From Vitrella brassicaformis CCMP3155 (lineage: Eukaryota; Protista; Chromerida), in NCBI GenBank assembly GCA_001179505.1, contig CDMY01000130.1:62001-126000 (forward strand): DNA of 64,000 bases, given 5' to 3'. Of this stretch, positions 1-64,000 are shown piece after piece. Positions within the stretch are counted from its first letter, which is position 1. Each line of letters begins with the position of its first letter. Position numbers and translations under genes: made by a program. The notes below the pieces were generated by a model. It saw only the letters and a program-made list of their open reading frames with translations, did no database searches and had not been told where the DNA came from.

Positions 1-108
1 CTCTTGGCTGCGACACAACATGGGGTTTCTCTCCATTTCGCTGGACAGACAGTCCCACTGCGTGTCGCAGTAAGACTTCATCTGATGCTCATCCCGCTGA
101 TGCCACAG

Positions 109-856
109 GCGTCCCACCACAATTGCGGACACAAAGGAGACACTCAAGCGCACCGCCAAAGAATGACAGCCAGGCGGTAAGTCCGCATCCACTAAGAGGT
201 ATACATAAGCCAGCTGACCACGTGTCTCTTCCGCAGGATGGGTCATTGCAAAGGATAGTCGAGGGTGGTCTGCTCAATATGGAGAGCGTTGCAAATGCAA
301 CACGGCCCCGCGGCAAGATAGATGTCATCAAAGATGTCGTTCTCAATGGCGAGCTCTCTGGATGGCATGATACTGCCGTGGACTTCTTAGGTATCCATAC
401 AGGGAGAAGAGAAGGAGCACTTACATCACTGACTCACTTGTCATGCAGTCTCTCCATACCCCTCTTCGCGTCCCCCCCGTCCCCCATCCGCCCCGCCACG
501 CACACGATTCGACGACAAAAAGAAGAGACCGAAGAACAATCAATCACAAGAATGCACGGTGGGCATGTCGGCATGAGACATGAGACATGACGCATTTTCA
601 TTTCATTGTTCAGTCGCCGGTGTTGCGTCGCCAAGTCACGTCTGATACCGACGAGTCGCGTGTGCCTCACACCGCAGCACTCACGCCTCAAGAGATGATC
701 CAGCTGCTCAAGAAGGGGCTGGGCATCATCGATGAAAACAGCAGGACGGGCAAAAGGAAGAGCGGTAGGAACAAGAAGAGAGAAAGGGCCGCATGCCCTT
801 CTTCGTCGTCTAGCGCGTCGTCGTGTGTACGGGAGGAGGCGGAAGGGGATGCATGA
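109..856 (+). CDS. 3' part of a spliced hypothetical protein (5' end lies upstream of the window)
   Basis: GT-AG exon chain ~109-177, 237-390, 614-856 reads in frame (DGSLQRIVEGG...HDTAVDFL / SPVLRRQ...EEAEGDA*). No recognisable domain. Confidence 0.45.
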
Positions 857-1393
857 CGGCAATGTTCCACATGGGGGGGGGCTTATTGGTCGACGTAGTA
901 GACACTGAACACTTGCTTACGGCTACCCTCTCCTCGTTTCTGCGTGCGTGTCGTAGATTCTCATTTGTCTTGTTTCTCTTCTCTCTGACGCGCCGCCTTG
1001 TGTGCTTGCGACAGTACTTCGATTGCTTCGCGAAGCGTGCGTCGTCTGAAAAAGGCACGTGTCTCTTCAAGGACTTAGCCTTGAGAGAGACACGTCGTTG
1101 CTGCTGTGGGGTGGTATGCTACTTAAGAAAGTAAGGTACACGACCGAACAAAGAAGGATTCGTGAGCGTTCACGGGTGAGTCGTGCCATATTTGCTTAGA
1201 CAGGAAGTGCGCGCTCTAAAAATTGACCAACTTTGTTGACGTTCTAGTCTAAGGGCAATGCTCTCTGTTGCCATCTCTTTGTTCGCCGGTGCCAGTGTAG
1301 GAAGGGGGAGACTGGCCGCCTCAAGCGGAACAACAAGAACGTCGCGCTTCAATCCGTGACCGTCCTGGTCCGTCCGCACGTCGCGCCTTTCTC

Positions 1394-1466
1394 GCCAGCC
1401 AGCCAGCCAGCCAGCCAACCAGCCAGCCAGCCAACCAGCCAGCCAGCCAGGCAGGCAGGCAGGCAG
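1394..1466. repeat. (CCAG)n/(CAGG)n tetranucleotide microsatellite
   Basis: Directly visible tandem tetramers upstream of the RING gene. Confidence 0.9.
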
Positions 1467-1736
1467 CGGGTGCTCTAACGGTGTGTGTCGGAGTGTCCTT
1501 TCTGTCGGAGGCAGACAGTCAGAGAGGACCAGAAACCCCCACGAAAAACTGTGTTCCTTGCTTTGTTTGCGCTACAGGAGCCACAGAAAGATGCGCAGAG
1601 GCCAGAAGTACGACAACGTCACGTCGTAGATTCGTACCTATCCGTCGGCGGCGTCGTGATTTGCTTGTGGGCCTTCGTGCTTCTATCGACCGGTGCTCTG
1701 GGACGTATTGGCTTCCAGAAAGTAGGCGGGAACACC

Positions 1737-3050
1737 ATGACTACTATGAGGCCGGATGGCTGCCTCCCCAGAAGTTACGTCATCCCTGATGACGACGACT
1801 GCCCTATTTGCCTCGATGCCCTTCGGGACAAGACAGACTTGGTGCGGCTCACGTGTGGTCACTTTCTTTGCTATGAGGTTCGTGTACAGCACTGGAAGGG
1901 CAGACAGTGTGTTTCTTCCTGTTCTCGCGTCTGCAGCTGTTTCTTCTGCTTGTTTCTTGTCATCTTTGTGCAGTGCCTGAAGCGCGAGACAGGTTCTTTC
2001 TACAGGGACGATGCATCGCGGCCGACTGGCGCGAGGTCTGACGGGCGGTCCCTGCCATGTCCCAAGTGCCGCTTTGTAAGCATGAATACCCACTGGACGA
2101 ACAAACTTTCCTTCGGTGCGATTTGACACACTATCTCTCCGCTTTTTTTTCAGGGATGTGATTTGATTGAGCGCATACAGAAACCGTCAGCCTCGGCGAC
2201 TCTGGAATTTGACAGATTCGGTGGTCCGTTTCGCGACGTCACCGTTGGTGATACAACATGGCGCGCTAACTATTATCACCCATTGGGATTGACGGGCGGG
2301 CTCATCGCTGCGGGCCCCCTTTTTCTTCCTCCCGAATTTGCGGGGACATTCACGCGTCAGATGTTGGACAGATTGGGTCGCGCCTGGAACCGTTTGAGTG
2401 CCGACCACGACACGGTGGACGCCACTCTTGAAGCCCTCCTTTGGGACGAAAGCGCCGAGGAATGTCGCGCCCTGCTGCGGGATCTTGACGATGTGCTGTC
2501 TTACTATGGCGAAGACGGGTGAGCTCCGCGCCGTGCGTGAGACGATGCGTACATGGACGGACCACTTTCTTTGCCTGTATGAGTGCTGTCAGGTGCTGTG
2601 AGGCCTTCGATGTTGAAGACGAGGTGTGGGTCTGCGGGGTGGTCAATCGGCCTGAATACAACGGGCTAGAAGGTACAGTAGAGGAAGTCATGCCGCCACG
2701 CACACGACGCAACAGAACTGACAACACACGGTGAGAAAATAAAAGCGAGCCCCCGAACAAGAGAGACCTGAACGTACGTGTGCTGATTTGGCCTTTTCTC
2801 TCTCTATGTGTGCAATTATCGAGTGACTCTCGATGCCGGCGAAATTGTGCTATCCCTGCGGGGCGACGTTCTTCGCCTTCCTCCCGAAATGTACGAATGG
2901 TTTTTTTTACGAAAGGACGGTGTCAGCGCCTCTCCCTTCTTGTGTGCTGGCTGGGGGCGAGTGGGTGGGTGGTCTGGGGATGTGTCGATAGACAAACATG
3001 ATGCATACATGGCTACGCTCTTGTCTTTTCACGTGCATGTACGTAAATGA
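1737..3050 (+). CDS. C3HC4 RING-finger protein with a C-terminal SH3/KOW-like segment (putative E3 ligase); 3' end uncertain
   Basis: CPICLDAL...LTCGHFLCYE|CLK...CPKCR joined across an intron (~1878-1973). Later exons give VWVCGVVNRPEYNGLEGTV and YRVTLDAGEIVLSL. Confidence 0.7.
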
Positions 3051-3556
3051 CTGTTTTCAATGTGCGCCTGAGTCTTGAATGCTGGCGTGCGCCGCTGAAG
3101 TTGATTGAACTGTTTGATTGTTAAGTGCTCTCATCACCGTCCATCCAGTGTCTCATCCCTCCCTCCCATCACCCAAAAATGACCCGTCGGCGAATCAGTC
3201 CATGTCTCTGTGACTCGTTGTCGCTGCTCGCCCATCATCTATTGAATCTCTCTAACGAATGCACATGCACGCAAAGGCCCTATGCGTATGAATGAACCAC
3301 CCAGAGACATGTACACACGTTCAGTCAAATGATCGCAGCGTTCCTCTCTTGAGTAGAAGGGAGGAAGCTCAATGCATCAACACACGCGTCCATCCTCTCT
3401 CGTGAGTGGTCGATGAGTGAATGGAGGAGTGACTTGTACGATGATGGGTGAAAAAGTGGCAAAAGTGACAATCATCGAATGAGGCACAGCCATTCAAGTT
3501 AGCTAATTGACATGGTTCAATCTGCCTGACATGTCTTGCCTTATGAGATTTACGTG

Positions 3557-3605
3557 CGAAAAATCGATACCAAAAAGAATACTTACGAAAAATCGATACC
3601 AAAAA
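3557..3605. repeat. 20-bp direct repeat CGAAAAATCGATACCAAAAA, two copies, 29-bp period
   Basis: Exact copies at 3557-3576 and 3586-3605 in an AT-richer intergenic stretch. Confidence 0.85.
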
Positions 3606-4044
3606 TAGAACAGACAGCCACCATAGAGACGACCACAGATAGAGCACAGTGATCGACCAAAGCATAGAACGAACACAGCGAACAAAACGCGCCGTCAACG
3701 CAGTCGCAAGAGACAGCCACAACGAATTGATTACAGCGGCGAATTGCTGTACTTCGGAAAAACTGACACCAGCAGCTCATTCGCCGTTGTCAACTAAGTT
3801 CCTGATGTCGGGTGAACATGAGACAACACTGAATTCACCGGACAATCACGGCAGGAAGGAATTGCAGGAAGGCACGACATAACACGACACATCATCGACT
3901 CTGCCCACCTCTCGCCCCGTCTCCTTAACAAACCATCCGGAAGAAGAGCATGTGTACTCGATATCATCGCTCTGGCCCATTGACCAGCAGAAGTCAGCCT
4001 TTTGCAACTCACAGGCGTCTTCAGACTTTGCCCATCGAGACTCA

Positions 4045-5988
4045 TCACCGTTTCTGGCTGTACTCCCCCGCTGGGCTCAGCATCTTCCCAAAACGATGCC
4101 GATTGTCTAGGAATATAGATCGCCCGTCGCCACACCAGCCGTCGCCCACTCCCATGACCCGGAGTGCGTCCCGCTCCTTGTAATCACGCCTCACCATAAT
4201 GGATGAAGACCAGCACTTCACAGGCCACAGCCCCCGACGCTCGCCGGTGACCAACTTGTCGCGGTCCTCCCTGTGGTAGGAGCCCTTAAACATGCCTTCT
4301 CGCCAATTTGGCCGGAAACAGGCCTTGTCGACCCCAAAGTTGGCTTGGTCACCGTCGGTCACGCCCAACGGTACCACTGAAGGCAGGTCGTCTTGCACAA
4401 GCTGCTGAACGAGGTCGTGTTGTTGAACGACAAAATCGTTCTCGATAAGTAACAGATGCGACGCCTTGACCTGACGCATGATACGAAACGCTCGTTTGTG
4501 GGCCTCTTTGCCGCGGGATGTCTCTCTGTGCTCGTGAACTGCCGCAAATCTCAGCTTGAAGTTCTCGTCAAGCCGCAGATCGCAGGACGGGCCGCTCGAC
4601 ACAAAAAGGTCCGTCCTGCCATGGTCCACCTCCATCGCCATCAAGCCCTCGACGAACTCCCAGCTGCTGTTGCCGGTCGGGTGCGCACAAATCACCGCCA
4701 GGACCATCTTCGGCTGTTGATAAGGCGATGTGTCCCTCTCGTACCAGACTGAGCCCTCTTCATTCGTCCATGCCCCAGCCTCCAAGAGCACCAAGTGATA
4801 GAAGAGGTCTTTCCCGTGTCCGTTCCCATGCAACAGTGCTGCGGCCTCCTTGCCGTCAGTGCGGGCGAAGGTCAGTCCATGCACATCCCTCTCTCCATCT
4901 CGCGAGCGATAAGTGGTCGGCGCGAGCTTCCACTCGTCCGGATCCATGCGCGTGAGCGCCTGGAAGAGCGGACGCTCATAGTCCAGCTTAATCGTCACCC
5001 CATGACCAACGTCATTCTTCAGAAACCGACGAGTGAAGAACAGCTGATCGTCCTGCCCGGATGGATACTTCTCCAGACAGAGGGATAGAGCACCCGCACG
5101 ACCTGCATACCCGCCGGAGTTGAGGAATCGGTACGCGTCTTTGGTCGGCGGCATGGGATATTCGTCCTTGAGGCGCCGGTCGGGCCATAATCCGAGCTCG
5201 CTGTCGATATGTGGCCATGGGCAGGAGACAGAAGGCAGACAGACAGACAAGGACACACGTAGATATGTGTGGGCTGTCTGCGTGACTGGTGACTTAAGTG
5301 CCTCACCTGGAGACGATGATGGTCGTGTTGTCATTGTCAGGTATGAGCAGACGCAGACGTCGCTCCAGCTCTTCATTTGGCACCCGCAGGACCCCGTCAT
5401 ACCTGCAGCGGGTGAGAGATCAAGCAAGGGGCTCTTGCTCAGCAACTGTTTTCCACACCCACCCATCAGTGAAGACGACCAACAAATCTGGATCCTGCTG
5501 GGACAGCCATCGCCTCATGACCTCAAGCTTGATTGTTCTGGGGTCGCCTTTGCGTTTCTTCTCGTTCTGTCCGATGGTCACTAGGTCCACACCGTAATAC
5601 CTTGCTGTGAGAAGGACAAAACACACAAATCAACAGACAGAATGACGTGCTGAGACTTTCCCTCCCACCTGATCGCGACAACGCTCTATAGCCCGGGTTC
5701 GTTTGATTTTGCCCCACTGTGACGAGAACGAAGGGCGGAAGAGACCCGTCGGCTGATGATAGCGCCACCTGCAGGACATGTGCACGTGCATAAATGTGCA
5801 CTGCACTCAGCGCAGCTCACTTGTTGTTGGTCCGCTGCATCGGTCCCTGACGGACAACTGACGATGCCTCTCAGCTGAGAGGTCAGCCATCCCCGCCGAC
5901 TGACAGACAGACCGACCAGAAAGGAGATGAGGAACACGCTCAGCGACGCTGCGGCGAAAAGGAAGAGGTGACGAAAGACGCGCGACAT
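4045..5988 (-). CDS. PLOD/procollagen lysyl-hydroxylase-like glycosyltransferase: N-terminal membrane anchor + GT domain + accessory domain, no hydroxylase domain
   Basis: Spliced product contains FVLVTVGQ, VVFTDG|YDGVL (DxxD), SELGLWPD, YRFLNSGGYAGRA and DDQLFFT, then HLLLIENDFVV...ANFG...GLWPV...IFLDNRHRFGKML. These parallel the PLOD GT and accessory domains. Hydrophobic anchor FLFAAASLSVFLISFLVGLSV. Double TGA stop at ~4042-4047. Confidence 0.8.
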
Positions 5989-6129
5989 CCTGAAGAGGGA
6001 ACGAATTACGCCGTTCCGGAAAGAAGGGGGGACACGGCGAGGCGAGAGTGTTCCATGCTGGCAGGCCAATCCCCTGAGTTTGCGCTAACGGCTGTACTGT
6101 AAATTCTGTTTCGGATGAACACCTGAGGA

Positions 6130-6304
6130 TGACGCTCATGCCGACGATGAGCACCGACGTCGTGGACTTCAGTTACGCAGCACTGGAGGGCGCGTCACTG
6201 GAGCGATGGCTTCCGTCGACTTTCGGGCGATGTAGGAAGAAATCACGCTGACAGTGCGGAGAAACGAATCCAACACAGACAACTTACAGGTGATTCATCA
6301 CTGC

Positions 6305-6336
<32 letters not shown>

Positions 6337-7545
6337 CTGTTGCCCCTGCTCTCTCCAGCCGTTCAATGCAGGACTCACTTACTGTGGCTGTGAGGATGGG
6401 CCCTTTTCGTTCGGAGCGCTGGATCAATCGTTACGTCCGCAAGCTCGAGAAATGCGTCCTCGTCAAGGAAGTCGTGCTTGACACGTGGGTGCCGCCCGGC
6501 CAGTCCATCGATGACTTCCGAGGGGTGCTGCAAGAGCAACTAACAGGGCTCAGCGTCAGCGTCGTAGAATTCATGGCCCGTATGACAGGCTCTCGCCTCA
6601 CGGCTGTGGCTATCCTGACTGCGTCCCCCCCCACTGGTCAGCGCACGCCTTCCCCTCCGCGTCGGCGGCAGTGAAGGCGCTCAGGTGCGATGGACTGTCG
6701 GGAACACGACGCTCCATATATCGGGACTGACAAAACACGAAAAGGACAAGGTACGGCAGGCACATGCAGGGGCGTCGCGTGGATGTATGGACGTGTACTT
6801 CCGTATGCGACAGGAATGGGGAGTGCCGCGATGTGCCGCAGGGGACAGCTTGCCCGACACTGCTCTCCTCAAAGCAGACGAAAACAACTGGGAGTGGGTT
6901 GGCGGAAGAGGTGACAGCCACTGAAATTTCATGAACACTGTGGCCTGACCCACATAATTGCTTCTTGATGTGGGTTTTGGCAGCAAACGCGATCAAGGCA
7001 ATATGGAGCGAGAAGATTTTGTCCGAACCCGCGAGGTCACCGTCACCAGCTTCTCCAAAGTCGATGCCACTCCCGAGCAAGAGTTGGGAGACATCTACGA
7101 ACGCTTCAAGGACACAAGAGGCACACATACACGGCAGGCACGCACGCGGACGAGTAAGAGAACAGGCAACGGACGGGATGAGTGCATTGGTGAATGTGAT
7201 GTCTCCGTTTGTGTGTCGTCAAAAACAGAGGAGGAGACGGGGAGTGGGTCTCAGGAGGAGCGAGACATACGACGCACTGGGCCTCTAGGCAAGGAACTGT
7301 ATGCGGGCCTGCACGGCAGCGAGGCTGAGGACAGCCCTTCCCTCTACGTCGGAACAAATCAATTCCTCTATCACGTAAGCACACAAACATGCGCTTCACG
7401 ACCCGCAGCTGCGCTCCTGTGCTGTCACGCGTCCTGTCGGCCGTTGTGTCAGACGATGATCGTGGCGCAGGCACTCCAGCGGAAGGCCAATGCACTGGCA
7501 AAGAAAAGTGATGGCAGGGCGAGATTGTGGCCCTCAAGGCTCTAG
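6130..7545 (+). CDS. Hypothetical spliced gene or gene fragments; structure unresolved
   Basis: Protein-like exon segments (RSERWINRYVRKLEKCVLVKEVVLDTW; VRTREVTVTSFSKVD; ELYAGLHGSE) flanked by GT/AG sites, but I could not build one continuous frame. Confidence 0.3.
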
Positions 7546-8377
7546 AAGTGAAGATGGTGAATCGGCTGGATCGGGCCTTGCGTTAGCTAAGACATAGACG
7601 GGTGCTTGTAGAGAGTGCTGATGGCTTCCAAGCCGTCAGTCACATTTTCTGCCTGCAGACATTTTCATATGCATGGCCTTTTAACTTGTATTTTGGCGCC
7701 ATCGTGAGGCTTCGCAATGGTCTTTGGTGTCTGTGCTTGGTGATGTCAATGGTGATGTCGCAAGGGTCTTTGCTGTCGGCTCGTGCCGGTGGTTGGAGAG
7801 AGACAAACGAGTGCGTGTGCGTGTGTGTATGTGTGTTGGGGGGGAATACGTGTGGGGCTGTCTACCGGTCAGTGGGCTCCAAAAACACAGCGAGCCGCAG
7901 ACAGGTCGGCGGGCATACATGCGTGACGGAAAAAGAGACGTGACGATGATGCATGGTGTAAGGGCAGAGCGAGAAGCACAGTGCGTGCACAAAGATGCCT
8001 TTATGCTGGTTCGAGTGATGATGACAGGAGAGACAAATCGAGGGCTGTGTCCAGTAGATGCTGTGTGGCGGCTTTCTCATTCTCATTGTGTGATTGGCTG
8101 GCTCTCCTGTCTCTAATTCTTCTACGTGGGGGTGGCCCTGTGTCTCGTCTGTGTGTGGTGAGTGAGCGAGTGAGGAGGTAGGTTTTCGATGAATGCCGGC
8201 CGAGACTCGAGAGGCACGTGGATTGCTTCATGCATGACACACCCGTGTACAGCTTGGTCCGCCCATTCTCCCTCCCGTCAGTCAGCCATGGCAGCCAACC
8301 GACGAGTAATAGCATGTACATGCGAATGACTTGCTTGTCGGTATTTCCACGTGTATTCAGGATAGAATCAATATCAG

Positions 8378-8830
8378 CTAACGCTGTGATCGGAAGAGCA
8401 GGACGGTCTTTTCTGCTGGAATGACATCGAAGAACGCTATCCACTTGGCGTCATACGTGATGGACATGCTGCAAACAACACAACAACACGGAAACGCCAT
8501 CGAGACCACCCAGAAAAAGGTTACAGATGTGCACTCCATCCTGTCTGCAGTGCAGTGATGTCTGTCATGCAAGTCTGTCCGTGCGTACCCGAAGCTTTTG
8601 CCGACGATGCATTGCCACGCGCCCTTGCCGCCCGTGTTGAACGCCAGGTCCTCGTCACACCTTTTCTTGATGGCGGTGGCGATGTCCTTCTCCAGCTTGT
8701 GGGCCTCCATGGCCTCATGGGCGTAAACCTGAGCCTGGTGGAGCAGCTCAGCTGGGAGGTCGCAGTACCGGATGCTCATGGGCGGCAGAAGGACTTTCTT
8801 CTCCGTCTCCTCCTCATCAATGTCCGACAT
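8378..8830 (-). CDS. Dynein light chain, LC8/type 1 family (2 exons)
   Basis: IRYCDLPAELLHQAQ...LEKDIATAIKKRCD...AWQCIVGKSFG|CMSITYD...VLLFRSQR* matches the DLC1 WxCIVGxxFG pattern. Confidence 0.9.
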   Translation of the reverse strand: MSDIDEEETEKKVLLPPMSIRYCDLPAELLHQAQVYAHEAMEAHKLEKDIATAIKKRCDEDLAFNTGGKGAWQCIVGKSFGYARTDLHDRHHCTADRMECTSVTFFWVVSMAFPCCCVVCSMSITYDAKWIAFFDVIPAEKTVLLFRSQR

Positions 8831-8980
8831 TGTGGCAGAATCCTATTCAAAGGTAGATGGGGCAACACTTGGGAGGAAAAGGAGGAGAAACGGTTGAAGC
8901 GCCCGGGGGATGAACGCCGTGAAACGTGTGCGCGCGCCCTTGGCCTGCCCGATAGCCAAGCCTTGCAGCATCTGACCGCC

Positions 8981-11900
8981 ATGTACGAACCTTTGGGCGG
9001 CGGCCCCGGTATGGCGACGCCAGGGACCGCAGACATCCAGTTGGGGCAGCTTGCCGGTGCCCGCTATGACATCTGCCTGGTCTTCCCATACAAGACCTCC
9101 AGCCGCGTCAAATACGGCGAGCATTCCGACCCCGTGCTGAATGACCCCAGCAGCAGGGAGCGGCGGCAGATGGAGCGGTGGGACAAGAAGCGCAGCAGCG
9201 TCCTCAAACAGCTCGTCAACTGCGGACTGGAGGTCAAGCCCTTCTACTCGAGGGACAAAGATGAGGTCTTCTGCAAAATCGGTACACTCATATAGCGGTT
9301 GGGGAGATGGATGGATGGATGGATGACATGAAAGTGCATATGTGATGGATGTCATGGGTGTCGCTGATGTGTTGTGTTGTGTTGTGTGTGTGTGTGGTGG
9401 ATGCAGGAACTGACATAGCCAAGTTGCAGGAGGTGGCTGAGATGACCAAGCACAAGCTGCAGATGAAGGAGGAGTACCTGGGGGCCCACGCACCGTACAT
9501 CAAGGACTTCCCCGGCAGGCCGGACGTCAACTACGCCGACCGCAAGGTCGTTTCACACGTGTACAAGCCACGCGACGATGAGGACTTCCCTACCGCCGAC
9601 TCGATCTTCAGGTCAGGCAGGGAGGGGGGGAGGGGGGGAGAGTGGGAGGGACGACACGCATTAAGGCGGATACATCATGCGCGCGCTTGTTGTCTGTGGG
9701 TGGTTGTGTCAGGACTGCTGATCGCATTCAGTTGCTGGACCACGTGATCCGCTCCAAGGACAAGGGGTGCGCGGGAGTCGGTAAGCAGGGCGCCTAGGCA
9801 CAGACAGACGGAGAGGTGTGTATGGATGCTTTGATGGATGGATGGATGGATGGTGGTTGTGTGTGGGTGCGCTGCAGATATCGGTGCGTTGGTCAAGACG
9901 GGCGACCTGAAGGCGTATTTCCCGCTGCATGAGAACAAGAAGCTGGATGAGCTCGACAGCACCTGGTGGAGCTGCTTCGTCACTGCCGCTAATGCTAACA
10001 AGGTCAGGCTCCTCGTCTGCCCATGGATGGATGGATGGATGGATCGTGTGCGCGACCCGCCTCACATCTGTGTGGCGCATTGTTTTGCCTGTCTTTGTCC
10101 GTCAGGTTCGCGACTACTTTGGTGAGCGCATCGGGTTCTACTTCTCGTGGAACGCGCACTTCAGCAAATGGCTCTTCATGGCCACACTCATCGCCGCCAT
10201 ATTCATCATCGGTAGGTAACACCCCCCAGGCACCACACCAACTCGCATCGGTGGATACGCTTATGGATGAATGCTGTGGTGTCTTGTATGTCAGCTGACG
10301 TTGGGGCGGGCACGCCTGACAACACGCTCGCCCCCATTTTCTGCATCATCATGGTCACTCACCCACCCATTCACGCACTCGATGGATGGATGGATGGACG
10401 GATGGATGGGTGCCTTTAGGCGTTGTGGTCGATCCTGTTCACGCACTACTGGCGGCGCAAGGCCCACAGCTATGCGTTGGAGTGGGGGGTTTTCGACCTG
10501 GAGCCCGAGCTCGAGGCGCCCCGGCCGGAGTTCTTCGGCACATACCGCATCAATCCAATCACCGAGAAACAAGACCTATACTACCCCTGGACGGTAGGGT
10601 ACACGACAAAGCCACCCTTTTTGTGGATGGAATGGCGTGTGGCGTGAGTGTGTGTGTGGTCGTCCATTAGTCGCGGGTGTTGTCGGTGCTGCTGAGTTAT
10701 GCGGTGATAACTGTGACGCTGGTTGCGATGCTGATAGTCATGGCGACGGTGTTTGTGTTCCGCCACCTCTACCACCACGAAGTGCCCTTTGGACGCATCA
10801 CATTCATGCTGCTCCTCGCCGTCGTCGTGGACGCACTCAACGTACGCCGCCCACCTACCAGCCACCTGTGTCGATGACACCGTGCACCTGTCTGCACCTG
10901 TGTGTGTGTGTGTGTGTGTGCAGTCCATCTTTTCGTGGGTGGTCAAGATTCTCAACGACCGCGAGAACTACCGCACGCAGACCGACTACGAGGCAAGAAC
11001 CGCTCCACACAAAAAAAACTGTGGACATTCCTTTCTCTCTGTCTCTCCCTCTGTTGGCAGAACGCGCTGTTAGCCAAGACGGTTGTCTTCAAGTTCGTCA
11101 ACTCGTACGCCGCCCTCTACTACATCGCCTTCTTCAAAGACCACTCCACCACATTCGGTCGGGAACACCCATACCTTGTCATGCAGACGCACAGACGCAC
11201 CAACGCATGGATGCATGTATTGTGGGTGCTGGTGGTGCGGGTCGTCAGGTCTGACGATGCACTGCGCGCGTGGCGACTGCATGATTGACCTGTCGTGGCA
11301 GCTGGCGGCGTTCTTCCTCTACAGACTCATCGCCTCCAACTTCATCGAGGTATGCAACAATGCGGGCTGTGCAGGGAATGGGTGCGGGTGGGTGGATGCA
11401 TGTATAATGTGTGCAGTTGTTGTGGCCCAAGGTGGTGTATCTGCTCAAGAGCTGGATGGAGCGACGCGCCTTCAAGGGGTCCAGAGGGGCAGTGCTACAG
11501 GTACCCACACCAACATGCACGTCACATCCAGCAAGCCAATGAGAGGCTTTTACGGTGTGATGTGGTGTGATGCCAATGACAGGATATGTCCCAGTCTGAG
11601 CAGCAGTGCAAGAAAGAGTCCTACAATCCATTCGATGACTTCGACGAAAGTCAGCCAAGACATCTTGTACACACACACATGAAGACGCATCTCATTCTCT
11701 CTCTCGTAACCATTCAGTGGTGGTACAGTTCGGCTATTGCAGTCTGTTTGTGGTCGCCACCCCCTGGATATTGCCACTCGTAAGAAAGGCCACCCGCACG
11801 GAAACCGATGGACGCATCAACACATCTGCATGACATGCGGCTCTTCCTGTCTGCCTGTGTGCTTGTGTGTGTGGCCAGGCTGTGTTGGCCAACGTGGTTG

Positions 11901-12726
11901 AGTGTTGGGTGGACAAGAACAAGCTCATCCACCACATGAGGCGACCCATGCCTCTCAAAGCCAAAGACAACGGTCAGCCGGCACCCATGCGGCACAGCCA
12001 CACGCACAGTGCACACCCACTCACTACACAGCGCCGTGTGTTTCTCATGATGCATATGTGTGTATGAGCAGGCAGTTGGGATATGTGTTTCGAGGTGATG
12101 GGCTTCCTGGCCGTCTTCACTAACGCAGCGCTCGTCGTCTTCACCACAGGCACGCTCTCTTAAGATCAGAGGACACATAAGAGTCCCGTTGGTGTATGAG
12201 TGCACCATGCTGCTTGTATGTGGTGTTTTCTTCAGAGGTGTTCCTTGGCGCGTCGCTGCTCATCAAGTTGCTGTGGTTCTTAGCTATTGAGGTGAGTGAG
12301 CAATGGGAAGATGGTCAGGTGCTGCACACAAACATGTCCGCCATGCGTGTATGTGTGCAGCACCTGGTCATTCTGGCGCGCATTGTGATGCACGTCATCC
12401 ATCCCGAGGTGCCCGAGTACGTGCGCATCCTCAACCTCAAACACAAGTATGTGGCGATTGCACGCCCGAGGGCATATGCAACCAGGCCCCTTCATACTGT
12501 ATGTGTGTATGTATGTGTGTGCAGGCACATCGTTCACAAGCATGTGGACTGTGTGGACGAGGAGGATGAGACAATGCGGGCACACGCACTGCAAGACAGA
12601 GAGGTAAGCCACGTCACACTGCCCGCGAACCCGTCCATCCATTTGTGTCTGTTTTTCGGCCTGGCTGGGGTGATTGGTCAGTTGAAGGTCGCCATCCTCG
12701 ACGTTGACGATGATGACGACGACTGA
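8981..12726 (+). CDS. Anoctamin/TMEM16 family Ca2+-activated chloride channel or scramblase (many exons)
   Basis: YFPLHE, VRDYFGERIGFYFSW, ENYRTQTDYE|NALLAKTVVFKFVNSY, YNPFDDFDE|MVVQFGY, NVVECWVD...RRPMP, FLAVFTNA and EHLVILARI...PEVP are hallmark anoctamin motifs. Confidence 0.95.
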
Positions 12727-12944
12727 AGATAGATACAGACAGAGATACGAATGCATACATACCTCTAGGCAGGCACACGTGCGTAGATTGGGCGAGGGAG
12801 AGGATGTCTAGCTAGGTGCCTTGATTGATCGAGGCAGCCGGCCGGGGAAGGAGGGAGGGATGGGGTGTACAGCGGATGGAGGGAGTCACGGGCCGACCGA
12901 CGGATAGACGCCTCGCTTGCATGACCTGCGTAGATCCCCATCAC

Positions 12945-13015
12945 ATACATACACACATACATACACATATGTACATACATAGATATATACATACGTACGC
13001 ATACGTTCATGTACA
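12945..13015. repeat. (CATA/TACA)n microsatellite tract
   Basis: Visible degenerate tandem tetramers downstream of the anoctamin gene. Confidence 0.7.
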
Positions 13016-13490
13016 TAGTCTTGCTGGCCTCTGATCTCCCGTTTTCATCTTAGCGCATCATGTGTGTCTCGCTCCTCTCTTGGCGTTGGTTTTCCCGTAC
13101 AGACAGCGGTTTTCCATCCATCCATGTATGTGAGCAGGGACGATGGTGCTTAGTGAGTGAGTGGACCCATGCGTGTGCTTCCATAAATGAGTGAATGTCT
13201 CGTATGTGACGTTGATTGTCTGTCCGCGGACTGATCGAGGCTGCTGAGCATTGTTCGACGATTGCTGGTCCTCTGCCAAGGCTAAAGCCTACACTCGCTA
13301 CGTTGTTGTTACGTTGCCTCCTGCCAGCTCTTTTTCGACGATTCGGCGGCAGAGATAAGGCCAAGTAGGCGACTCGAGCGAAAAAAGGAAAAATGACCGA
13401 CTGCTTCTGTCGGTTGTGAGCCTGGAGCGCTAATTCCTGGTGTGTTCTATGGGTTTCTAGTGTGTCTCAGTTGTCCTTGGCGCCTGTATT

Positions 13491-14769
13491 TCAGGGCACG
13501 GCGTGGATAATCGTGCCGAGAAACGCGCAGACAAGGCCAACAACGCCTGCGACGCGACGCCACGACACAACGCAACAAGGTGTCAGTATAGTGTGTGGGC
13601 TCATTCATTCATGTGGATACTGACCGAGGATGGATGAGTAGCCCATTGGACACTTTATGTCATCTTCGCCGTCCGTGCAGCTGATTTGGTCATCATCCGT
13701 GCCCTCGGACGTCATGGCGCCCCACACGACCAGACCTGCACACGGCACGCACATTCGTGTCTCTCTGCCTCGGTGTTCTGGTGGATGTGCCGACCGAGAA
13801 AGATGAAGAGCAGCGAAGCGCCCCACGCAGCGAGGCCAGGAATGTACCACTTCTTGTCCTGGAAGGAAAGTGCGCTGAGCGAGAAATGAACACACACACA
13901 CACACACACAGAGACGGGGAGAGAGACACACACATCTGTGTTCGCGGGCACTTATCGAGGCTAAAGAAGCAGGAGGACCTGAAGGCCATTCCGGCGAGAA
14001 GCGCTACCATGCCAAGGGCACCGAAGACAATCATGACGAGGCCAGAAGCGATGGCTTTATCGATCATGGTACAAGTGTCCTAGCCACACAAGGAGGAAAG
14101 GGCAGCAAGGATACTTCCTGTCATGTAATGTCTCTTCACCTCCATTGCGTCCTTGCACTCGCCACCGTCCTTGGATTCGAAATGCTCTTTGTACTTGGCG
14201 TGTGCTGTCCTGAACGAATACAGGAGGCAGGCAGGCAGGCAAGCAGGCAGGTAGGCAGGCATTCATTCATCAGCATCTCGTGCTTCTGCGACTACATACC
14301 TGCAGGCGCAATAGTCAGTGCCGTCACGGGTCATGTCGCCGCACTTGGTATCGTAATCCTCGAAAAGCTTCTCCCTGTCCCCGCATTTGCCGTTGGCGGC
14401 CTCGCCATTCGAGGACGTCTCATATGCATCCACCGAATGCGTCAGCCCGAAGGACTGAATCTTCTTGTACTTGGGGGTCTTGTTGTCGTACATGGACTCC
14501 CTCCATGAGTCCGTTGCCATACCTGCAGCGATAAAAACGAAAGGCGGCCGGTCGGAAAAGCAACAAAGAGTACACAACCGCGGCTGTGTGCCGGCAGCCT
14601 CACCGGCGATAAGCAAGGCGAGAGCACATAGGCCTGCAAAGAGCAAATCAAGAAGAGAAAAGGCACGTCCCTCCTCCCCATCGTCCCTCTTACCGAAGCC
14701 GGCTGCCACGAGTTTGAGCACCCTCGTAGGGGATGAGCTCTTGTGCTCAACAGGGTTGGTGGGAGTCAT
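13491..14769 (-). CDS. Claudin/PMP22-like tetraspan membrane protein, paralogue 1
   Basis: TM1 (LLFAGLCALALLIAG), then MATDSW...SFGLTH...Cys-rich loop, TM2 (LVMIVFGALGMVALLAG), TM3 (IPGLAAWGASLLFIFLGLVVWG), CPMGYSSIL, TM4 (GVVGLVCAFLGTIIHAVP*). The claudin-family assignment is an inference from topology and the W...GL...C-C pattern. Confidence 0.7.
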
Positions 14770-14867
14770 CGGCACCGCGCAGACGAAAGCCTGAGGAAGT
14801 CCCAAAGAAAGACCCCGAGCCGCGATTTTTTAGATCAGATCTCTAATTGACCGCGCTCCTTTCCACT

Positions 14868-16357
14868 ATGCTCCCCTTTTGGCTCTCCTGCCCGTCATCC
14901 TATCCTCGCTTCTTCCTCTGCGTGGCCACCCTCACAGCCGCAGCTCTGCTGGGCCATTTCATCCTCACCGTCACCTCGCCGGCACAGGAGATGCGCACGG
15001 GCTCTCGGCAGTTGCTGGATCTGTCAGCAGAATCCAGCTTTGCAAATGGCTATCGGGACACAGATACCTTCCGCTTATGTCTGAAGGAGAACGAAAATGC
15101 CGTCAGCGGCTCATCTCTCACGGCAGATCTCTGCAGCAGCGGGAAGCGTGTTCACATCGCCATTGGCATAGACAACACGGGACTGGAGCCCATTCCCACC
15201 CTTCTCAACTCGGTTGACGCCAACCATCGCAACACGCCACTGGCGGGATGCCTGGATGTCCATCTCGTAACGATGGACGTGTCGTCAACACACCCAATCT
15301 TCGTAGCTCTGCGCGAAGAGGCCTTGGCGGCTCGAAGATGGCCGGCATTGAGGCTCCACCTGCTCAACTTCACTTATCTGCAGGTGGCCAACGACGTTGC
15401 AAAGATGCCCGCCATCCGCCCCTATCGCATCGGTGCGGCCCTGCATCGCAACGTCAACGGCGGCGGGGCTCCCATCACGCGAGCGGCCAGTCTTCGCATT
15501 TGGCTGCCGCACTTGTTGCCCAAGTCTGTTGGCCGAGTGCTGTATCTCGACTACGATGTGATTGTGGATGCGTCGCTGGAGGGGATTTTCGAGCTGCCGA
15601 TGAGACAGGATGAGGGCATCGCGGCTCGGTCGTTCCCTGCAGAGAAGGGAGGGGGGCGGGCAGTGGTGAGGGGGTGGCTCGAGAATGCAGGCGTCGGTGA
15701 CAAGTTCGTGTACACCGGGGCCGACAGGGCATTCAACTCAGGTCCGTGGATGCAACTTTGATTCGTTCAAGCGAGTGAACATCGTCATTTCTGTCTGTCA
15801 GGAGTGTTGTTGATGAACCTTGTCGTGCTGCGGTGCATGAACTTCTCGTCCACCCTGGGGAGGTGGAATGAGCTGTGGGGCATCAACGATCAGACGGCAC
15901 TCAATCTCTTCTTCAACGGAAGCTACCACGAGCTTGACAGGCGATACAACACATTCATCGACTCAGAAGGTGTGTGTATTTTGTCTTATGGATCCATAGT
16001 TTCTGTCTGCCGAATGGGTGTTTTGTGTTGTGGCTGGCTGGCTGGCTGGCTGGCCGGCTTGCAGACACGGAGCACGTGTCTCCATCTTTTGAGCCAGCCA
16101 TAATCCACTACAAGGGCGCCATCAAGCCATGGAGCCGTCCCGACAGCTGGGAGGCATTCATCACAAGCCACACGAGAAGACACTCGTACGCCAGTCTGTG
16201 GCCGCCATGTCTCTTCACGAGCTATGGCGCTAGAAGAAGAAGAGACACACATGTCAGCTATGATGATGGGTGCACGTATGTGCGGCCTGCGGTGCGTTCG
16301 CCGTTGATAAAGAAGTGGTGGGGCGTGTGGGGCAAGTACAGGACAGATCTCGCTTGA
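14868..16357 (+). CDS. Glycosyltransferase family 8 (GT8), type II membrane protein
   Basis: RIWLPHLLP...RVLYLDYDVIV (DxD at ~15547-15558), FNSG|VLLMNL, GINDQTALN...RYN and AIIHYKGAIKPW are GT8 motifs. N-terminal hydrophobic anchor. Confidence 0.9.
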
Positions 16358-16633
16358 GTGTAGGGATTGTGTGTGAATCGTTGGCTGTCCGTCAGCGGAG
16401 CCAGCGTTGTGGGTAATTGGCTTCCTGATGCACGAGAGCTTTTCACAAACAGCCATAACAGTGACTGAAAAAAGTCGTCAAAGGACTGGAAAAGGTCGAA
16501 TCAAGAGTGTCAGCAATCGAACACAAATCACAAATACAATGAAGATCGTCAAAGATGTTCGTCCAAATAAGTGCACAACCAAACAAGCGAGCAGCGATGC
16601 AGCAACCCCAGCCCCATCCTATTCCCTCACATG

Positions 16634-18236
16634 TCACTGGACAATGATTGTCTCTGCACTTTGACTAGGGGCCGCATCATCATAGACCACATCCATCCGC
16701 TGCAACGTCTCATTCACGGGCAGCCTGATAACCACAGCACACTCTCTGTCACATTGATGTCTCCCTTTTTTTTTGCTGTGGCGTCATGTGTTTCCCTCAC
16801 CACTTCAGAGGTGGCTCCACATTCTCTGTCTCATCACTGTAGTCAACGTGCCTCCACTGCCATCGCCGCAATTCATCTGTCACAGGATTCCTCACGGACG
16901 GGTGCACGCTCACGTCTCGCAGTGTCACATTCACACACGGACGGGCCTCCGAATCGCACGCCAAGAAGCCGGGGAAGAAGTTCGTGAAGGTCCCGGTCAA
17001 GCGCTCGACCAGCACGTCGCTGATGCGGACTGACTCTTTCTTCGGGGGGCGTCCGTCAGGCTTCCACACGTGCGGACCCGGGTGATCTGACACGAAAGGA
17101 ATGAAAAGGTCAGAAGGTCGATGCGCTGGATGGGCATGTGTTGTGTGTCTGACCTGGGTAGAACTGATTGATAACGACTGCCCTATCGACGTGGTCCAGC
17201 GTGATGTCGCGGTAGGTGATGTTGGAGACAGAGCCGACTGACCCAGGCCACGTCTTGATGCGAGCGCCCACCTCAGTGCGGTGGCACTTGATTCGCTGAA
17301 AGGTGACGTCATTCACGAAGCCCCTCGTGCCTTCTCTCCGGCCGCCGATGGAGCCGATCGTCACGCCATGGCCGCGACCGAAGACACAATCCTCAACGAG
17401 GATCTTCTCTGACCCACTCTTTATCTGCAGGCAGCACAAACACACAAAGGGACAGTGCAGATGACCAAGTGCACGTGACCTCTCCGTGTGTCTAGTGTTG
17501 GCTCGCTTACCGCCACATTGTCGTCTCCCGTGCTGATATCGGCGCGTCTTATCGTCACGTTATATGCCCTCAGTGTCTGAATGCCGTCGGTATTCGGCGA
17601 CGAGTCTGGTGCGCGGATCGTCACGTCCTCGACCAGAGCGTGCCGGCTCTCGTCGATGACGAGGTTGAACATGGGTGAGTCCTGCAGCCGAAGATTGTCC
17701 ACAATTACCCCCTCACACCGACGGAACACCACCAACACTGGCCTAAAGAAGTTGGCATCGGCTCCGCGGTTCCACGCGTCGAACACCAGCTGCCACCAGG
17801 CCGGGCCGTTGCCGATGACGCTCCCCGGTTCGCTGCTGACATCAGGTCGAAGGGAGCTACCAGTGACGCGGACATTCGCAGACTCCTCGATAAGTAAAAA
17901 CGCTGGTGTGCTGCCGAAGGGGTACGACGGCCATCTCGTGGGGTCATGGAAGGCCTGCAAGCTGCCCTCGATTCGGACAGTCATGTTGACAGCGCTGCCG
18001 ACGCGAATGGGCAGAGTGAAGAAGTCCCCATCTGGGATGTGGAGAGTGCCGCCAGTCTTGCATTCAGCGAGTGCATCCATGATGGCGGGATGGTTGTTGT
18101 GCCCTTCGCCGCTGACAGCGCCATAATCAAGTATGTTGCAGGTGCGCGTTGAGAGGCAGCAGCGAAGGAGAAGGGGCGCGAGCGGGATGACGAGGAGAGG
18201 TGACGCGGGGGGGAAGAGGATTCGCCGAGCCACCAT
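16634..18236 (-). CDS. Glycoside hydrolase family 28 (polygalacturonase-like), secreted; stop at 16634 or 16797 depending on the last intron
   Basis: All four GH28 motifs are present: SPNTDGI, TGDDNV, GRGHGVTIGS, GARIKTW. NILDYGAV at the N-terminus follows a signal-like hydrophobic segment. Confidence 0.93.
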
Positions 18237-18351
18237 CTCCGCGAGTCAGCAGTCCGAGTCGCCCTTCTGAAAGAGTTTGACGATGCCCGAACTCGCAAAA
18301 CGCCCCCCCCCGCCCTCCCCACATCCTTCCTTCTTCTCTCTGCCTGCACAG

Positions 18352-20691
18352 AGCCGGGCATCGGCAAGTACAAAGTCGGCAGTTTGTTCGGTAGGAGAAA
18401 CAGAGAGAATCCCTTCGCCCAGTGGCTGGGAGCGTTGTTGCGCCATTGCACCTTTAGGACTGACGCACGGAGCGTTCGTAGTTGAAAAAAGTAAGATTCG
18501 TACTCACTGCCTGGTGCCACATTACGCGTGCCTCCGATGAGTGCAGAGGACAAAGTGATCAAGGATCGCACCAATGGAAAGACGAAATGCAAAGACCTCG
18601 AGGACGAAGACGAGAAGTGCAGCGAGATCTCAATCCAGGTGCTGCTTTACCCATTCATGTCTCACTCATTCATTCATTCATTCATTCATTCATGACTCGC
18701 TCATTATTTGGTGTCTGCCTGTGTTCCTTGGTGTGCAGGGGGGCCAGTTCTGCTCGTGCAGGTGGGTTGGTGAACGTCTGAGTCAGAGGAAAGAACCGCG
18801 ATGGCCATGGCTTTTGCGGCTGTCTTCTGTAGAACCTCTTACTCCAAGCAAAAAAAGCGGCTGGACGATATCAAGGACTCCGCCGCTTACAAGGCTTTCC
18901 CGAAGGAAGACAAACAATCAATTGAGGTATCAGGAGAGTTTCTGGAGCTGAGTATGTTTTCATTGTGTACGCAATGAGTGAATGATACAGGACGGTCTGA
19001 CCGTCGTGCAGAAGCTCATCGATTCAGGCCTCGTCATGAGTAGGCATTGCATAGAGAAGGCGAGGCAAAAAGACGGGATCGGAGACAATGCATATAGACA
19101 GATAGAAAAAGACAATTCGGCACCATGTGTGCGTGTTCATTGGCCAGTCATCTTCGGTGCATTCGGCCTGGTCGGCCTCGTGGTTGGCGCTGTTTTCAGG
19201 TGACTACAAACACAACGAAAGCGTCTTGTGCTGTGTCTCGTCACACATATGTATATCTTCAGCGGCCTGTCCACCAAAGACGCCAAATGGCAGATGCCTG
19301 GTCCTTATCCGAAGAGAGAGAGAGAGAGAGAGAGAGGGAGGGAGAGACCTCTGCGTCTCTGATGCGTATGTACAGGCCTCATTGGCTGGATTGTTGGTCT
19401 CGTNNNNNNNNNNNNNNNNNNNNNNNNNNNNNNNNNNNNNNNNNNNNNNNNNNNNNNNNNNNNNNNNNNNNNNNNNNNNNNNNNNNNNNNNNNNNNNNNN
19501 NNNNNNNNNNNNNNNNNNNNNNNNNNNNNNNNNNNNNNNNNNNNNNNNNNNNNNNNNNNNNNNNNNNNNNNNNNNNNNNNNNNNNNNNNNNNNNNNNNNN
19601 NNNNNNNNNNNNNNNNNNNNNNNNNNNNNNNNNNNNNNNNNNNNNNNNNNNNNNNNNNNNNNNNNNNNNNNNNNNNNNNNNNNNNNNNNNNNNNNNNNNN
19701 NNNGTGCAGGGGGGCCAGTTCTGCTCGTGCAGGTGGGTTGGTGAACGTCTGAGTCAGAGGAAAGAACCGCGATGGCCATGGCTTTTGCGGCTGTCTTCTG
19801 TAGAACCTCTTACTCCAAGCAAAAAAAGCGGCTGGACGATATCAAGGACTCCGCCGCTTACAAGGCTTTCCCGAAGGAAGACAAACAATCAATTGAGGTA
19901 TCAGGAGAGTTTCTGGAGCTGAGTATGTTTTCATTGTGTACGCAATGAGTGAATGATACAGGACGGTCTGACCGTCGTGCAGAAGCTCATCGATTCAGGC
20001 CTCGTCATGAGTAGGCATTGCATAGAGAAGGCGAGGCAAAAAGACGGGATCGGAGACAATGCATATAGACAGATAGAAAAAGACAATTCGGCACCATGTG
20101 TGCGTGTTCATTGGCCAGTCATCTTCGGTGCATTCGGCCTGGTCGGCCTCGTGGTTGGCGCTGTTTTCAGGTGACTACAAACACAACGAAAGCGTCTTGT
20201 GCTGTGTCTCGTCACACATATGTATATCTTCAGCGGCCTGTCCACCAAAGACGCCAAATGGCAGATGCCTGGTCCTTATCCGAAGAGAGAGAGAGAGAGA
20301 GAGGGAGGGAGGGAGAGACCTCTGCGTCTCTGATGCGTATGTACAGGCCTCATTGGCTGGATTGTTGGTCTCGTCTTCATCCTCCTCGGTCTGATCGTGT
20401 GGGGCGCGATGACCGCCGAGGGGTAAGGAGACATGCAGACGGAAGGGGGTCAGATGCATGTGTCTCGGCTCTTCTTGCAGCACCGATGCCGACCAAGTGT
20501 CCTGCTCGGACGACAAAGGCAAGGACCGCGTCTGCCCCATGGGCCACAGCTCGATCCTCGGTGAGACAGGATCCCAAAGCCAACATTCATCGACTCGACT
20601 CACTTTCGTCCATGCGTGTGCTTCTTCAGCCCTGGTGGGATTCCTCCTCGCTGTGATCGGCACGGTCCTCCACGCCATTCCTTCGAAATAG
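18352..20691 (+). CDS. Claudin-like tetraspan paralogue 2; first (TM1) exon not found; interrupted by an assembly gap and duplication
   Basis: Exons PGIGKYKVGSLF|GLTHG..., GGQFCSC|RTSYSK, QKLIDSGLVM|IFGAFGLVGLVVG, LILLGLIVWGAMTAE, CPMGHSSIL and ALVGFLLAVIGTVLHAIPSK* align segment by segment with paralogue 1. Confidence 0.65.
18733..20374. repeat. 671-bp near-exact duplication (18733-19403 = 19704-20374) flanking a 300-N gap; probably an assembly overlap or haplotype artefact
   Basis: Constant offset of 971 bp. The only difference I found is one substitution inside a (GA)n tract. The copies abut the gap exactly. Confidence 0.85.
19404..19703. other. Assembly gap (300 N)
   Basis: Run of N, the same length as the other two gaps, so probably a placeholder size. 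Confidence 1.
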
Positions 20692-21206
20692 ACGGCCGGC
20701 ACACGACCACAACCAGCCGCACTCACACACACTCACGCAGTATGTATAACGTATGCCCATCATAGGTACCGAGGGGAAGGGGCGTTTCTCGTTTGAGTCT
20801 GCGCCGCTGTCTGTCCGTCCGTCGGTCTGCCTGTCTGTCTGTCTGTCTCCAACTTCTCATCTTCTCTTGCCTGTCCGTCGCTCTTTTGTTCCCCTTTTTT
20901 CCCCTGTAGGCTCATATGTACACACAGACATAGATACATACACATATGTACACACAAAATACCACAGACACACACAGAGGCACGCACACAGACACACCTT
21001 CGCAGGTGGCTTGCTAGTTTGCTCTGAGGTTTGCTGCTTTGAGAGATAGGAGAAAAGGTCGATACGGACTATGAATGATCCAGAACAACTGAATGATGAA
21101 TGAATCGATGCGCAGGACGGTTCACAGTGCTATTATTTTGTCCATCCCTGAAGCGCAAGGAATGCTCGAGCATCGCGTCAAGATATAAGCTCACCGACGC
21201 TCCCGA

Positions 21207-24200
21207 ATGCGGATGGCAATGAGTACCCGTTGGTTCGCCCATCACCGCAGCATCGCCTTGGCGATGCTCAACTCGCTCACTGCGGCACTGCGTCCCTCTC
21301 ATGCATCCGCGTCGTCCTCCCTCCCGGCATTCTGGAGCAGCACCTCACAGATCTGGTCCTCCATCTCGCCCATGCGACGCCCGCTGTCAACATCTGCCAC
21401 ACACCGACACGTCTTGCCACAGGCAGCCAGAAGGCGACGGCTCACACCCTCCATGCAGATGCTGCCGTTCTCCCCTCTGGATTACAGCGGTGACGACCTG
21501 CTGGTTGCGCATCTCATCGACACCAAGGTGCATCCGATGTGGCTGGAGAGGCTCAAGAAGCTGGAGAGGCCGGCTGCCAAGGAGTTGATCCCTTCTCTCA
21601 GGGGCGAAAACATGTTGGGTTTTGACGCGGCGAGCAGTCTGGTGAAGAAGGGCACGCTGTTCGAGTGGGTGCTGCAGCAGAAGAGGAAACACCCAGACAA
21701 GGTGCTGCTCGTCAGAGTGGGAGGTGAGGAGGGAGGGAAGGGTGCACACCAGAAGGAAATCGATGGACGCACACATTCATCCTTGCTTGATGGTTGCACG
21801 TGGATGATTCCGTGGCTGTTTGTGTGTGAACGTCAGAGTTCTACGAGACCTACGGGATTGATGCCCTCATGATGGTTGAGGTATGCAAAACGCCTGCATT
21901 GTCCAACATGCCTGCCAATACGACTGCATCGAACACCTATGCTGCTTTCCTCCCTCCCTCCCTGCAGTATGCCGGTCTCAACCCAATGGGCAGCAAAGCA
22001 AAGGCAGGTAAATGGATGGACGGATGGATGGACGGATCAAACATACTATCCGGCGCACAGGCAGAGAGGTAGAAATGCGCGTGCTCCGTCCGTCTGGTGT
22101 ATGCAGGTTGCCCGATCCGCAACATTCAGTCTACGCTCGACAGTCTGACGCGGGCCGGCCTCACAGTGGCGGTTTTCGAGGAGCTCAGCGACGCTGACGC
22201 TGAGAGGGGACCGCCCAGCAAACGAATTAAAAGGTCATAAGGCGACTGATGGAGAGAATTTGATGGCCGTAGGTGTTTGGTCTGGTTGCAGGCGTGTGTT
22301 GGCACAGATAGTGTCACCCGGCAGCTCTACGTACCTTTGTAAGGGCGGCCACATGCCACTTGACGTGACGGATACACAGACGCAGCTGAGCTGTTTGTGT
22401 ATCTTTGTGTGTCAGATGATTTGTGTCTGCGTGCTGACGATGTCGGCTATCGTGAGAGCAGACCGTAAGTCGACAAAGAGCAGAACTCCTCGAACAATGC
22501 TGTCTTTGCTTCCGTTGCGTTGTTCAGGTACGTCGCGCTCATGGGGACGGCATCAGGGTAACGTCTGCACGACTCACCGACGATTTGTAGACGTGTTGGT
22601 TGTGTCTGTCTGAGCGCAGCTATTCGATGTGTGAGATATTTATCGAGGAGAAGTTTGTGCGTGTGGCCGACCGGTTGACGCAAGAGGCGGCGCGCGTCAA
22701 GGTCGAAACTGCTGGTACGTCGTACGTCACACACGAGTGAAGAGAGCCAAGAGAGAGGGTGACCGCTTAAGCATTGTATGTGATTGCTTGTGTGAACATA
22801 TCAGGTGCTGTGGAGCCTATCTACATGCAGGATGTGTCAGAGTTGCTGCCGTTCCTGCCAGACTACCGTATCACCTTCAAAGGCCACCCCACGGCCTCCC
22901 ACTTCCACACCGCCGTCCTCAGAGACGTCTGCAAGAACCTGCAAATCAACCCGGCAGAATTCCAAGTGAGAAAACCACACCACATACGCACAGACGTTGA
23001 TGCAGATTATGCGGGTTCTGTCTGCCAGGTGGTGACTGGTACAGACGAGGATCGTCCGCGGCCTTTGTACACGTCTACGGTGACCCAGATAGGGCTGATC
23101 AAGACCTCTTCCATCCCGGTAGGCAGGCACCGACACACCCAGAGCACGCCAGTTCTGTGCTATAGTAGCTTGCTTGCCTTTTTTGGCGGCTGGCTGCTCT
23201 CCGCCCCTCCCTCCCTCCCTCCCTGCCTGTCTGCCTGGCTGCATGTGGTCTCTCTCTCGTCGCTCGAGTACATCCATCAGCAATCGTTGCCTTCCATGCA
23301 GGACCTCGTGCTGTCCCTCTTGCCCGACAACCACGCGGCTCACTCGAATCGCTTCTTGAGGAGGTGGATCCTCAGCCCGCCCCCCTATCGGCTGGCAGAC
23401 TCGATGCGCGACCTCTGCACCGCCCTCAGCCGGCTGCCGTGCGGCCTCCCGCCATTGAGACCAGTCCCTATCGGCAAACTCGTGAGTCTGATATCGGCTC
23501 GCGAGTGCAACGCGCCGTTCTTCCGAGACCTGCAGGACTGCCTTTCGTCGACCGTCGCCATGCTCAATCCTCAAGGTAGGAAAGGCGCGTTTCGTTGCGC
23601 GTGCCAACCAACATGCATCACGGTGTGGTCTTTTTCTGTGTTTCCTTTCAGGCTCTCTTGCCCAGAGTGTGCCGACGAAGCTGAGCGATATGTTCGGGGA
23701 GGAGGACGGCAGCAGCAGCAACAAGAGCAAGAGCAAGGGCAAGGCCAAGGCCAGAGGGGGCACTCACCACCCCTTTGATGGGGTGGTCGAGCCACTGATG
23801 GCGATCCTGGGCCACGAAACAGGGTTGGCGACGTCGAGGGAGCGGCTGCTGGACACCGGCACGCGAATACTGGACAATATCACACGTAAGGCAACTCAAC
23901 TCCCTCACTCACACACGCACGCCACTATGTTGACCATGTGACCATGTCAGCATGTGTATTCTTTCAGGTGTGGTTCGTCCGGTGACAGAGGAGGACCCGA
24001 GAAGCTATGACCCGTTTGGCTTTATCCCCCGGTCCTTCTTCGACAAGAACGAGGAGGAGTTCAGGGGCAAGGTCAACCCCTGCGCCAGCAGTGAGGTCGA
24101 CGCCGCCGTCGCCAAGTGCGAGGAGGCCGCACTGGCGCTGTCAGAGGCCATAGTCGAGGACTTCTTCAGAGTGCCGCAGACACTCAAGGTGAGAAAGAAG

Positions 24201-27107
24201 CATGCACACGCAGAGAATGACCTCGTTTGTCCCTGCACCCATGTGTTGCTGTTGCATTCGTGCATCAGGACCGTGTTGTGTCGCGAGAGGGAGAGGTGGT
24301 CGACCCCGTGCTGCAGCAGATGCAGCAGAAGAACGACCTCACCTTCGACATATTCAACAACGCCATCTACCTCAAGAAGAAACCTCCCTCAAACGCCCCA
24401 GACCCCTTCACGTCAGCCACAGCCAGGAAAGGCGCCAAGCTCGACGCTAAGCAGCAGCAGGAGCCGCCAGTGGAGTTCGTCCACCCCATCGACCGCAACA
24501 ATCGCATCCTGAGCAACAGGTGGACCACTGAGCGGGTGTCACTGGCGGTGTCGCGGTATGTGGAGGCAGCTGAGGACGCCGCGGCTGCCGTGAGGGAGGC
24601 ACTGCGGACCCTCAGTGGCGAGCTGCTCATGCACCTCCCCACCCTCACGCAATCGACGCACTTTCTCGTCATTCTACAGGTACGTAACAAGAAACAGGGA
24701 GGGAGGGATTGACGCACCACGCATCCATCCTCTGTCTACATGTGTGTCTGCAGGCGGCAGCGTCTCACGTGAGCGCCTCCCTGTGCAAGGGTTGGTGTCT
24801 GCCGACGCTCAAGCCAGTGGGTGGGCAGGACATGTCGATGCAGCTCAACGGCCTGGTGCCCTACTGGATGGACGGCAGGGACGGCATCCTCCCCGTCGCC
24901 AACTCATTCGACATGGACGGCCTCTTGCTCCTCACCGCACCCAACATGAGCGGCAAGTCAACGCTCATGCGCGCCACGACGGTCGCTGCCCTCCTGGCCA
25001 ACTGCGGGCTCATGGTGCCCTGCAAAAGCGCAAATGTGCCCAGGTAGGTACGCAGGATGGGGAACGATTCCCTCAGGCGCGTTTCTGCCCGTGTGAGTCG
25101 ACGCATCTGTGCATTTTGTCTGTGTCGTGTGGTGAAGGTATGACGCGTTCTTTGTGCGGACAGCGGCGTTCGACGTGCCGGCGGAGGGCAAGAGCGCCTT
25201 TGCGCTGGAGATGGACGACATCAGGTGGGACGACGAGAAGCCTACATACATATCAGACAGACCGTTTCTTGCCGCTTTTTGTGTGTGGGATGCGTTCGTG
25301 CAGGGTGATGCTTCGCGACTGTTCGCCTCGTTCGCTGGTGATGGTCGACGAGCTCGGCAAGGGCACGTCAGCCAGAGATGGAGCAGCACTAGGTCGGTGG
25401 GTAGGGCTTACAGAACAGACACCGAATGATGTGTCCTTTGCCTTTTCCAGCTGGAGCTTTGCTGGAGGCGCTTGACAGCGTGCCTGTCAGGGGAATCTTC
25501 GCGACGCATCTGCACGAGCTGCTGCACCTGCCACTCGAGTGAGTCAGAAGGCTGAATGCATTCGGCCAAGTGAGACTGACAATGTGTGTCTTTCTCTTTC
25601 TTGGCAGAACGCAGACACTGTCGTACCACAAGATGGGCGTGGAGGTCAACGATGCCACGGGGGACGTCAGGTGGACCTACAGGCTAGAGGACGGGTACAC
25701 TCGACACAGTACACACATGCAGACAGCCGTTCCTNNNNNNNNNNNNNNNNNNNNNNNNNNNNNNNNNNNNNNNNNNNNNNNNNNNNNNNNNNNNNNNNNN
25801 NNNNNNNNNNNNNNNNNNNNNNNNNNNNNNNNNNNNNNNNNNNNNNNNNNNNNNNNNNNNNNNNNNNNNNNNNNNNNNNNNNNNNNNNNNNNNNNNNNNN
25901 NNNNNNNNNNNNNNNNNNNNNNNNNNNNNNNNNNNNNNNNNNNNNNNNNNNNNNNNNNNNNNNNNNNNNNNNNNNNNNNNNNNNNNNNNNNNNNNNNNNN
26001 NNNNNNNNNNNNNNNNNNNNNNNNNNNNNNNNNNCCCCCCCCCCCCCCCCCCCCTTTTCTGAGTCATCTTTCTTGGTCGGTGTATGGATATCGATCAGCA
26101 TCTGTGTCGATTCGCTGGCCCTGGCGACGGCCAAGAAGTTCGGCCTCCCGAAGACCGTCCTGGACAGGGCCGAAACGCTGTTGAACCAGTTTGACGAGGT
26201 CAGTCAGCAAAACGCACACACGTGTCCTTCATTGTCTGCTCATCTGGTCAGACTGTCCGCATGCCGCCTGTGGACTTCACTCCGCCCCCACCCTTTCAGC
26301 ACCCACGGTCGACCAACATCAATACGCGGCGGGGCGGGGACCTCTTCACTTCTTCCCCATTAGCGGCAGCAATGGATGACGATCAAGACTTTCCCCCCTT
26401 CCCACCACCCCATGCAGACGACGGGGTCGTGGCATCACCATCATCATTCGACGCCCCACCACCACCCGCACCATCACCCCCACCGCCACCCCGCCCCACA
26501 ACCCAAGGCCAGCCTGCCGCCCTGTCAGTCTCCCCTCCCTCCGTCACGCACGTGGACGCCCAGATCGAGAACATCTTAACCGAGCTGGCCATCTCTTTGG
26601 GGGTGATGCCGTCGCCGTCTTCGCCCTTCCCGTCCCCCTTGCACTTGCAGCCGGGCTGGCAGCCGCCCCCCGTGTTGGAGGGCAGTGCGTGCGTGTACGT
26701 GCTGCAGAGGGCCGTTGGTGTGGGGGAGGGGGGGCGCGTCGAGAAGGAGGCCTATGTGGGCGAGACCGAGGCACTCGGCCAGAGGCTGCTCCAACACAGG
26801 TAGTACACACGTCCATCCATCCATCCATCCATTTTGTGCATTGCCTCCGTCCCCATTGCTTCGCTTTGTCTGCAGGATGAAGCCTCAGTGGTCTGATTCG
26901 GCAACGCTCGTGCTGCCGGTCGGCAGCCGCACACATGCCCGGCTGCTCGAGGCCCGCACCATTGCTGCCCTCCGGCGTGACGGCATCGCACTCTCATCGG
27001 ACCATGACGCGCAGCACATCAGGTTCGGCAGTGGACAGGCACAGATGGGCATTGCTACTGCTGGTGCGTCGAATGAGGCAGTGGGCGTCCATGCGGGTGC
27101 GCCTTGA
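21207..27107 (+). CDS. MSH1: Plant-type MutS homolog 1: MutS mismatch-recognition domain + ATPase + C-terminal GIY-YIG endonuclease, with an organelle-targeting-like N-terminus
   Basis: VLLVRVG|EFYETYGIDALMMVE|YAGLNPMG...GCPIRNIQSTLDSLTRAGLTVAVFEE (FxE motif) closely follows plant MSH1 domain I. Walker A LLTAPNMSGKST, Walker B VMVDELGKGTS, GIFATHLH, HTH SLALATAKKFGLP, and GIY-YIG CVYVLQ...AYVGETEALGQRLLQHR. Confidence 0.92.
25735..26034. other. Assembly gap (300 N) within an MSH1 intron region
   Basis: Run of N followed by a poly-C tract. Confidence 1.
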
Positions 27108-28374
27108 TGATGGGTTGGGGGGTTTGTTGGTGGAGGGGAAGGTTGTCGATATGGACAGGGAGAGCGAATTCCGTGCCGGTTTGTGTACTATGCTAAGTTA
27201 AGTACGGTACGTGTGTTTTCGGCTTGGATCCTTCTTGGATGGATGGATGGATGGAGGTACTTGGAACGATATGGACGCGACGTATGACGTACATTCACTT
27301 ACAGATGGATACTTGTGCCGAGTGAGTGGCCCTACCATCCACCGTTAGTACCACTACAGCCACTCACACTTACACAGATAGTGTCTCTCTCTGCTTCCTA
27401 CTGTACACGCTTCGCACACCATCAGTGCCGTGCCTTCGCGCGCCTTGGGATCGGGCCTTAAGTACTCATCTTTTTGTTTCCATCTACCTTTCCGCCTCTC
27501 TCCTCTCTCAAGGATACAGTCCGATGCTTCGCGTCGTTGGCCTGCTCGTCTTTGTACGACAGTCCACGCGAGCTCCGTCATTTCACGCGGTTTCCGACGG
27601 CTGGCCCCACGAGGCGGTGTGCGTCCGCAGACAGAACTGATTACGATGAAGTCTAACTCTGAGTACTCATTCACATGTGTCTTGTCTACACGACCCCGCC
27701 AAGTCAGTCGGCCAAAAGCCCATGGACGGACACAGAGAGAGACAGAGAGACAACCGGTGTGTTGTGTGCCTTCAGGGGGCGGACGGCCTTGCGTGTGGGG
27801 GGCTCGCATGTGATGCGATAACACACACGCAGAGAACACACACAGACACGCTCAGTCAAAGTCACTCGTCCCATCCCCCACCAACACAAAAATAAATTAC
27901 AACACTGACTGGAAAACGACCACAAATATATAAGCAGACAGAAAGGTGTTCGTTCCATAGAATAAGCTGATAGATAAGCTCTAATTGACGGAGCCAGCGA
28001 TTGATTGCAGGCCGGCAAATCGCATCTCTCTCTCACACAGCACAGCCCTACGTGCCAATCATGATGGCATGCACAGCATAGCATAGCATCGGATGTGTAG
28101 GATTGACAGACAGGAGGGCTACTCTCTTGCTTTGCGGGCAGGCAGGCAATTTGCCCGGATACGCCCTTTCCTAACGGAACAGCACAGCCGACAACCGACC
28201 GACCGACTGACAGTCAATGAGTGCAAGAATGCGCATCACCGAAAAATAACCACATGATGGACAACGGAAAAGCCTGCAGCGCGCGCACGGCACCCACCAG
28301 TAGGCCCCTCACCCACATGAATGAATCACGCCAACACACACGATGAATGCCCCCACCTTCACACGACTCTCCTG

Positions 28375-31300
28375 TCACGTGCTGTCCCCATTCAAGAAGC
28401 CGTCATCTGCCGACTGCACGCTCACGATTATCCCGCCAGAGCCAGAGCCGCCATCATCAGGGCACGTGATGGTGATGTCCGTCTCAAAGCCGATCTCACA
28501 AATGTTACTCACCAGCACGGCATAGAAGCCCGCCTCAGGGAGATAGATGGGCAGCGTGTTGATGCCTCTTGTTTGGTCGTGCCAGATCTCCCCCCGCCAG
28601 ACGGACGGCTCCCTGGCCATGCCCGTCTCACAGCCACGATACACAAACACGCCCGTGTGCTGCTTGCTCTTGCTGTTGTGGTAGGTCACATCCAAGTGGG
28701 TGGGCTGATCCAACTCCACAAGAAACAGCCGCTGCGCCAGCGACGATTTGTTTGGGGCGTCGCAAGAGAGATCGAACACCGGCAAGGGGCCGTCCAAGAG
28801 GTGAGACTGGAAGGTCACTCGCTTGCCGCAGATGGCCTGCGGTCCGTTGGGGATCATGTTGGTGACGAACCTGCTGTGCGTGGGCTCCAGAAGGCTCAAA
28901 GGGCAGCCAGCTGATCGAATGCCAGGCAAGAGACAAAGGGAAGCGCGTCTTTCGGTGGGGAGCTACAGATGGATGGCGCCGCGTCTGTGCGTCCATGTGT
29001 GCGTACGTATGGGTAGCTGGCGTGTGCCGGGCTCCAAAGCGATGAACGGCAGTTCCTCTTCGCCCACAAATCTCCACGATGGTGGCATCTCCACTGGAGG
29101 CCGGCGTTGCAATGGAGGGACTGCGAAAAACACAGAAACACCAAGGTAAACATGGGGTCGACACCCGAAAGCATGCTGACTCGAGAGGTGCCCTTCTCAC
29201 CCACCGCTCGTAGCGCAGTTCCTCTTGAAGTCGGCGCCGTCAATGATGATGGCGTTAGAAGGGAGCGGGGGATTGATCATGGCCGCGAGACTCTTCCCCG
29301 CCCTCACCTCGCCCGTGTGGTCGTCGTAGCTCAGTGTCGCAGATGCCCTGGGGCTGCTCACCGTCAGCACGTCAGCACGGCAAGACTCGTCAGTGTTGAA
29401 ACCGAAACCCAATATTATGTCGGCCAAGTCAGGGGTGCCGCTGCCGGAATCCTCGACGAACACGTGAACGCCATGCGTCTCGCTCTTTGCACTAATCGTG
29501 AGCAGGATGGTGTCTCGCTGCCGATCGTCTTCACCGGTCAGCCGGGGCGCTCCGCGGACCTCCAGAGTGACTAGGGCTGGCAGCGTGCCGTCAATGACGA
29601 TGTAGTCCCTGCCATTGCCACCGAGCACGCGGACGGTCGAGGTCGAGGAGGTGCTGTCAACGGTAACATGAAGGCAGTCGTTGCCATCCTGGCCATCGGT
29701 CACCACATTGCCGCCCTCATCCGAGACAGCGACCACCAGGGAGTCGTCATCCGCTGTGCCGACGCACGGCGACGTGTCGGTGGCCGTGCAGGCTCTCTCA
29801 TCCACAGCGGCCTTGGTCAGACACACCGGGATGTCGGCTGAATTGAAGACACGGACCAAACGGCGCAATGAGCAGATGACGGTTGGTTGACGCATCCAAT
29901 CATACGTGCACACATGACATGCCCACCGAGCGAGACGGCAGCAGCGAATGCATCTACAAGACCATAACCAGTTTGATTATCGCGGCCAACAGAGAAGTCG
30001 CCTTGGCCGAAGTGCGTGTGCTTGATGTTATCGTTCATGTCGTGAGCGGTGCTGGTCAGCACATCCCAGACCTGAGCGGGAGTCAGGTCGGGCTGCCATT
30101 CCTTCAGCAGAGCCGCAACGGCCGCCACGTGGGGCGCTGCAGCGCTCGTGCCAAAGAAGTTAGGCCACTCTGATCGGGACCAGCGCGAAAGACAACAATG
30201 CACACAGATGGCGCGAAAGGGAGTTTTCTGTTTCCCTCACGTGGATTGTCTCCAGGCAGCTTCCCGAGGAAGGTCGTGTGCGCTCCATCCTGATTCGATT
30301 CGATACACAGCCACATTGAGCAAGCCATGTCCCTCCCCCCCCGCTCTGTCGTCCTTACCGCAGCCGAAACGTCGGGCTTTTTGCGTATCTCGTGGACTGG
30401 TTCACCCTGCTTGTTGAAGAGAATGGGTGTGCCCCCATGTGATGTGAACGGCTCAGCAAGCGCAGTTGTGAACTGTCCGAACCGTGGTGTGTCGGCATAC
30501 TGAGATGACAACCGCACACAACAGACAAACACAAGATGTATGCGCCTGCCGTGATCGCTGTTTATCCGTCTGTGTCTTACGTACGTAGGCAGCTGCACAG
30601 CTTATTGCCCCGGGCGCGTTCGGATGTCCATAGATGGTGGGAGAGGAACCAGTGAAGTATGTTAGGGGGACGGCATCGTTGTCAGAGAAGAGCAAATAAC
30701 GCATAAGGGATGGGGGACGACCCTTGTGCAGACCAATGCGCAGCTTGAAGGTGATGTCAGGGCCCAGACTCTGATAAGCGAGGAACTCATGAGCATCCCT
30801 GCCGATGTTGTCGTCAATGCCAGTTCCTGTCGAATACGGCAGCAGCGAATGCGGCCACAAGGCCGGAGCCAGTCTGGTTGTTTCCTTTCACTCACCTGTC
30901 TGGCCGTTGAGCAGGTTGTCATCCATGTCGAACAGCAACAGGTCGATGTCTGAGCCCGAGCCTTTGGCACCTCCTGTGGCGGAGAACCAGGGCTCGCTCC
31001 TGTATGGCAATCAATCAGCACATGTATCATCCATCCACTCCGTCACGTTCTACGAGTCACTGACCACTGAAGAACCATTTTCAGCGCGCCCCTGACGGGT
31101 AACATGATGACCTGCATTGCATCCATGAGGACAGACAATCACGTGAAAGTGGGAGAAAAGGAGCAGAGGTACCTGGTAGTCCACAACCGCGTCAGTGGGG
31201 TCCCAATCATGCATCGTATATGAGACTCGTCCCACCCTGCGTTGCCCTCCGTCCCTGAAAGGGGCCTGATATGCATTCACACCGTCACTGCACACAAGCA

Positions 31301-32682
31301 CAAAAAATGGAGTCAACAAACGGACATTCAGTCAGTCAGCAAGCGATACATCGGCCTTTGACGCACACACATACTTGCCAGCTGCCGATACGTAAATGAC
31401 GCCCATGTCGCTGGCTTCCTGTGCTGCTTCGGCAACAATGCCGTCCTGCAGAAACCAACACATAGATAGATGGGAGGCATCGGTTTGCGGACTGCAGGGC
31501 TCCCTCATCTTCTCACCATAAAGAAGGGCTGGGCGTTGTAACCGATCTAAAAAACACGGAACGGAAACAAGAGAGTGATTCCTGCTCGCATCTCTGGCTG
31601 GTTGAGCGACGAGGGACTCGAGTACTACAGCTACGAATTGTGCCTTGCATACGTCGTCAACAACGATATCGTTGGACTGGGCCAGGCGAAGGATGTTACG
31701 TGCAAAGCCAGCTGTTCCGCCGTGCGCAGTGATGAACGAAAGCTGCGCGGCAGGTGCCAAATCATGGATCAACTGAGCCATTGCTGACAGACAAAAGCAC
31801 CACTCACTACCACCAGTCTCAGTGTGTCCAATTTTCGTTTCTGCTGACCTCTGCCTTCATCTTTATCGCCGGAATGGCCGTCTTGCAGCACCGTGACGCC
31901 TTCTTGCGGCAGATCACCCGTCGCGATGTCCCTCGCCGCCGACGTAGCAGCGGCCGTGGCAGCGTCAAACGAGTCAGATAGAATCCCTATCCTTTGCCCT
32001 CGCCCCGTCAGCCCTAGCGTCATCCGAAGGTGGTCGACATGCTGGGCTGTGTCGCTCTGGGACGTCGCCAGGCCCTTCGCTTCATCGAGGCTGTGCAGTG
32101 ATGCGAACGCCCCTCGTAAGACGACAAAGCTGCGCTGTGCGTAGTGGAGCTCAGGCAGGGAGGGCAGCTTGTCGACGGCCGAGATGGGAAGCAGGCCCGA
32201 TACCACCTGAGTACAAGCAGCAAGATGAGATCCATATGAAGCATATCTAAAGAATCCTCCTCTTATGTCGTCTCACACACATTCTTGAAGGCCGTGCCGT
32301 TCTGGAGCCCCATTTCCTCCAGGTCGGCCAGCAGCTTGGAGGCATCCGCCTCGCTCTTTGTCGTGAAGTCAGCAGTCACGAGGTCTCCAGGTCGAAACGT
32401 CGTGAAGCCGTCCGGCTGCACCTGCTCTTGGCCAGCATCATCTGCTCGCCTCTTCGGGTCAATGCCATTGCGACGTCGAGGTCGGATGACGGTCGCGGGT
32501 GCACGGACCCCACCATCTTCCTCTTTGATGCCAATCAGCGACGAGAGGGTCCAGCTGAGTTTCCCATCGATAGCAGCTTGTTCGGCAGTCACTTGGTCCC
32601 CACCGAACTTCGAGAGCGGTCTGATGCTGAGCGTGGGGTGCCACAGGGTGAACACAATCGTCACGACGACGAGAAAAGCCAT
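28375..32682 (-). CDS. Secreted bacterial-type S8 (subtilase) serine peptidase with prodomain and long C-terminal extension, about 15 exons
   Basis: Signal peptide MAFLVVVTIVFTLWHPTLS, GQRIGILSDSFD, DKDEGR|AMAQLIHDLAPAA, IVVDDV...QDGIVAEA...YVSAAG, FFGTSAAAPHVAAVAALL and TGYGLVDA. Confidence 0.9.
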
Positions 32683-32859
32683 CTCCAGTGAACATGCCCC
32701 TGGATGGAAAGTCAAAGCAGCCGTTAACGTCGCTTTGGGCAGTTAACGTGGATAATCAGGATGTGTGCGCAGCAAGGGAATGTAAGCTCCGGAGAGCCAT
32801 ATTTGTTTTTTTTGTGTGTTGATTGGCCTCTGTCAAACGCAATAGGGTTACACGCACAC

Positions 32860-33008
32860 GAAGCTGTTTTAAGCCGTTGAAAACTCCATACCCGCACCCG
32901 CAAACCGAAGCAAACCTCAGATGCTGTTGCTTCCCTCGCCAAGCTGTCGCGTCTGATCCCCTCGCCGAGCCTACGAACATGCGGACGGAGTTAAGATGAA
33001 TGAATGAA
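32860..33008 (+). mobile_element. ~149-bp dispersed repeat ending in a (TGAA)n tail (SINE or LINE 3'-end-like), copy 1
   Basis: Reverse complement of 37592-37740 with 4 mismatches. Ends ...CGGAGTTAAGATGAATGAATGAA. Confidence 0.65.
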
Positions 33009-33321
33009 TGGGAGGAAAGGAGCAAGGAAAACACTCATGCCAATCACATATCGACGAGGCTGTTGCTCGTCATCACAAAACTTCCACTTGCATCGGCGCG
33101 TCCAGCACATGACACGTGTGCATTGCGTCAAAGCTCACACCCACAAAAGAAAAAGTGAGTGACGCATGAAGACAACCATGGGTGCAGTCCTTCCCCGCCA
33201 CTCCATCCACACTCTGCTGTACATGAAAGGTACATGCATCCATACATGTAGGGATGCATGTATGGGAAGTCAGCGGCAGTCAGACTGCACATCCAGCCAA
33301 TGCTTGCTCCTCCCCCCTCTC

Positions 33322-34810
33322 TCATCCAACCCAGGCAGACTGCGCAGCGCCGCCACCTGAGTGCTGGGGCACGTTGCCATGCGCCACCTCTGCCCCAGAC
33401 AGGGGAGCACCGGACCTCTTGGCTCGTTTATGCTCTCGAAACTCCCTCCCTTCCTCGAGGCCCCTCTTCACCGCCGCANNNNNNNNNNNNNNNNNNNNNN
33501 NNNNNNNNNNNNNNNNNNNNNNNNNNNNNNNNNNNNNNNNNNNNNNNNNNNNNNNNNNNNNNNNNNNNNNNNNNNNNNNNNNNNNNNNNNNNNNNNNNNN
33601 NNNNNNNNNNNNNNNNNNNNNNNNNNNNNNNNNNNNNNNNNNNNNNNNNNNNNNNNNNNNNNNNNNNNNNNNNNNNNNNNNNNNNNNNNNNNNNNNNNNN
33701 NNNNNNNNNNNNNNNNNNNNNNNNNNNNNNNNNNNNNNNNNNNNNNNNNNNNNNNNNNNNNNNNNNNNNNNNNNNNNNCCACCCGCCCACCAGCATCCCC
33801 GCCACGGCCTCGCCGCCCTGTGCAGCAGCAGCCCCCGCGGCGGCAGCAGCAGCATAGGGGTTGTTGCCGGCCTGCTCGTATGGTTTGGGCACCACCGAAT
33901 ACTCCATAGCATGCTGTGCTGGAGGAACGGGGGGCTGGGGCGGCGGGAGGGCCATGAGCCGTTGCGCGCCGGCTTCCTGTATTCGCGGGAAGTTGAGGAC
34001 GTGGTCGGGCACCTTGCGCGTGAAGGGGTGTGGGGTGGACCTGTCTTTGCGCCTGTCGCGGAAACGCTTCTTGGGCTGGGGAGGGAGAGGGGCGCCCGGG
34101 GGAAGGGTCGCGACGGTCTCCTGATACACCTTGTGCGAGAGGGTCTCGAACCAATAACTCCTGATCTTGTTCTCCGTCCGACCTGACACCACACCCACGC
34201 AGCAATGGCACGTGCATGAGGTCCAGAGGAACACTGACTGACCGGTCCCTGTCTGCCTTTCTCGCCTACCGGGGAGCATCTTAGCGATTTTGGCCCACTG
34301 GTTGCCCAGCTTGGCGTGGGCCTCTACGATGCTGCGCTCCTCGTCGGGCGTAAAGGGGCCGCGGTTGAGGGACGGATCTAGCGTACCCAGCCAACGCTCA
34401 CGGCACTGACGGCCAGAACGAGTGACTTCCGAGTTCGGAAAGTACGTCTGAGGCGGGCAGGCAGGCACATCCACACAACCAGAATGACAGAGCAACATAA
34501 GTAAGGACGAGCCGCAATCTCCTCTGTGTCGGCTGACCTTGAGGTCCTCTGCGAGTTTCTTCCATGCGATGCTGCCGGTCCTCCGCTGTTTGTTCTGGTC
34601 GTCCTTGCTCTGCTGCACGAGTTTGAAGAGCACCTGATCCTCATCTGATCACACACAACCGCACAACGAACGATGCAGTGAAATGCAGTCAATGTTGAGC
34701 CAAATTTGCGGTACGGTACCTGGCGTCCAGTTGAGCGCACATCGATGGCCCTTGCCCTTCGCGCCTTCGGCACTGTCGTTGCTGGGAGGATTAAACACCT
34801 CTAGAGCCAT
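33322..34810 (-). CDS. R2R3-type Myb transcription factor; C-terminus crosses the gap, so the stop position is tentative
   Basis: NWTP|DEDQVL...IAWKKLA...RSGRQCRERWLGTLDPSLNRGPFTPDEERSIVEAHAKLGNQWAKIAKMLPGR|TENKIRSYW. Confidence 0.93.
33479..33778. other. Assembly gap (300 N) inside the Myb gene
   Basis: Run of N. Confidence 1.
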
Positions 34811-35065
34811 CGATGGAGTGAGGAAAAAACGAATTCGACAACTAACAAACGAGAAGCTGCACAATTGAAGCGAAAAACGACTACGTAACCCCGCCTCAGC
34901 CTGGCTTGACGCGGCACGTCGCCTACTCTTTCGGAGCTCGCAAAAGCTCGCAAAAATCCTTGCAGGAAGAGAGCCACATCGGCGTTGATTAGGCCGCCTG
35001 TGGTATCGCATTCGTCAGGCGGAATCGTACCTTGCGTCAGATCTGCTGTTTGCCGCGCGAGATGC

Positions 35066-35952
35066 ATGGCTACACCGCACACAGAAACGACCTCTCGTCA
35101 GCATCCTGCTGACGGCGACCACCATCACCCGCACCCGCACGGCGAGACCCATCCTCCTCCCACCACCACAGTGCCTAGCGAGCGCGAGGAGCACCCTTCT
35201 GTTGATCTGGCGCATCCATCGAGTCGGCTTACCTCGCGGCTGGTGAGCGTGCCGGGCAGCTCCCCGTACGCATACCCGTTTGCTTCGTCGGATAGGGAGG
35301 GTCTAGAGGAGGGACAGCTGGAGCACACCAGGAGCGAGCGCACCGAGACATTCGACGACGACACCATGTCCATCAAGTCGCAGCACAAACGCATGAGATC
35401 CGGTGGGGGGGGGACAGACGAAGAGAGGGAGATGGGAGCGGAGGGGAGGGGAGGGGAAGGGTAGACAGACCACACACGATTGACGTATGCACACATGCAT
35501 GCATGCACATGTTGTGGGTCGTTTCTGTGTCATGTGTTGTGGTCGTGCAGAGTTAGGTGATGTGCCCGAGTTGCACAACTGGGACGAGCGGCACTCGGCC
35601 CGGGAGCAGCGCCGCATCGAGAACTACATCAAGATGATCCAGGCTAGCGAGTCCAAGGCCGACCACCGGGGCGCCACGTCGCCCACCGGCCAGACGGAGA
35701 GCGGCTCGTCGGGCGCCGCCGTGGGTGGCAAGAAGGAGAGGGGGGTCAAGCGCAAGGACATGGACAAGGACAAGGACAAGGACAAGGATAGCAAGCCGGG
35801 CAAGAGGGGGGCAGGGGCGAAGGGGGAGGGCAAGGTGGCCGGTGGGGCCACCGAAGAGGGGGAGAAACATGTGCGGGTGAGAGGGGAGGGGAGGAGAGGA
35901 GAGGAGTGGAGAGGAGAGGAGGGAAAGGCGTGTATGTATGCATGTCTGCAAA

Positions 35953-35990
<38 letters not shown>

Positions 35991-36961
35991 TGCGTGCGTG
36001 CGTGTGTGTGTATGTGGTCTGGTTTGGTCAGCGCCGTGGCCGTCCCCCCAAGGAGCGTGTAGTGGATGAGACGACACCGCTCGCTGAGGCGCTCAGTAAG
36101 CCATGCACCACACAATGAACGGCAGGGCTGATGCATGCGGACATGTATGTATGCTTTTATCTGTGTGATGTTTGCTGTTTCTCCTCTTGTGTGCCAGAGA
36201 GTGGTCGTCGTTCTGCCGTCAGCCCTCAGCAGGCCCAGGCCAAAGCCAAAGCAGCGGGAAAAGCCAAGCACAGGTAACCACACAACACAACACGCCAAAG
36301 CCGCGGACGCTCATTCGTCTCTATCCCTCCCTGTTTGTTGGTCAGTGAGCCGCGTATCGCTCCCAGTGATGCGATGCCGCCCCAGCACCACCCGCCTGCC
36401 ATGGCTCCCCCGCTGCCCACCAACCCCTCAGCAGCACCAACATCTGAGGATGAGGACCGCCAGAGCTACGCCTTCTCGCCCTCCGCTGCATCGCACCATG
36501 CCCCTCTGCTGCACCCCCGCCCCATTCCCATCCCCGGCCAACACCCCGTGGTGACTCTGCCCCCCGCTGCCAATGTCGTCACCATGATTGCCGACGTGGC
36601 CCCGCCGAACACCACTGAGGACAAGGAGAAGGAGCAGGCCAAAGCCAAGGGGGAGGGCGACGTGCCGATGCAGCCGGTCGTGGTGGTGCCCTCCCAACCG
36701 TCGCCCTCCCCCCTGGCCATGCGTGTCCTCGACCCCGCCAAGGAGGTCGACCGGCGCATTCTGGCCCGGCGGGACAAGAAGGAGCGGCGCGCCAAGGAGA
36801 GGGCCGCCAAGGCGCAAGAGCTGCAACAGAAGAAACTTATGCGGGAGGCGGCCAAGGCTAAGGCGGCGGAAGAAGAGCAGAGCAAGGGACAGCAGGGGGA
36901 GGGAGAGGGAGAGGGGGAGAAGCCAGATGGGAATACGGGCAAGGAGGAGGGAGAGATATGA
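35066..36961 (+). CDS. Hypothetical low-complexity, charged and Pro-rich protein (probably disordered, possibly nuclear)
   Basis: Spliced exons with coding-like composition (REQRRIENYIKMIQ; KRKDMDKDKDKDKD; RRDKKERRAKERAAK). No recognisable domain. Confidence 0.6.
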
Positions 36962-37591
36962 TGGGATGGCTGGCTGGCTGGCTGGCTGGTACCTATCGTG
37001 ATGCATTCATTCTTTCGTTCATGTGTGCGGCACCATCCATCCATCCATCCCCCATCTGTGTGTATTGCTATTGTCACTTTGTTTGTCTATGCATACATTG
37101 CTGGCACTGGGTGGTGGCAGTGGGTTGCTGAGTTTGAATTGAATCAGATTCTGCCGATTGATGGTCGATCGATCGCTGCCCCTGATGTATCACACTGACT
37201 GCAGCGCAGTAGCGCAGATCGACGACTGTATTTATTTGTATACATCGTAGCTGGCTGACGATATGTATACATATGCATTGTATGTGTATGTGTGTGTGTG
37301 CGTATGTGTGTGTGTGTGCGGACACATGCATCACGTCCCGTCACACGATTTATATCCATCGAATCATTGAGTACACCAGGCGTCGAGCGGGTCTGAGGAA
37401 GACAAACAGACAAGCACAAAGCAGCGAACGAACCCACGAACGACACAGACAGACATTTTCGTCCAACCATTTCACCGGCGTGCGTTCCCGAGCACAGAGA
37501 GCATTGCATATCCACCTGTTTGCTGCATCTGCCCTCTGCGTGCTGCGTGTTGCGTGTCCGTGTTGCGTGTTAGGATTTTCATGTCAGGGCC

Positions 37592-37740
37592 TTCATTCAT
37601 TCATCTTAACTCCGTCCGCATGTTCGTAGGCTCGGCGAGGGGATCAGACGCGACAGCTTGGCGAGGGAAACAACAGCATCAGAGGTTTGCTTCGGTTTGT
37701 GGGTGCGGGTATGAAGTTTTCAACGGCTTAAAACAGCTTC
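37592..37740 (-). mobile_element. ~149-bp dispersed repeat, copy 2 (inverted relative to copy 1)
   Basis: Reverse complement matches 32860-33008. Weak similarity (CTCTGTCAA) resumes beyond an indel at 37741-37755. Confidence 0.65.
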
Positions 37741-37879
37741 AACGTTGACAGAGCCAGACAGATAGATGATGACCGGCTTCTCCCGAACCCACTTTTGTCG
37801 GCATGCGCTTCCTCTGCCCCTGTCTCAAAGTGTTTGCGTCATCAACCCACTTGATCGATCTGTCTGCCTCTCCATTCGC

Positions 37880-39642
37880 TCAGGCCGTCTCCTTCCTCTC
37901 ATTCTTCCCTTCAGGCTGTGGCTGTTTGGGAAGGTCGAAGAAATCTTCCTCGAGTGTGTATGCGTGCGTGTCTCCTGGTCGCCGGACCCCAATTTGAGGC
38001 GCAAGGCAGCCGTTGGAACTCTTAGAGAGGCTAGCTTTCAGCATGTATTTGGCGATCAGTGGCGTGCAAAAAGCACGGTGCAATCGCTCTTTGCCACGCC
38101 ATCGCTCTTTGTGAAGCACCAGCACGGTTGACTGCACGAGGCACATGACCTGTAGGCCAAGACATACATGCGCGTGAATCACCGCAGCAGCATGGAGGCG
38201 TATGGATAGCTATTGAGCTACCTGGTGGGCCTGGCTGCCTTGGGGGAAGCTGGAGTGGATGGTGATGGATGCAGGCATTAGGTCATCGGCTCGAGCGTTG
38301 GTCGGGCCGCCAAAGGTTCGCTCCCCTTTCGCCACGCACTCCTTGGTCAGCTCTTCGAGCTGCGGCCAGGCATCGAGGAGGTCGAAGAAGAAGCGTGTGT
38401 CAAGGTCCATTGCCTCCTGCAACCCCTTTCTCTCCTTCACGAGGTGGAGTGTCATGTGGTAGCGCTTGTCGCGTTTGGCCTCCTTGTCCTCGACCTTGCG
38501 GACCTCAAGGTCAATCTTGCCAGGAATGTCATTGCCAGTGACGTTGCCGGTGTCCATGTCCTCGAGTTCATCGAGCAATTCCTCAAGAAGGTGCGATCGA
38601 AGGATGTGGGTTGAAAATATTGCCGTCTGCGTATTCTGCAGCTTTCTTGTCATTTTTCTGCAGCTGTCGTATCTCTCTTTGCTTGCTTTGGGAGCGAAGC
38701 GGAATCCGAAACTCTGGTACCAGAAACCTGGAATGGCACAAGACAGATCGACAAAGAACGGGTGCCATGACTGCTAAACTGTGCCTTTACATATCCGCGT
38801 ACCCACCCGCTTTTTGTAGGGTGTACAAAGCTTTGATGCTGCTGGCGTCCTGTTACAGCAGACCAAGGGAGACAGGCAGACTTGTGAGTATACAGGCTCA
38901 CTCCCATCGTAACCTTGATGATCGTTTCCTTGCAGCCCCACTCAGCGCCATACGTATCAAGGAATGCAAGCAATGCAACCAAGAGCGTGTTGCCGTTGAG
39001 TTCCTTGCCTTTGTCCACCCTTAGTTACCAGAGACGAGAGAGAGAGAGAGAGAGAGCATGACTTGTGCTTATCTGTGCTTAATTCGCCTACCGGTAGACT
39101 TCACAGACGCGCGTCTCCTTTCCCCGATCCATGAGGCGCAAAAGGCTTACGCCATCTCCAGCGGGCGTCATGCCCGCTGCGCTTAACATGACACCGAACC
39201 AACGCCCGACGGGGATTCCCTGGACGGCCCTCAGTGCGACCCAATTCTCGGACTCCGATGATTTCTGCAAGAGCAGGACCACATTCAGATGATGTTTGCC
39301 CTTGAGGTTGGACTGAAGGCGGCTGCTGAACTTGTCGGACACATCGACAGAGCAACTACATCCATGCATTGCAGCCAGCGGCCAAGAAAGTCAACACAAG
39401 AAAAGCATCTGTCTGCATCAAAGCAGCTCATGCCTACTCATGCCTTTCCTCCTTGAAGTTTTTCTTGTCCACCTGATCTCGATTGGGTCCACAGGGAAGC
39501 TCACGGGCGGGGATGAACAGCTGGGCCCTTCAGTGGTCTTTTCCACTGAAGAGGATAACAACACGTGGCCTGCACCGCCCTCCAGCTGACTGAAAAGGAT
39601 CAGGGCAGTGCAGAGCGACCATGCACGAGAATGGACGACCAT
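37880..39642 (-). CDS. Hypothetical protein with a predicted signal peptide and a possible GNAT acetyltransferase-like fold
   Basis: In-frame spliced chain MVVHSRAWSLCTALILFSQ... / ...VYR|VDKGKELNGNTLLVALLAFLDTYGAEWGCKETIIK|DASSIKALYTLQKA|GFWYQSFGFRF... / ...KNERKETA*. The G..LL.....G...I and WY..FGF pattern is GNAT-like (inference). Confidence 0.5.
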
Positions 39643-39689
39643 GCCTGAAAATCCCGATTCCCATTCGTAACCCTCCAGCTGACTGAAAA
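39578..39689. repeat. 19-bp direct repeat CCCTCCAGCTGACTGAAAA, two copies, 93-bp period
   Basis: Copies at 39578-39596 and 39671-39689, on either side of the predicted ATG at 39642. Confidence 0.8.
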
Positions 39690-39886
39690 AGGGGGCAGCT
39701 CGTGGGGGCTGGATGGGGGCGTCTCCCCGAAAAAAGAGCCAGGAGCATCTCCTTCTCAATCTTGGACGCTCTCACCGAGCATCCACGACTCAGCATGAGT
39801 GCTGTTGACCGTCCACCTTGATGGATGATGAATTTCTGAGCCGTTGGGCCCCGTGAAACCCACAGAAAATGGAAAAATACTGAAAA

Positions 39887-42800
39887 ATGGCGCACGAAGA
39901 TGACGGTCTGCCGCTCGACGAGCAGCATGACGAAGCGCATGACGATTTTTTGCTCGACGATTTGCTTAATGCTCCGCGGGCTTCAGCTGACGCGGCACAG
40001 GTTCGCTGCATCTGGATACAACCAAATGGATACGAGTAACATATGCGTCAGCACTCGTGTTTCGATCTTGCAGGCGTCGGCTGCGGAGAGCCATCCATCG
40101 ACAAGGGCTCCACACGGTGGCAGATCCACTCAGGTACGTGCAAGATGCGGGGGAGACGGAGCATCGTCTGTTTGCTTCTGAACAAAATGTTGTGCATTCA
40201 CGGCGCATGCAGGCTCCTGTGCCGCCTGTGATGCAGACACCTGTGTATGTGCTGCGGCCGAGTGACAATTCGGGGGGCAAGAGAGGCGTGTCGTCACGCG
40301 CCAAGTCTGCTGGCAGGAAGGCGGGTAGGCGTGCAACCGACACGTTCATGTTGTGCAGGCATTCAATATGCGTGTGTGTCTGTCTGTGTGTGCTTGTCCA
40401 TGCAGCCAGCAGCAAATCGCATGGAGGGGCGTCGCTGATGCCGTCGGCGAGGAAAGGCAGTGAAGGGGCCTTGCTGAGGTAACCCGTTGATGTGTGCAGG
40501 GAGATGTCAATACGTGTCCACGTGTGTGTATACAGTGAGAAGGATCGGGCCGAGAGGTATTTCTCTGTCCGTGACGAGAACAATGCGCTCAAGAGACACC
40601 AGGCGCAACTGAATGAGCAAATCAGGGCCCTCACGGTGCGCATTCATTCAGTCAGTCAGTCATTTTCTGTCGTCTCTCCGTTTGGCACAAGTCTACACAT
40701 GCGTACCTACGTAGGTGAAGTTGCAGCGGCTGCAGGGTGATTTGGTCAAGTCGTCCGCCTATCCGTGCGAAGGCCTCGTGTCCGACGAGATCGAGCAGCT
40801 CAGAGAAGTACGCGCACACGAATACTCTCATACTTATGTCAGGAGCTCATATGTTAGGAACTGCTCGAGGCCAATGAGAGGATCCGAAAGCAGGAGAGGC
40901 TCCTGGCCCACGATCCAAGCCTCAAGGTGACTGTGTGCCTGAACGGAGTATGCGTTTATGTCCACACGTCTTGCTTCTGCATGCAGCTCCTTTCTCACGG
41001 AGGAGGCTATCTGCGTGCCAGGGCAGCAATGTACACATGCCCACGGGAGGATCGACACACAATCATTTGGAAGTATAATGTCCATTGTGTTGTGTAGGCC
41101 CTTGCCGTCTCTGCCTTCCCCGAGACGCTCTGAGTCGCCCATTGTGCACTCGCTCAGGTGTGCATCCAATTTGCACATATGAGGGTCGAATGGACTTGAA
41201 TACATGTCTTCATGATGTGTCCAGGTGTCAGCTGGCTCACGCAAAGGAGCAGACAGAGAGGTTTCAGGTGTGTCGATATTCCGTGGGTAACATTTACACG
41301 TTGGCCACGTGTCTCTTCCTTTCAAATGCAGGCGCAGAACGAGCAACTAATCGATCAGCTCCACAAGATGGCCGGCAGTGGCATCAAGCAGACAGCCACA
41401 GAAGTACGCGTGAGAATGCTTCAAAGAAGGCCGATTGACATGTTCACGTACACACAAATTGCAACAGGACCGCATGGCTGTCTCGGCGCCTTCATCCAGC
41501 GATTATGAGGTGGAGAATCTCCGCAAGAGGCTCAGAGAGGTGAGACGAGCACATGCATCCGTTTATGTACAATGTGGGCAATCACGTGGGCATGGGAATG
41601 CCTGCAGGCTGACGACGAGAGGCGTTCGCTGATGTCCAAGATCCAGCAGCTAGCAGAGAATCCCTTCCTCAGTGCCCTCGAGGGCAAGTAAGCATGTCGC
41701 CACACGTGGATCTGTGTTCATGGCCTTGCGTACAGGCTCGTGTCTGAGCGAACACTGCAAGAAATGGAAGAGCGACTCAAGAAGAAAGAAGAGGTGCTTC
41801 AACCCACACACACCTGTGTCTCCGTATGCATGACGTCCAGCCACATGCGCCTAATTCGTGTCTGTCTGCAGGAGGCTCGTAATGTCCAGGACCAGCTGGA
41901 CATACTGGAGTCAGAGCGCAAGAGACGCGCAGCCGAGATCGACATGGAGAGGCAGCAGGTCAGTCCCTACACGCATGTGTTGTGTTGCCTGCATTGGGCG
42001 TTGTGTGTACGTACAGTATAGGTCGGCCATCGAGCAAAATGAGAGGCTGAAAGTGCGACTGGAAGACAGAGACAACCAACTGGCGTCATTCCATGTGAGC
42101 ACAGAGAGTCGTGGATTGACGTGCGGGTGTGCATGTGTGCGTCTCTCAATCTATCGACAGGATCGCTTGCGCATTTTCATGGGCGTCCTGTCGTCCACCG
42201 AGCAGGTACATGAACAGCAAGGAATCAACGTGTATTTCTGTGTGAACGAGTGGTCATTTGTGCGAATCGATTATGCACACAGGAGTTCGTGCAGCAGTTC
42301 CTTGGAGAGCTGATGGAAAAGGACATCAGAGAGGGAAAAAGGCTAGCTCCGGGTGGCAATATGCTCCAGTGTAGGCGCACAACTATGCGAACACTGGGGC
42401 CATGCCCACACAAACGGATGTCCATGTGTGTGCAGTGGTCGATCAGCTGCGTCTGGAGAAGGCCCAGCTGGCAGAGGAAGTGCAAGCCGCACACTCCCTT
42501 CTCAAACGGTATGTAAGATACACACATGTTCATGTCAATCTGAACATGTGTTGGTCCTCTCACGTATACAGTGAGACGGCGATCGCGTCGTCTCTCCGCT
42601 CGTTACACGACACCGACATAAATGAGCTGACGGACCAAATCTCGGCAATGGGTACATACTTCTGCCGACGCAAGATCGTAGATACTCACAATCGTTTCCA
42701 CGTGTGCAGCGGTTGATTCGGGCAAGTGGCGCATGTTGGCGGACCAAAGGCAGCACGCCATGCGAGAACTGCAGACCGAGCTGGCAAAAGCAGGCACCAG

Positions 42801-45800
42801 CCAGGTACGCAAATACACGCATGTGAACATCCTCAAGCACAAAATGCTGTATGAGCAGGATCGGCTTTTCGAGCGTCCCGACATGCAGCCTAGCGGAGAG
42901 AATTCGCTCGGTGCCTTCATGCATAGACCGCGCATGGATGATTTCACTTCCAAATTGACATGTGTGGATGCAGACATCTACATTGGCCAGGGGCAGATCG
43001 AGTCGGCTGTTGTGGGCGGCGATGAGGGGACAAGCTCATGCATACTGGTCGAGTTCTATGACTATGACGCGGCCGGCACACAGGTAGGCAGGCATCCCTC
43101 GTCGAATGCACTGCCTACTTGTGTCTTTGTGTTTGTCTCTTGATAGCACGCGATTGGTCTGTCGCCTCGCTATGGGTCGATGGTCTCCTTTCCCCTGCAA
43201 CCCGACGAACGCACACTCGATCACATACAGAAGGCACGTTGGGAGATACCAACACGGAGACGTGTGTGTATCCGTACTCATGTGTCCGTGCGCTCACACA
43301 GGAAGGGCTGCACATGGAGCTGTGTGTATTGCGTGAGCCTGGCGAGCGGCCGATGACCCTGGGCAGGTGCCAGGTGCCCCTGGGCGACATCCTCAATGCG
43401 ACACCAGCATACCCCAGCCCAGCTGTCAGAGGCACGGCTACATTCGTCGGTACCAATGGATGTAGGGCCGCATTTGGAGATGCGTATACTTGCGTGTGCG
43501 GCTGTTGCACACATCAGGTGATGGTCGGGCGGTTGGACGAGTGGACTATCGGATACGTATACGCAGCCCGATCATCGAGCATATCGACGTGCACAAAGGA
43601 AAGGTCAGCGTGACTATGGACTTGTGGATACACAAGCAATTGTGTTTATGTCAATTCTTGCAGCGGCAGCTGGTCGATGCGCAGGCTGCGACGGAAGCAC
43701 GGATGATGATCCCCCATGGCGTGCAGGGCATCGACAGCTCACTGCTGGCCCGTATGTATACTGTGCCACACAGTTGTGCTCATTCACTTGAATGCCCACG
43801 CATTTGTGTTTGTGCAGCTACGCCAGTCCACACTCTCCTGATCAACGGTACGGTACAAACACATCGATATGCGTACATGTCTCTCCTCATGCGAGCGTGT
43901 CTCTATCCACGACAGTTGAGAGCATTAGCGGTCTGCCTCCCTCTGCGCGATCATATGTGTACTTCGAACTCCCCGAAGGCAAGAGGCACTTCACGCAGAC
44001 AATGCAAGGCGGCGATCCACGGTGACTCACCCAGCAACGTGCACGTACAGGGTCTGTACGTCTTTGTTCGCGTACACATAGGTTTGAGAGTGAGTGTCGT
44101 GTGCGCATCAACGTGAGCGATGCGGCAGCTCTCCAGTGGATGTCGCAGCAGGCACTCCACTGCTTCGTCTTCGACGACACCGCTGAAGATACATCACAAG
44201 TGCGCATACGTGTGTACACAAGACATCGACATATGTACACACGAAGGTACTGCAGGCGGCTGTGCTGGGCGAGTGCCACGCGTCTCTCATGCCGCTGCTG
44301 CTCAAGGTAGGGTAAATGGTCCCTATTTATACACATCTATCTCCTTCGCATCTCGATCTTCGTATGCAGGCCTCACACGTGCTTCGCGAGTCGAAATGCC
44401 TCTCTGATCCATCCACCGGCAAAATGACAGCCGCACAGCTGCACGTACAGGTGAGTGAACACCCACGTGTATGTCCATGTGCAGCTCTATCATTCTTACC
44501 AACTCGTTCAAACAGGCCCGCTGGCAGGACATTCACCTCGCTGATGTGCCTGAGGCACCGCCAATTGCACCTCAGATGTCTATGCACACAGATGCTGAGG
44601 GGGCTCGCCAGCAGCCACAGCCGCAGCAGCAGCCTTCCTGTGACCACGTTGCTCTCCGCATTGCCGCCAAGATGCCCGCGATCGAAACCGACTTCACTCG
44701 CGCATGGAACATGATTGGCGCCAAGAGGTGGGCGGACCGTGATCAGGGTAGACAGACACAATACAAGTCCCTGTCTCAGCAACGGTCTTCTCTCATCGCG
44801 GGAGCTCTCACATCTCCTGCTGTCGTTGCCCTTCGGCCTGTCGCGTGATGGAGCAAACCTCTTGATATCATATTGCCCAGCATTGCCGACCGACAGGGAG
44901 AGCTTTCTCACCTTCGTGCAAAAACACGGAGGTCAAATCGACCAGGGGCACCGACAGCTGATTGAGAGGATCGCTGGCGCATTCGAGAGAAGTCACAAGA
45001 CGGCCGATCAGATATTCAGGCAAGCACACGACACAAGCGATCCGTGTACAAATTGCATTCTGTGTATGGATGGATGTGCTTGCTTTGCTCCCAGCGAGGT
45101 CGACATTGACCGTTCCGGCCGGCTTTCGCAGCACGAGTTCTCCAGGCTCTTGCTGGCTTTTGATGACTCGCTGACAGACAGTGACCTCGGCCTGCTGTGG
45201 CACAATGCAGACAAAGACGGCTCAGGCAACATTGACAGAGACGAATTTGCCAAATTGTTTTTCAGACACAGAGGGAGAGCTGCTACTGGTGAGTGAGTGA
45301 TCCTCTTGTCTGTCCTGTTTGCTTGTTCGCTTCCTTTCTCTGCAGATAGCACCATCGTCCATCTGCTGGATCGCCTGAGAAAGCGCGCAATCAGCGAATG
45401 GCTCTTTGGCGGCATCCGGGAGACACACGTCGACCGTGTTGACATGTCAGAGCGGCTGAGGGAACTCTCATGCGGGCTGTCGAACAAAGAACTCGAGCAG
45501 GTCATTCCGAGACTCAGACACACACACACACACACACACACAGACATTCGCAGTCCCCCATTTCTCTATTGTCAGTTGCTCGACCACTTTGCTGCGAGAA
45601 ATGGATTGGTTGATGTGGAATCCCTTCGGCGTGAGCTCGACAAACCCCCAGGCGGCATTGACTTGTTGGTGCACAACCTGGGCAGCCGCATCCGGAGGGC
45701 AATCGAGCGCACAGGTTGGTCACGTTACCGCATGGGGTGAATGCTCCCTCTCTCTCTGTGTGTGTCATGGCGTGCAGGCGCATCGATTGAGGACATATTT

Positions 45801-48800
45801 GCCCGTGTGGATGAGGATGGCTCAGGGCGGTTGGAAAGAGCAGAGTTCCGGGCATTTGTTGAGAGGTTTGAGCCCTCGATAACGCCGAGGCAATTTCAGG
45901 GACTGCTCGATTGTCTCGACAAGGTTCTGACATGGCCAAAAGGCAAGAACAATGCTGTGTGTACATGGGAGTCCTTTATGCAGGATTGGTCAGGGTCGAT
46001 CAGTTTGAGGGACTTTCGTGCGTTCATAGGGGACAAGACGGAGGAGAGGGTCGTCACTGAGACACACAGTGATGGCCTCATGAACCGCCTGTGTCGCTGC
46101 TTTGACGCACATGCAAACACTCTGCTACGGGTGAGCTGATTTGTGCAGACATCAGAGAAGGTGTGCAAGTCAGTGTACGCATGTACGCGCATGCAGCTGT
46201 TTCTGGATCACTCTGGAGAGCTTGCACGTGACGAGTGGGTGGCGGAACTCTCGGTTTTGCCCGTGGCCTTCTCACTTCCTGGTGTGTGCGCATACAGCGC
46301 ATGAATACATGTATAGAAATGTGTGTGTGAATGAATGCAGAGCTCGATCACCTATTTTGGACGATGAAGGGACCGGAGAGCGATCGCCTGACCTATGATG
46401 ACTTCGTTGCGGCAATCGACCAGCATCGGCAGCTGGTATGTACATTCGTAGCTACATATACTCATGCACGTCGGTCTCGACGTGTGTTTACACAGGGAGG
46501 GGGTAAAGCGACACAGGTGCTGAGAAGGATTTGTGAGGCGATCGAGAGAGCAGGTACATCGTCGAACGTTTGTATGCGCATGATGCCGCTAACGTGCGCT
46601 TATATTCCCACGTTAAGGTGTCGATCTGTCGACGGTTTTCTCCCGCATTGACACGAGAGGCCTCGGTTACATCACCCCCTCTCAATTCGCGTCTACCCTG
46701 ACCTCATTCGAGCCCTCACTCACAGACACCGACATTGTATGCACACATATGCATATGCCGAGACGTGTACACATGGTGCACATTGTGTGTGTGCAGGAGT
46801 ATCTGGTGTCTCTTGCCGACAAAGATCACGACGGCGAGATTGACTTCAGAGAGTTCGCCAGACTGATGAGAGAGAGCAGCACGGACCAACAGAAGCCGCT
46901 TTTTAGGTGCGCTTTTTAGTGTGCACTCATGTGCGTCATAAATTATTCATAGGATGCCCGTCCACACAGGCTAGCCCCCCCCCTTCCCCCCCAACAGACG
47001 CAAACAGGAAGGGAGGGGGGCGCCAAAACCAACCACAAAGGTGGGTGCACAACACATAACATTCACGCACAGTTGCACATATCTCCATGTTTGTTTGTAC
47101 GCACAGGCGAGGAGGCCCACATCGCATCCATCTGTGGCCGCATTGCCAAACGATTCATAGCCGACCAGAGAGTGGACCTCTCCTCGCTTGAAACCATGTG
47201 GTAAGTTGGTTCACGCGCCCACACGGATCCACGCGTGTGTGTGCGTGTGTGTGTGTGTGTGTGCAGGGGGCAGGGGAGCATGGATCACTTGTCACTGAGG
47301 GACTTTCTGCCCAAACTTGGAGCCAAACTGTCCGCCGATGAGGCCGACATGGTGGGTGTCGCGCGGAATATTCACTGTCACACCTAAATATCTATCCCAT
47401 TTGAGCATTCATACACGTATAGCTGGCTGCCCATCTGACCAAGAGAGGGACGCGACCAGTGTCCTTTCGGCAGTTGGAGAGCCTGCTCGAGTCATCGGCA
47501 GTGAAGGCAAGTCATGCATACGCACGTGAGTACGCAAATGGTATATGTGTGCGTCCATGCGTTGATGCAGGCTACCGCCCTCGACCAATGGGCGATCGAT
47601 TTCATCTCTCGGGTGAAGCAGGCTGCCCTTCGCAAAGGCACAAGCATGGAAAAGTCGCTGAACACTGGTATGTGCATGCACACATGGGGACACTTGACAC
47701 ACGACGGAGACAACACATAGAGACACGACTCCATCGCGTGCAGACGTGATTTCGTCTTCGGCGCTGAAGAGTGTGCTGAAGGGCGTGTGTGTGCACATGC
47801 CCGAGACACAGCTGCAGCGGCTCTGGGACGTGTGCCCGAAGGAGAGTGACGGGTACGCAGTAAACGCATCTCCATTAATGCGAGCACAGGTCTGACGTGT
47901 ACGTCTCCTGAACCACAGGACGGTGCTTCCCCCGGTGTTCTTCTCCTACTTCTCACAATCGCTGCCCTCCTACCTGTCATCTGTTATCCCCACCGGTAGA
48001 CACACACAAACACACGTCCTCGCGGATCTGCGCACTCATACGTTCTTTCAGGCAAAGGCCCCTTCGAGTTGAGACCTCCTGTGCCGCTGCGAAGGCAGCG
48101 AATCATCAAGGGCGATGAAGGAACACGTACGTATGTGTGCCTTTGCGCATTTGTAAACAAAAGATATGTTCACGTGTGCATGTATGCAGGGAGAGGAGAG
48201 CCGGCGGAGAGCGCAGTGGACAGGGAGATGGCGCATGTGCTGCTGGGCAAGATTAGACAGAGGCTGGAGCAGAGGGGACTCACTGCTGAAAGGGCATTCA
48301 GGCTGATGGTACGAAGCGATGGACACGCAGCGCAACACACATTTCGTGCATTCATCGATGTAGGACGCTGATAAGAGTGGCTCGCTGTCGCTCGATGAGT
48401 TCACACGGTCAGACACTCATGCCCACAGGCATCGAGCATATGTAGTGGACGCATGCAGGGCACTTTCCTGTCTCCATTTGGGCCTGTCCTCTCGCGAGAT
48501 CGCATCTGTGTTCTCCCTCATTGACACCAATAACAACCGCAGCATCTCTCTTGCAGGTGCGTGCCTGTCACTTTTTTGCCTTATGTGGCTATGTTGACAT
48601 ATGTCTGCACGGTATGTGTCCACCAGAATTCTCGCAAGCCCTGAGCACCAGCAGCCCCCCTGCTGTGACGGCCGCCTGGCTGAGACGGCTGACCGAGAGG
48701 ATTCGTGGCGCCATCAGCAGAGCTGCTGTCGGGGTGGTAAGCGTGTCTCCAGATGTCGGCGTGGCGCCTACAGGAATCACAGATGCATGTACAGGAGGAC

Positions 48801-51800
48801 GTGTGGCGGCGATTAGCGGACGGCAAAAGCAGCATCGGCTTTGCGGAGTTTGAGAAGGTCGTGGCTTTCTGCTGATACACTCATACTGTCAAATATGTAC
48901 GTGTCCGTGTTTGTATGTGCAGATGGTCCGTGCGTTTGAGCCCTCTCTGGGTGATGGTGACCTCCACCGCTACTGGTCACTCCTCGACAAGGACCACTCA
49001 AACGCACTCGAATACGATGAATTCGCTGACGCATTCGGACCATCCACCGACGGCTACCCAAGTATAAGTACATACAACTGCATACAGATCAATGTGTGTA
49101 TACGAATGTCGCATTTCTGTCCGTCAGTTGATGTGTCTTCGGTCGATTGGCTGGTGGTGTTGGGGCGAGTGTATCTGGCGATGGAACAGAGAGGCGATTT
49201 CGCCCTTCTCGAAGCAAAGAGGTGGTTGCCACCCACAGACATACGTGAATGAGTGGACGAACATGTCTCTATGTCGGCAGCCCTCTGGCGTACGCGGACT
49301 TCCTGTCGATCTTGAGTCGCATGCAAGCTCATGTCTCACACGCAGAGGCCCAGGTGACGTTCTCTCACCTCGACACTGATGGCGACGGCCGTATTGACAC
49401 AAACGACATCAGAGAGGGCATGGATCGCGCCGACACTTGTAAGCGTATATGTACATGTATGTCTGGTCACAAGAGCACTGTTGAACACAACGCTTCTTTT
49501 CGTCCACAGGCGAGGAGACTCAGAAAGAGCTCAACAGACTGGAGACGTCAGCAATGTGCACACACCAGAGGGAAAGTCACATTTCGTGGTCCGTGTAGGC
49601 TGGCGATGAGAAGAGACGGCAGGAGGTTGCTGCAGTGGTTCAGCGACCGCCACCCGAGCTCTTCAATCACCGCGCAGAAATTCCTGGCCTCTCTTCTCTC
49701 TTTGGACCCCCACCTGCCCTCAAGCACGACCACACGCCTCATACACATGGCCGACAAGACAGCCAAGGGACGCATCCTATTCATCCCATTCATCACACGC
49801 TTTGCCGGTATGTATGTCTATGGGACGTATGCGTATGCATTTGTTGTGTGTACATCAATTGCAGGCAGAGCGATCCAAGAGCCGCCAACAGCACCAGCCG
49901 TGCCCTCTGGTACGTGCACCATAGATCAAAAGGATACGTACCTGTCTATGCATCCATGTACACTAATGTACAGCAGCCACCAGCGAGGAGATATGTGTGT
50001 TGATGGATCGTCTGGTGCGGCGGCTGGAGGGCTATCAGCTGTCCGTCACGCAGGCATTCGCCATGTACGACATCGATCAAGACGAGGTATGGACAAACAT
50101 AAGGGAAAATTATCTCACAGCCGGATCGAGACATGTGAGCCCATGTCTCCCCGTCCATGGTTCAGTTGCTGAGAAAGGCCGAGTTTGCCAAGGCTCTGTG
50201 GAGCATGAACCTGAGGCTCGCTCTCGATGAGATAGAGCTGCTGTTCTCACACATCGACTCCGCACAAACCGGCCAAGTCAGCATAGGCGACCTACAGGTA
50301 AGTAAACTGACCACCTCTGCTTAGCTAACACACAAAGCATATCTTTCTGTCTCCGGTCCTTTGTTTCCTCAGCGAGCCGTGCAGGGCCACAGATCACAGA
50401 ATTACGCCCAATGGGGAGAAGACATATTCCAGAGAGTGGTCGCAAGTCTCGCGCGGACGGGGCTGGAGCCAGCAAGTGCCTTGCAAAAACTTGACAGACA
50501 CGGCAACGGGCTGATCGACGCCAGAGACTTCACGCGCTTTCTCAAGACATTCGAGCCATCCTTGGCCGAAGACGACCTCATTAAGTCAGAAAAAACAGAC
50601 ACAGCGATGCCCTGATTGTCATGTCCCTCTTGTTGCAGGCTGCTTTGTCTCGTGGACAAAGACACCAGCGGAGCCGTCGACGCAGACGAGTTCATCAAGA
50701 CATTTGCCGCTGTCAGAGCGCCGTCCGTGCCTGTGCCGCGTTCGCCGACGTTCCATGACGAGGGCACATTTGTTCCGACTCTGGCAGCCGATGATCCTTA
50801 TTCGATCATCCTAGCCCGCATTCGCGGCAAGATGGCTGGCATCGAGCGGTTGGTGGCCCACGACGACAGGATCGACGCGGTGGTCTACGGGACGGTTATG
50901 AAGCGATGTGGGATAAAGCTCTCGGCAGCGGAGCTGGCGGGGCTCTTTGGTCGCCTCGACACAGACAAGGACGGCTACATCTCCTTGAGAGACCTGAGGG
51001 CGGCCCTGTCTGCCGCCCCCACGAGGGAGTGGGCAGATGCTCTCTTTCGCCGCATTGGTGATGCAATCGTGTACACGGGCCGGTCACTGGTGGACGAGAT
51101 GCGCGAGGCGGACATCGACGGCAGGGGGGCCATCGGTTCGGGCGTCTTTCGCGGGGTGCTGAGAGGGATCGAACCAAGACTGACGGACCAAGAGCTGGAG
51201 AATATGACGCACTACGCCAACAAAGTAAGTCCAGGAAGTGCGGGCGCATCTGTGTACTTGTGTGGAAGTGAAATGTGTGGTGTACTACTGATCAGGCCGA
51301 GGATGGTTCAATCGACATCGAGGATTCTCTGAATGCCATGGCTCGCGCAGACCCACGTACGGCCCGCCGCACACTCGAGGGAGTGGCCGGGTGTTTTGCG
51401 AAGCGCGTGAGGCAACTCCAAGACCGAAATGTTCTGGAGAGAGCATTCGCGAGGCACGACACCGCAAAGAGCGGCATCGTGACCGCATCGCAATTTGCAC
51501 GAGCAATCACGTAAGCAGTCTCAATGCCGCCCATTCGCCCTCACGGAAAAGGCGCTTACGTGTACAGGTCGTTGTGGCCATCTGCGAGCGACAGCGACCT
51601 GATGCAGCTGCTCAGGTTCACTATGCGAGGCAGCACACCAACCACATGGGACCAGTTTGCATATGAGCCGTTCCTGCGACGATTTGCGGACGACACGGGC
51701 GATTTTCATCCGGTGGCAAAAGAGGAGAGGGGCAAAGTGGCAAGACACTGCCAGCTGCTGCAGGTAAGAAGCGGAAAAGAAGAGTCCTACATGTCCCAAC

Positions 51801-53461
51801 AAACAGAGACAGGCATGACGTCATGTATCCAGGATGCCCTTGTGGCGAGGGAGCTTTCGCTGCCAGACTTAGTGGAGGGCGCCTCTCTTTCTCGCGATGT
51901 CTTCGTGGACCGATTGCGCACACACCAGGTGATATCAAGACACGCACACCCACACAGATTGTGTATGAAGGTTTTTTGCAGGTGCGAGTCGACCCAGCTG
52001 CGCTTGTGTCGGTCCTGAGGCTGACGGCCATCGATGCGAGCGGCAAGATGGACACACAGGAGCTGATCCCACGATTCAACCTTCTTCTGCGGGAGCGGGA
52101 AACCACCACGGCAGGTACGTGTACGGCCATTGACACACACGCACACTGACAAACAGACAAGCAGACGTGCGGGTGGGCGTGTGCAGAGAAGGAGAAGAAG
52201 AGGCCATTACAGCTGGCCCTCCCTGATCGCATGTGTCCCGTTGCATTGACGGAGAGCCAGCAACACGCGTTGAAGGGCATACTGGCCAGACGAGACAAGC
52301 AGCAGGTAGGCTTTATATTAACGTACTTCCGCATTTGGACGTGAAGATGCGTGTACGGCGTGCAGACGGGCTATGTACCATTTGACACGCTCGTGATGGC
52401 ATTGTATGACGTCGGCGTGGACCTCCCGCCCTGGCGGCAGGATCAGGTATCCGCTTAAGCATATATGAATCCATACATGTCTCCCCTCGTATGCATGTGT
52501 TTTCGGTCTCTCAGTTGAGGCGTTGGCTGGTTGAGTGCGGGGAGGGGCAGGAGCCGCATGGACACGTCTGCTATCTACCCCTGCTGACCCCTGCCGCGCA
52601 AAAGACAGAAACTATCAGCAAGACCGCACTCACTGCCGGACAGGCGCTTCGCTTCACTGCGTCGGACATTGTGCTTTCCGGCCGTGCACGAGCATCATAC
52701 ACCGCTTTCCGGCTCGAGTGCGAATTTGCCAATCACATCCTCTCATCGCCGCTGATCCCTGCACCCAAGTAAGTAATGTCCATCCATATTTGTATTCGGC
52801 TTAACCTATCTATGTATCTGCAGGCGGAACTTCACCTTGTTTGCCTCGTCTCGGCTTCGAGCCGACTGGAGTGCCGATTTTCCTCTGGCTGGCAAAGACG
52901 CCGTCGACACGGCCGATCTTCGTGAGGTGTTTATCCACTGCCGTCAGTCTATCATCTTCACCGTGTATGGCCTTCCGTATACCCACGAGAATCTGAGCAG
53001 CAGCGGGGCGGTCACACCAACACAGCAGCAGGCACTCACCCCCACAGCCGGGGAGAGGCCAGCGACACCGCCGTCTGCCCGAGGCGGCTTGAGCGAGATG
53101 GGATTTGGGTGGGGGATTGGCGAGGGCAAGAAGGTACTTATCCATGGACACATCCCGACATGAGTATCAATGTGTGTACGTATGATATGTGTATCTGTCG
53201 TGGCCGCCGCAGCTTGGCTCTGTGGCGCTGCGCGGGGAGACATTCAAGAGACGAGGGGCCTTGAGGGATGTCAGCAAGAGGGAGCTCGTCCTCTACTGGC
53301 CGGAAGGTGCATGCACTACTTGTACACTGGGGGGAGACACCACACACACCACGGGTATTTGCTTTGCGATGGCAGGTTCGACGCAAGATACAGCAGCTCT
53401 ACGCGTGTCGTTGATCGTCTCATCGCAGAACGTCAGACGTCTGGAGAAAGCGATCAGATAG
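39887..53461 (+). CDS. RPGRIP1L: RPGRIP1L/NPHP8/MKS5-like ciliary transition-zone scaffold: coiled coil + C2 + C2 + about 20 EF-hand-like motifs + C-terminal C2 (many short exons)
   Basis: N-terminal coiled coil (VRDENNALKRHQAQLNEQIRAL). C2 motifs CILVEFYDYD, LGRCQVPLGDIL, SYVYFELP, LHCFVFDD and VPLAALL. Repeated DxDxxG loops from ~45100 to ~52050 (DIDRSGRLSQHEF, DKDGSGNIDRDEF, DEDGSGRLERAEF, DKDHDGEIDFREF, DTDGDGRIDTND, DKDTSGAVDADEF, DTDKDGYISLRDL). Terminal C2-like SIIFTVYG...LGSVAL...LRVSL. Could be more than one gene. Confidence 0.75.
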
Positions 53462-53969
53462 AAACCCTCTCCGCGTTTGGAGACACCACATTGTCTTCAT
53501 GTTCACGTAGCTCTGTCAATACGCGTTGTTTCAAAGCTCGAATCGAGACACATGGAGGGTGAATGATTGAAACGTTACGTGGAGCCCGGCGATACATAGT
53601 AGAGGCGAGCTTGTATGCTCATGGTCTGTACGAGGCTCCCCAGCAAGAGGTTGCTGCACGCGAGCCTCGAGAGGCGCAGGAAACGCGTCGTCCCATTGAA
53701 GTGGCTTCAATCTTCGTGTTCAGCTTAGAAGAAATGGAGAGAACAAGCTGGGAAGACGCTGAAAAAACGCGTTGAAGGAAAAACTTTCGTCTCCTAGAGA
53801 TTTTCTGCATCTGTGTCCATCTGGGATACCTGTACGCTAAGCGTCGAACATCCGGACTGCGGTGTTTGACGCGGCGCGCGTCTCTAACCCAATCCACACA
53901 AAGAGGTTGGACCGGAAACGCCGCTGTGAAGAAGGCGCTCGTCTCAGTTTCAGTCTCCACAATCGAACG

Positions 53970-55101
53970 ATGGTGACACAACGGCAAAAGGTCGGGAAGT
54001 GACCTGGCAGACGTGTGTGTGTGTGTGTGTGTGTTGATGTCTGTGCAGGGGGACGATTTGAAGTTTGTTGACTCTGAAATGGGTGGTGTGCCGTCCACTG
54101 CACCGTCGTCAGTCGCTCCTACAGGGCGCGGCCCTGTTGGGCAGGCCGATATGGCCGAATCAACCAGCTCATCGATGGGCTTCCTCAAGACGGCCAAGCA
54201 TCCCGTCGTGTGTTGCTTCCATCTGGGATTCAAACTGGCGGCTTTGATTACGTAGGTGGCAGGACAGACAAGGACGGGGAAGAGACTCACCCTGACTGTC
54301 GGTGGGTGATGGGCGTGTGTGTGTGCTGGCAGGTTTATTTTTTCTGGGATCATCTTCAGTAATTTCATCGTCAACTTTGTGGTGACGACTGTCTTCCTCG
54401 CATTCGACTTCTGGACCGTCAAGAACGTCACAGGGAGGTATGTATGCACGTAGACGGCACCGGATACACAGTGCGTGCCAGGCAGATGGCGTCGGTCTCT
54501 CTGTGCCAGGCTGTTGGTGGGCATGCGGTGGTGGAACGACATCAAGGAAGACGGGACGAGCGAATGGATATTCGAGTCACTCACGGTGAGAGCATGCCTT
54601 GTCGAACGGGCGAGGGGATGGCTGGCCACTCCTCTGTGTCTTGTTGTCTTGGTGGGGCGGTGCGTCTGGTTGTATGTAGGACGAGCGTCAGATCAATTCG
54701 ACCGACAAGAATGTGTTTTGGGCAGGTCTGTGGCTGTGGCCTGTCGCATGGGTCGTCTTCCTGTTCGTCGAAATATTCAGACTGCAATTCACATATGTGA
54801 GGCAGACAGCCAGGCGGCAGCGCCGCACGCCGATTGATGGATGCATCGCTGATCTCCTGTGTGCCTGTTCAGCTGCCGATCCCCATTATGGGTCTCATTC
54901 TGGCGGGTTCAAACACAATCGGATACTGGAAATGCAGCAAAGGTGTGTTCACGCGGCCACGCAGACGATCTGCACAGACCATGTGTACACAATGCGTGTG
55001 ATGTGATGTGATGTGATGTCGCTGGGACAGATGCGAAAGACAAGGTGCGCCAGTGGGCTCAGCACAACGCGGTGCGGGCGGTCGTGGGCTCAGTCATCTA
55101 G
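53970..55101 (+). CDS. TVP23: Golgi apparatus membrane protein TVP23/FAM18 (DUF846)
   Basis: [30 protein letters not shown]|LLVGMRWWN...EWIFES and FW.GL...W...NTIGYWKC are diagnostic. Confidence 0.95.
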
Positions 55102-55945
55102 CTGGTCAAGATTGGGGTCCGTGCAAAGTGTTGATAGATGAACCGAGTACATACACACGCGACGGCAGATAATTAAGAAGATATGTGGAAGCGACAGGAG
55201 AGAGAGGGGGAGGTTTTTGCGTCACCTACCTTGTGTGCATTTCTCTCTTCGTTCGTGCCCTTCTCTTCGGTCATCCCTAGCACTGACTGTCAGACCATTG
55301 GTCTTGCCGCATGCTGCGTGATTTAATTAACACCTAGTCTGTTTGTTGGCAACGTTCGCCGATCAGTTACCAATGTGCCCCATTGACCCACACAGCAAGC
55401 AGCTCAGCTCAGCTCACGCCGGCGAATTGTCTGCCACGGAACCACGCACCAACCTTGGTCCATAAATAGTGACTGTCAACACGGAAAAAGATCACCAGTG
55501 TCCTCTTGTCACACGGAAAAAGACACATCACATGCACACATGTCTTCGGCCACAGCGACTGATGGCTCAAAAGGTGAGCATGCGCACAAGGAGGAAACAG
55601 AAAGGCAGGAAATAGCTTACACTTCACCCGTTTCTTTGCGATACACTGGGCCCTCTCTACCAACGACCCTTTTCATCAACAACACATCAACAAAACCCTC
55701 TCTCTCTTCTCTCTTCTCTTGCGCTCCCTCCTTTGCTGTTGCTCAGACACTACTGTTGCGCCATATGTGCTACATCGATATCCTCACACTGCCCACTATA
55801 CACCCAACGGACACCGAGAAAAATGCGGCGCCGCGATCGACGAGTCAAATTAGTGACTCGTCGAGCACACGAGCGCCCCGCTGCAGCCATTCGTCCCCAT
55901 CCGAGCAACACAAGAGGCATGAACGTCACATAGGATCACGTTTCT

Positions 55946-56969
55946 CTATCCGATCGCGAGTTCGTTAGGTTTGTCGCACTCAGCCAAATCGTAGATCTCG
56001 GTGTCCACAAGGTCGTTCCAATCGGTAATGGGCTCCATGTCCCTCTCACGCACCAGCACCTTGTTGTTCTCCTACACGCACACGCACACTCAGACAGTGA
56101 TACCACAGCTGAGCTTCTGTCTGTCTGTCTTTCTTTCTGTCTGTCTGTCTGTCTGTGTTGTCAGGTCCTCTCACCTCCCAAAGCTTGAACGTTTGTGGCG
56201 TCACTCGCCTTGAGACGACATCCTCATCTCGACCAGTGCGGCCGGCACGCATGTAGATCACCTTGCGAGGGGCCCGCTCTGACACGTAAGCAGACACAGA
56301 TGACTGCTGTGCCTCCCCCTGGGTGCGCGTCCTTTCTGCCTCACCTCTGACAACGATGCTGCATGTGAGCGGCGAGGAGGGGTCCGTCTGCACCGTGATG
56401 CTCTCGTGTGGCATCAGGGTCTTGCCGCTCATCGTGAACACAAAGTCACGCGGGCTGTACTGATTCAGGTGGGGCTTGAATTCTTGTTTGATGTCCCCTA
56501 TCATCAGATAGAGGGAACTCCGCCTCTTGACATAAGCAGGGCCCAGTGTCCTCTCGTCGGGGAGGATGACGAGCACGCAGGCATCAGTGAGAGCCACAGG
56601 GCGCATCTCGCCCATGCTGAGAGCTTGCGCCTGATGCCGACATACACGGTGGCAAAGACAGTAGGTCGGAAAGTGCCTAAGTGCAGTTGTGCTGCTGTGC
56701 TGACTGACCTGAAGGGCTGTAGGTGCGTGGCTGTCAAGGTCACCATCAGCAAGAGACCAGAGAAGAAAGTGCCGATAGGCTGAATCAGATGCTGATGCCC
56801 TCCTGAGAGCAGAATGGCCATCTCGTGATGCGGCATCGGATAGGTGTGCGGGAGCAGGCATCCACAGCAGCGGCTCCCTCCGCCGCATCGAGAGAGCAGG
56901 GACGGGCAAAAGGAGAGGAATGACAAACCATAAGCCAGAGATCACCATGATCCTCGAATTTGTCGGCAT
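55946..56969 (-). CDS. Hypothetical protein with a signal peptide and possible beta-grasp (ubiquitin-like) domain(s)
   Basis: Signal MVISGLWFVIPLLLPVPALS. Spliced exons CVLVILPDERTLGPAYVKRRSSLYLMIGDIKQEF...FVFTMSGKTL and KVIYMR...|ENNKVLVRERDMEPITDWNDLVDTEIYDL...AIG*. Confidence 0.55.
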
Positions 56970-57542
56970 CAGGGATGTTCAGAAATAGCAACGCCGTGAA
57001 ACTCATCTGGTGGGATGTATGCCATGTTCGTACTTTGGATGTACGCACAGCTCAGTGTCGACCCCTTCACTATCCGTGTGGGGCGACACTGACCGAGTTG
57101 CCGACAGCCGGCCACACCACATGTACACACACAATGACACGCACCAAACACAGAGGACGACCGAATTCCCACAAGCGACAAATATGCCTGCCTACTAGAC
57201 GTGTGCACCGTCTGTCTACTTTGTCTCCTTCGTCTCCTTCCAGCGGTCCATCTGTACAGCCACCTACGCGAGCCCTCTTGCAAAGACACACCAACACGTT
57301 CACACATGCATATGTGGATACCAACGATCGTGGGAAAGGAACAAAAAGAAAAAGGAACGACAACGAATGAGACAAAGCGATTGCGTGCACAGGACGGGTG
57401 GTCCCCGGCCCTCTCATGTTAGCGCTATACATACATACACAGAACTAACTTTTACGTAGATGTTTGTCTCGTCTGTCTCTCTGTCCGCCCCACATCTGCT
57501 GTGTTTTCGGGCGGACAAATTGCCAGTCTGTCTGTCTCTCTC

Positions 57543-57571
<29 letters not shown>

Positions 57572-57576
<5 letters not shown>

Positions 57577-60500
57577 GATCCACTCCATTGTCTTGAGCAG
57601 AAAGGAAGGCCACCGGCGTGTCCCTTTCACTGCGTCCTTCATGCGATGGCTTTTTGGATGGGAACTTATGGATGCCGTCATGGTCGTACACCCGCACCTC
57701 GAAGATCAGAGCCTCGTGCGCCCCATTGGTTGCCAAGACCATGATGCGGACGGCCTTGACGCCCTCTCCCTTTGGGTCGACCTTAGCAAGGGCATGGCGG
57801 ACGTCGTGCACCCTCTTGCGCTGGTAGTTGTCCCGTATCTCGGCCACTGTGTGCCACTCGTCCAGTGTGTGGCTGGGAGAGTCACCATCAGTACCAGCAA
57901 GCAGCACCTGGAGGTTGTAGTGACTGACGGTCTCTGGCTGTGGCTCGCCCCAGACCATCTTCTCCCATCGGCCTTTGTGCAGCGATAAGGTGAGCTCCCG
58001 GTGCATGCCTGTGTCAAAGACCAGCTCAATCTGCACACACGTGAGAGAGACGAGACACATCGACCGACCAATGAGTCCGTCTGCTGTAATTGATGCATAG
58101 AAACCAACGTAGTACCAGTGAGAGGTTGCGTATTGGCTGGTCCCACTCGAGCACCAGCCATGCCGGCACACTCTTGGAGATCCATCGGTTGACGCCATCG
58201 AGGCGCTGCCCCGGAGCCGCACCCAAGTAGCCATGCACTGCACGATTCTGGCCAGAAATCACCTGCATGGCATGAGTGGCCGACGCACATAGGATATGCA
58301 CACATTCACACATTCACATCTCCAGACATCCAATCGAACGAACAAGGCCGGCACGTGAGACTTTCGCTTTACCTCTTTGGCGATTCCGCTGGCATTCTCT
58401 GACGACGCGTAGATGTGTGCACGGCGGGCGTAGTCCTGCGCACACAAACAATAGGGAGGGCAGCAGCAATGCATATGCATGTCTGTGTGTATTGGGTACT
58501 CACCCTGGGGTCTTCATTGTACATTCCTATGATGTACTGGTCGTCACGCAGCAGCTGCTGCTGAATGCTCCACACAGCATCTGCAGGGACGGAAACCACG
58601 AATGGTGAAAGGCCACGCAAATGAATGCACATGTCTCAATGTCTGACCTTTGTCGTCTGCAAGCTGGTGGGGCTGCACGTCATGTAGAGCGCAGTAAGCA
58701 GCAGCAGTGCCCGTGGCCTGGCCCATCGCAGCGCAGGTCTTCATCACACGCTGGCTGCCAAACACCACATGCGAGAACGACGCAAGCCTCCCGGCAAACA
58801 TCAAATTGGTCGCATTCAGAGCCACTAGAGATCGCAGAGGAGTGCTGCATACATACATACACACACACACGAGCGCACACACACGCAGCCATGCGCGATG
58901 AGACGCAGGAAACACCACACACAAGTGAGCGAATGCATGGGCTGTACAGGCAGGTGACCTACCTGTAAATATAAGGGAGGCGATGCCCTACAAACGCGGG
59001 GACGGACGTATCGAGAACACCCTTGACGGCGTGTAGGTCAATATTCCATCCACCATGGGACACACGGTCCCAGAAAAGGGCAGGGGGACGGGACTTGTCC
59101 ACATCTGATGAAAGCAGGTATGTATCAGTCCACCCGTCAACGTCTCCCTGTCTCGCCACTTACCTGGCAGGATGTCGTGCTGCGTCATGACGTATTGGCC
59201 TTGGAAGAGGCGACCTGAGAGCAAACAGGCGGACAGATCGACACTCGTACATGTGTCGCGCCCACGTATGTATGTCGCCAGCGTACCTTGCCGTTTGCAT
59301 GGCCACCACTCGAGCCACTCGATGGCCAGGTTGTCGGCCTCAGGGTAGTTGCCGCTGTTTTTGATGTAGTCCCACACGCCCATGACGACCTCCATGAGTT
59401 TGTCCCTTATCTCCTCATTCTCGTGGATGGTGTGGAACGGCCACGCCACCTCGATCCACCAGTAGCCGTACTCCAGGTCGTTGATTCCCCTGTAACGGAA
59501 ATCCTCCTTGGTGTACCGAATCGCCCTGCATGACATGAGGCACACCACACATGAAGCAAAGCGAGATGCCAGAGTAAGTGCACCACGTGTCTGTCGTATT
59601 CGGCTGACCATGATGGAGGGGTGAAGGGCATCTTGTGTGGGTGCTCCCTGGCGACGAAGGCCAGGCTGCTGCCCATGGTCTCCCCGTCCTCCTTGGGCAG
59701 CGCAAGGGACTCATTATACTGGTGCGACGACTCACGACCTGCAAACAAACAAGAAGGCACATGCATTCGAGACGTGAGCGACTTATTCCCATTCTTTCTC
59801 ACCGATAATGTGCGGCACTTCCGCCTCGGCGCCCAATCTCCCATCGCCCGTCGCATCGATGAAGACCTTGCCCTTGATCAAATAGCGAATCTGAGAAAGG
59901 CAAGGATCGTGCCATTTTGGACGACAAGCACTTTTCCGAACGTATGCACCTGAGTTTCCTGGTTCTCTGCAATGATCTCTGTCACGGTCTTTGCCGGCGT
60001 CTTTGTGGCGCCGACTACCCAGGTGTTGAGCTGAGAAGAAACAGACAGGCAAGAAGAGCGCCGGTTCCGTATCTATAGATGTGCAGCAGCTTTTGTCGCA
60101 CACGTACCAGCAGCTGACAGTTGGGCCCACTGGTCCGGAAGTAGTCGTAGAGGAAGAGGTCATGCATGCTGTGGCTTCGCTGGCCGTTCTTGACGGCATT
60201 CATGAGCGTGTATTCCTCAACAATCCCGCCCTCCCGTGTTTCTGTCGCCCTGTGTCTGCCGCGGACACCTGATCGATCAGCCACACCGTTTCAATGCAAT
60301 GCGTGTGTAGACCAGCGACCCTGTCAACGTGTGTGTCTTTGGTCTGTGGGGGGTACGTACCGTGAAGGTCAGCACCGACCATGTGCAGCTTGGACTCAGA
60401 CGACGCATTCCCGCCAAGCACACCCCTGATCACCGCACCCACCGCGGTCACTTGCTCGCTCACAAACACGACGTTGCCTGGCCTGCCCCGTACGGTACCT

Positions 60501-60863
60501 GCTCTGAACGAGGATGGTCTTGGCGCCGCTCCTGCAAGAGGCCAGCGCGGCATTCGTTCCGGCGCTGCCTCCACCCGCCACCACCACTTCAGCCTCCAAG
60601 TACTTTGTCACCAAACCGCCACCGACGGGCTCATCTGCACCCACAGCCAAGGATTGTGACAGCCCGGCTGACGTTGATTGAGTCATCCGTGTTTCTTTCT
60701 TACTGTTTCTTGGCTTGTCGTCTGGCTCCAGTGTGAGTAGATTTTCCGCTTCGGCAGCTGACCTGGCTCCCTCCTCCTGTTCGGCGACTTCCGCCCTTGC
60801 CATCGTCAAACATGACGCCAGAAACGCGGCTGCGATCCATCCACACAAGAAACGAGGCCTCAT
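57572..60863 (-). CDS. Secreted bacterial-type FAD-dependent oxidoreductase (FAD_oxidored/PF12831-like) with a C-terminal discoidin/F5-8-like domain, about 14 exons
   Basis: Signal [34 protein letters not shown] (Rossmann), [49 protein letters not shown], and C-terminal FDTGMHREL...PQPETV...NYQR...ATNG...IFEVRVY. Confidence 0.88.
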
Positions 60864-61094
60864 GACAGCGAGAACTAAGAAGGCTTAGATCAGGTTGTGT
60901 GTTTCGACGCACGGCTCGCAAGTCAAAAACTCGCGCTAACGGCAGGGCACCTCGTACGTAAACTTGCCGTGCACCGGTGGTGATGCGGTGCACACTCCGG
61001 TAATGCTGCTCTCCGTAGTCTTGTCGTTTCCTTGTCTTGCCCTTATCCCGCTTCATCGTTGACGGCGACTGTCCGCCGCACCTCCATTGACTCG

Positions 61095-63759
61095 ATGAGG
61101 GTCCCTCTCGTTGCTTGCGGCATGCTGCTCGCCCTGGCAACGACTGCCGAAGCATCACCTAACAGAGGTGGGGTAGGGTCCCACGAAAGCATCTGCCGTC
61201 ATGTGCATGACCTGACTCACCCACGTTTTGTGTCTTTGTTTGGTGTGTTGGTTGGTCGTGTGCTGCTGTGCTGCCTCCAGAGGAGGCAGAGGAAAGGGAC
61301 AGGTGCTGCGTCGACTGCCAGCTGTTCGACCTGCAGTGCTGGGCCTGCCATATCTTGGACATCTTCGATCGGACCTGCAGCGGGGATGAGTGGGCTACTG
61401 AGGGGAGCTTGGACGAGGCGGCCTTCATGGCGGCATCGGCCGAAGCTGATGTCCACGCTTTGGCCACTCAATCCGTCCTCTCGGTCATGGACTCGCCTTC
61501 CATCCCGGACTGGTCAGCCTATGTCGTGACGCTGTCTGTGGATAAGTCGGGCCGTCTGCGGTATGCTGTGGATTCACGCGACCCTTCTGCTCCGGTCATG
61601 CTGCCTTCAGCTCTCGGCATCTCGGTGGACGGCCATGATCTGGGCGTTGATGTGGAGCTGGTCGACAAGGAGGAGCGGCCAGTGGAGGAGAGCTATGTGA
61701 CACGTGGCAAGCACAACTTGGCTGAGGCCAAGTACAACGATGTCTCGTTCACGTTTCGCCATCGTCCGTCGGATCGTCTCTGGCACCTCGACTTCCGCCT
61801 CTTCCCTGACGGGCTTGCCTTCCGCTACTCTCTGCCCGCCACAGATGCGGCAAGTCAATCGACGGTCAATGGTGAGGCGTCGCATTTCTCCTTCCGCTTC
61901 ATGGACGACGACGACGCGCCCACCGACGACCACCACCACGCTTGGTTTTTCCAACGTGACAGACTCAGCAACTATGAGCTGAGGACATATGCTGGCGTCT
62001 TTCAGAGTGCCCCTGCCAGCTCCCTTGCCTCTCGACCGAAGGGCAACGGCCCGCCGAACAGATATGGTGCCCCGCTGCTGTTCCACGATGTCTCAGAGGC
62101 TGGCGCTTTCCCCTATCGGCTGCTGACGGAAGCTGCTCTGTACGAGTACCCAGGGATGCGCTTTCTCGCCCTTCCAGACGGCAGGACATTCGCCGCCGAC
62201 CTGGCCGACGAAGAAGTCACTCTATCGCTGCCCTTCAAAAGTCCGTGGCGCGTCATCTTGCTTGCCCGCACGCTCGACGACCTGATCAACAACAACGTCA
62301 TCACGTCGCTGAACCCGCCCCCCGACCCCGCCCTTTTCCCCTCTCCCCCGCTCTACGCGAGGCCCGGCCGCTCCGTGTGGCGGTGGTGGCGCCACGGGAC
62401 AGGCACGCCAGTCCAGGAGATTCAGTACATTGACAAAGCGGCTGAGCTCGGCTTCGAGTATACGACCATCGACGAAGGCTGGGCTGACTGGCCGGACAAG
62501 TGGGCAACGATGGAGGATATGTGCGAATATGGGCGGGAGAAGGGCGTCGGGGTCGTGCTGTGGAAGGACTGTGCTGAGGTGGAGAACCCGGAGAATGACT
62601 ACAATGACCTTCGGAAGTTCCTCGACAATGTCAAGGCCACGGGAGCAGTGGGCGTCAAGTTCGACTTCTTCAACAGGTAGGGAAGATCGCACATCTAGGA
62701 CAATGCCTATTGATGATCGCGAGAGTGATCATTTCTGTGTTCCGTTTTGCAGTGAGAGCATTTTTCGAGTCCGTCTGCAAACGAAAATCCTCACAGAGGC
62801 CGCAAAGCGGTGAGTAAAAACAAGCATGAGGGATCAGGGCTGTGAACGTGATTGTGCCATGATGCAGGCAGCTCTTCATCAATTTCCATGGCATACAGGT
62901 GACGACAGGCACAAGAGAATACGCCAAGCTGCACAGTAGAATACTTGTTTTGTCTTCTGTATCCGTAATTCTCAGAAGCCCACTGGCGAATGGAGGAGCT
63001 TTCCCAACGAGCTGACGCGGGAGGCCGTGTGGGGCTTAGAGATCAACAAGATGTCGGACAACTACCCACCGATCGAGCCATCGCACAATGCCGCGCTGCC
63101 ATGGGCGAGATTCGTGCTGGGTGCGGCCGACTACACACCGCTCGCACTCGCCAAAAATCGGCGAGGGCCCACCACAGTGGTGAGGGAGAGAGAAAGAAAT
63201 GGGCCACCAAGGCAGGCGCTGGGACGATGCATGTGCTTTGGTCTGTGCGTTGCCTTTCCTTCTGTCTGTCTGTCTGTCTGTCTGTCTTCAGGTGCATCAG
63301 GTTGCCCTGCTGGTGTTGTTTGACTCGCCCCTTCAAACAATCGCCGAGGACCCTTTCTACATCCTCGACCCCAACAAGCCACACGCGGCCGCACTGGACG
63401 TCATCAAGGCCATCCCCACCACATGGCAGCGCACACGCGCCGTGGCCCCCAGCAGCATCGGCCGCCTGGCCGTCATGGCACGCAAAACCAACGAAGGAGA
63501 CGTCTGGTTTTTGGCGGCCATCAACGGCCTCAGCGAGACGCAGACCGACATAGAGATTCCGGTGGACTTCCTGGACAGTGACAAGGTGTACGATATGGTG
63601 ATGGTCTACACTGTCGAGACAGGGGGGGTGGGGGAGGGGCAATCGGTGATGCGGGAAGAGCGCAGGTGGGACGTTGGGCAGCGGGGGGCACTCAAGGGTG
63701 TGCGGTTACTGGCGGGGGATGGGATCGTTGTCATGTGGAGTCCTGTTGGTGGCAGCTGA
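61095..63759 (+). CDS. Secreted glycoside hydrolase family 97 (alpha-glycosidase, retaining-type motif)
   Basis: Signal MRVPLVACGMLLALATTAEA. GH97_N motifs FRLFPDGLAFRY and KSPWRVIL; barrel motifs RPGRSVWRWW, YIDKAAELGFEYTTIDEGW, GVKFDFF, INFHG, PNELTREAVWGLE and FVLGAADYTP; C-terminal IPTTW...AR...WFLAAING. Confidence 0.93.
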
Positions 63760-64000
63760 GTGGTCAGTGTGCAAGGCCAGTTTTAGCTAGTGCACTTCTT
63801 GGTTGTAATGAATGGACACTTAGGGAGGCGTCCTTGGCTGGCACGCACTCGCTTTGTCGTTCATTCATTGTCATTGGTGTCGCTGTCATTCATTGGTCTT
63901 GCTTTGGCTGTCGTTTTTCGCGATGGATGGTAGGTCGGCATTTATTCATGTCTGCGTTGCTGTGTCTTTGCGATAAGGCTCGTGTGGCTGCGTGGCACAT

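What the first reader, a model, noticed from the sequence alone, without database searches (positions are those of the whole stretch)
57572..63759. Head-to-head pair of bacterial-type secreted enzymes (FAD oxidoreductase + GH97): a PUL-like module in a eukaryote
Seen: the two ATGs (60863 on minus, 61095 on plus) are only 231 bp apart, both proteins carry signal peptides, and both genes have spliceosomal introns, so they are integrated in the host genome. Known: GH97 (SusB/BT1871 family) is chiefly bacterial. From recollection, this FAD-oxidoreductase type with a discoidin-like tail is also mostly bacterial, often lies near glycoside hydrolases, and has no function I can name. Inference: a co-acquired or co-selected, co-regulated pair that oxidises and hydrolyses a glycan or glycoside, i.e. 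a two-gene eukaryotic analogue of a polysaccharide utilisation locus.
Basis: partly seen in the sequence, partly recalled or inferred. Interest (0 to 1): 0.72.

Follow-up and report, generated by a model that had tools for sequence, protein, structure and literature searches.

The report
Divergent GH97–flavoprotein gene pair in Vitrella
In the coral-associated alga Vitrella brassicaformis, a sugar-cleaving GH97 enzyme gene of bacterial origin and a flavoprotein gene with a sugar-binding tail lie head to head and are both expressed; they came from different sources, yet related genes also cluster in many bacteria, which hints at, but does not prove, a shared job.

Summary
The window is Vitrella brassicaformis CCMP3155. 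A 15-exon PF12831 FAD-flavoprotein gene (minus strand) and a 6-exon GH97 gene (plus strand) start 231 bp apart. Both N-termini look like signal peptides by eye. Spliced RNA contigs from three runs cover both genes, and their 5' ends lie about 55 bp apart.

Co-acquisition is not supported. The Vitrella GH97 genes form one clade nested among bacterial GH97s, and no other eukaryote appears among the best hits. The flavoprotein belongs to a eukaryote-wide clade (foraminifera, choanoflagellates, sponges, Artemidia). Its bacterial sister group (~613 aa) had no GH97 nearby in the three contexts read. Only this contig carries both families (at least 13 GH97 loci, 6 flavoprotein loci), and three other eukaryotic flavoprotein loci have no GH97.

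A functional link gained unexpected support. In 25 of the 80 nearest bacterial GH97 loci, from six phyla, a paralogous ~760-aa flavoprotein lies within 10 kb, often adjacent. That flavoprotein is otherwise rare, and it sits beside a sodium:solute symporter in 19 of 20 further loci.

The pair therefore looks secondarily assembled and possibly co-regulated. The flavoprotein's chemistry is unknown.

Earlier follow-ups of this scan had already reported bacterial-origin GH97 genes elsewhere in this genome.

The parts
57572..60908 (-). FAD-flavoprotein gene (public model P0108, 711 aa). CDS runs from ATG 60863 to the stop at 57572-57574. It has 15 exons, coordinates within about 3 nt: 60704-60863, 60498-60634, 60359-60424, 60108-60266, 59950-60030, 59801-59890, 59608-59736, 59285-59524, 59164-59212, 58963-59104, 58648-58844, 58503-58580, 58371-58434, 58116-58260, 57572-58030.
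   Evidence: Pfam PF12831 1e-71 on P0108. Spliced RNA contigs give the listed joints, and transcript contigs end at 60904-60908. Sequence read.
60558..60575 (-). Dinucleotide-binding motif GGGSAG (GxGxxG; G54, G56, G59 of P0108).
   Evidence: Invariant in the 62-sequence alignment A2. Codons read.
57680..58434 (-). C-terminal CBM32 / F5-8 type C-like beta-sandwich (P0108 residues about 488-676, across the last three exons).
   Evidence: AlphaFold model, pLDDT 89.8. VIA-align: 4zxe Z 17.5, rmsd 1.9 A over 129 residues; NanJ CBM32 2v72 Z 15.3.
60792..60863 (-). Predicted signal peptide of the flavoprotein, [24 protein letters not shown]. The public model omits it.
   Evidence: Translation of exon 1. 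RNA contigs reach 60904-60908. Paralogues and other eukaryotic members also begin with hydrophobic leaders. No signal-peptide predictor was run.
60909..60962 (.). Core of the shared upstream region, between the outermost ends of the two sets of transcript contigs. The ATG-to-ATG spacer is 60864-61094.
   Evidence: In three runs, FAD-gene contigs end at 60904-60908 and GH97 contigs begin at 60963-60973. Contig ends are only suggestive of transcription starts.
60963..63900 (+). GH97 gene (public model P0001, 733 aa). CDS runs from ATG 61095 to the stop at 63757-63759. It has 6 exons: 61095-61167, 61281-62676, 62753-62809, 62868-62898, 62976-63179, 63292-63759.
   Evidence: Pfam GH97_N, Glyco_hydro_97 and GH97_C. 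P0001 is 100% identical to exon 2. Spliced contigs. Sequence read.
61095..61154 (+). Predicted signal peptide of GH97, MRVPLVACGMLLALATTAEA. The public model starts at the internal Met at 61122.
   Evidence: The RNA contig starts at 60963. No predictor was run.
62657..62668 (+). K475-F-D477-F, the retaining-type nucleophile motif; the D477 codon is 62663-62665.
   Evidence: D477 is invariant in alignment A1. It aligns with the KVDF of BtGH97b 3a24. The motif rule is from PMC2670981.
63021..63041 (+). E526 (63021-63023) and E532 (63039-63041), the family-wide calcium ligand and acid catalyst glutamates. The H507-G508 'HG' motif lies in exon 4.
   Evidence: Invariant in A1. Their roles are described for BtGH97a in PMC2670981.

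Best explanation
This is a real, expressed, head-to-head pair of Vitrella nuclear genes for two proteins that probably enter the secretory pathway.

(1) The first is a calcium-dependent, retaining-type GH97 glycosidase of the alpha-galactosidase / beta-L-arabinopyranosidase kind. Its family entered the Vitrella lineage once from bacteria and then multiplied.

(2) The second is an uncharacterised PF12831 flavoprotein. It has a fumarate-reductase/KstD-like FAD fold and a C-terminal CBM32 sugar-binding module. It belongs to a clade of eukaryotic proteins, many with N-terminal hydrophobic leaders, found in foraminifera, choanoflagellates, sponges and Artemidia.

The two genes have separate histories and were brought together inside the Vitrella genome. 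They now share a spacer of about 55 bp between transcript ends (231 bp ATG to ATG) that probably acts as a bidirectional promoter.

Inferred, not shown: the adjacency is kept because the two enzymes act in one glycan-breakdown route. In that route the GH97 would remove a terminal alpha-linked sugar, and the flavoprotein would oxidise or reduce the glycan or the released sugar. This mirrors bacterial clusters in which the same GH97 subfamily sits beside a paralogous flavoprotein and its symporter.
For: - Gene identity and catalytic motifs.
- Splicing and expression of both genes in three runs, with transcript ends about 55 bp apart.
- GH97 tree: 8 Vitrella rows form one clade (SH-aLRT 100), nested in a bacterial subfamily. 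Vitrella is the only eukaryote among the best GH97 hits.
- Flavoprotein trees: the eukaryote clade has support 99 to 100/100, its sister is the ~613-aa bacterial type, and the GH97-linked ~760-aa type lies outside. Joining the eukaryote clade with the 760-aa type is rejected (p-AU 0.011).
- Bacterial association: 25 of 80 GH97 loci carry the 760-aa flavoprotein within 10 kb. They come from Bacteroidota, Verrucomicrobiota, Planctomycetota, Lentisphaerota, Calditrichota and Pseudomonadota, plus one divergent Paenibacillus case; 7 are directly adjacent.
- Background rate: that flavoprotein occurs in 0 of 120 other sampled Bacteroidota genomes and in 26 of 151 Sphingobacteriaceae.
- Active-site-region residues are invariant across all three flavoprotein clades.
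- Chance: with at least 13 GH97 and 6 flavoprotein loci among roughly 23,000 genes (gene count from memory), about 0.007 immediate GH97-flavoprotein adjacencies are expected.
Against: - No experiment or expression series links the two genes. Contig depths cannot show co-regulation.
- The Vitrella flavoprotein is not an orthologue of the GH97-linked bacterial subfamily. Its closest bacterial relatives had no GH97 nearby in the three contexts read.
- Seen from the flavoprotein side, GH97 is only an occasional partner in bacteria (1 of 20 loci). The constant partner is a symporter that Vitrella does not have nearby.
- The bacterial flavoproteins lack signal peptides and are presumably cytoplasmic, whereas the Vitrella one probably enters the secretory pathway. 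The roles may therefore differ.
- Neither the nearest GH97 paralogue (70% identical) nor the nearest flavoprotein paralogue (72%) is paired.
- A genome with hundreds of carbohydrate-enzyme genes will have some chance neighbours, and this pair was picked out after the fact.
Confidence: 0.5

Rival explanations
1. Chance neighbours. Two multi-copy families of secreted carbohydrate-active enzymes happen to lie head to head in a compact genome where short divergent spacers are common. No functional or regulatory coupling exists.
For: - The pair is unique in the genome and is not duplicated with either gene's nearest paralogue.
- It is not conserved at other eukaryotic flavoprotein loci.
- The Vitrella flavoprotein belongs to a different subfamily from the GH97-linked bacterial one.
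- No other component of the bacterial clusters lies nearby.
- Neighbours of the other flavoprotein paralogues are unrelated genes.
Against: - About 0.007 such adjacencies are expected for these two families specifically.
- Independent bacterial data show that exactly these two families are associated far above background.
- Both genes are expressed in the same three RNA data sets.
Confidence: 0.4
2. One reading: the two genes were co-acquired as neighbours from one bacterial donor (a fragment of a polysaccharide utilisation locus) and have stayed together since.
For: - Bacterial loci with GH97 and a PF12831 flavoprotein directly adjacent exist in several phyla.
- In Paenibacillus methanolicus (L031) a divergent flavoprotein lies 75 bp from a GH97 of the clade near Vitrella's. 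In the full tree that flavoprotein branches next to the (613-aa type + eukaryote) group.
Against: - The flavoprotein is in a strongly supported eukaryote clade shared with foraminifera, choanoflagellates and sponges. No GH97 of this subfamily from those groups was among the best hits.
- Union with the GH97-linked clade is rejected (p-AU 0.011).
- The L031 flavoprotein sits on a very long branch (2.11), so its placement is unsure.
- In bacteria the two genes nearly always share a strand, whereas here they diverge.
Confidence: 0.05
3. Bacterial contamination or misassembly: the two genes are not part of the Vitrella nuclear genome.
For: Both families are common in bacteria.
Against: - 14 + 5 GT-AG introns, removed in RNA contigs of three runs.
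- The genes lie inside a 184,631-bp contig with ordinary eukaryotic genes.
- GC content matches the rest of the window.
- Multiple intron-bearing paralogues exist on other contigs.
Confidence: 0.01

Closest known systems
BtGH97b (BT1871), retaining alpha-galactosidase of Bacteroides thetaiotaomicron (PDB 3a24, 5e1q)
   Same: Three-domain GH97 architecture. Nucleophile Asp in a K-x-D-F motif, an HG motif, and the two family-wide glutamates.
   Different: The relationship is distant (phmmer E 5.7e-32, mostly over the catalytic half). The NCBIfam 'retaining alpha-galactosidase' model scores 154.6 bits against a cut-off of 800, so the substrate is not established. The Vitrella protein has introns, a eukaryotic-style leader and a Cys-rich N-terminal extension.
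GH97 of PDB 5xfm (deposited as 'alpha-glucosidase'). From memory, this is the BT3661 beta-L-arabinopyranosidase/alpha-galactosidase.
   Same: It is the best solved relative of P0001 (E 8.5e-39, aligned over residues 125-660).
   Different: The alignment is weak, and the identity of the enzyme rests on my recollection. I did not check it in a paper.
Bacterial polysaccharide utilisation loci (SusC/SusD-type PULs)
   Same: The nearest bacterial GH97s lie in clusters with SusC/SusD, LacI, esterases, GH2, GH31-like proteins and the flavoprotein-symporter pair. The Vitrella pair keeps two of those families side by side.
   Different: Vitrella has no transporter, sensor or other cluster member nearby. 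The two genes have separate origins and diverge from one spacer instead of forming an operon.
Fumarate reductase / urocanate reductase / 3-ketosteroid dehydrogenase class of two-domain flavoproteins
   Same: The predicted fold of residues 40-480 matches them at Z 15-17 (1qo8, 6t85, 4c3x). A GxGxxG motif is present.
   Different: Sequence identity is only 12-20% with low TM-scores. No solved structure covers more than the Rossmann start by sequence. The CBM32 tail is not part of those enzymes, and the chemistry is unknown.
Eukaryotic metabolic gene pairs with bidirectional promoters, such as yeast GAL1-GAL10 (general knowledge)
   Same: Two enzymes of a possible common pathway are transcribed divergently from a short shared spacer.
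   Different: Here neither a shared pathway nor co-regulation has been shown.

Membership tests
Glycoside hydrolase family 97 | Three-domain architecture: N-terminal beta-sandwich, (beta/alpha)8 catalytic domain, C-terminal beta domain | tested here: met
   PF14508 2.3e-34, PF10566 3e-51 and PF14509 1.3e-09 on P0001, all above the curated cut-offs.
Glycoside hydrolase family 97 | Family-wide glutamates equivalent to BtGH97a Glu526 and Glu532 (calcium ligand and acid catalyst) | tested here: met
   E526 and E532 of P0001 are invariant in the 30-sequence alignment A1. Roles are from PMC2670981. The matching residue numbers are a coincidence.
GH97, retaining subgroup | (K/M)(I/V)DF motif with the nucleophile Asp, HG instead of HE, and no HHET base motif | tested here: met
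   K475-F-D477-F (F in place of I/V) and H507-G508. D477 aligns with the D of KVDF in 3a24. The rule is from PMC2670981. The HHET region was not examined column by column.
GH97, retaining subgroup | Measured alpha-galactosidase or beta-L-arabinopyranosidase activity with retention of configuration | not testable with these tools
   This needs recombinant enzyme and NMR or kinetics.
PF12831 FAD_oxidored flavoproteins | Full-length match to the family model, with an N-terminal GxGxxG dinucleotide-binding motif | tested here: met
   PF12831 1e-71 over residues 49-470 of P0108. G54, G56 and G59 are invariant.
PF12831 FAD_oxidored flavoproteins | Bound FAD and redox activity | not testable with these tools
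   Only the predicted fold was available. No member of this subfamily has a solved structure or an assigned reaction in the sources searched.
CBM32 / F5-8 type C domain | Beta-sandwich fold of the family | tested here: met
   Residues 488-676 match 4zxe (Z 17.5, rmsd 1.9 A, 129 residues), 2v72 (Z 15.3) and other CBM32 modules. The Pfam sequence models do not reach threshold on P0108; PF00754 and DUF7402 are seen on relatives.
Polysaccharide utilisation locus (PUL) | Co-located, co-regulated genes for binding and import (SusC/SusD or another transporter), sensing and degradation of one glycan | tested here: not met
   Only two enzyme genes are present. No transporter, regulator or further cluster member lies within the 64-kb window or beside the paralogues. 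Co-regulation was not tested.
Co-transferred gene pair (single horizontal transfer) | Both genes trace to the same donor clade, and their nearest homologues are neighbours there | tested here: not met
   GH97 nests among Paenibacillaceae, Chloroflexia and Verrucomicrobiota sequences. The flavoprotein sits in a eukaryote clade whose sister is the ~613-aa bacterial type, which had no GH97 nearby in the three contexts read. The AU test rejects union with the linked clade.

The most novel reading that the evidence does not exclude
Vitrella independently rebuilt, from a bacterial-derived GH97 and a eukaryote-lineage flavoprotein, the same two-family association that recurs in bacterial glycan loci. 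If selection keeps them together, this convergence would point to an undescribed flavin-dependent step in glycan breakdown. That step would be carried out by PF12831+CBM32 proteins: cytoplasmic and symporter-coupled in bacteria, and secreted in Vitrella, foraminifera, choanoflagellates and sponges.
Probability: 0.3. Interest if true: 0.7.

Novelty: new variant of a known kind. Interest (0 to 1): 0.5.

Why it matters
If the coupling is real, the pair gives a compact eukaryotic handle on a large, uncharacterised flavoprotein family. That family recurs in bacterial glycan-degradation clusters across several phyla and also has a clade in sponges, choanoflagellates and foraminifera, many with N-terminal hydrophobic leaders. 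It would also be an example of a eukaryote assembling a small catabolic gene pair from parts of different ancestry, rather than importing it whole. Even if the adjacency is chance, two results stand on their own as leads for carbohydrate enzymology: the bacterial flavoprotein-symporter module (adjacent in 19 of 20 loci, with variable glycosidase partners), and its enrichment beside one GH97 subfamily. I found no paper describing either.

Tried and rejected
- The search for related loci with the single protein P0001 found no relative in genome contigs. The alignment-based scan worked.
- The look-up of encoding contigs for P0001 found nothing; records of the window's own genome appear to be left out.
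- Paper searches gave nothing relevant: PF12831; GH97 with FAD oxidoreductase and PUL; GH97 with Vitrella; flavoprotein with symporter and GH31/GH2.
- Sequence search of solved structures with P0108 matched only the Rossmann start.
- NCBIfam gave only below-threshold hits.
- Foldseek gave generic flavoprotein matches with TM 0.2-0.27.
- The ESM Atlas returned only 'FAD-dependent oxidoreductase' clusters.
- The AU test on the full 81-row flavoprotein set did not finish in two runs. A 31-row set was used instead; its groups were named after the first tree had been seen.
- Homologues of the large no-Pfam proteins of the bacterial clusters were not found in Vitrella with these queries.
- No symporter, GH2, GH31-like protein or esterase of the bacterial clusters lies within 10 kb of any Vitrella flavoprotein paralogue or in the window.
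- The long ORFs beside the paralogues are unrelated, for example an RsmB-type methyltransferase and a PLOD-type glycosyltransferase domain.
- Contamination was considered and rejected on the splicing evidence.
- A protein-protein complex prediction was not run, because I make no binding claim.
- Exons were never joined by me. Spliced proteins were taken only as the database's own records (P0001, P0108), and exon searches were made by reference.

Full report
**Identity of the window**

The assembly has 72,700,666 bases in 1,064 contigs, and the window is contig C130:62001-126000. Exon 2 of the plus-strand gene is 100% identical to a protein of Vitrella brassicaformis CCMP3155 (P0001). The minus-strand gene matches another protein of the same organism (P0108). 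GC content is even across the window at 0.45-0.60.

**Anatomy**

- On the plus strand, Pfam finds GH97_N and the start of Glyco_hydro_97 in the long exon and GH97_C in the last exon. On P0001 all three domains pass their cut-offs.
- Reading the sequence together with the RNA contigs gives six GH97 exons: 61095-61167, 61281-62676, 62753-62809, 62868-62898, 62976-63179 and 63292-63759.
- On the minus strand, PF12831 FAD_oxidored matches three exon ORFs and residues 49-470 of P0108 (1e-71).
- The RNA joints give 15 exons from ATG 60863 to the stop at 57572.
- The two ATGs are separated by 231 bp.
- Both upstream ATGs open classical-looking signal peptides with AxA cleavage motifs. I judged this by eye, without a predictor. 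An acidic stretch follows each, not a plastid transit peptide.
- The public models start at internal methionines and so lack these leaders.

**Expression**

- Logan contigs of three runs (X1, X7, X8) carry spliced forms of both genes. A fourth run (X6) looks like unspliced DNA.
- The runs are only guessed to be RNA, but spliced contigs can hardly come from DNA.
- The flavoprotein-gene contigs end at 60904-60908 in three runs. The GH97 contigs begin at 60963 and 60973 in two runs. The transcript ends therefore lie about 55 bp apart and do not overlap.
- Contigs cannot prove transcription starts or expression levels, so this is only suggestive of one bidirectional promoter.

**What the GH97 is**

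- The best solved relatives are 5xfm (E 8.5e-39) and the retaining alpha-galactosidase BtGH97b, 3a24.
- Gloster et al. 2008 (PMC2670981) give sequence rules. Retaining members have (K/M)(I/V)DF and HG. Inverting members have K(T/S)GY, HE and HHET. Glu526 and Glu532 are conserved throughout the family.
- P0001 has K475-F-D477-F, H507-G508, E526 and E532, all invariant among its nearest relatives. It is therefore a retaining-type GH97.
- The NCBIfam alpha-galactosidase equivalog scores far below its cut-off, so the substrate is open.

**What the flavoprotein is**

- No solved structure matches beyond the Rossmann start by sequence.
- An AlphaFold model built on a 62-sequence alignment is confident (pLDDT 89.8, pTM 0.90).
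- Residues 40-480 resemble two-domain flavoproteins such as fumarate and urocanate reductases, sarcosine oxidase and 3-ketosteroid dehydrogenases (Z 15-17).
- Residues 488-676 are a CBM32 / F5-8 type C sandwich (Z 17.5, rmsd 1.9 A).
No source searched assigns a reaction to this subfamily.

**Copy number and uniqueness of the pair**

- Six-frame scans of the genome find GH97 on at least 13 contigs and this flavoprotein type on six: C130, C413, C454, C495, C564 and C942. Only C130 carries both.
- The nearest GH97 paralogue (C265:85500-90000, 70% identical) has no flavoprotein on its contig.
- The nearest flavoprotein paralogue (P0258 on C454, 72%) has no GH97 within 10 kb.

**Origin of the GH97**

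- In a 93-row tree, eight Vitrella sequences form one clade (SH-aLRT 100). This clade sits inside a bacterial subfamily next to Chloroflexia, Marinimicrobium/Verrucomicrobiota and Paenibacillaceae sequences.
- This was a quick search under LG+G4, and some Vitrella rows are single exons.
- In two database searches, the only eukaryotic proteins among the best hits are Vitrella's own.
- This agrees with earlier follow-ups of this scan on other contigs (s1-226978, s1-212092).

**Origin of the flavoprotein**

- Its nearest relatives are Vitrella paralogues, followed by proteins of:
  - the foraminifera Bolivina and Nonionella;
  - the choanoflagellates Microstomoeca and Hartaetosiga;
  - the sponges Oscarella and Sycon;
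  - Artemidia.
  These are 48-55% identical, ahead of bacteria at 46-51%.
- In an 81-row tree these eukaryotes form one clade (support 99). The sister group is a bacterial type of about 613 aa (Hydrogenedentes, Armatimonadetes, Phycisphaerae).
- The bacterial flavoproteins that lie beside GH97 are about 760 aa and form a separate clade (support 100) outside both.
- A careful 31-row tree gives 100/100 for the eukaryote clade. An AU test rejects joining it with the 760-aa clade (p 0.011). The groups were named after the first tree was seen.
- The three 613-aa contexts read have no GH97.
- Many eukaryotic members start with hydrophobic leaders, whereas the bacterial ones start directly with the FAD-binding motif.
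- The two Vitrella genes therefore have different histories, and co-acquisition is very unlikely.

**The bacterial association**

- I took the 80 bacterial loci that encode the closest GH97 relatives, with up to 10 kb on each side, and searched them with P0108.
- Twenty-five carry the ~760-aa flavoprotein. They come from Bacteroidota, Verrucomicrobiota, Planctomycetota, Lentisphaerota, Calditrichota and Pseudomonadota, plus a divergent Paenibacillus case. Seven are directly adjacent on the same strand.
- On the GH97 tree the linked loci are scattered through the 76-row subfamily and absent from the 12 more distant rows.
- As a control, the 760-aa type was found in none of 120 other evenly drawn Bacteroidota genomes and in 26 of 151 Sphingobacteriaceae. 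The enrichment beside this GH97 subfamily is therefore large.
- The association is asymmetric. Only 6 of those 151 genomes have the GH97 subfamily. In the three with the closest GH97 matches it lies adjacent to, or within about 15 kb of, the flavoprotein.
- In 20 loci chosen from the flavoprotein side, a sodium:solute symporter is adjacent in 19. The glycosidases vary: GH31-like 7, GH2 6, GH97 1.
- The bacterial core is thus flavoprotein plus symporter, with GH97 as one of several accessory enzymes. SusC/SusD, LacI, GDSL and SASA esterases and large proteins of 870-1,130 aa without clear Pfam matches also occur.
- Vitrella has none of those other parts nearby, and the large proteins were not found in its genome with these queries.

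**Weighing**

- Chance. For these two families, about 13 x 2 x 6 / 23,000 = 0.007 immediate adjacencies are expected; the gene number is from memory.
- Against that, the pair was selected after the fact from a genome rich in carbohydrate-enzyme genes, which weakens the estimate.
- The bacterial association is independent evidence that the two families work in related processes. However, it concerns a paralogous, cytoplasmic, symporter-coupled flavoprotein, not the probably secreted eukaryotic clade.
- Three other eukaryotic flavoprotein loci have no GH97: two unidentified eukaryote contigs and Oscarella.
- My odds: about 0.5 that the pair is a secondarily assembled, functionally related and probably co-regulated unit; 0.4 that it is a chance neighbourhood; 0.05 that it was co-transferred; about 0.01 that it is contamination.

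**Mechanism, marked by status**

- Shown: gene structures, splicing, presence of transcripts, domain content, retaining-type motifs, the predicted FAD fold with a CBM32 tail, separate phylogenetic histories, and the bacterial association.
- Inferred:
  - secretion of both proteins;
  - a shared bidirectional promoter;
  - GH97 removing terminal alpha-galactosyl or beta-L-arabinopyranosyl-type residues;
  - the flavoprotein binding a glycan through CBM32 and oxidising or reducing it, or the released sugar.
- The fumarate-reductase/KstD-like fold would suit chemistry next to a carboxylate or carbonyl, for example on uronates. That is speculation.

**Novelty**

- Bacterial-origin GH97 genes in Vitrella were already noted by this scan on other DNA.
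- I found no paper on GH97 in Vitrella, on this flavoprotein subfamily, or on its link to GH97 or to the symporter.
- I class the finding as a new variant of a known kind: a small eukaryotic enzyme-gene pair built from parts of different ancestry. Its interest is moderate and depends on experiments.

Noticed in passing
L059, L068, L072, L078, L079, L086 and L123-L142 (bacterial loci): A ~760-aa cytoplasmic PF12831+CBM32-like flavoprotein lies directly beside a sodium:solute symporter in 19 of 20 Sphingobacteriaceae loci and about 16 of the GH97-linked loci. The glycosidase partners vary (GH31-like, GH2, GH97, esterases). I found no description of this cluster type in the papers searched.
   Followed up: partly
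L097:2378-5002, 5006-8410, 11826-14603; L098:3804-6557, 12118-14748: Large proteins of 870-1,130 aa recur in these bacterial clusters. They are distant relatives of one another (22-28% identity) and give only faint GH127/GH88-like Pfam hits. They may be undescribed glycosidases.
   Followed up: partly
L021 and L026 (about 9584-12931), L060:9881-14266, L039 (last ORF, 1,632 aa): Single ORFs appear to fuse cluster members: GH97 with a GDSL esterase (Didemnitutus), GH97 with one of the large proteins (Parapedobacter), and a large protein with a GH31-like domain (Calditrichaceae). ORF calling was mechanical, so some may be read-through of adjacent genes.
   Followed up: no
window 61290-61390 (+): Right after the signal peptide, the Vitrella GH97 has a cysteine-rich stretch (CCVDCQLFDLQCWACH...TCSG, 7 Cys in about 30 residues). 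It lies upstream of the region that aligned to the bacterial relatives.
   Followed up: no
window 60792-60863 (-) and 61095-61121 (+): The public protein models P0108 and P0001 start at internal methionines and so lack the probable signal peptides. RNA contigs extend beyond the upstream ATGs.
   Followed up: yes
window 57535-57575 and 63262-63290: (GTCT)n / (AGAC)n microsatellites lie just past the flavoprotein stop codon and in the last GH97 intron. The read-laying tool skipped the second one, and another repeat at 58842-58887, as repeats.
   Followed up: no
P0110, P0273, P0274 (choanoflagellate and Artemidia proteins): Some eukaryotic members of the flavoprotein clade carry a ricin-B lectin domain, inserted in the C-terminal part in P0110. 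This is a second glycan-binding module.
   Followed up: no
L112 (Oscarella lobularis) and L104-L106 (Hydrogenedentes-type contigs): In Oscarella the flavoprotein gene lies between a pectate-lyase-superfamily (RHGA/epimerase-like) gene and a galactose-3-O-sulfotransferase gene. In the Hydrogenedentes-type contigs the ~613-aa flavoprotein is followed by a protein with 3-keto-disaccharide-hydrolase and BNR domains, and a GH106 rhamnosidase and rhamnose-type catabolic genes lie nearby.
   Followed up: no
L099 = G000:C265:85500-90000: The closest paralogue of this GH97 (70% identity over 405 residues) was not among the annotated Vitrella proteins returned by the database searches. It may be unannotated or modelled differently.
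   Followed up: no
L117:5994-8003 (-) = G000:C942: A 670-aa open frame with a PLOD-type glycosyltransferase domain lies beside one flavoprotein paralogue on a 9.4-kb contig.
   Followed up: no
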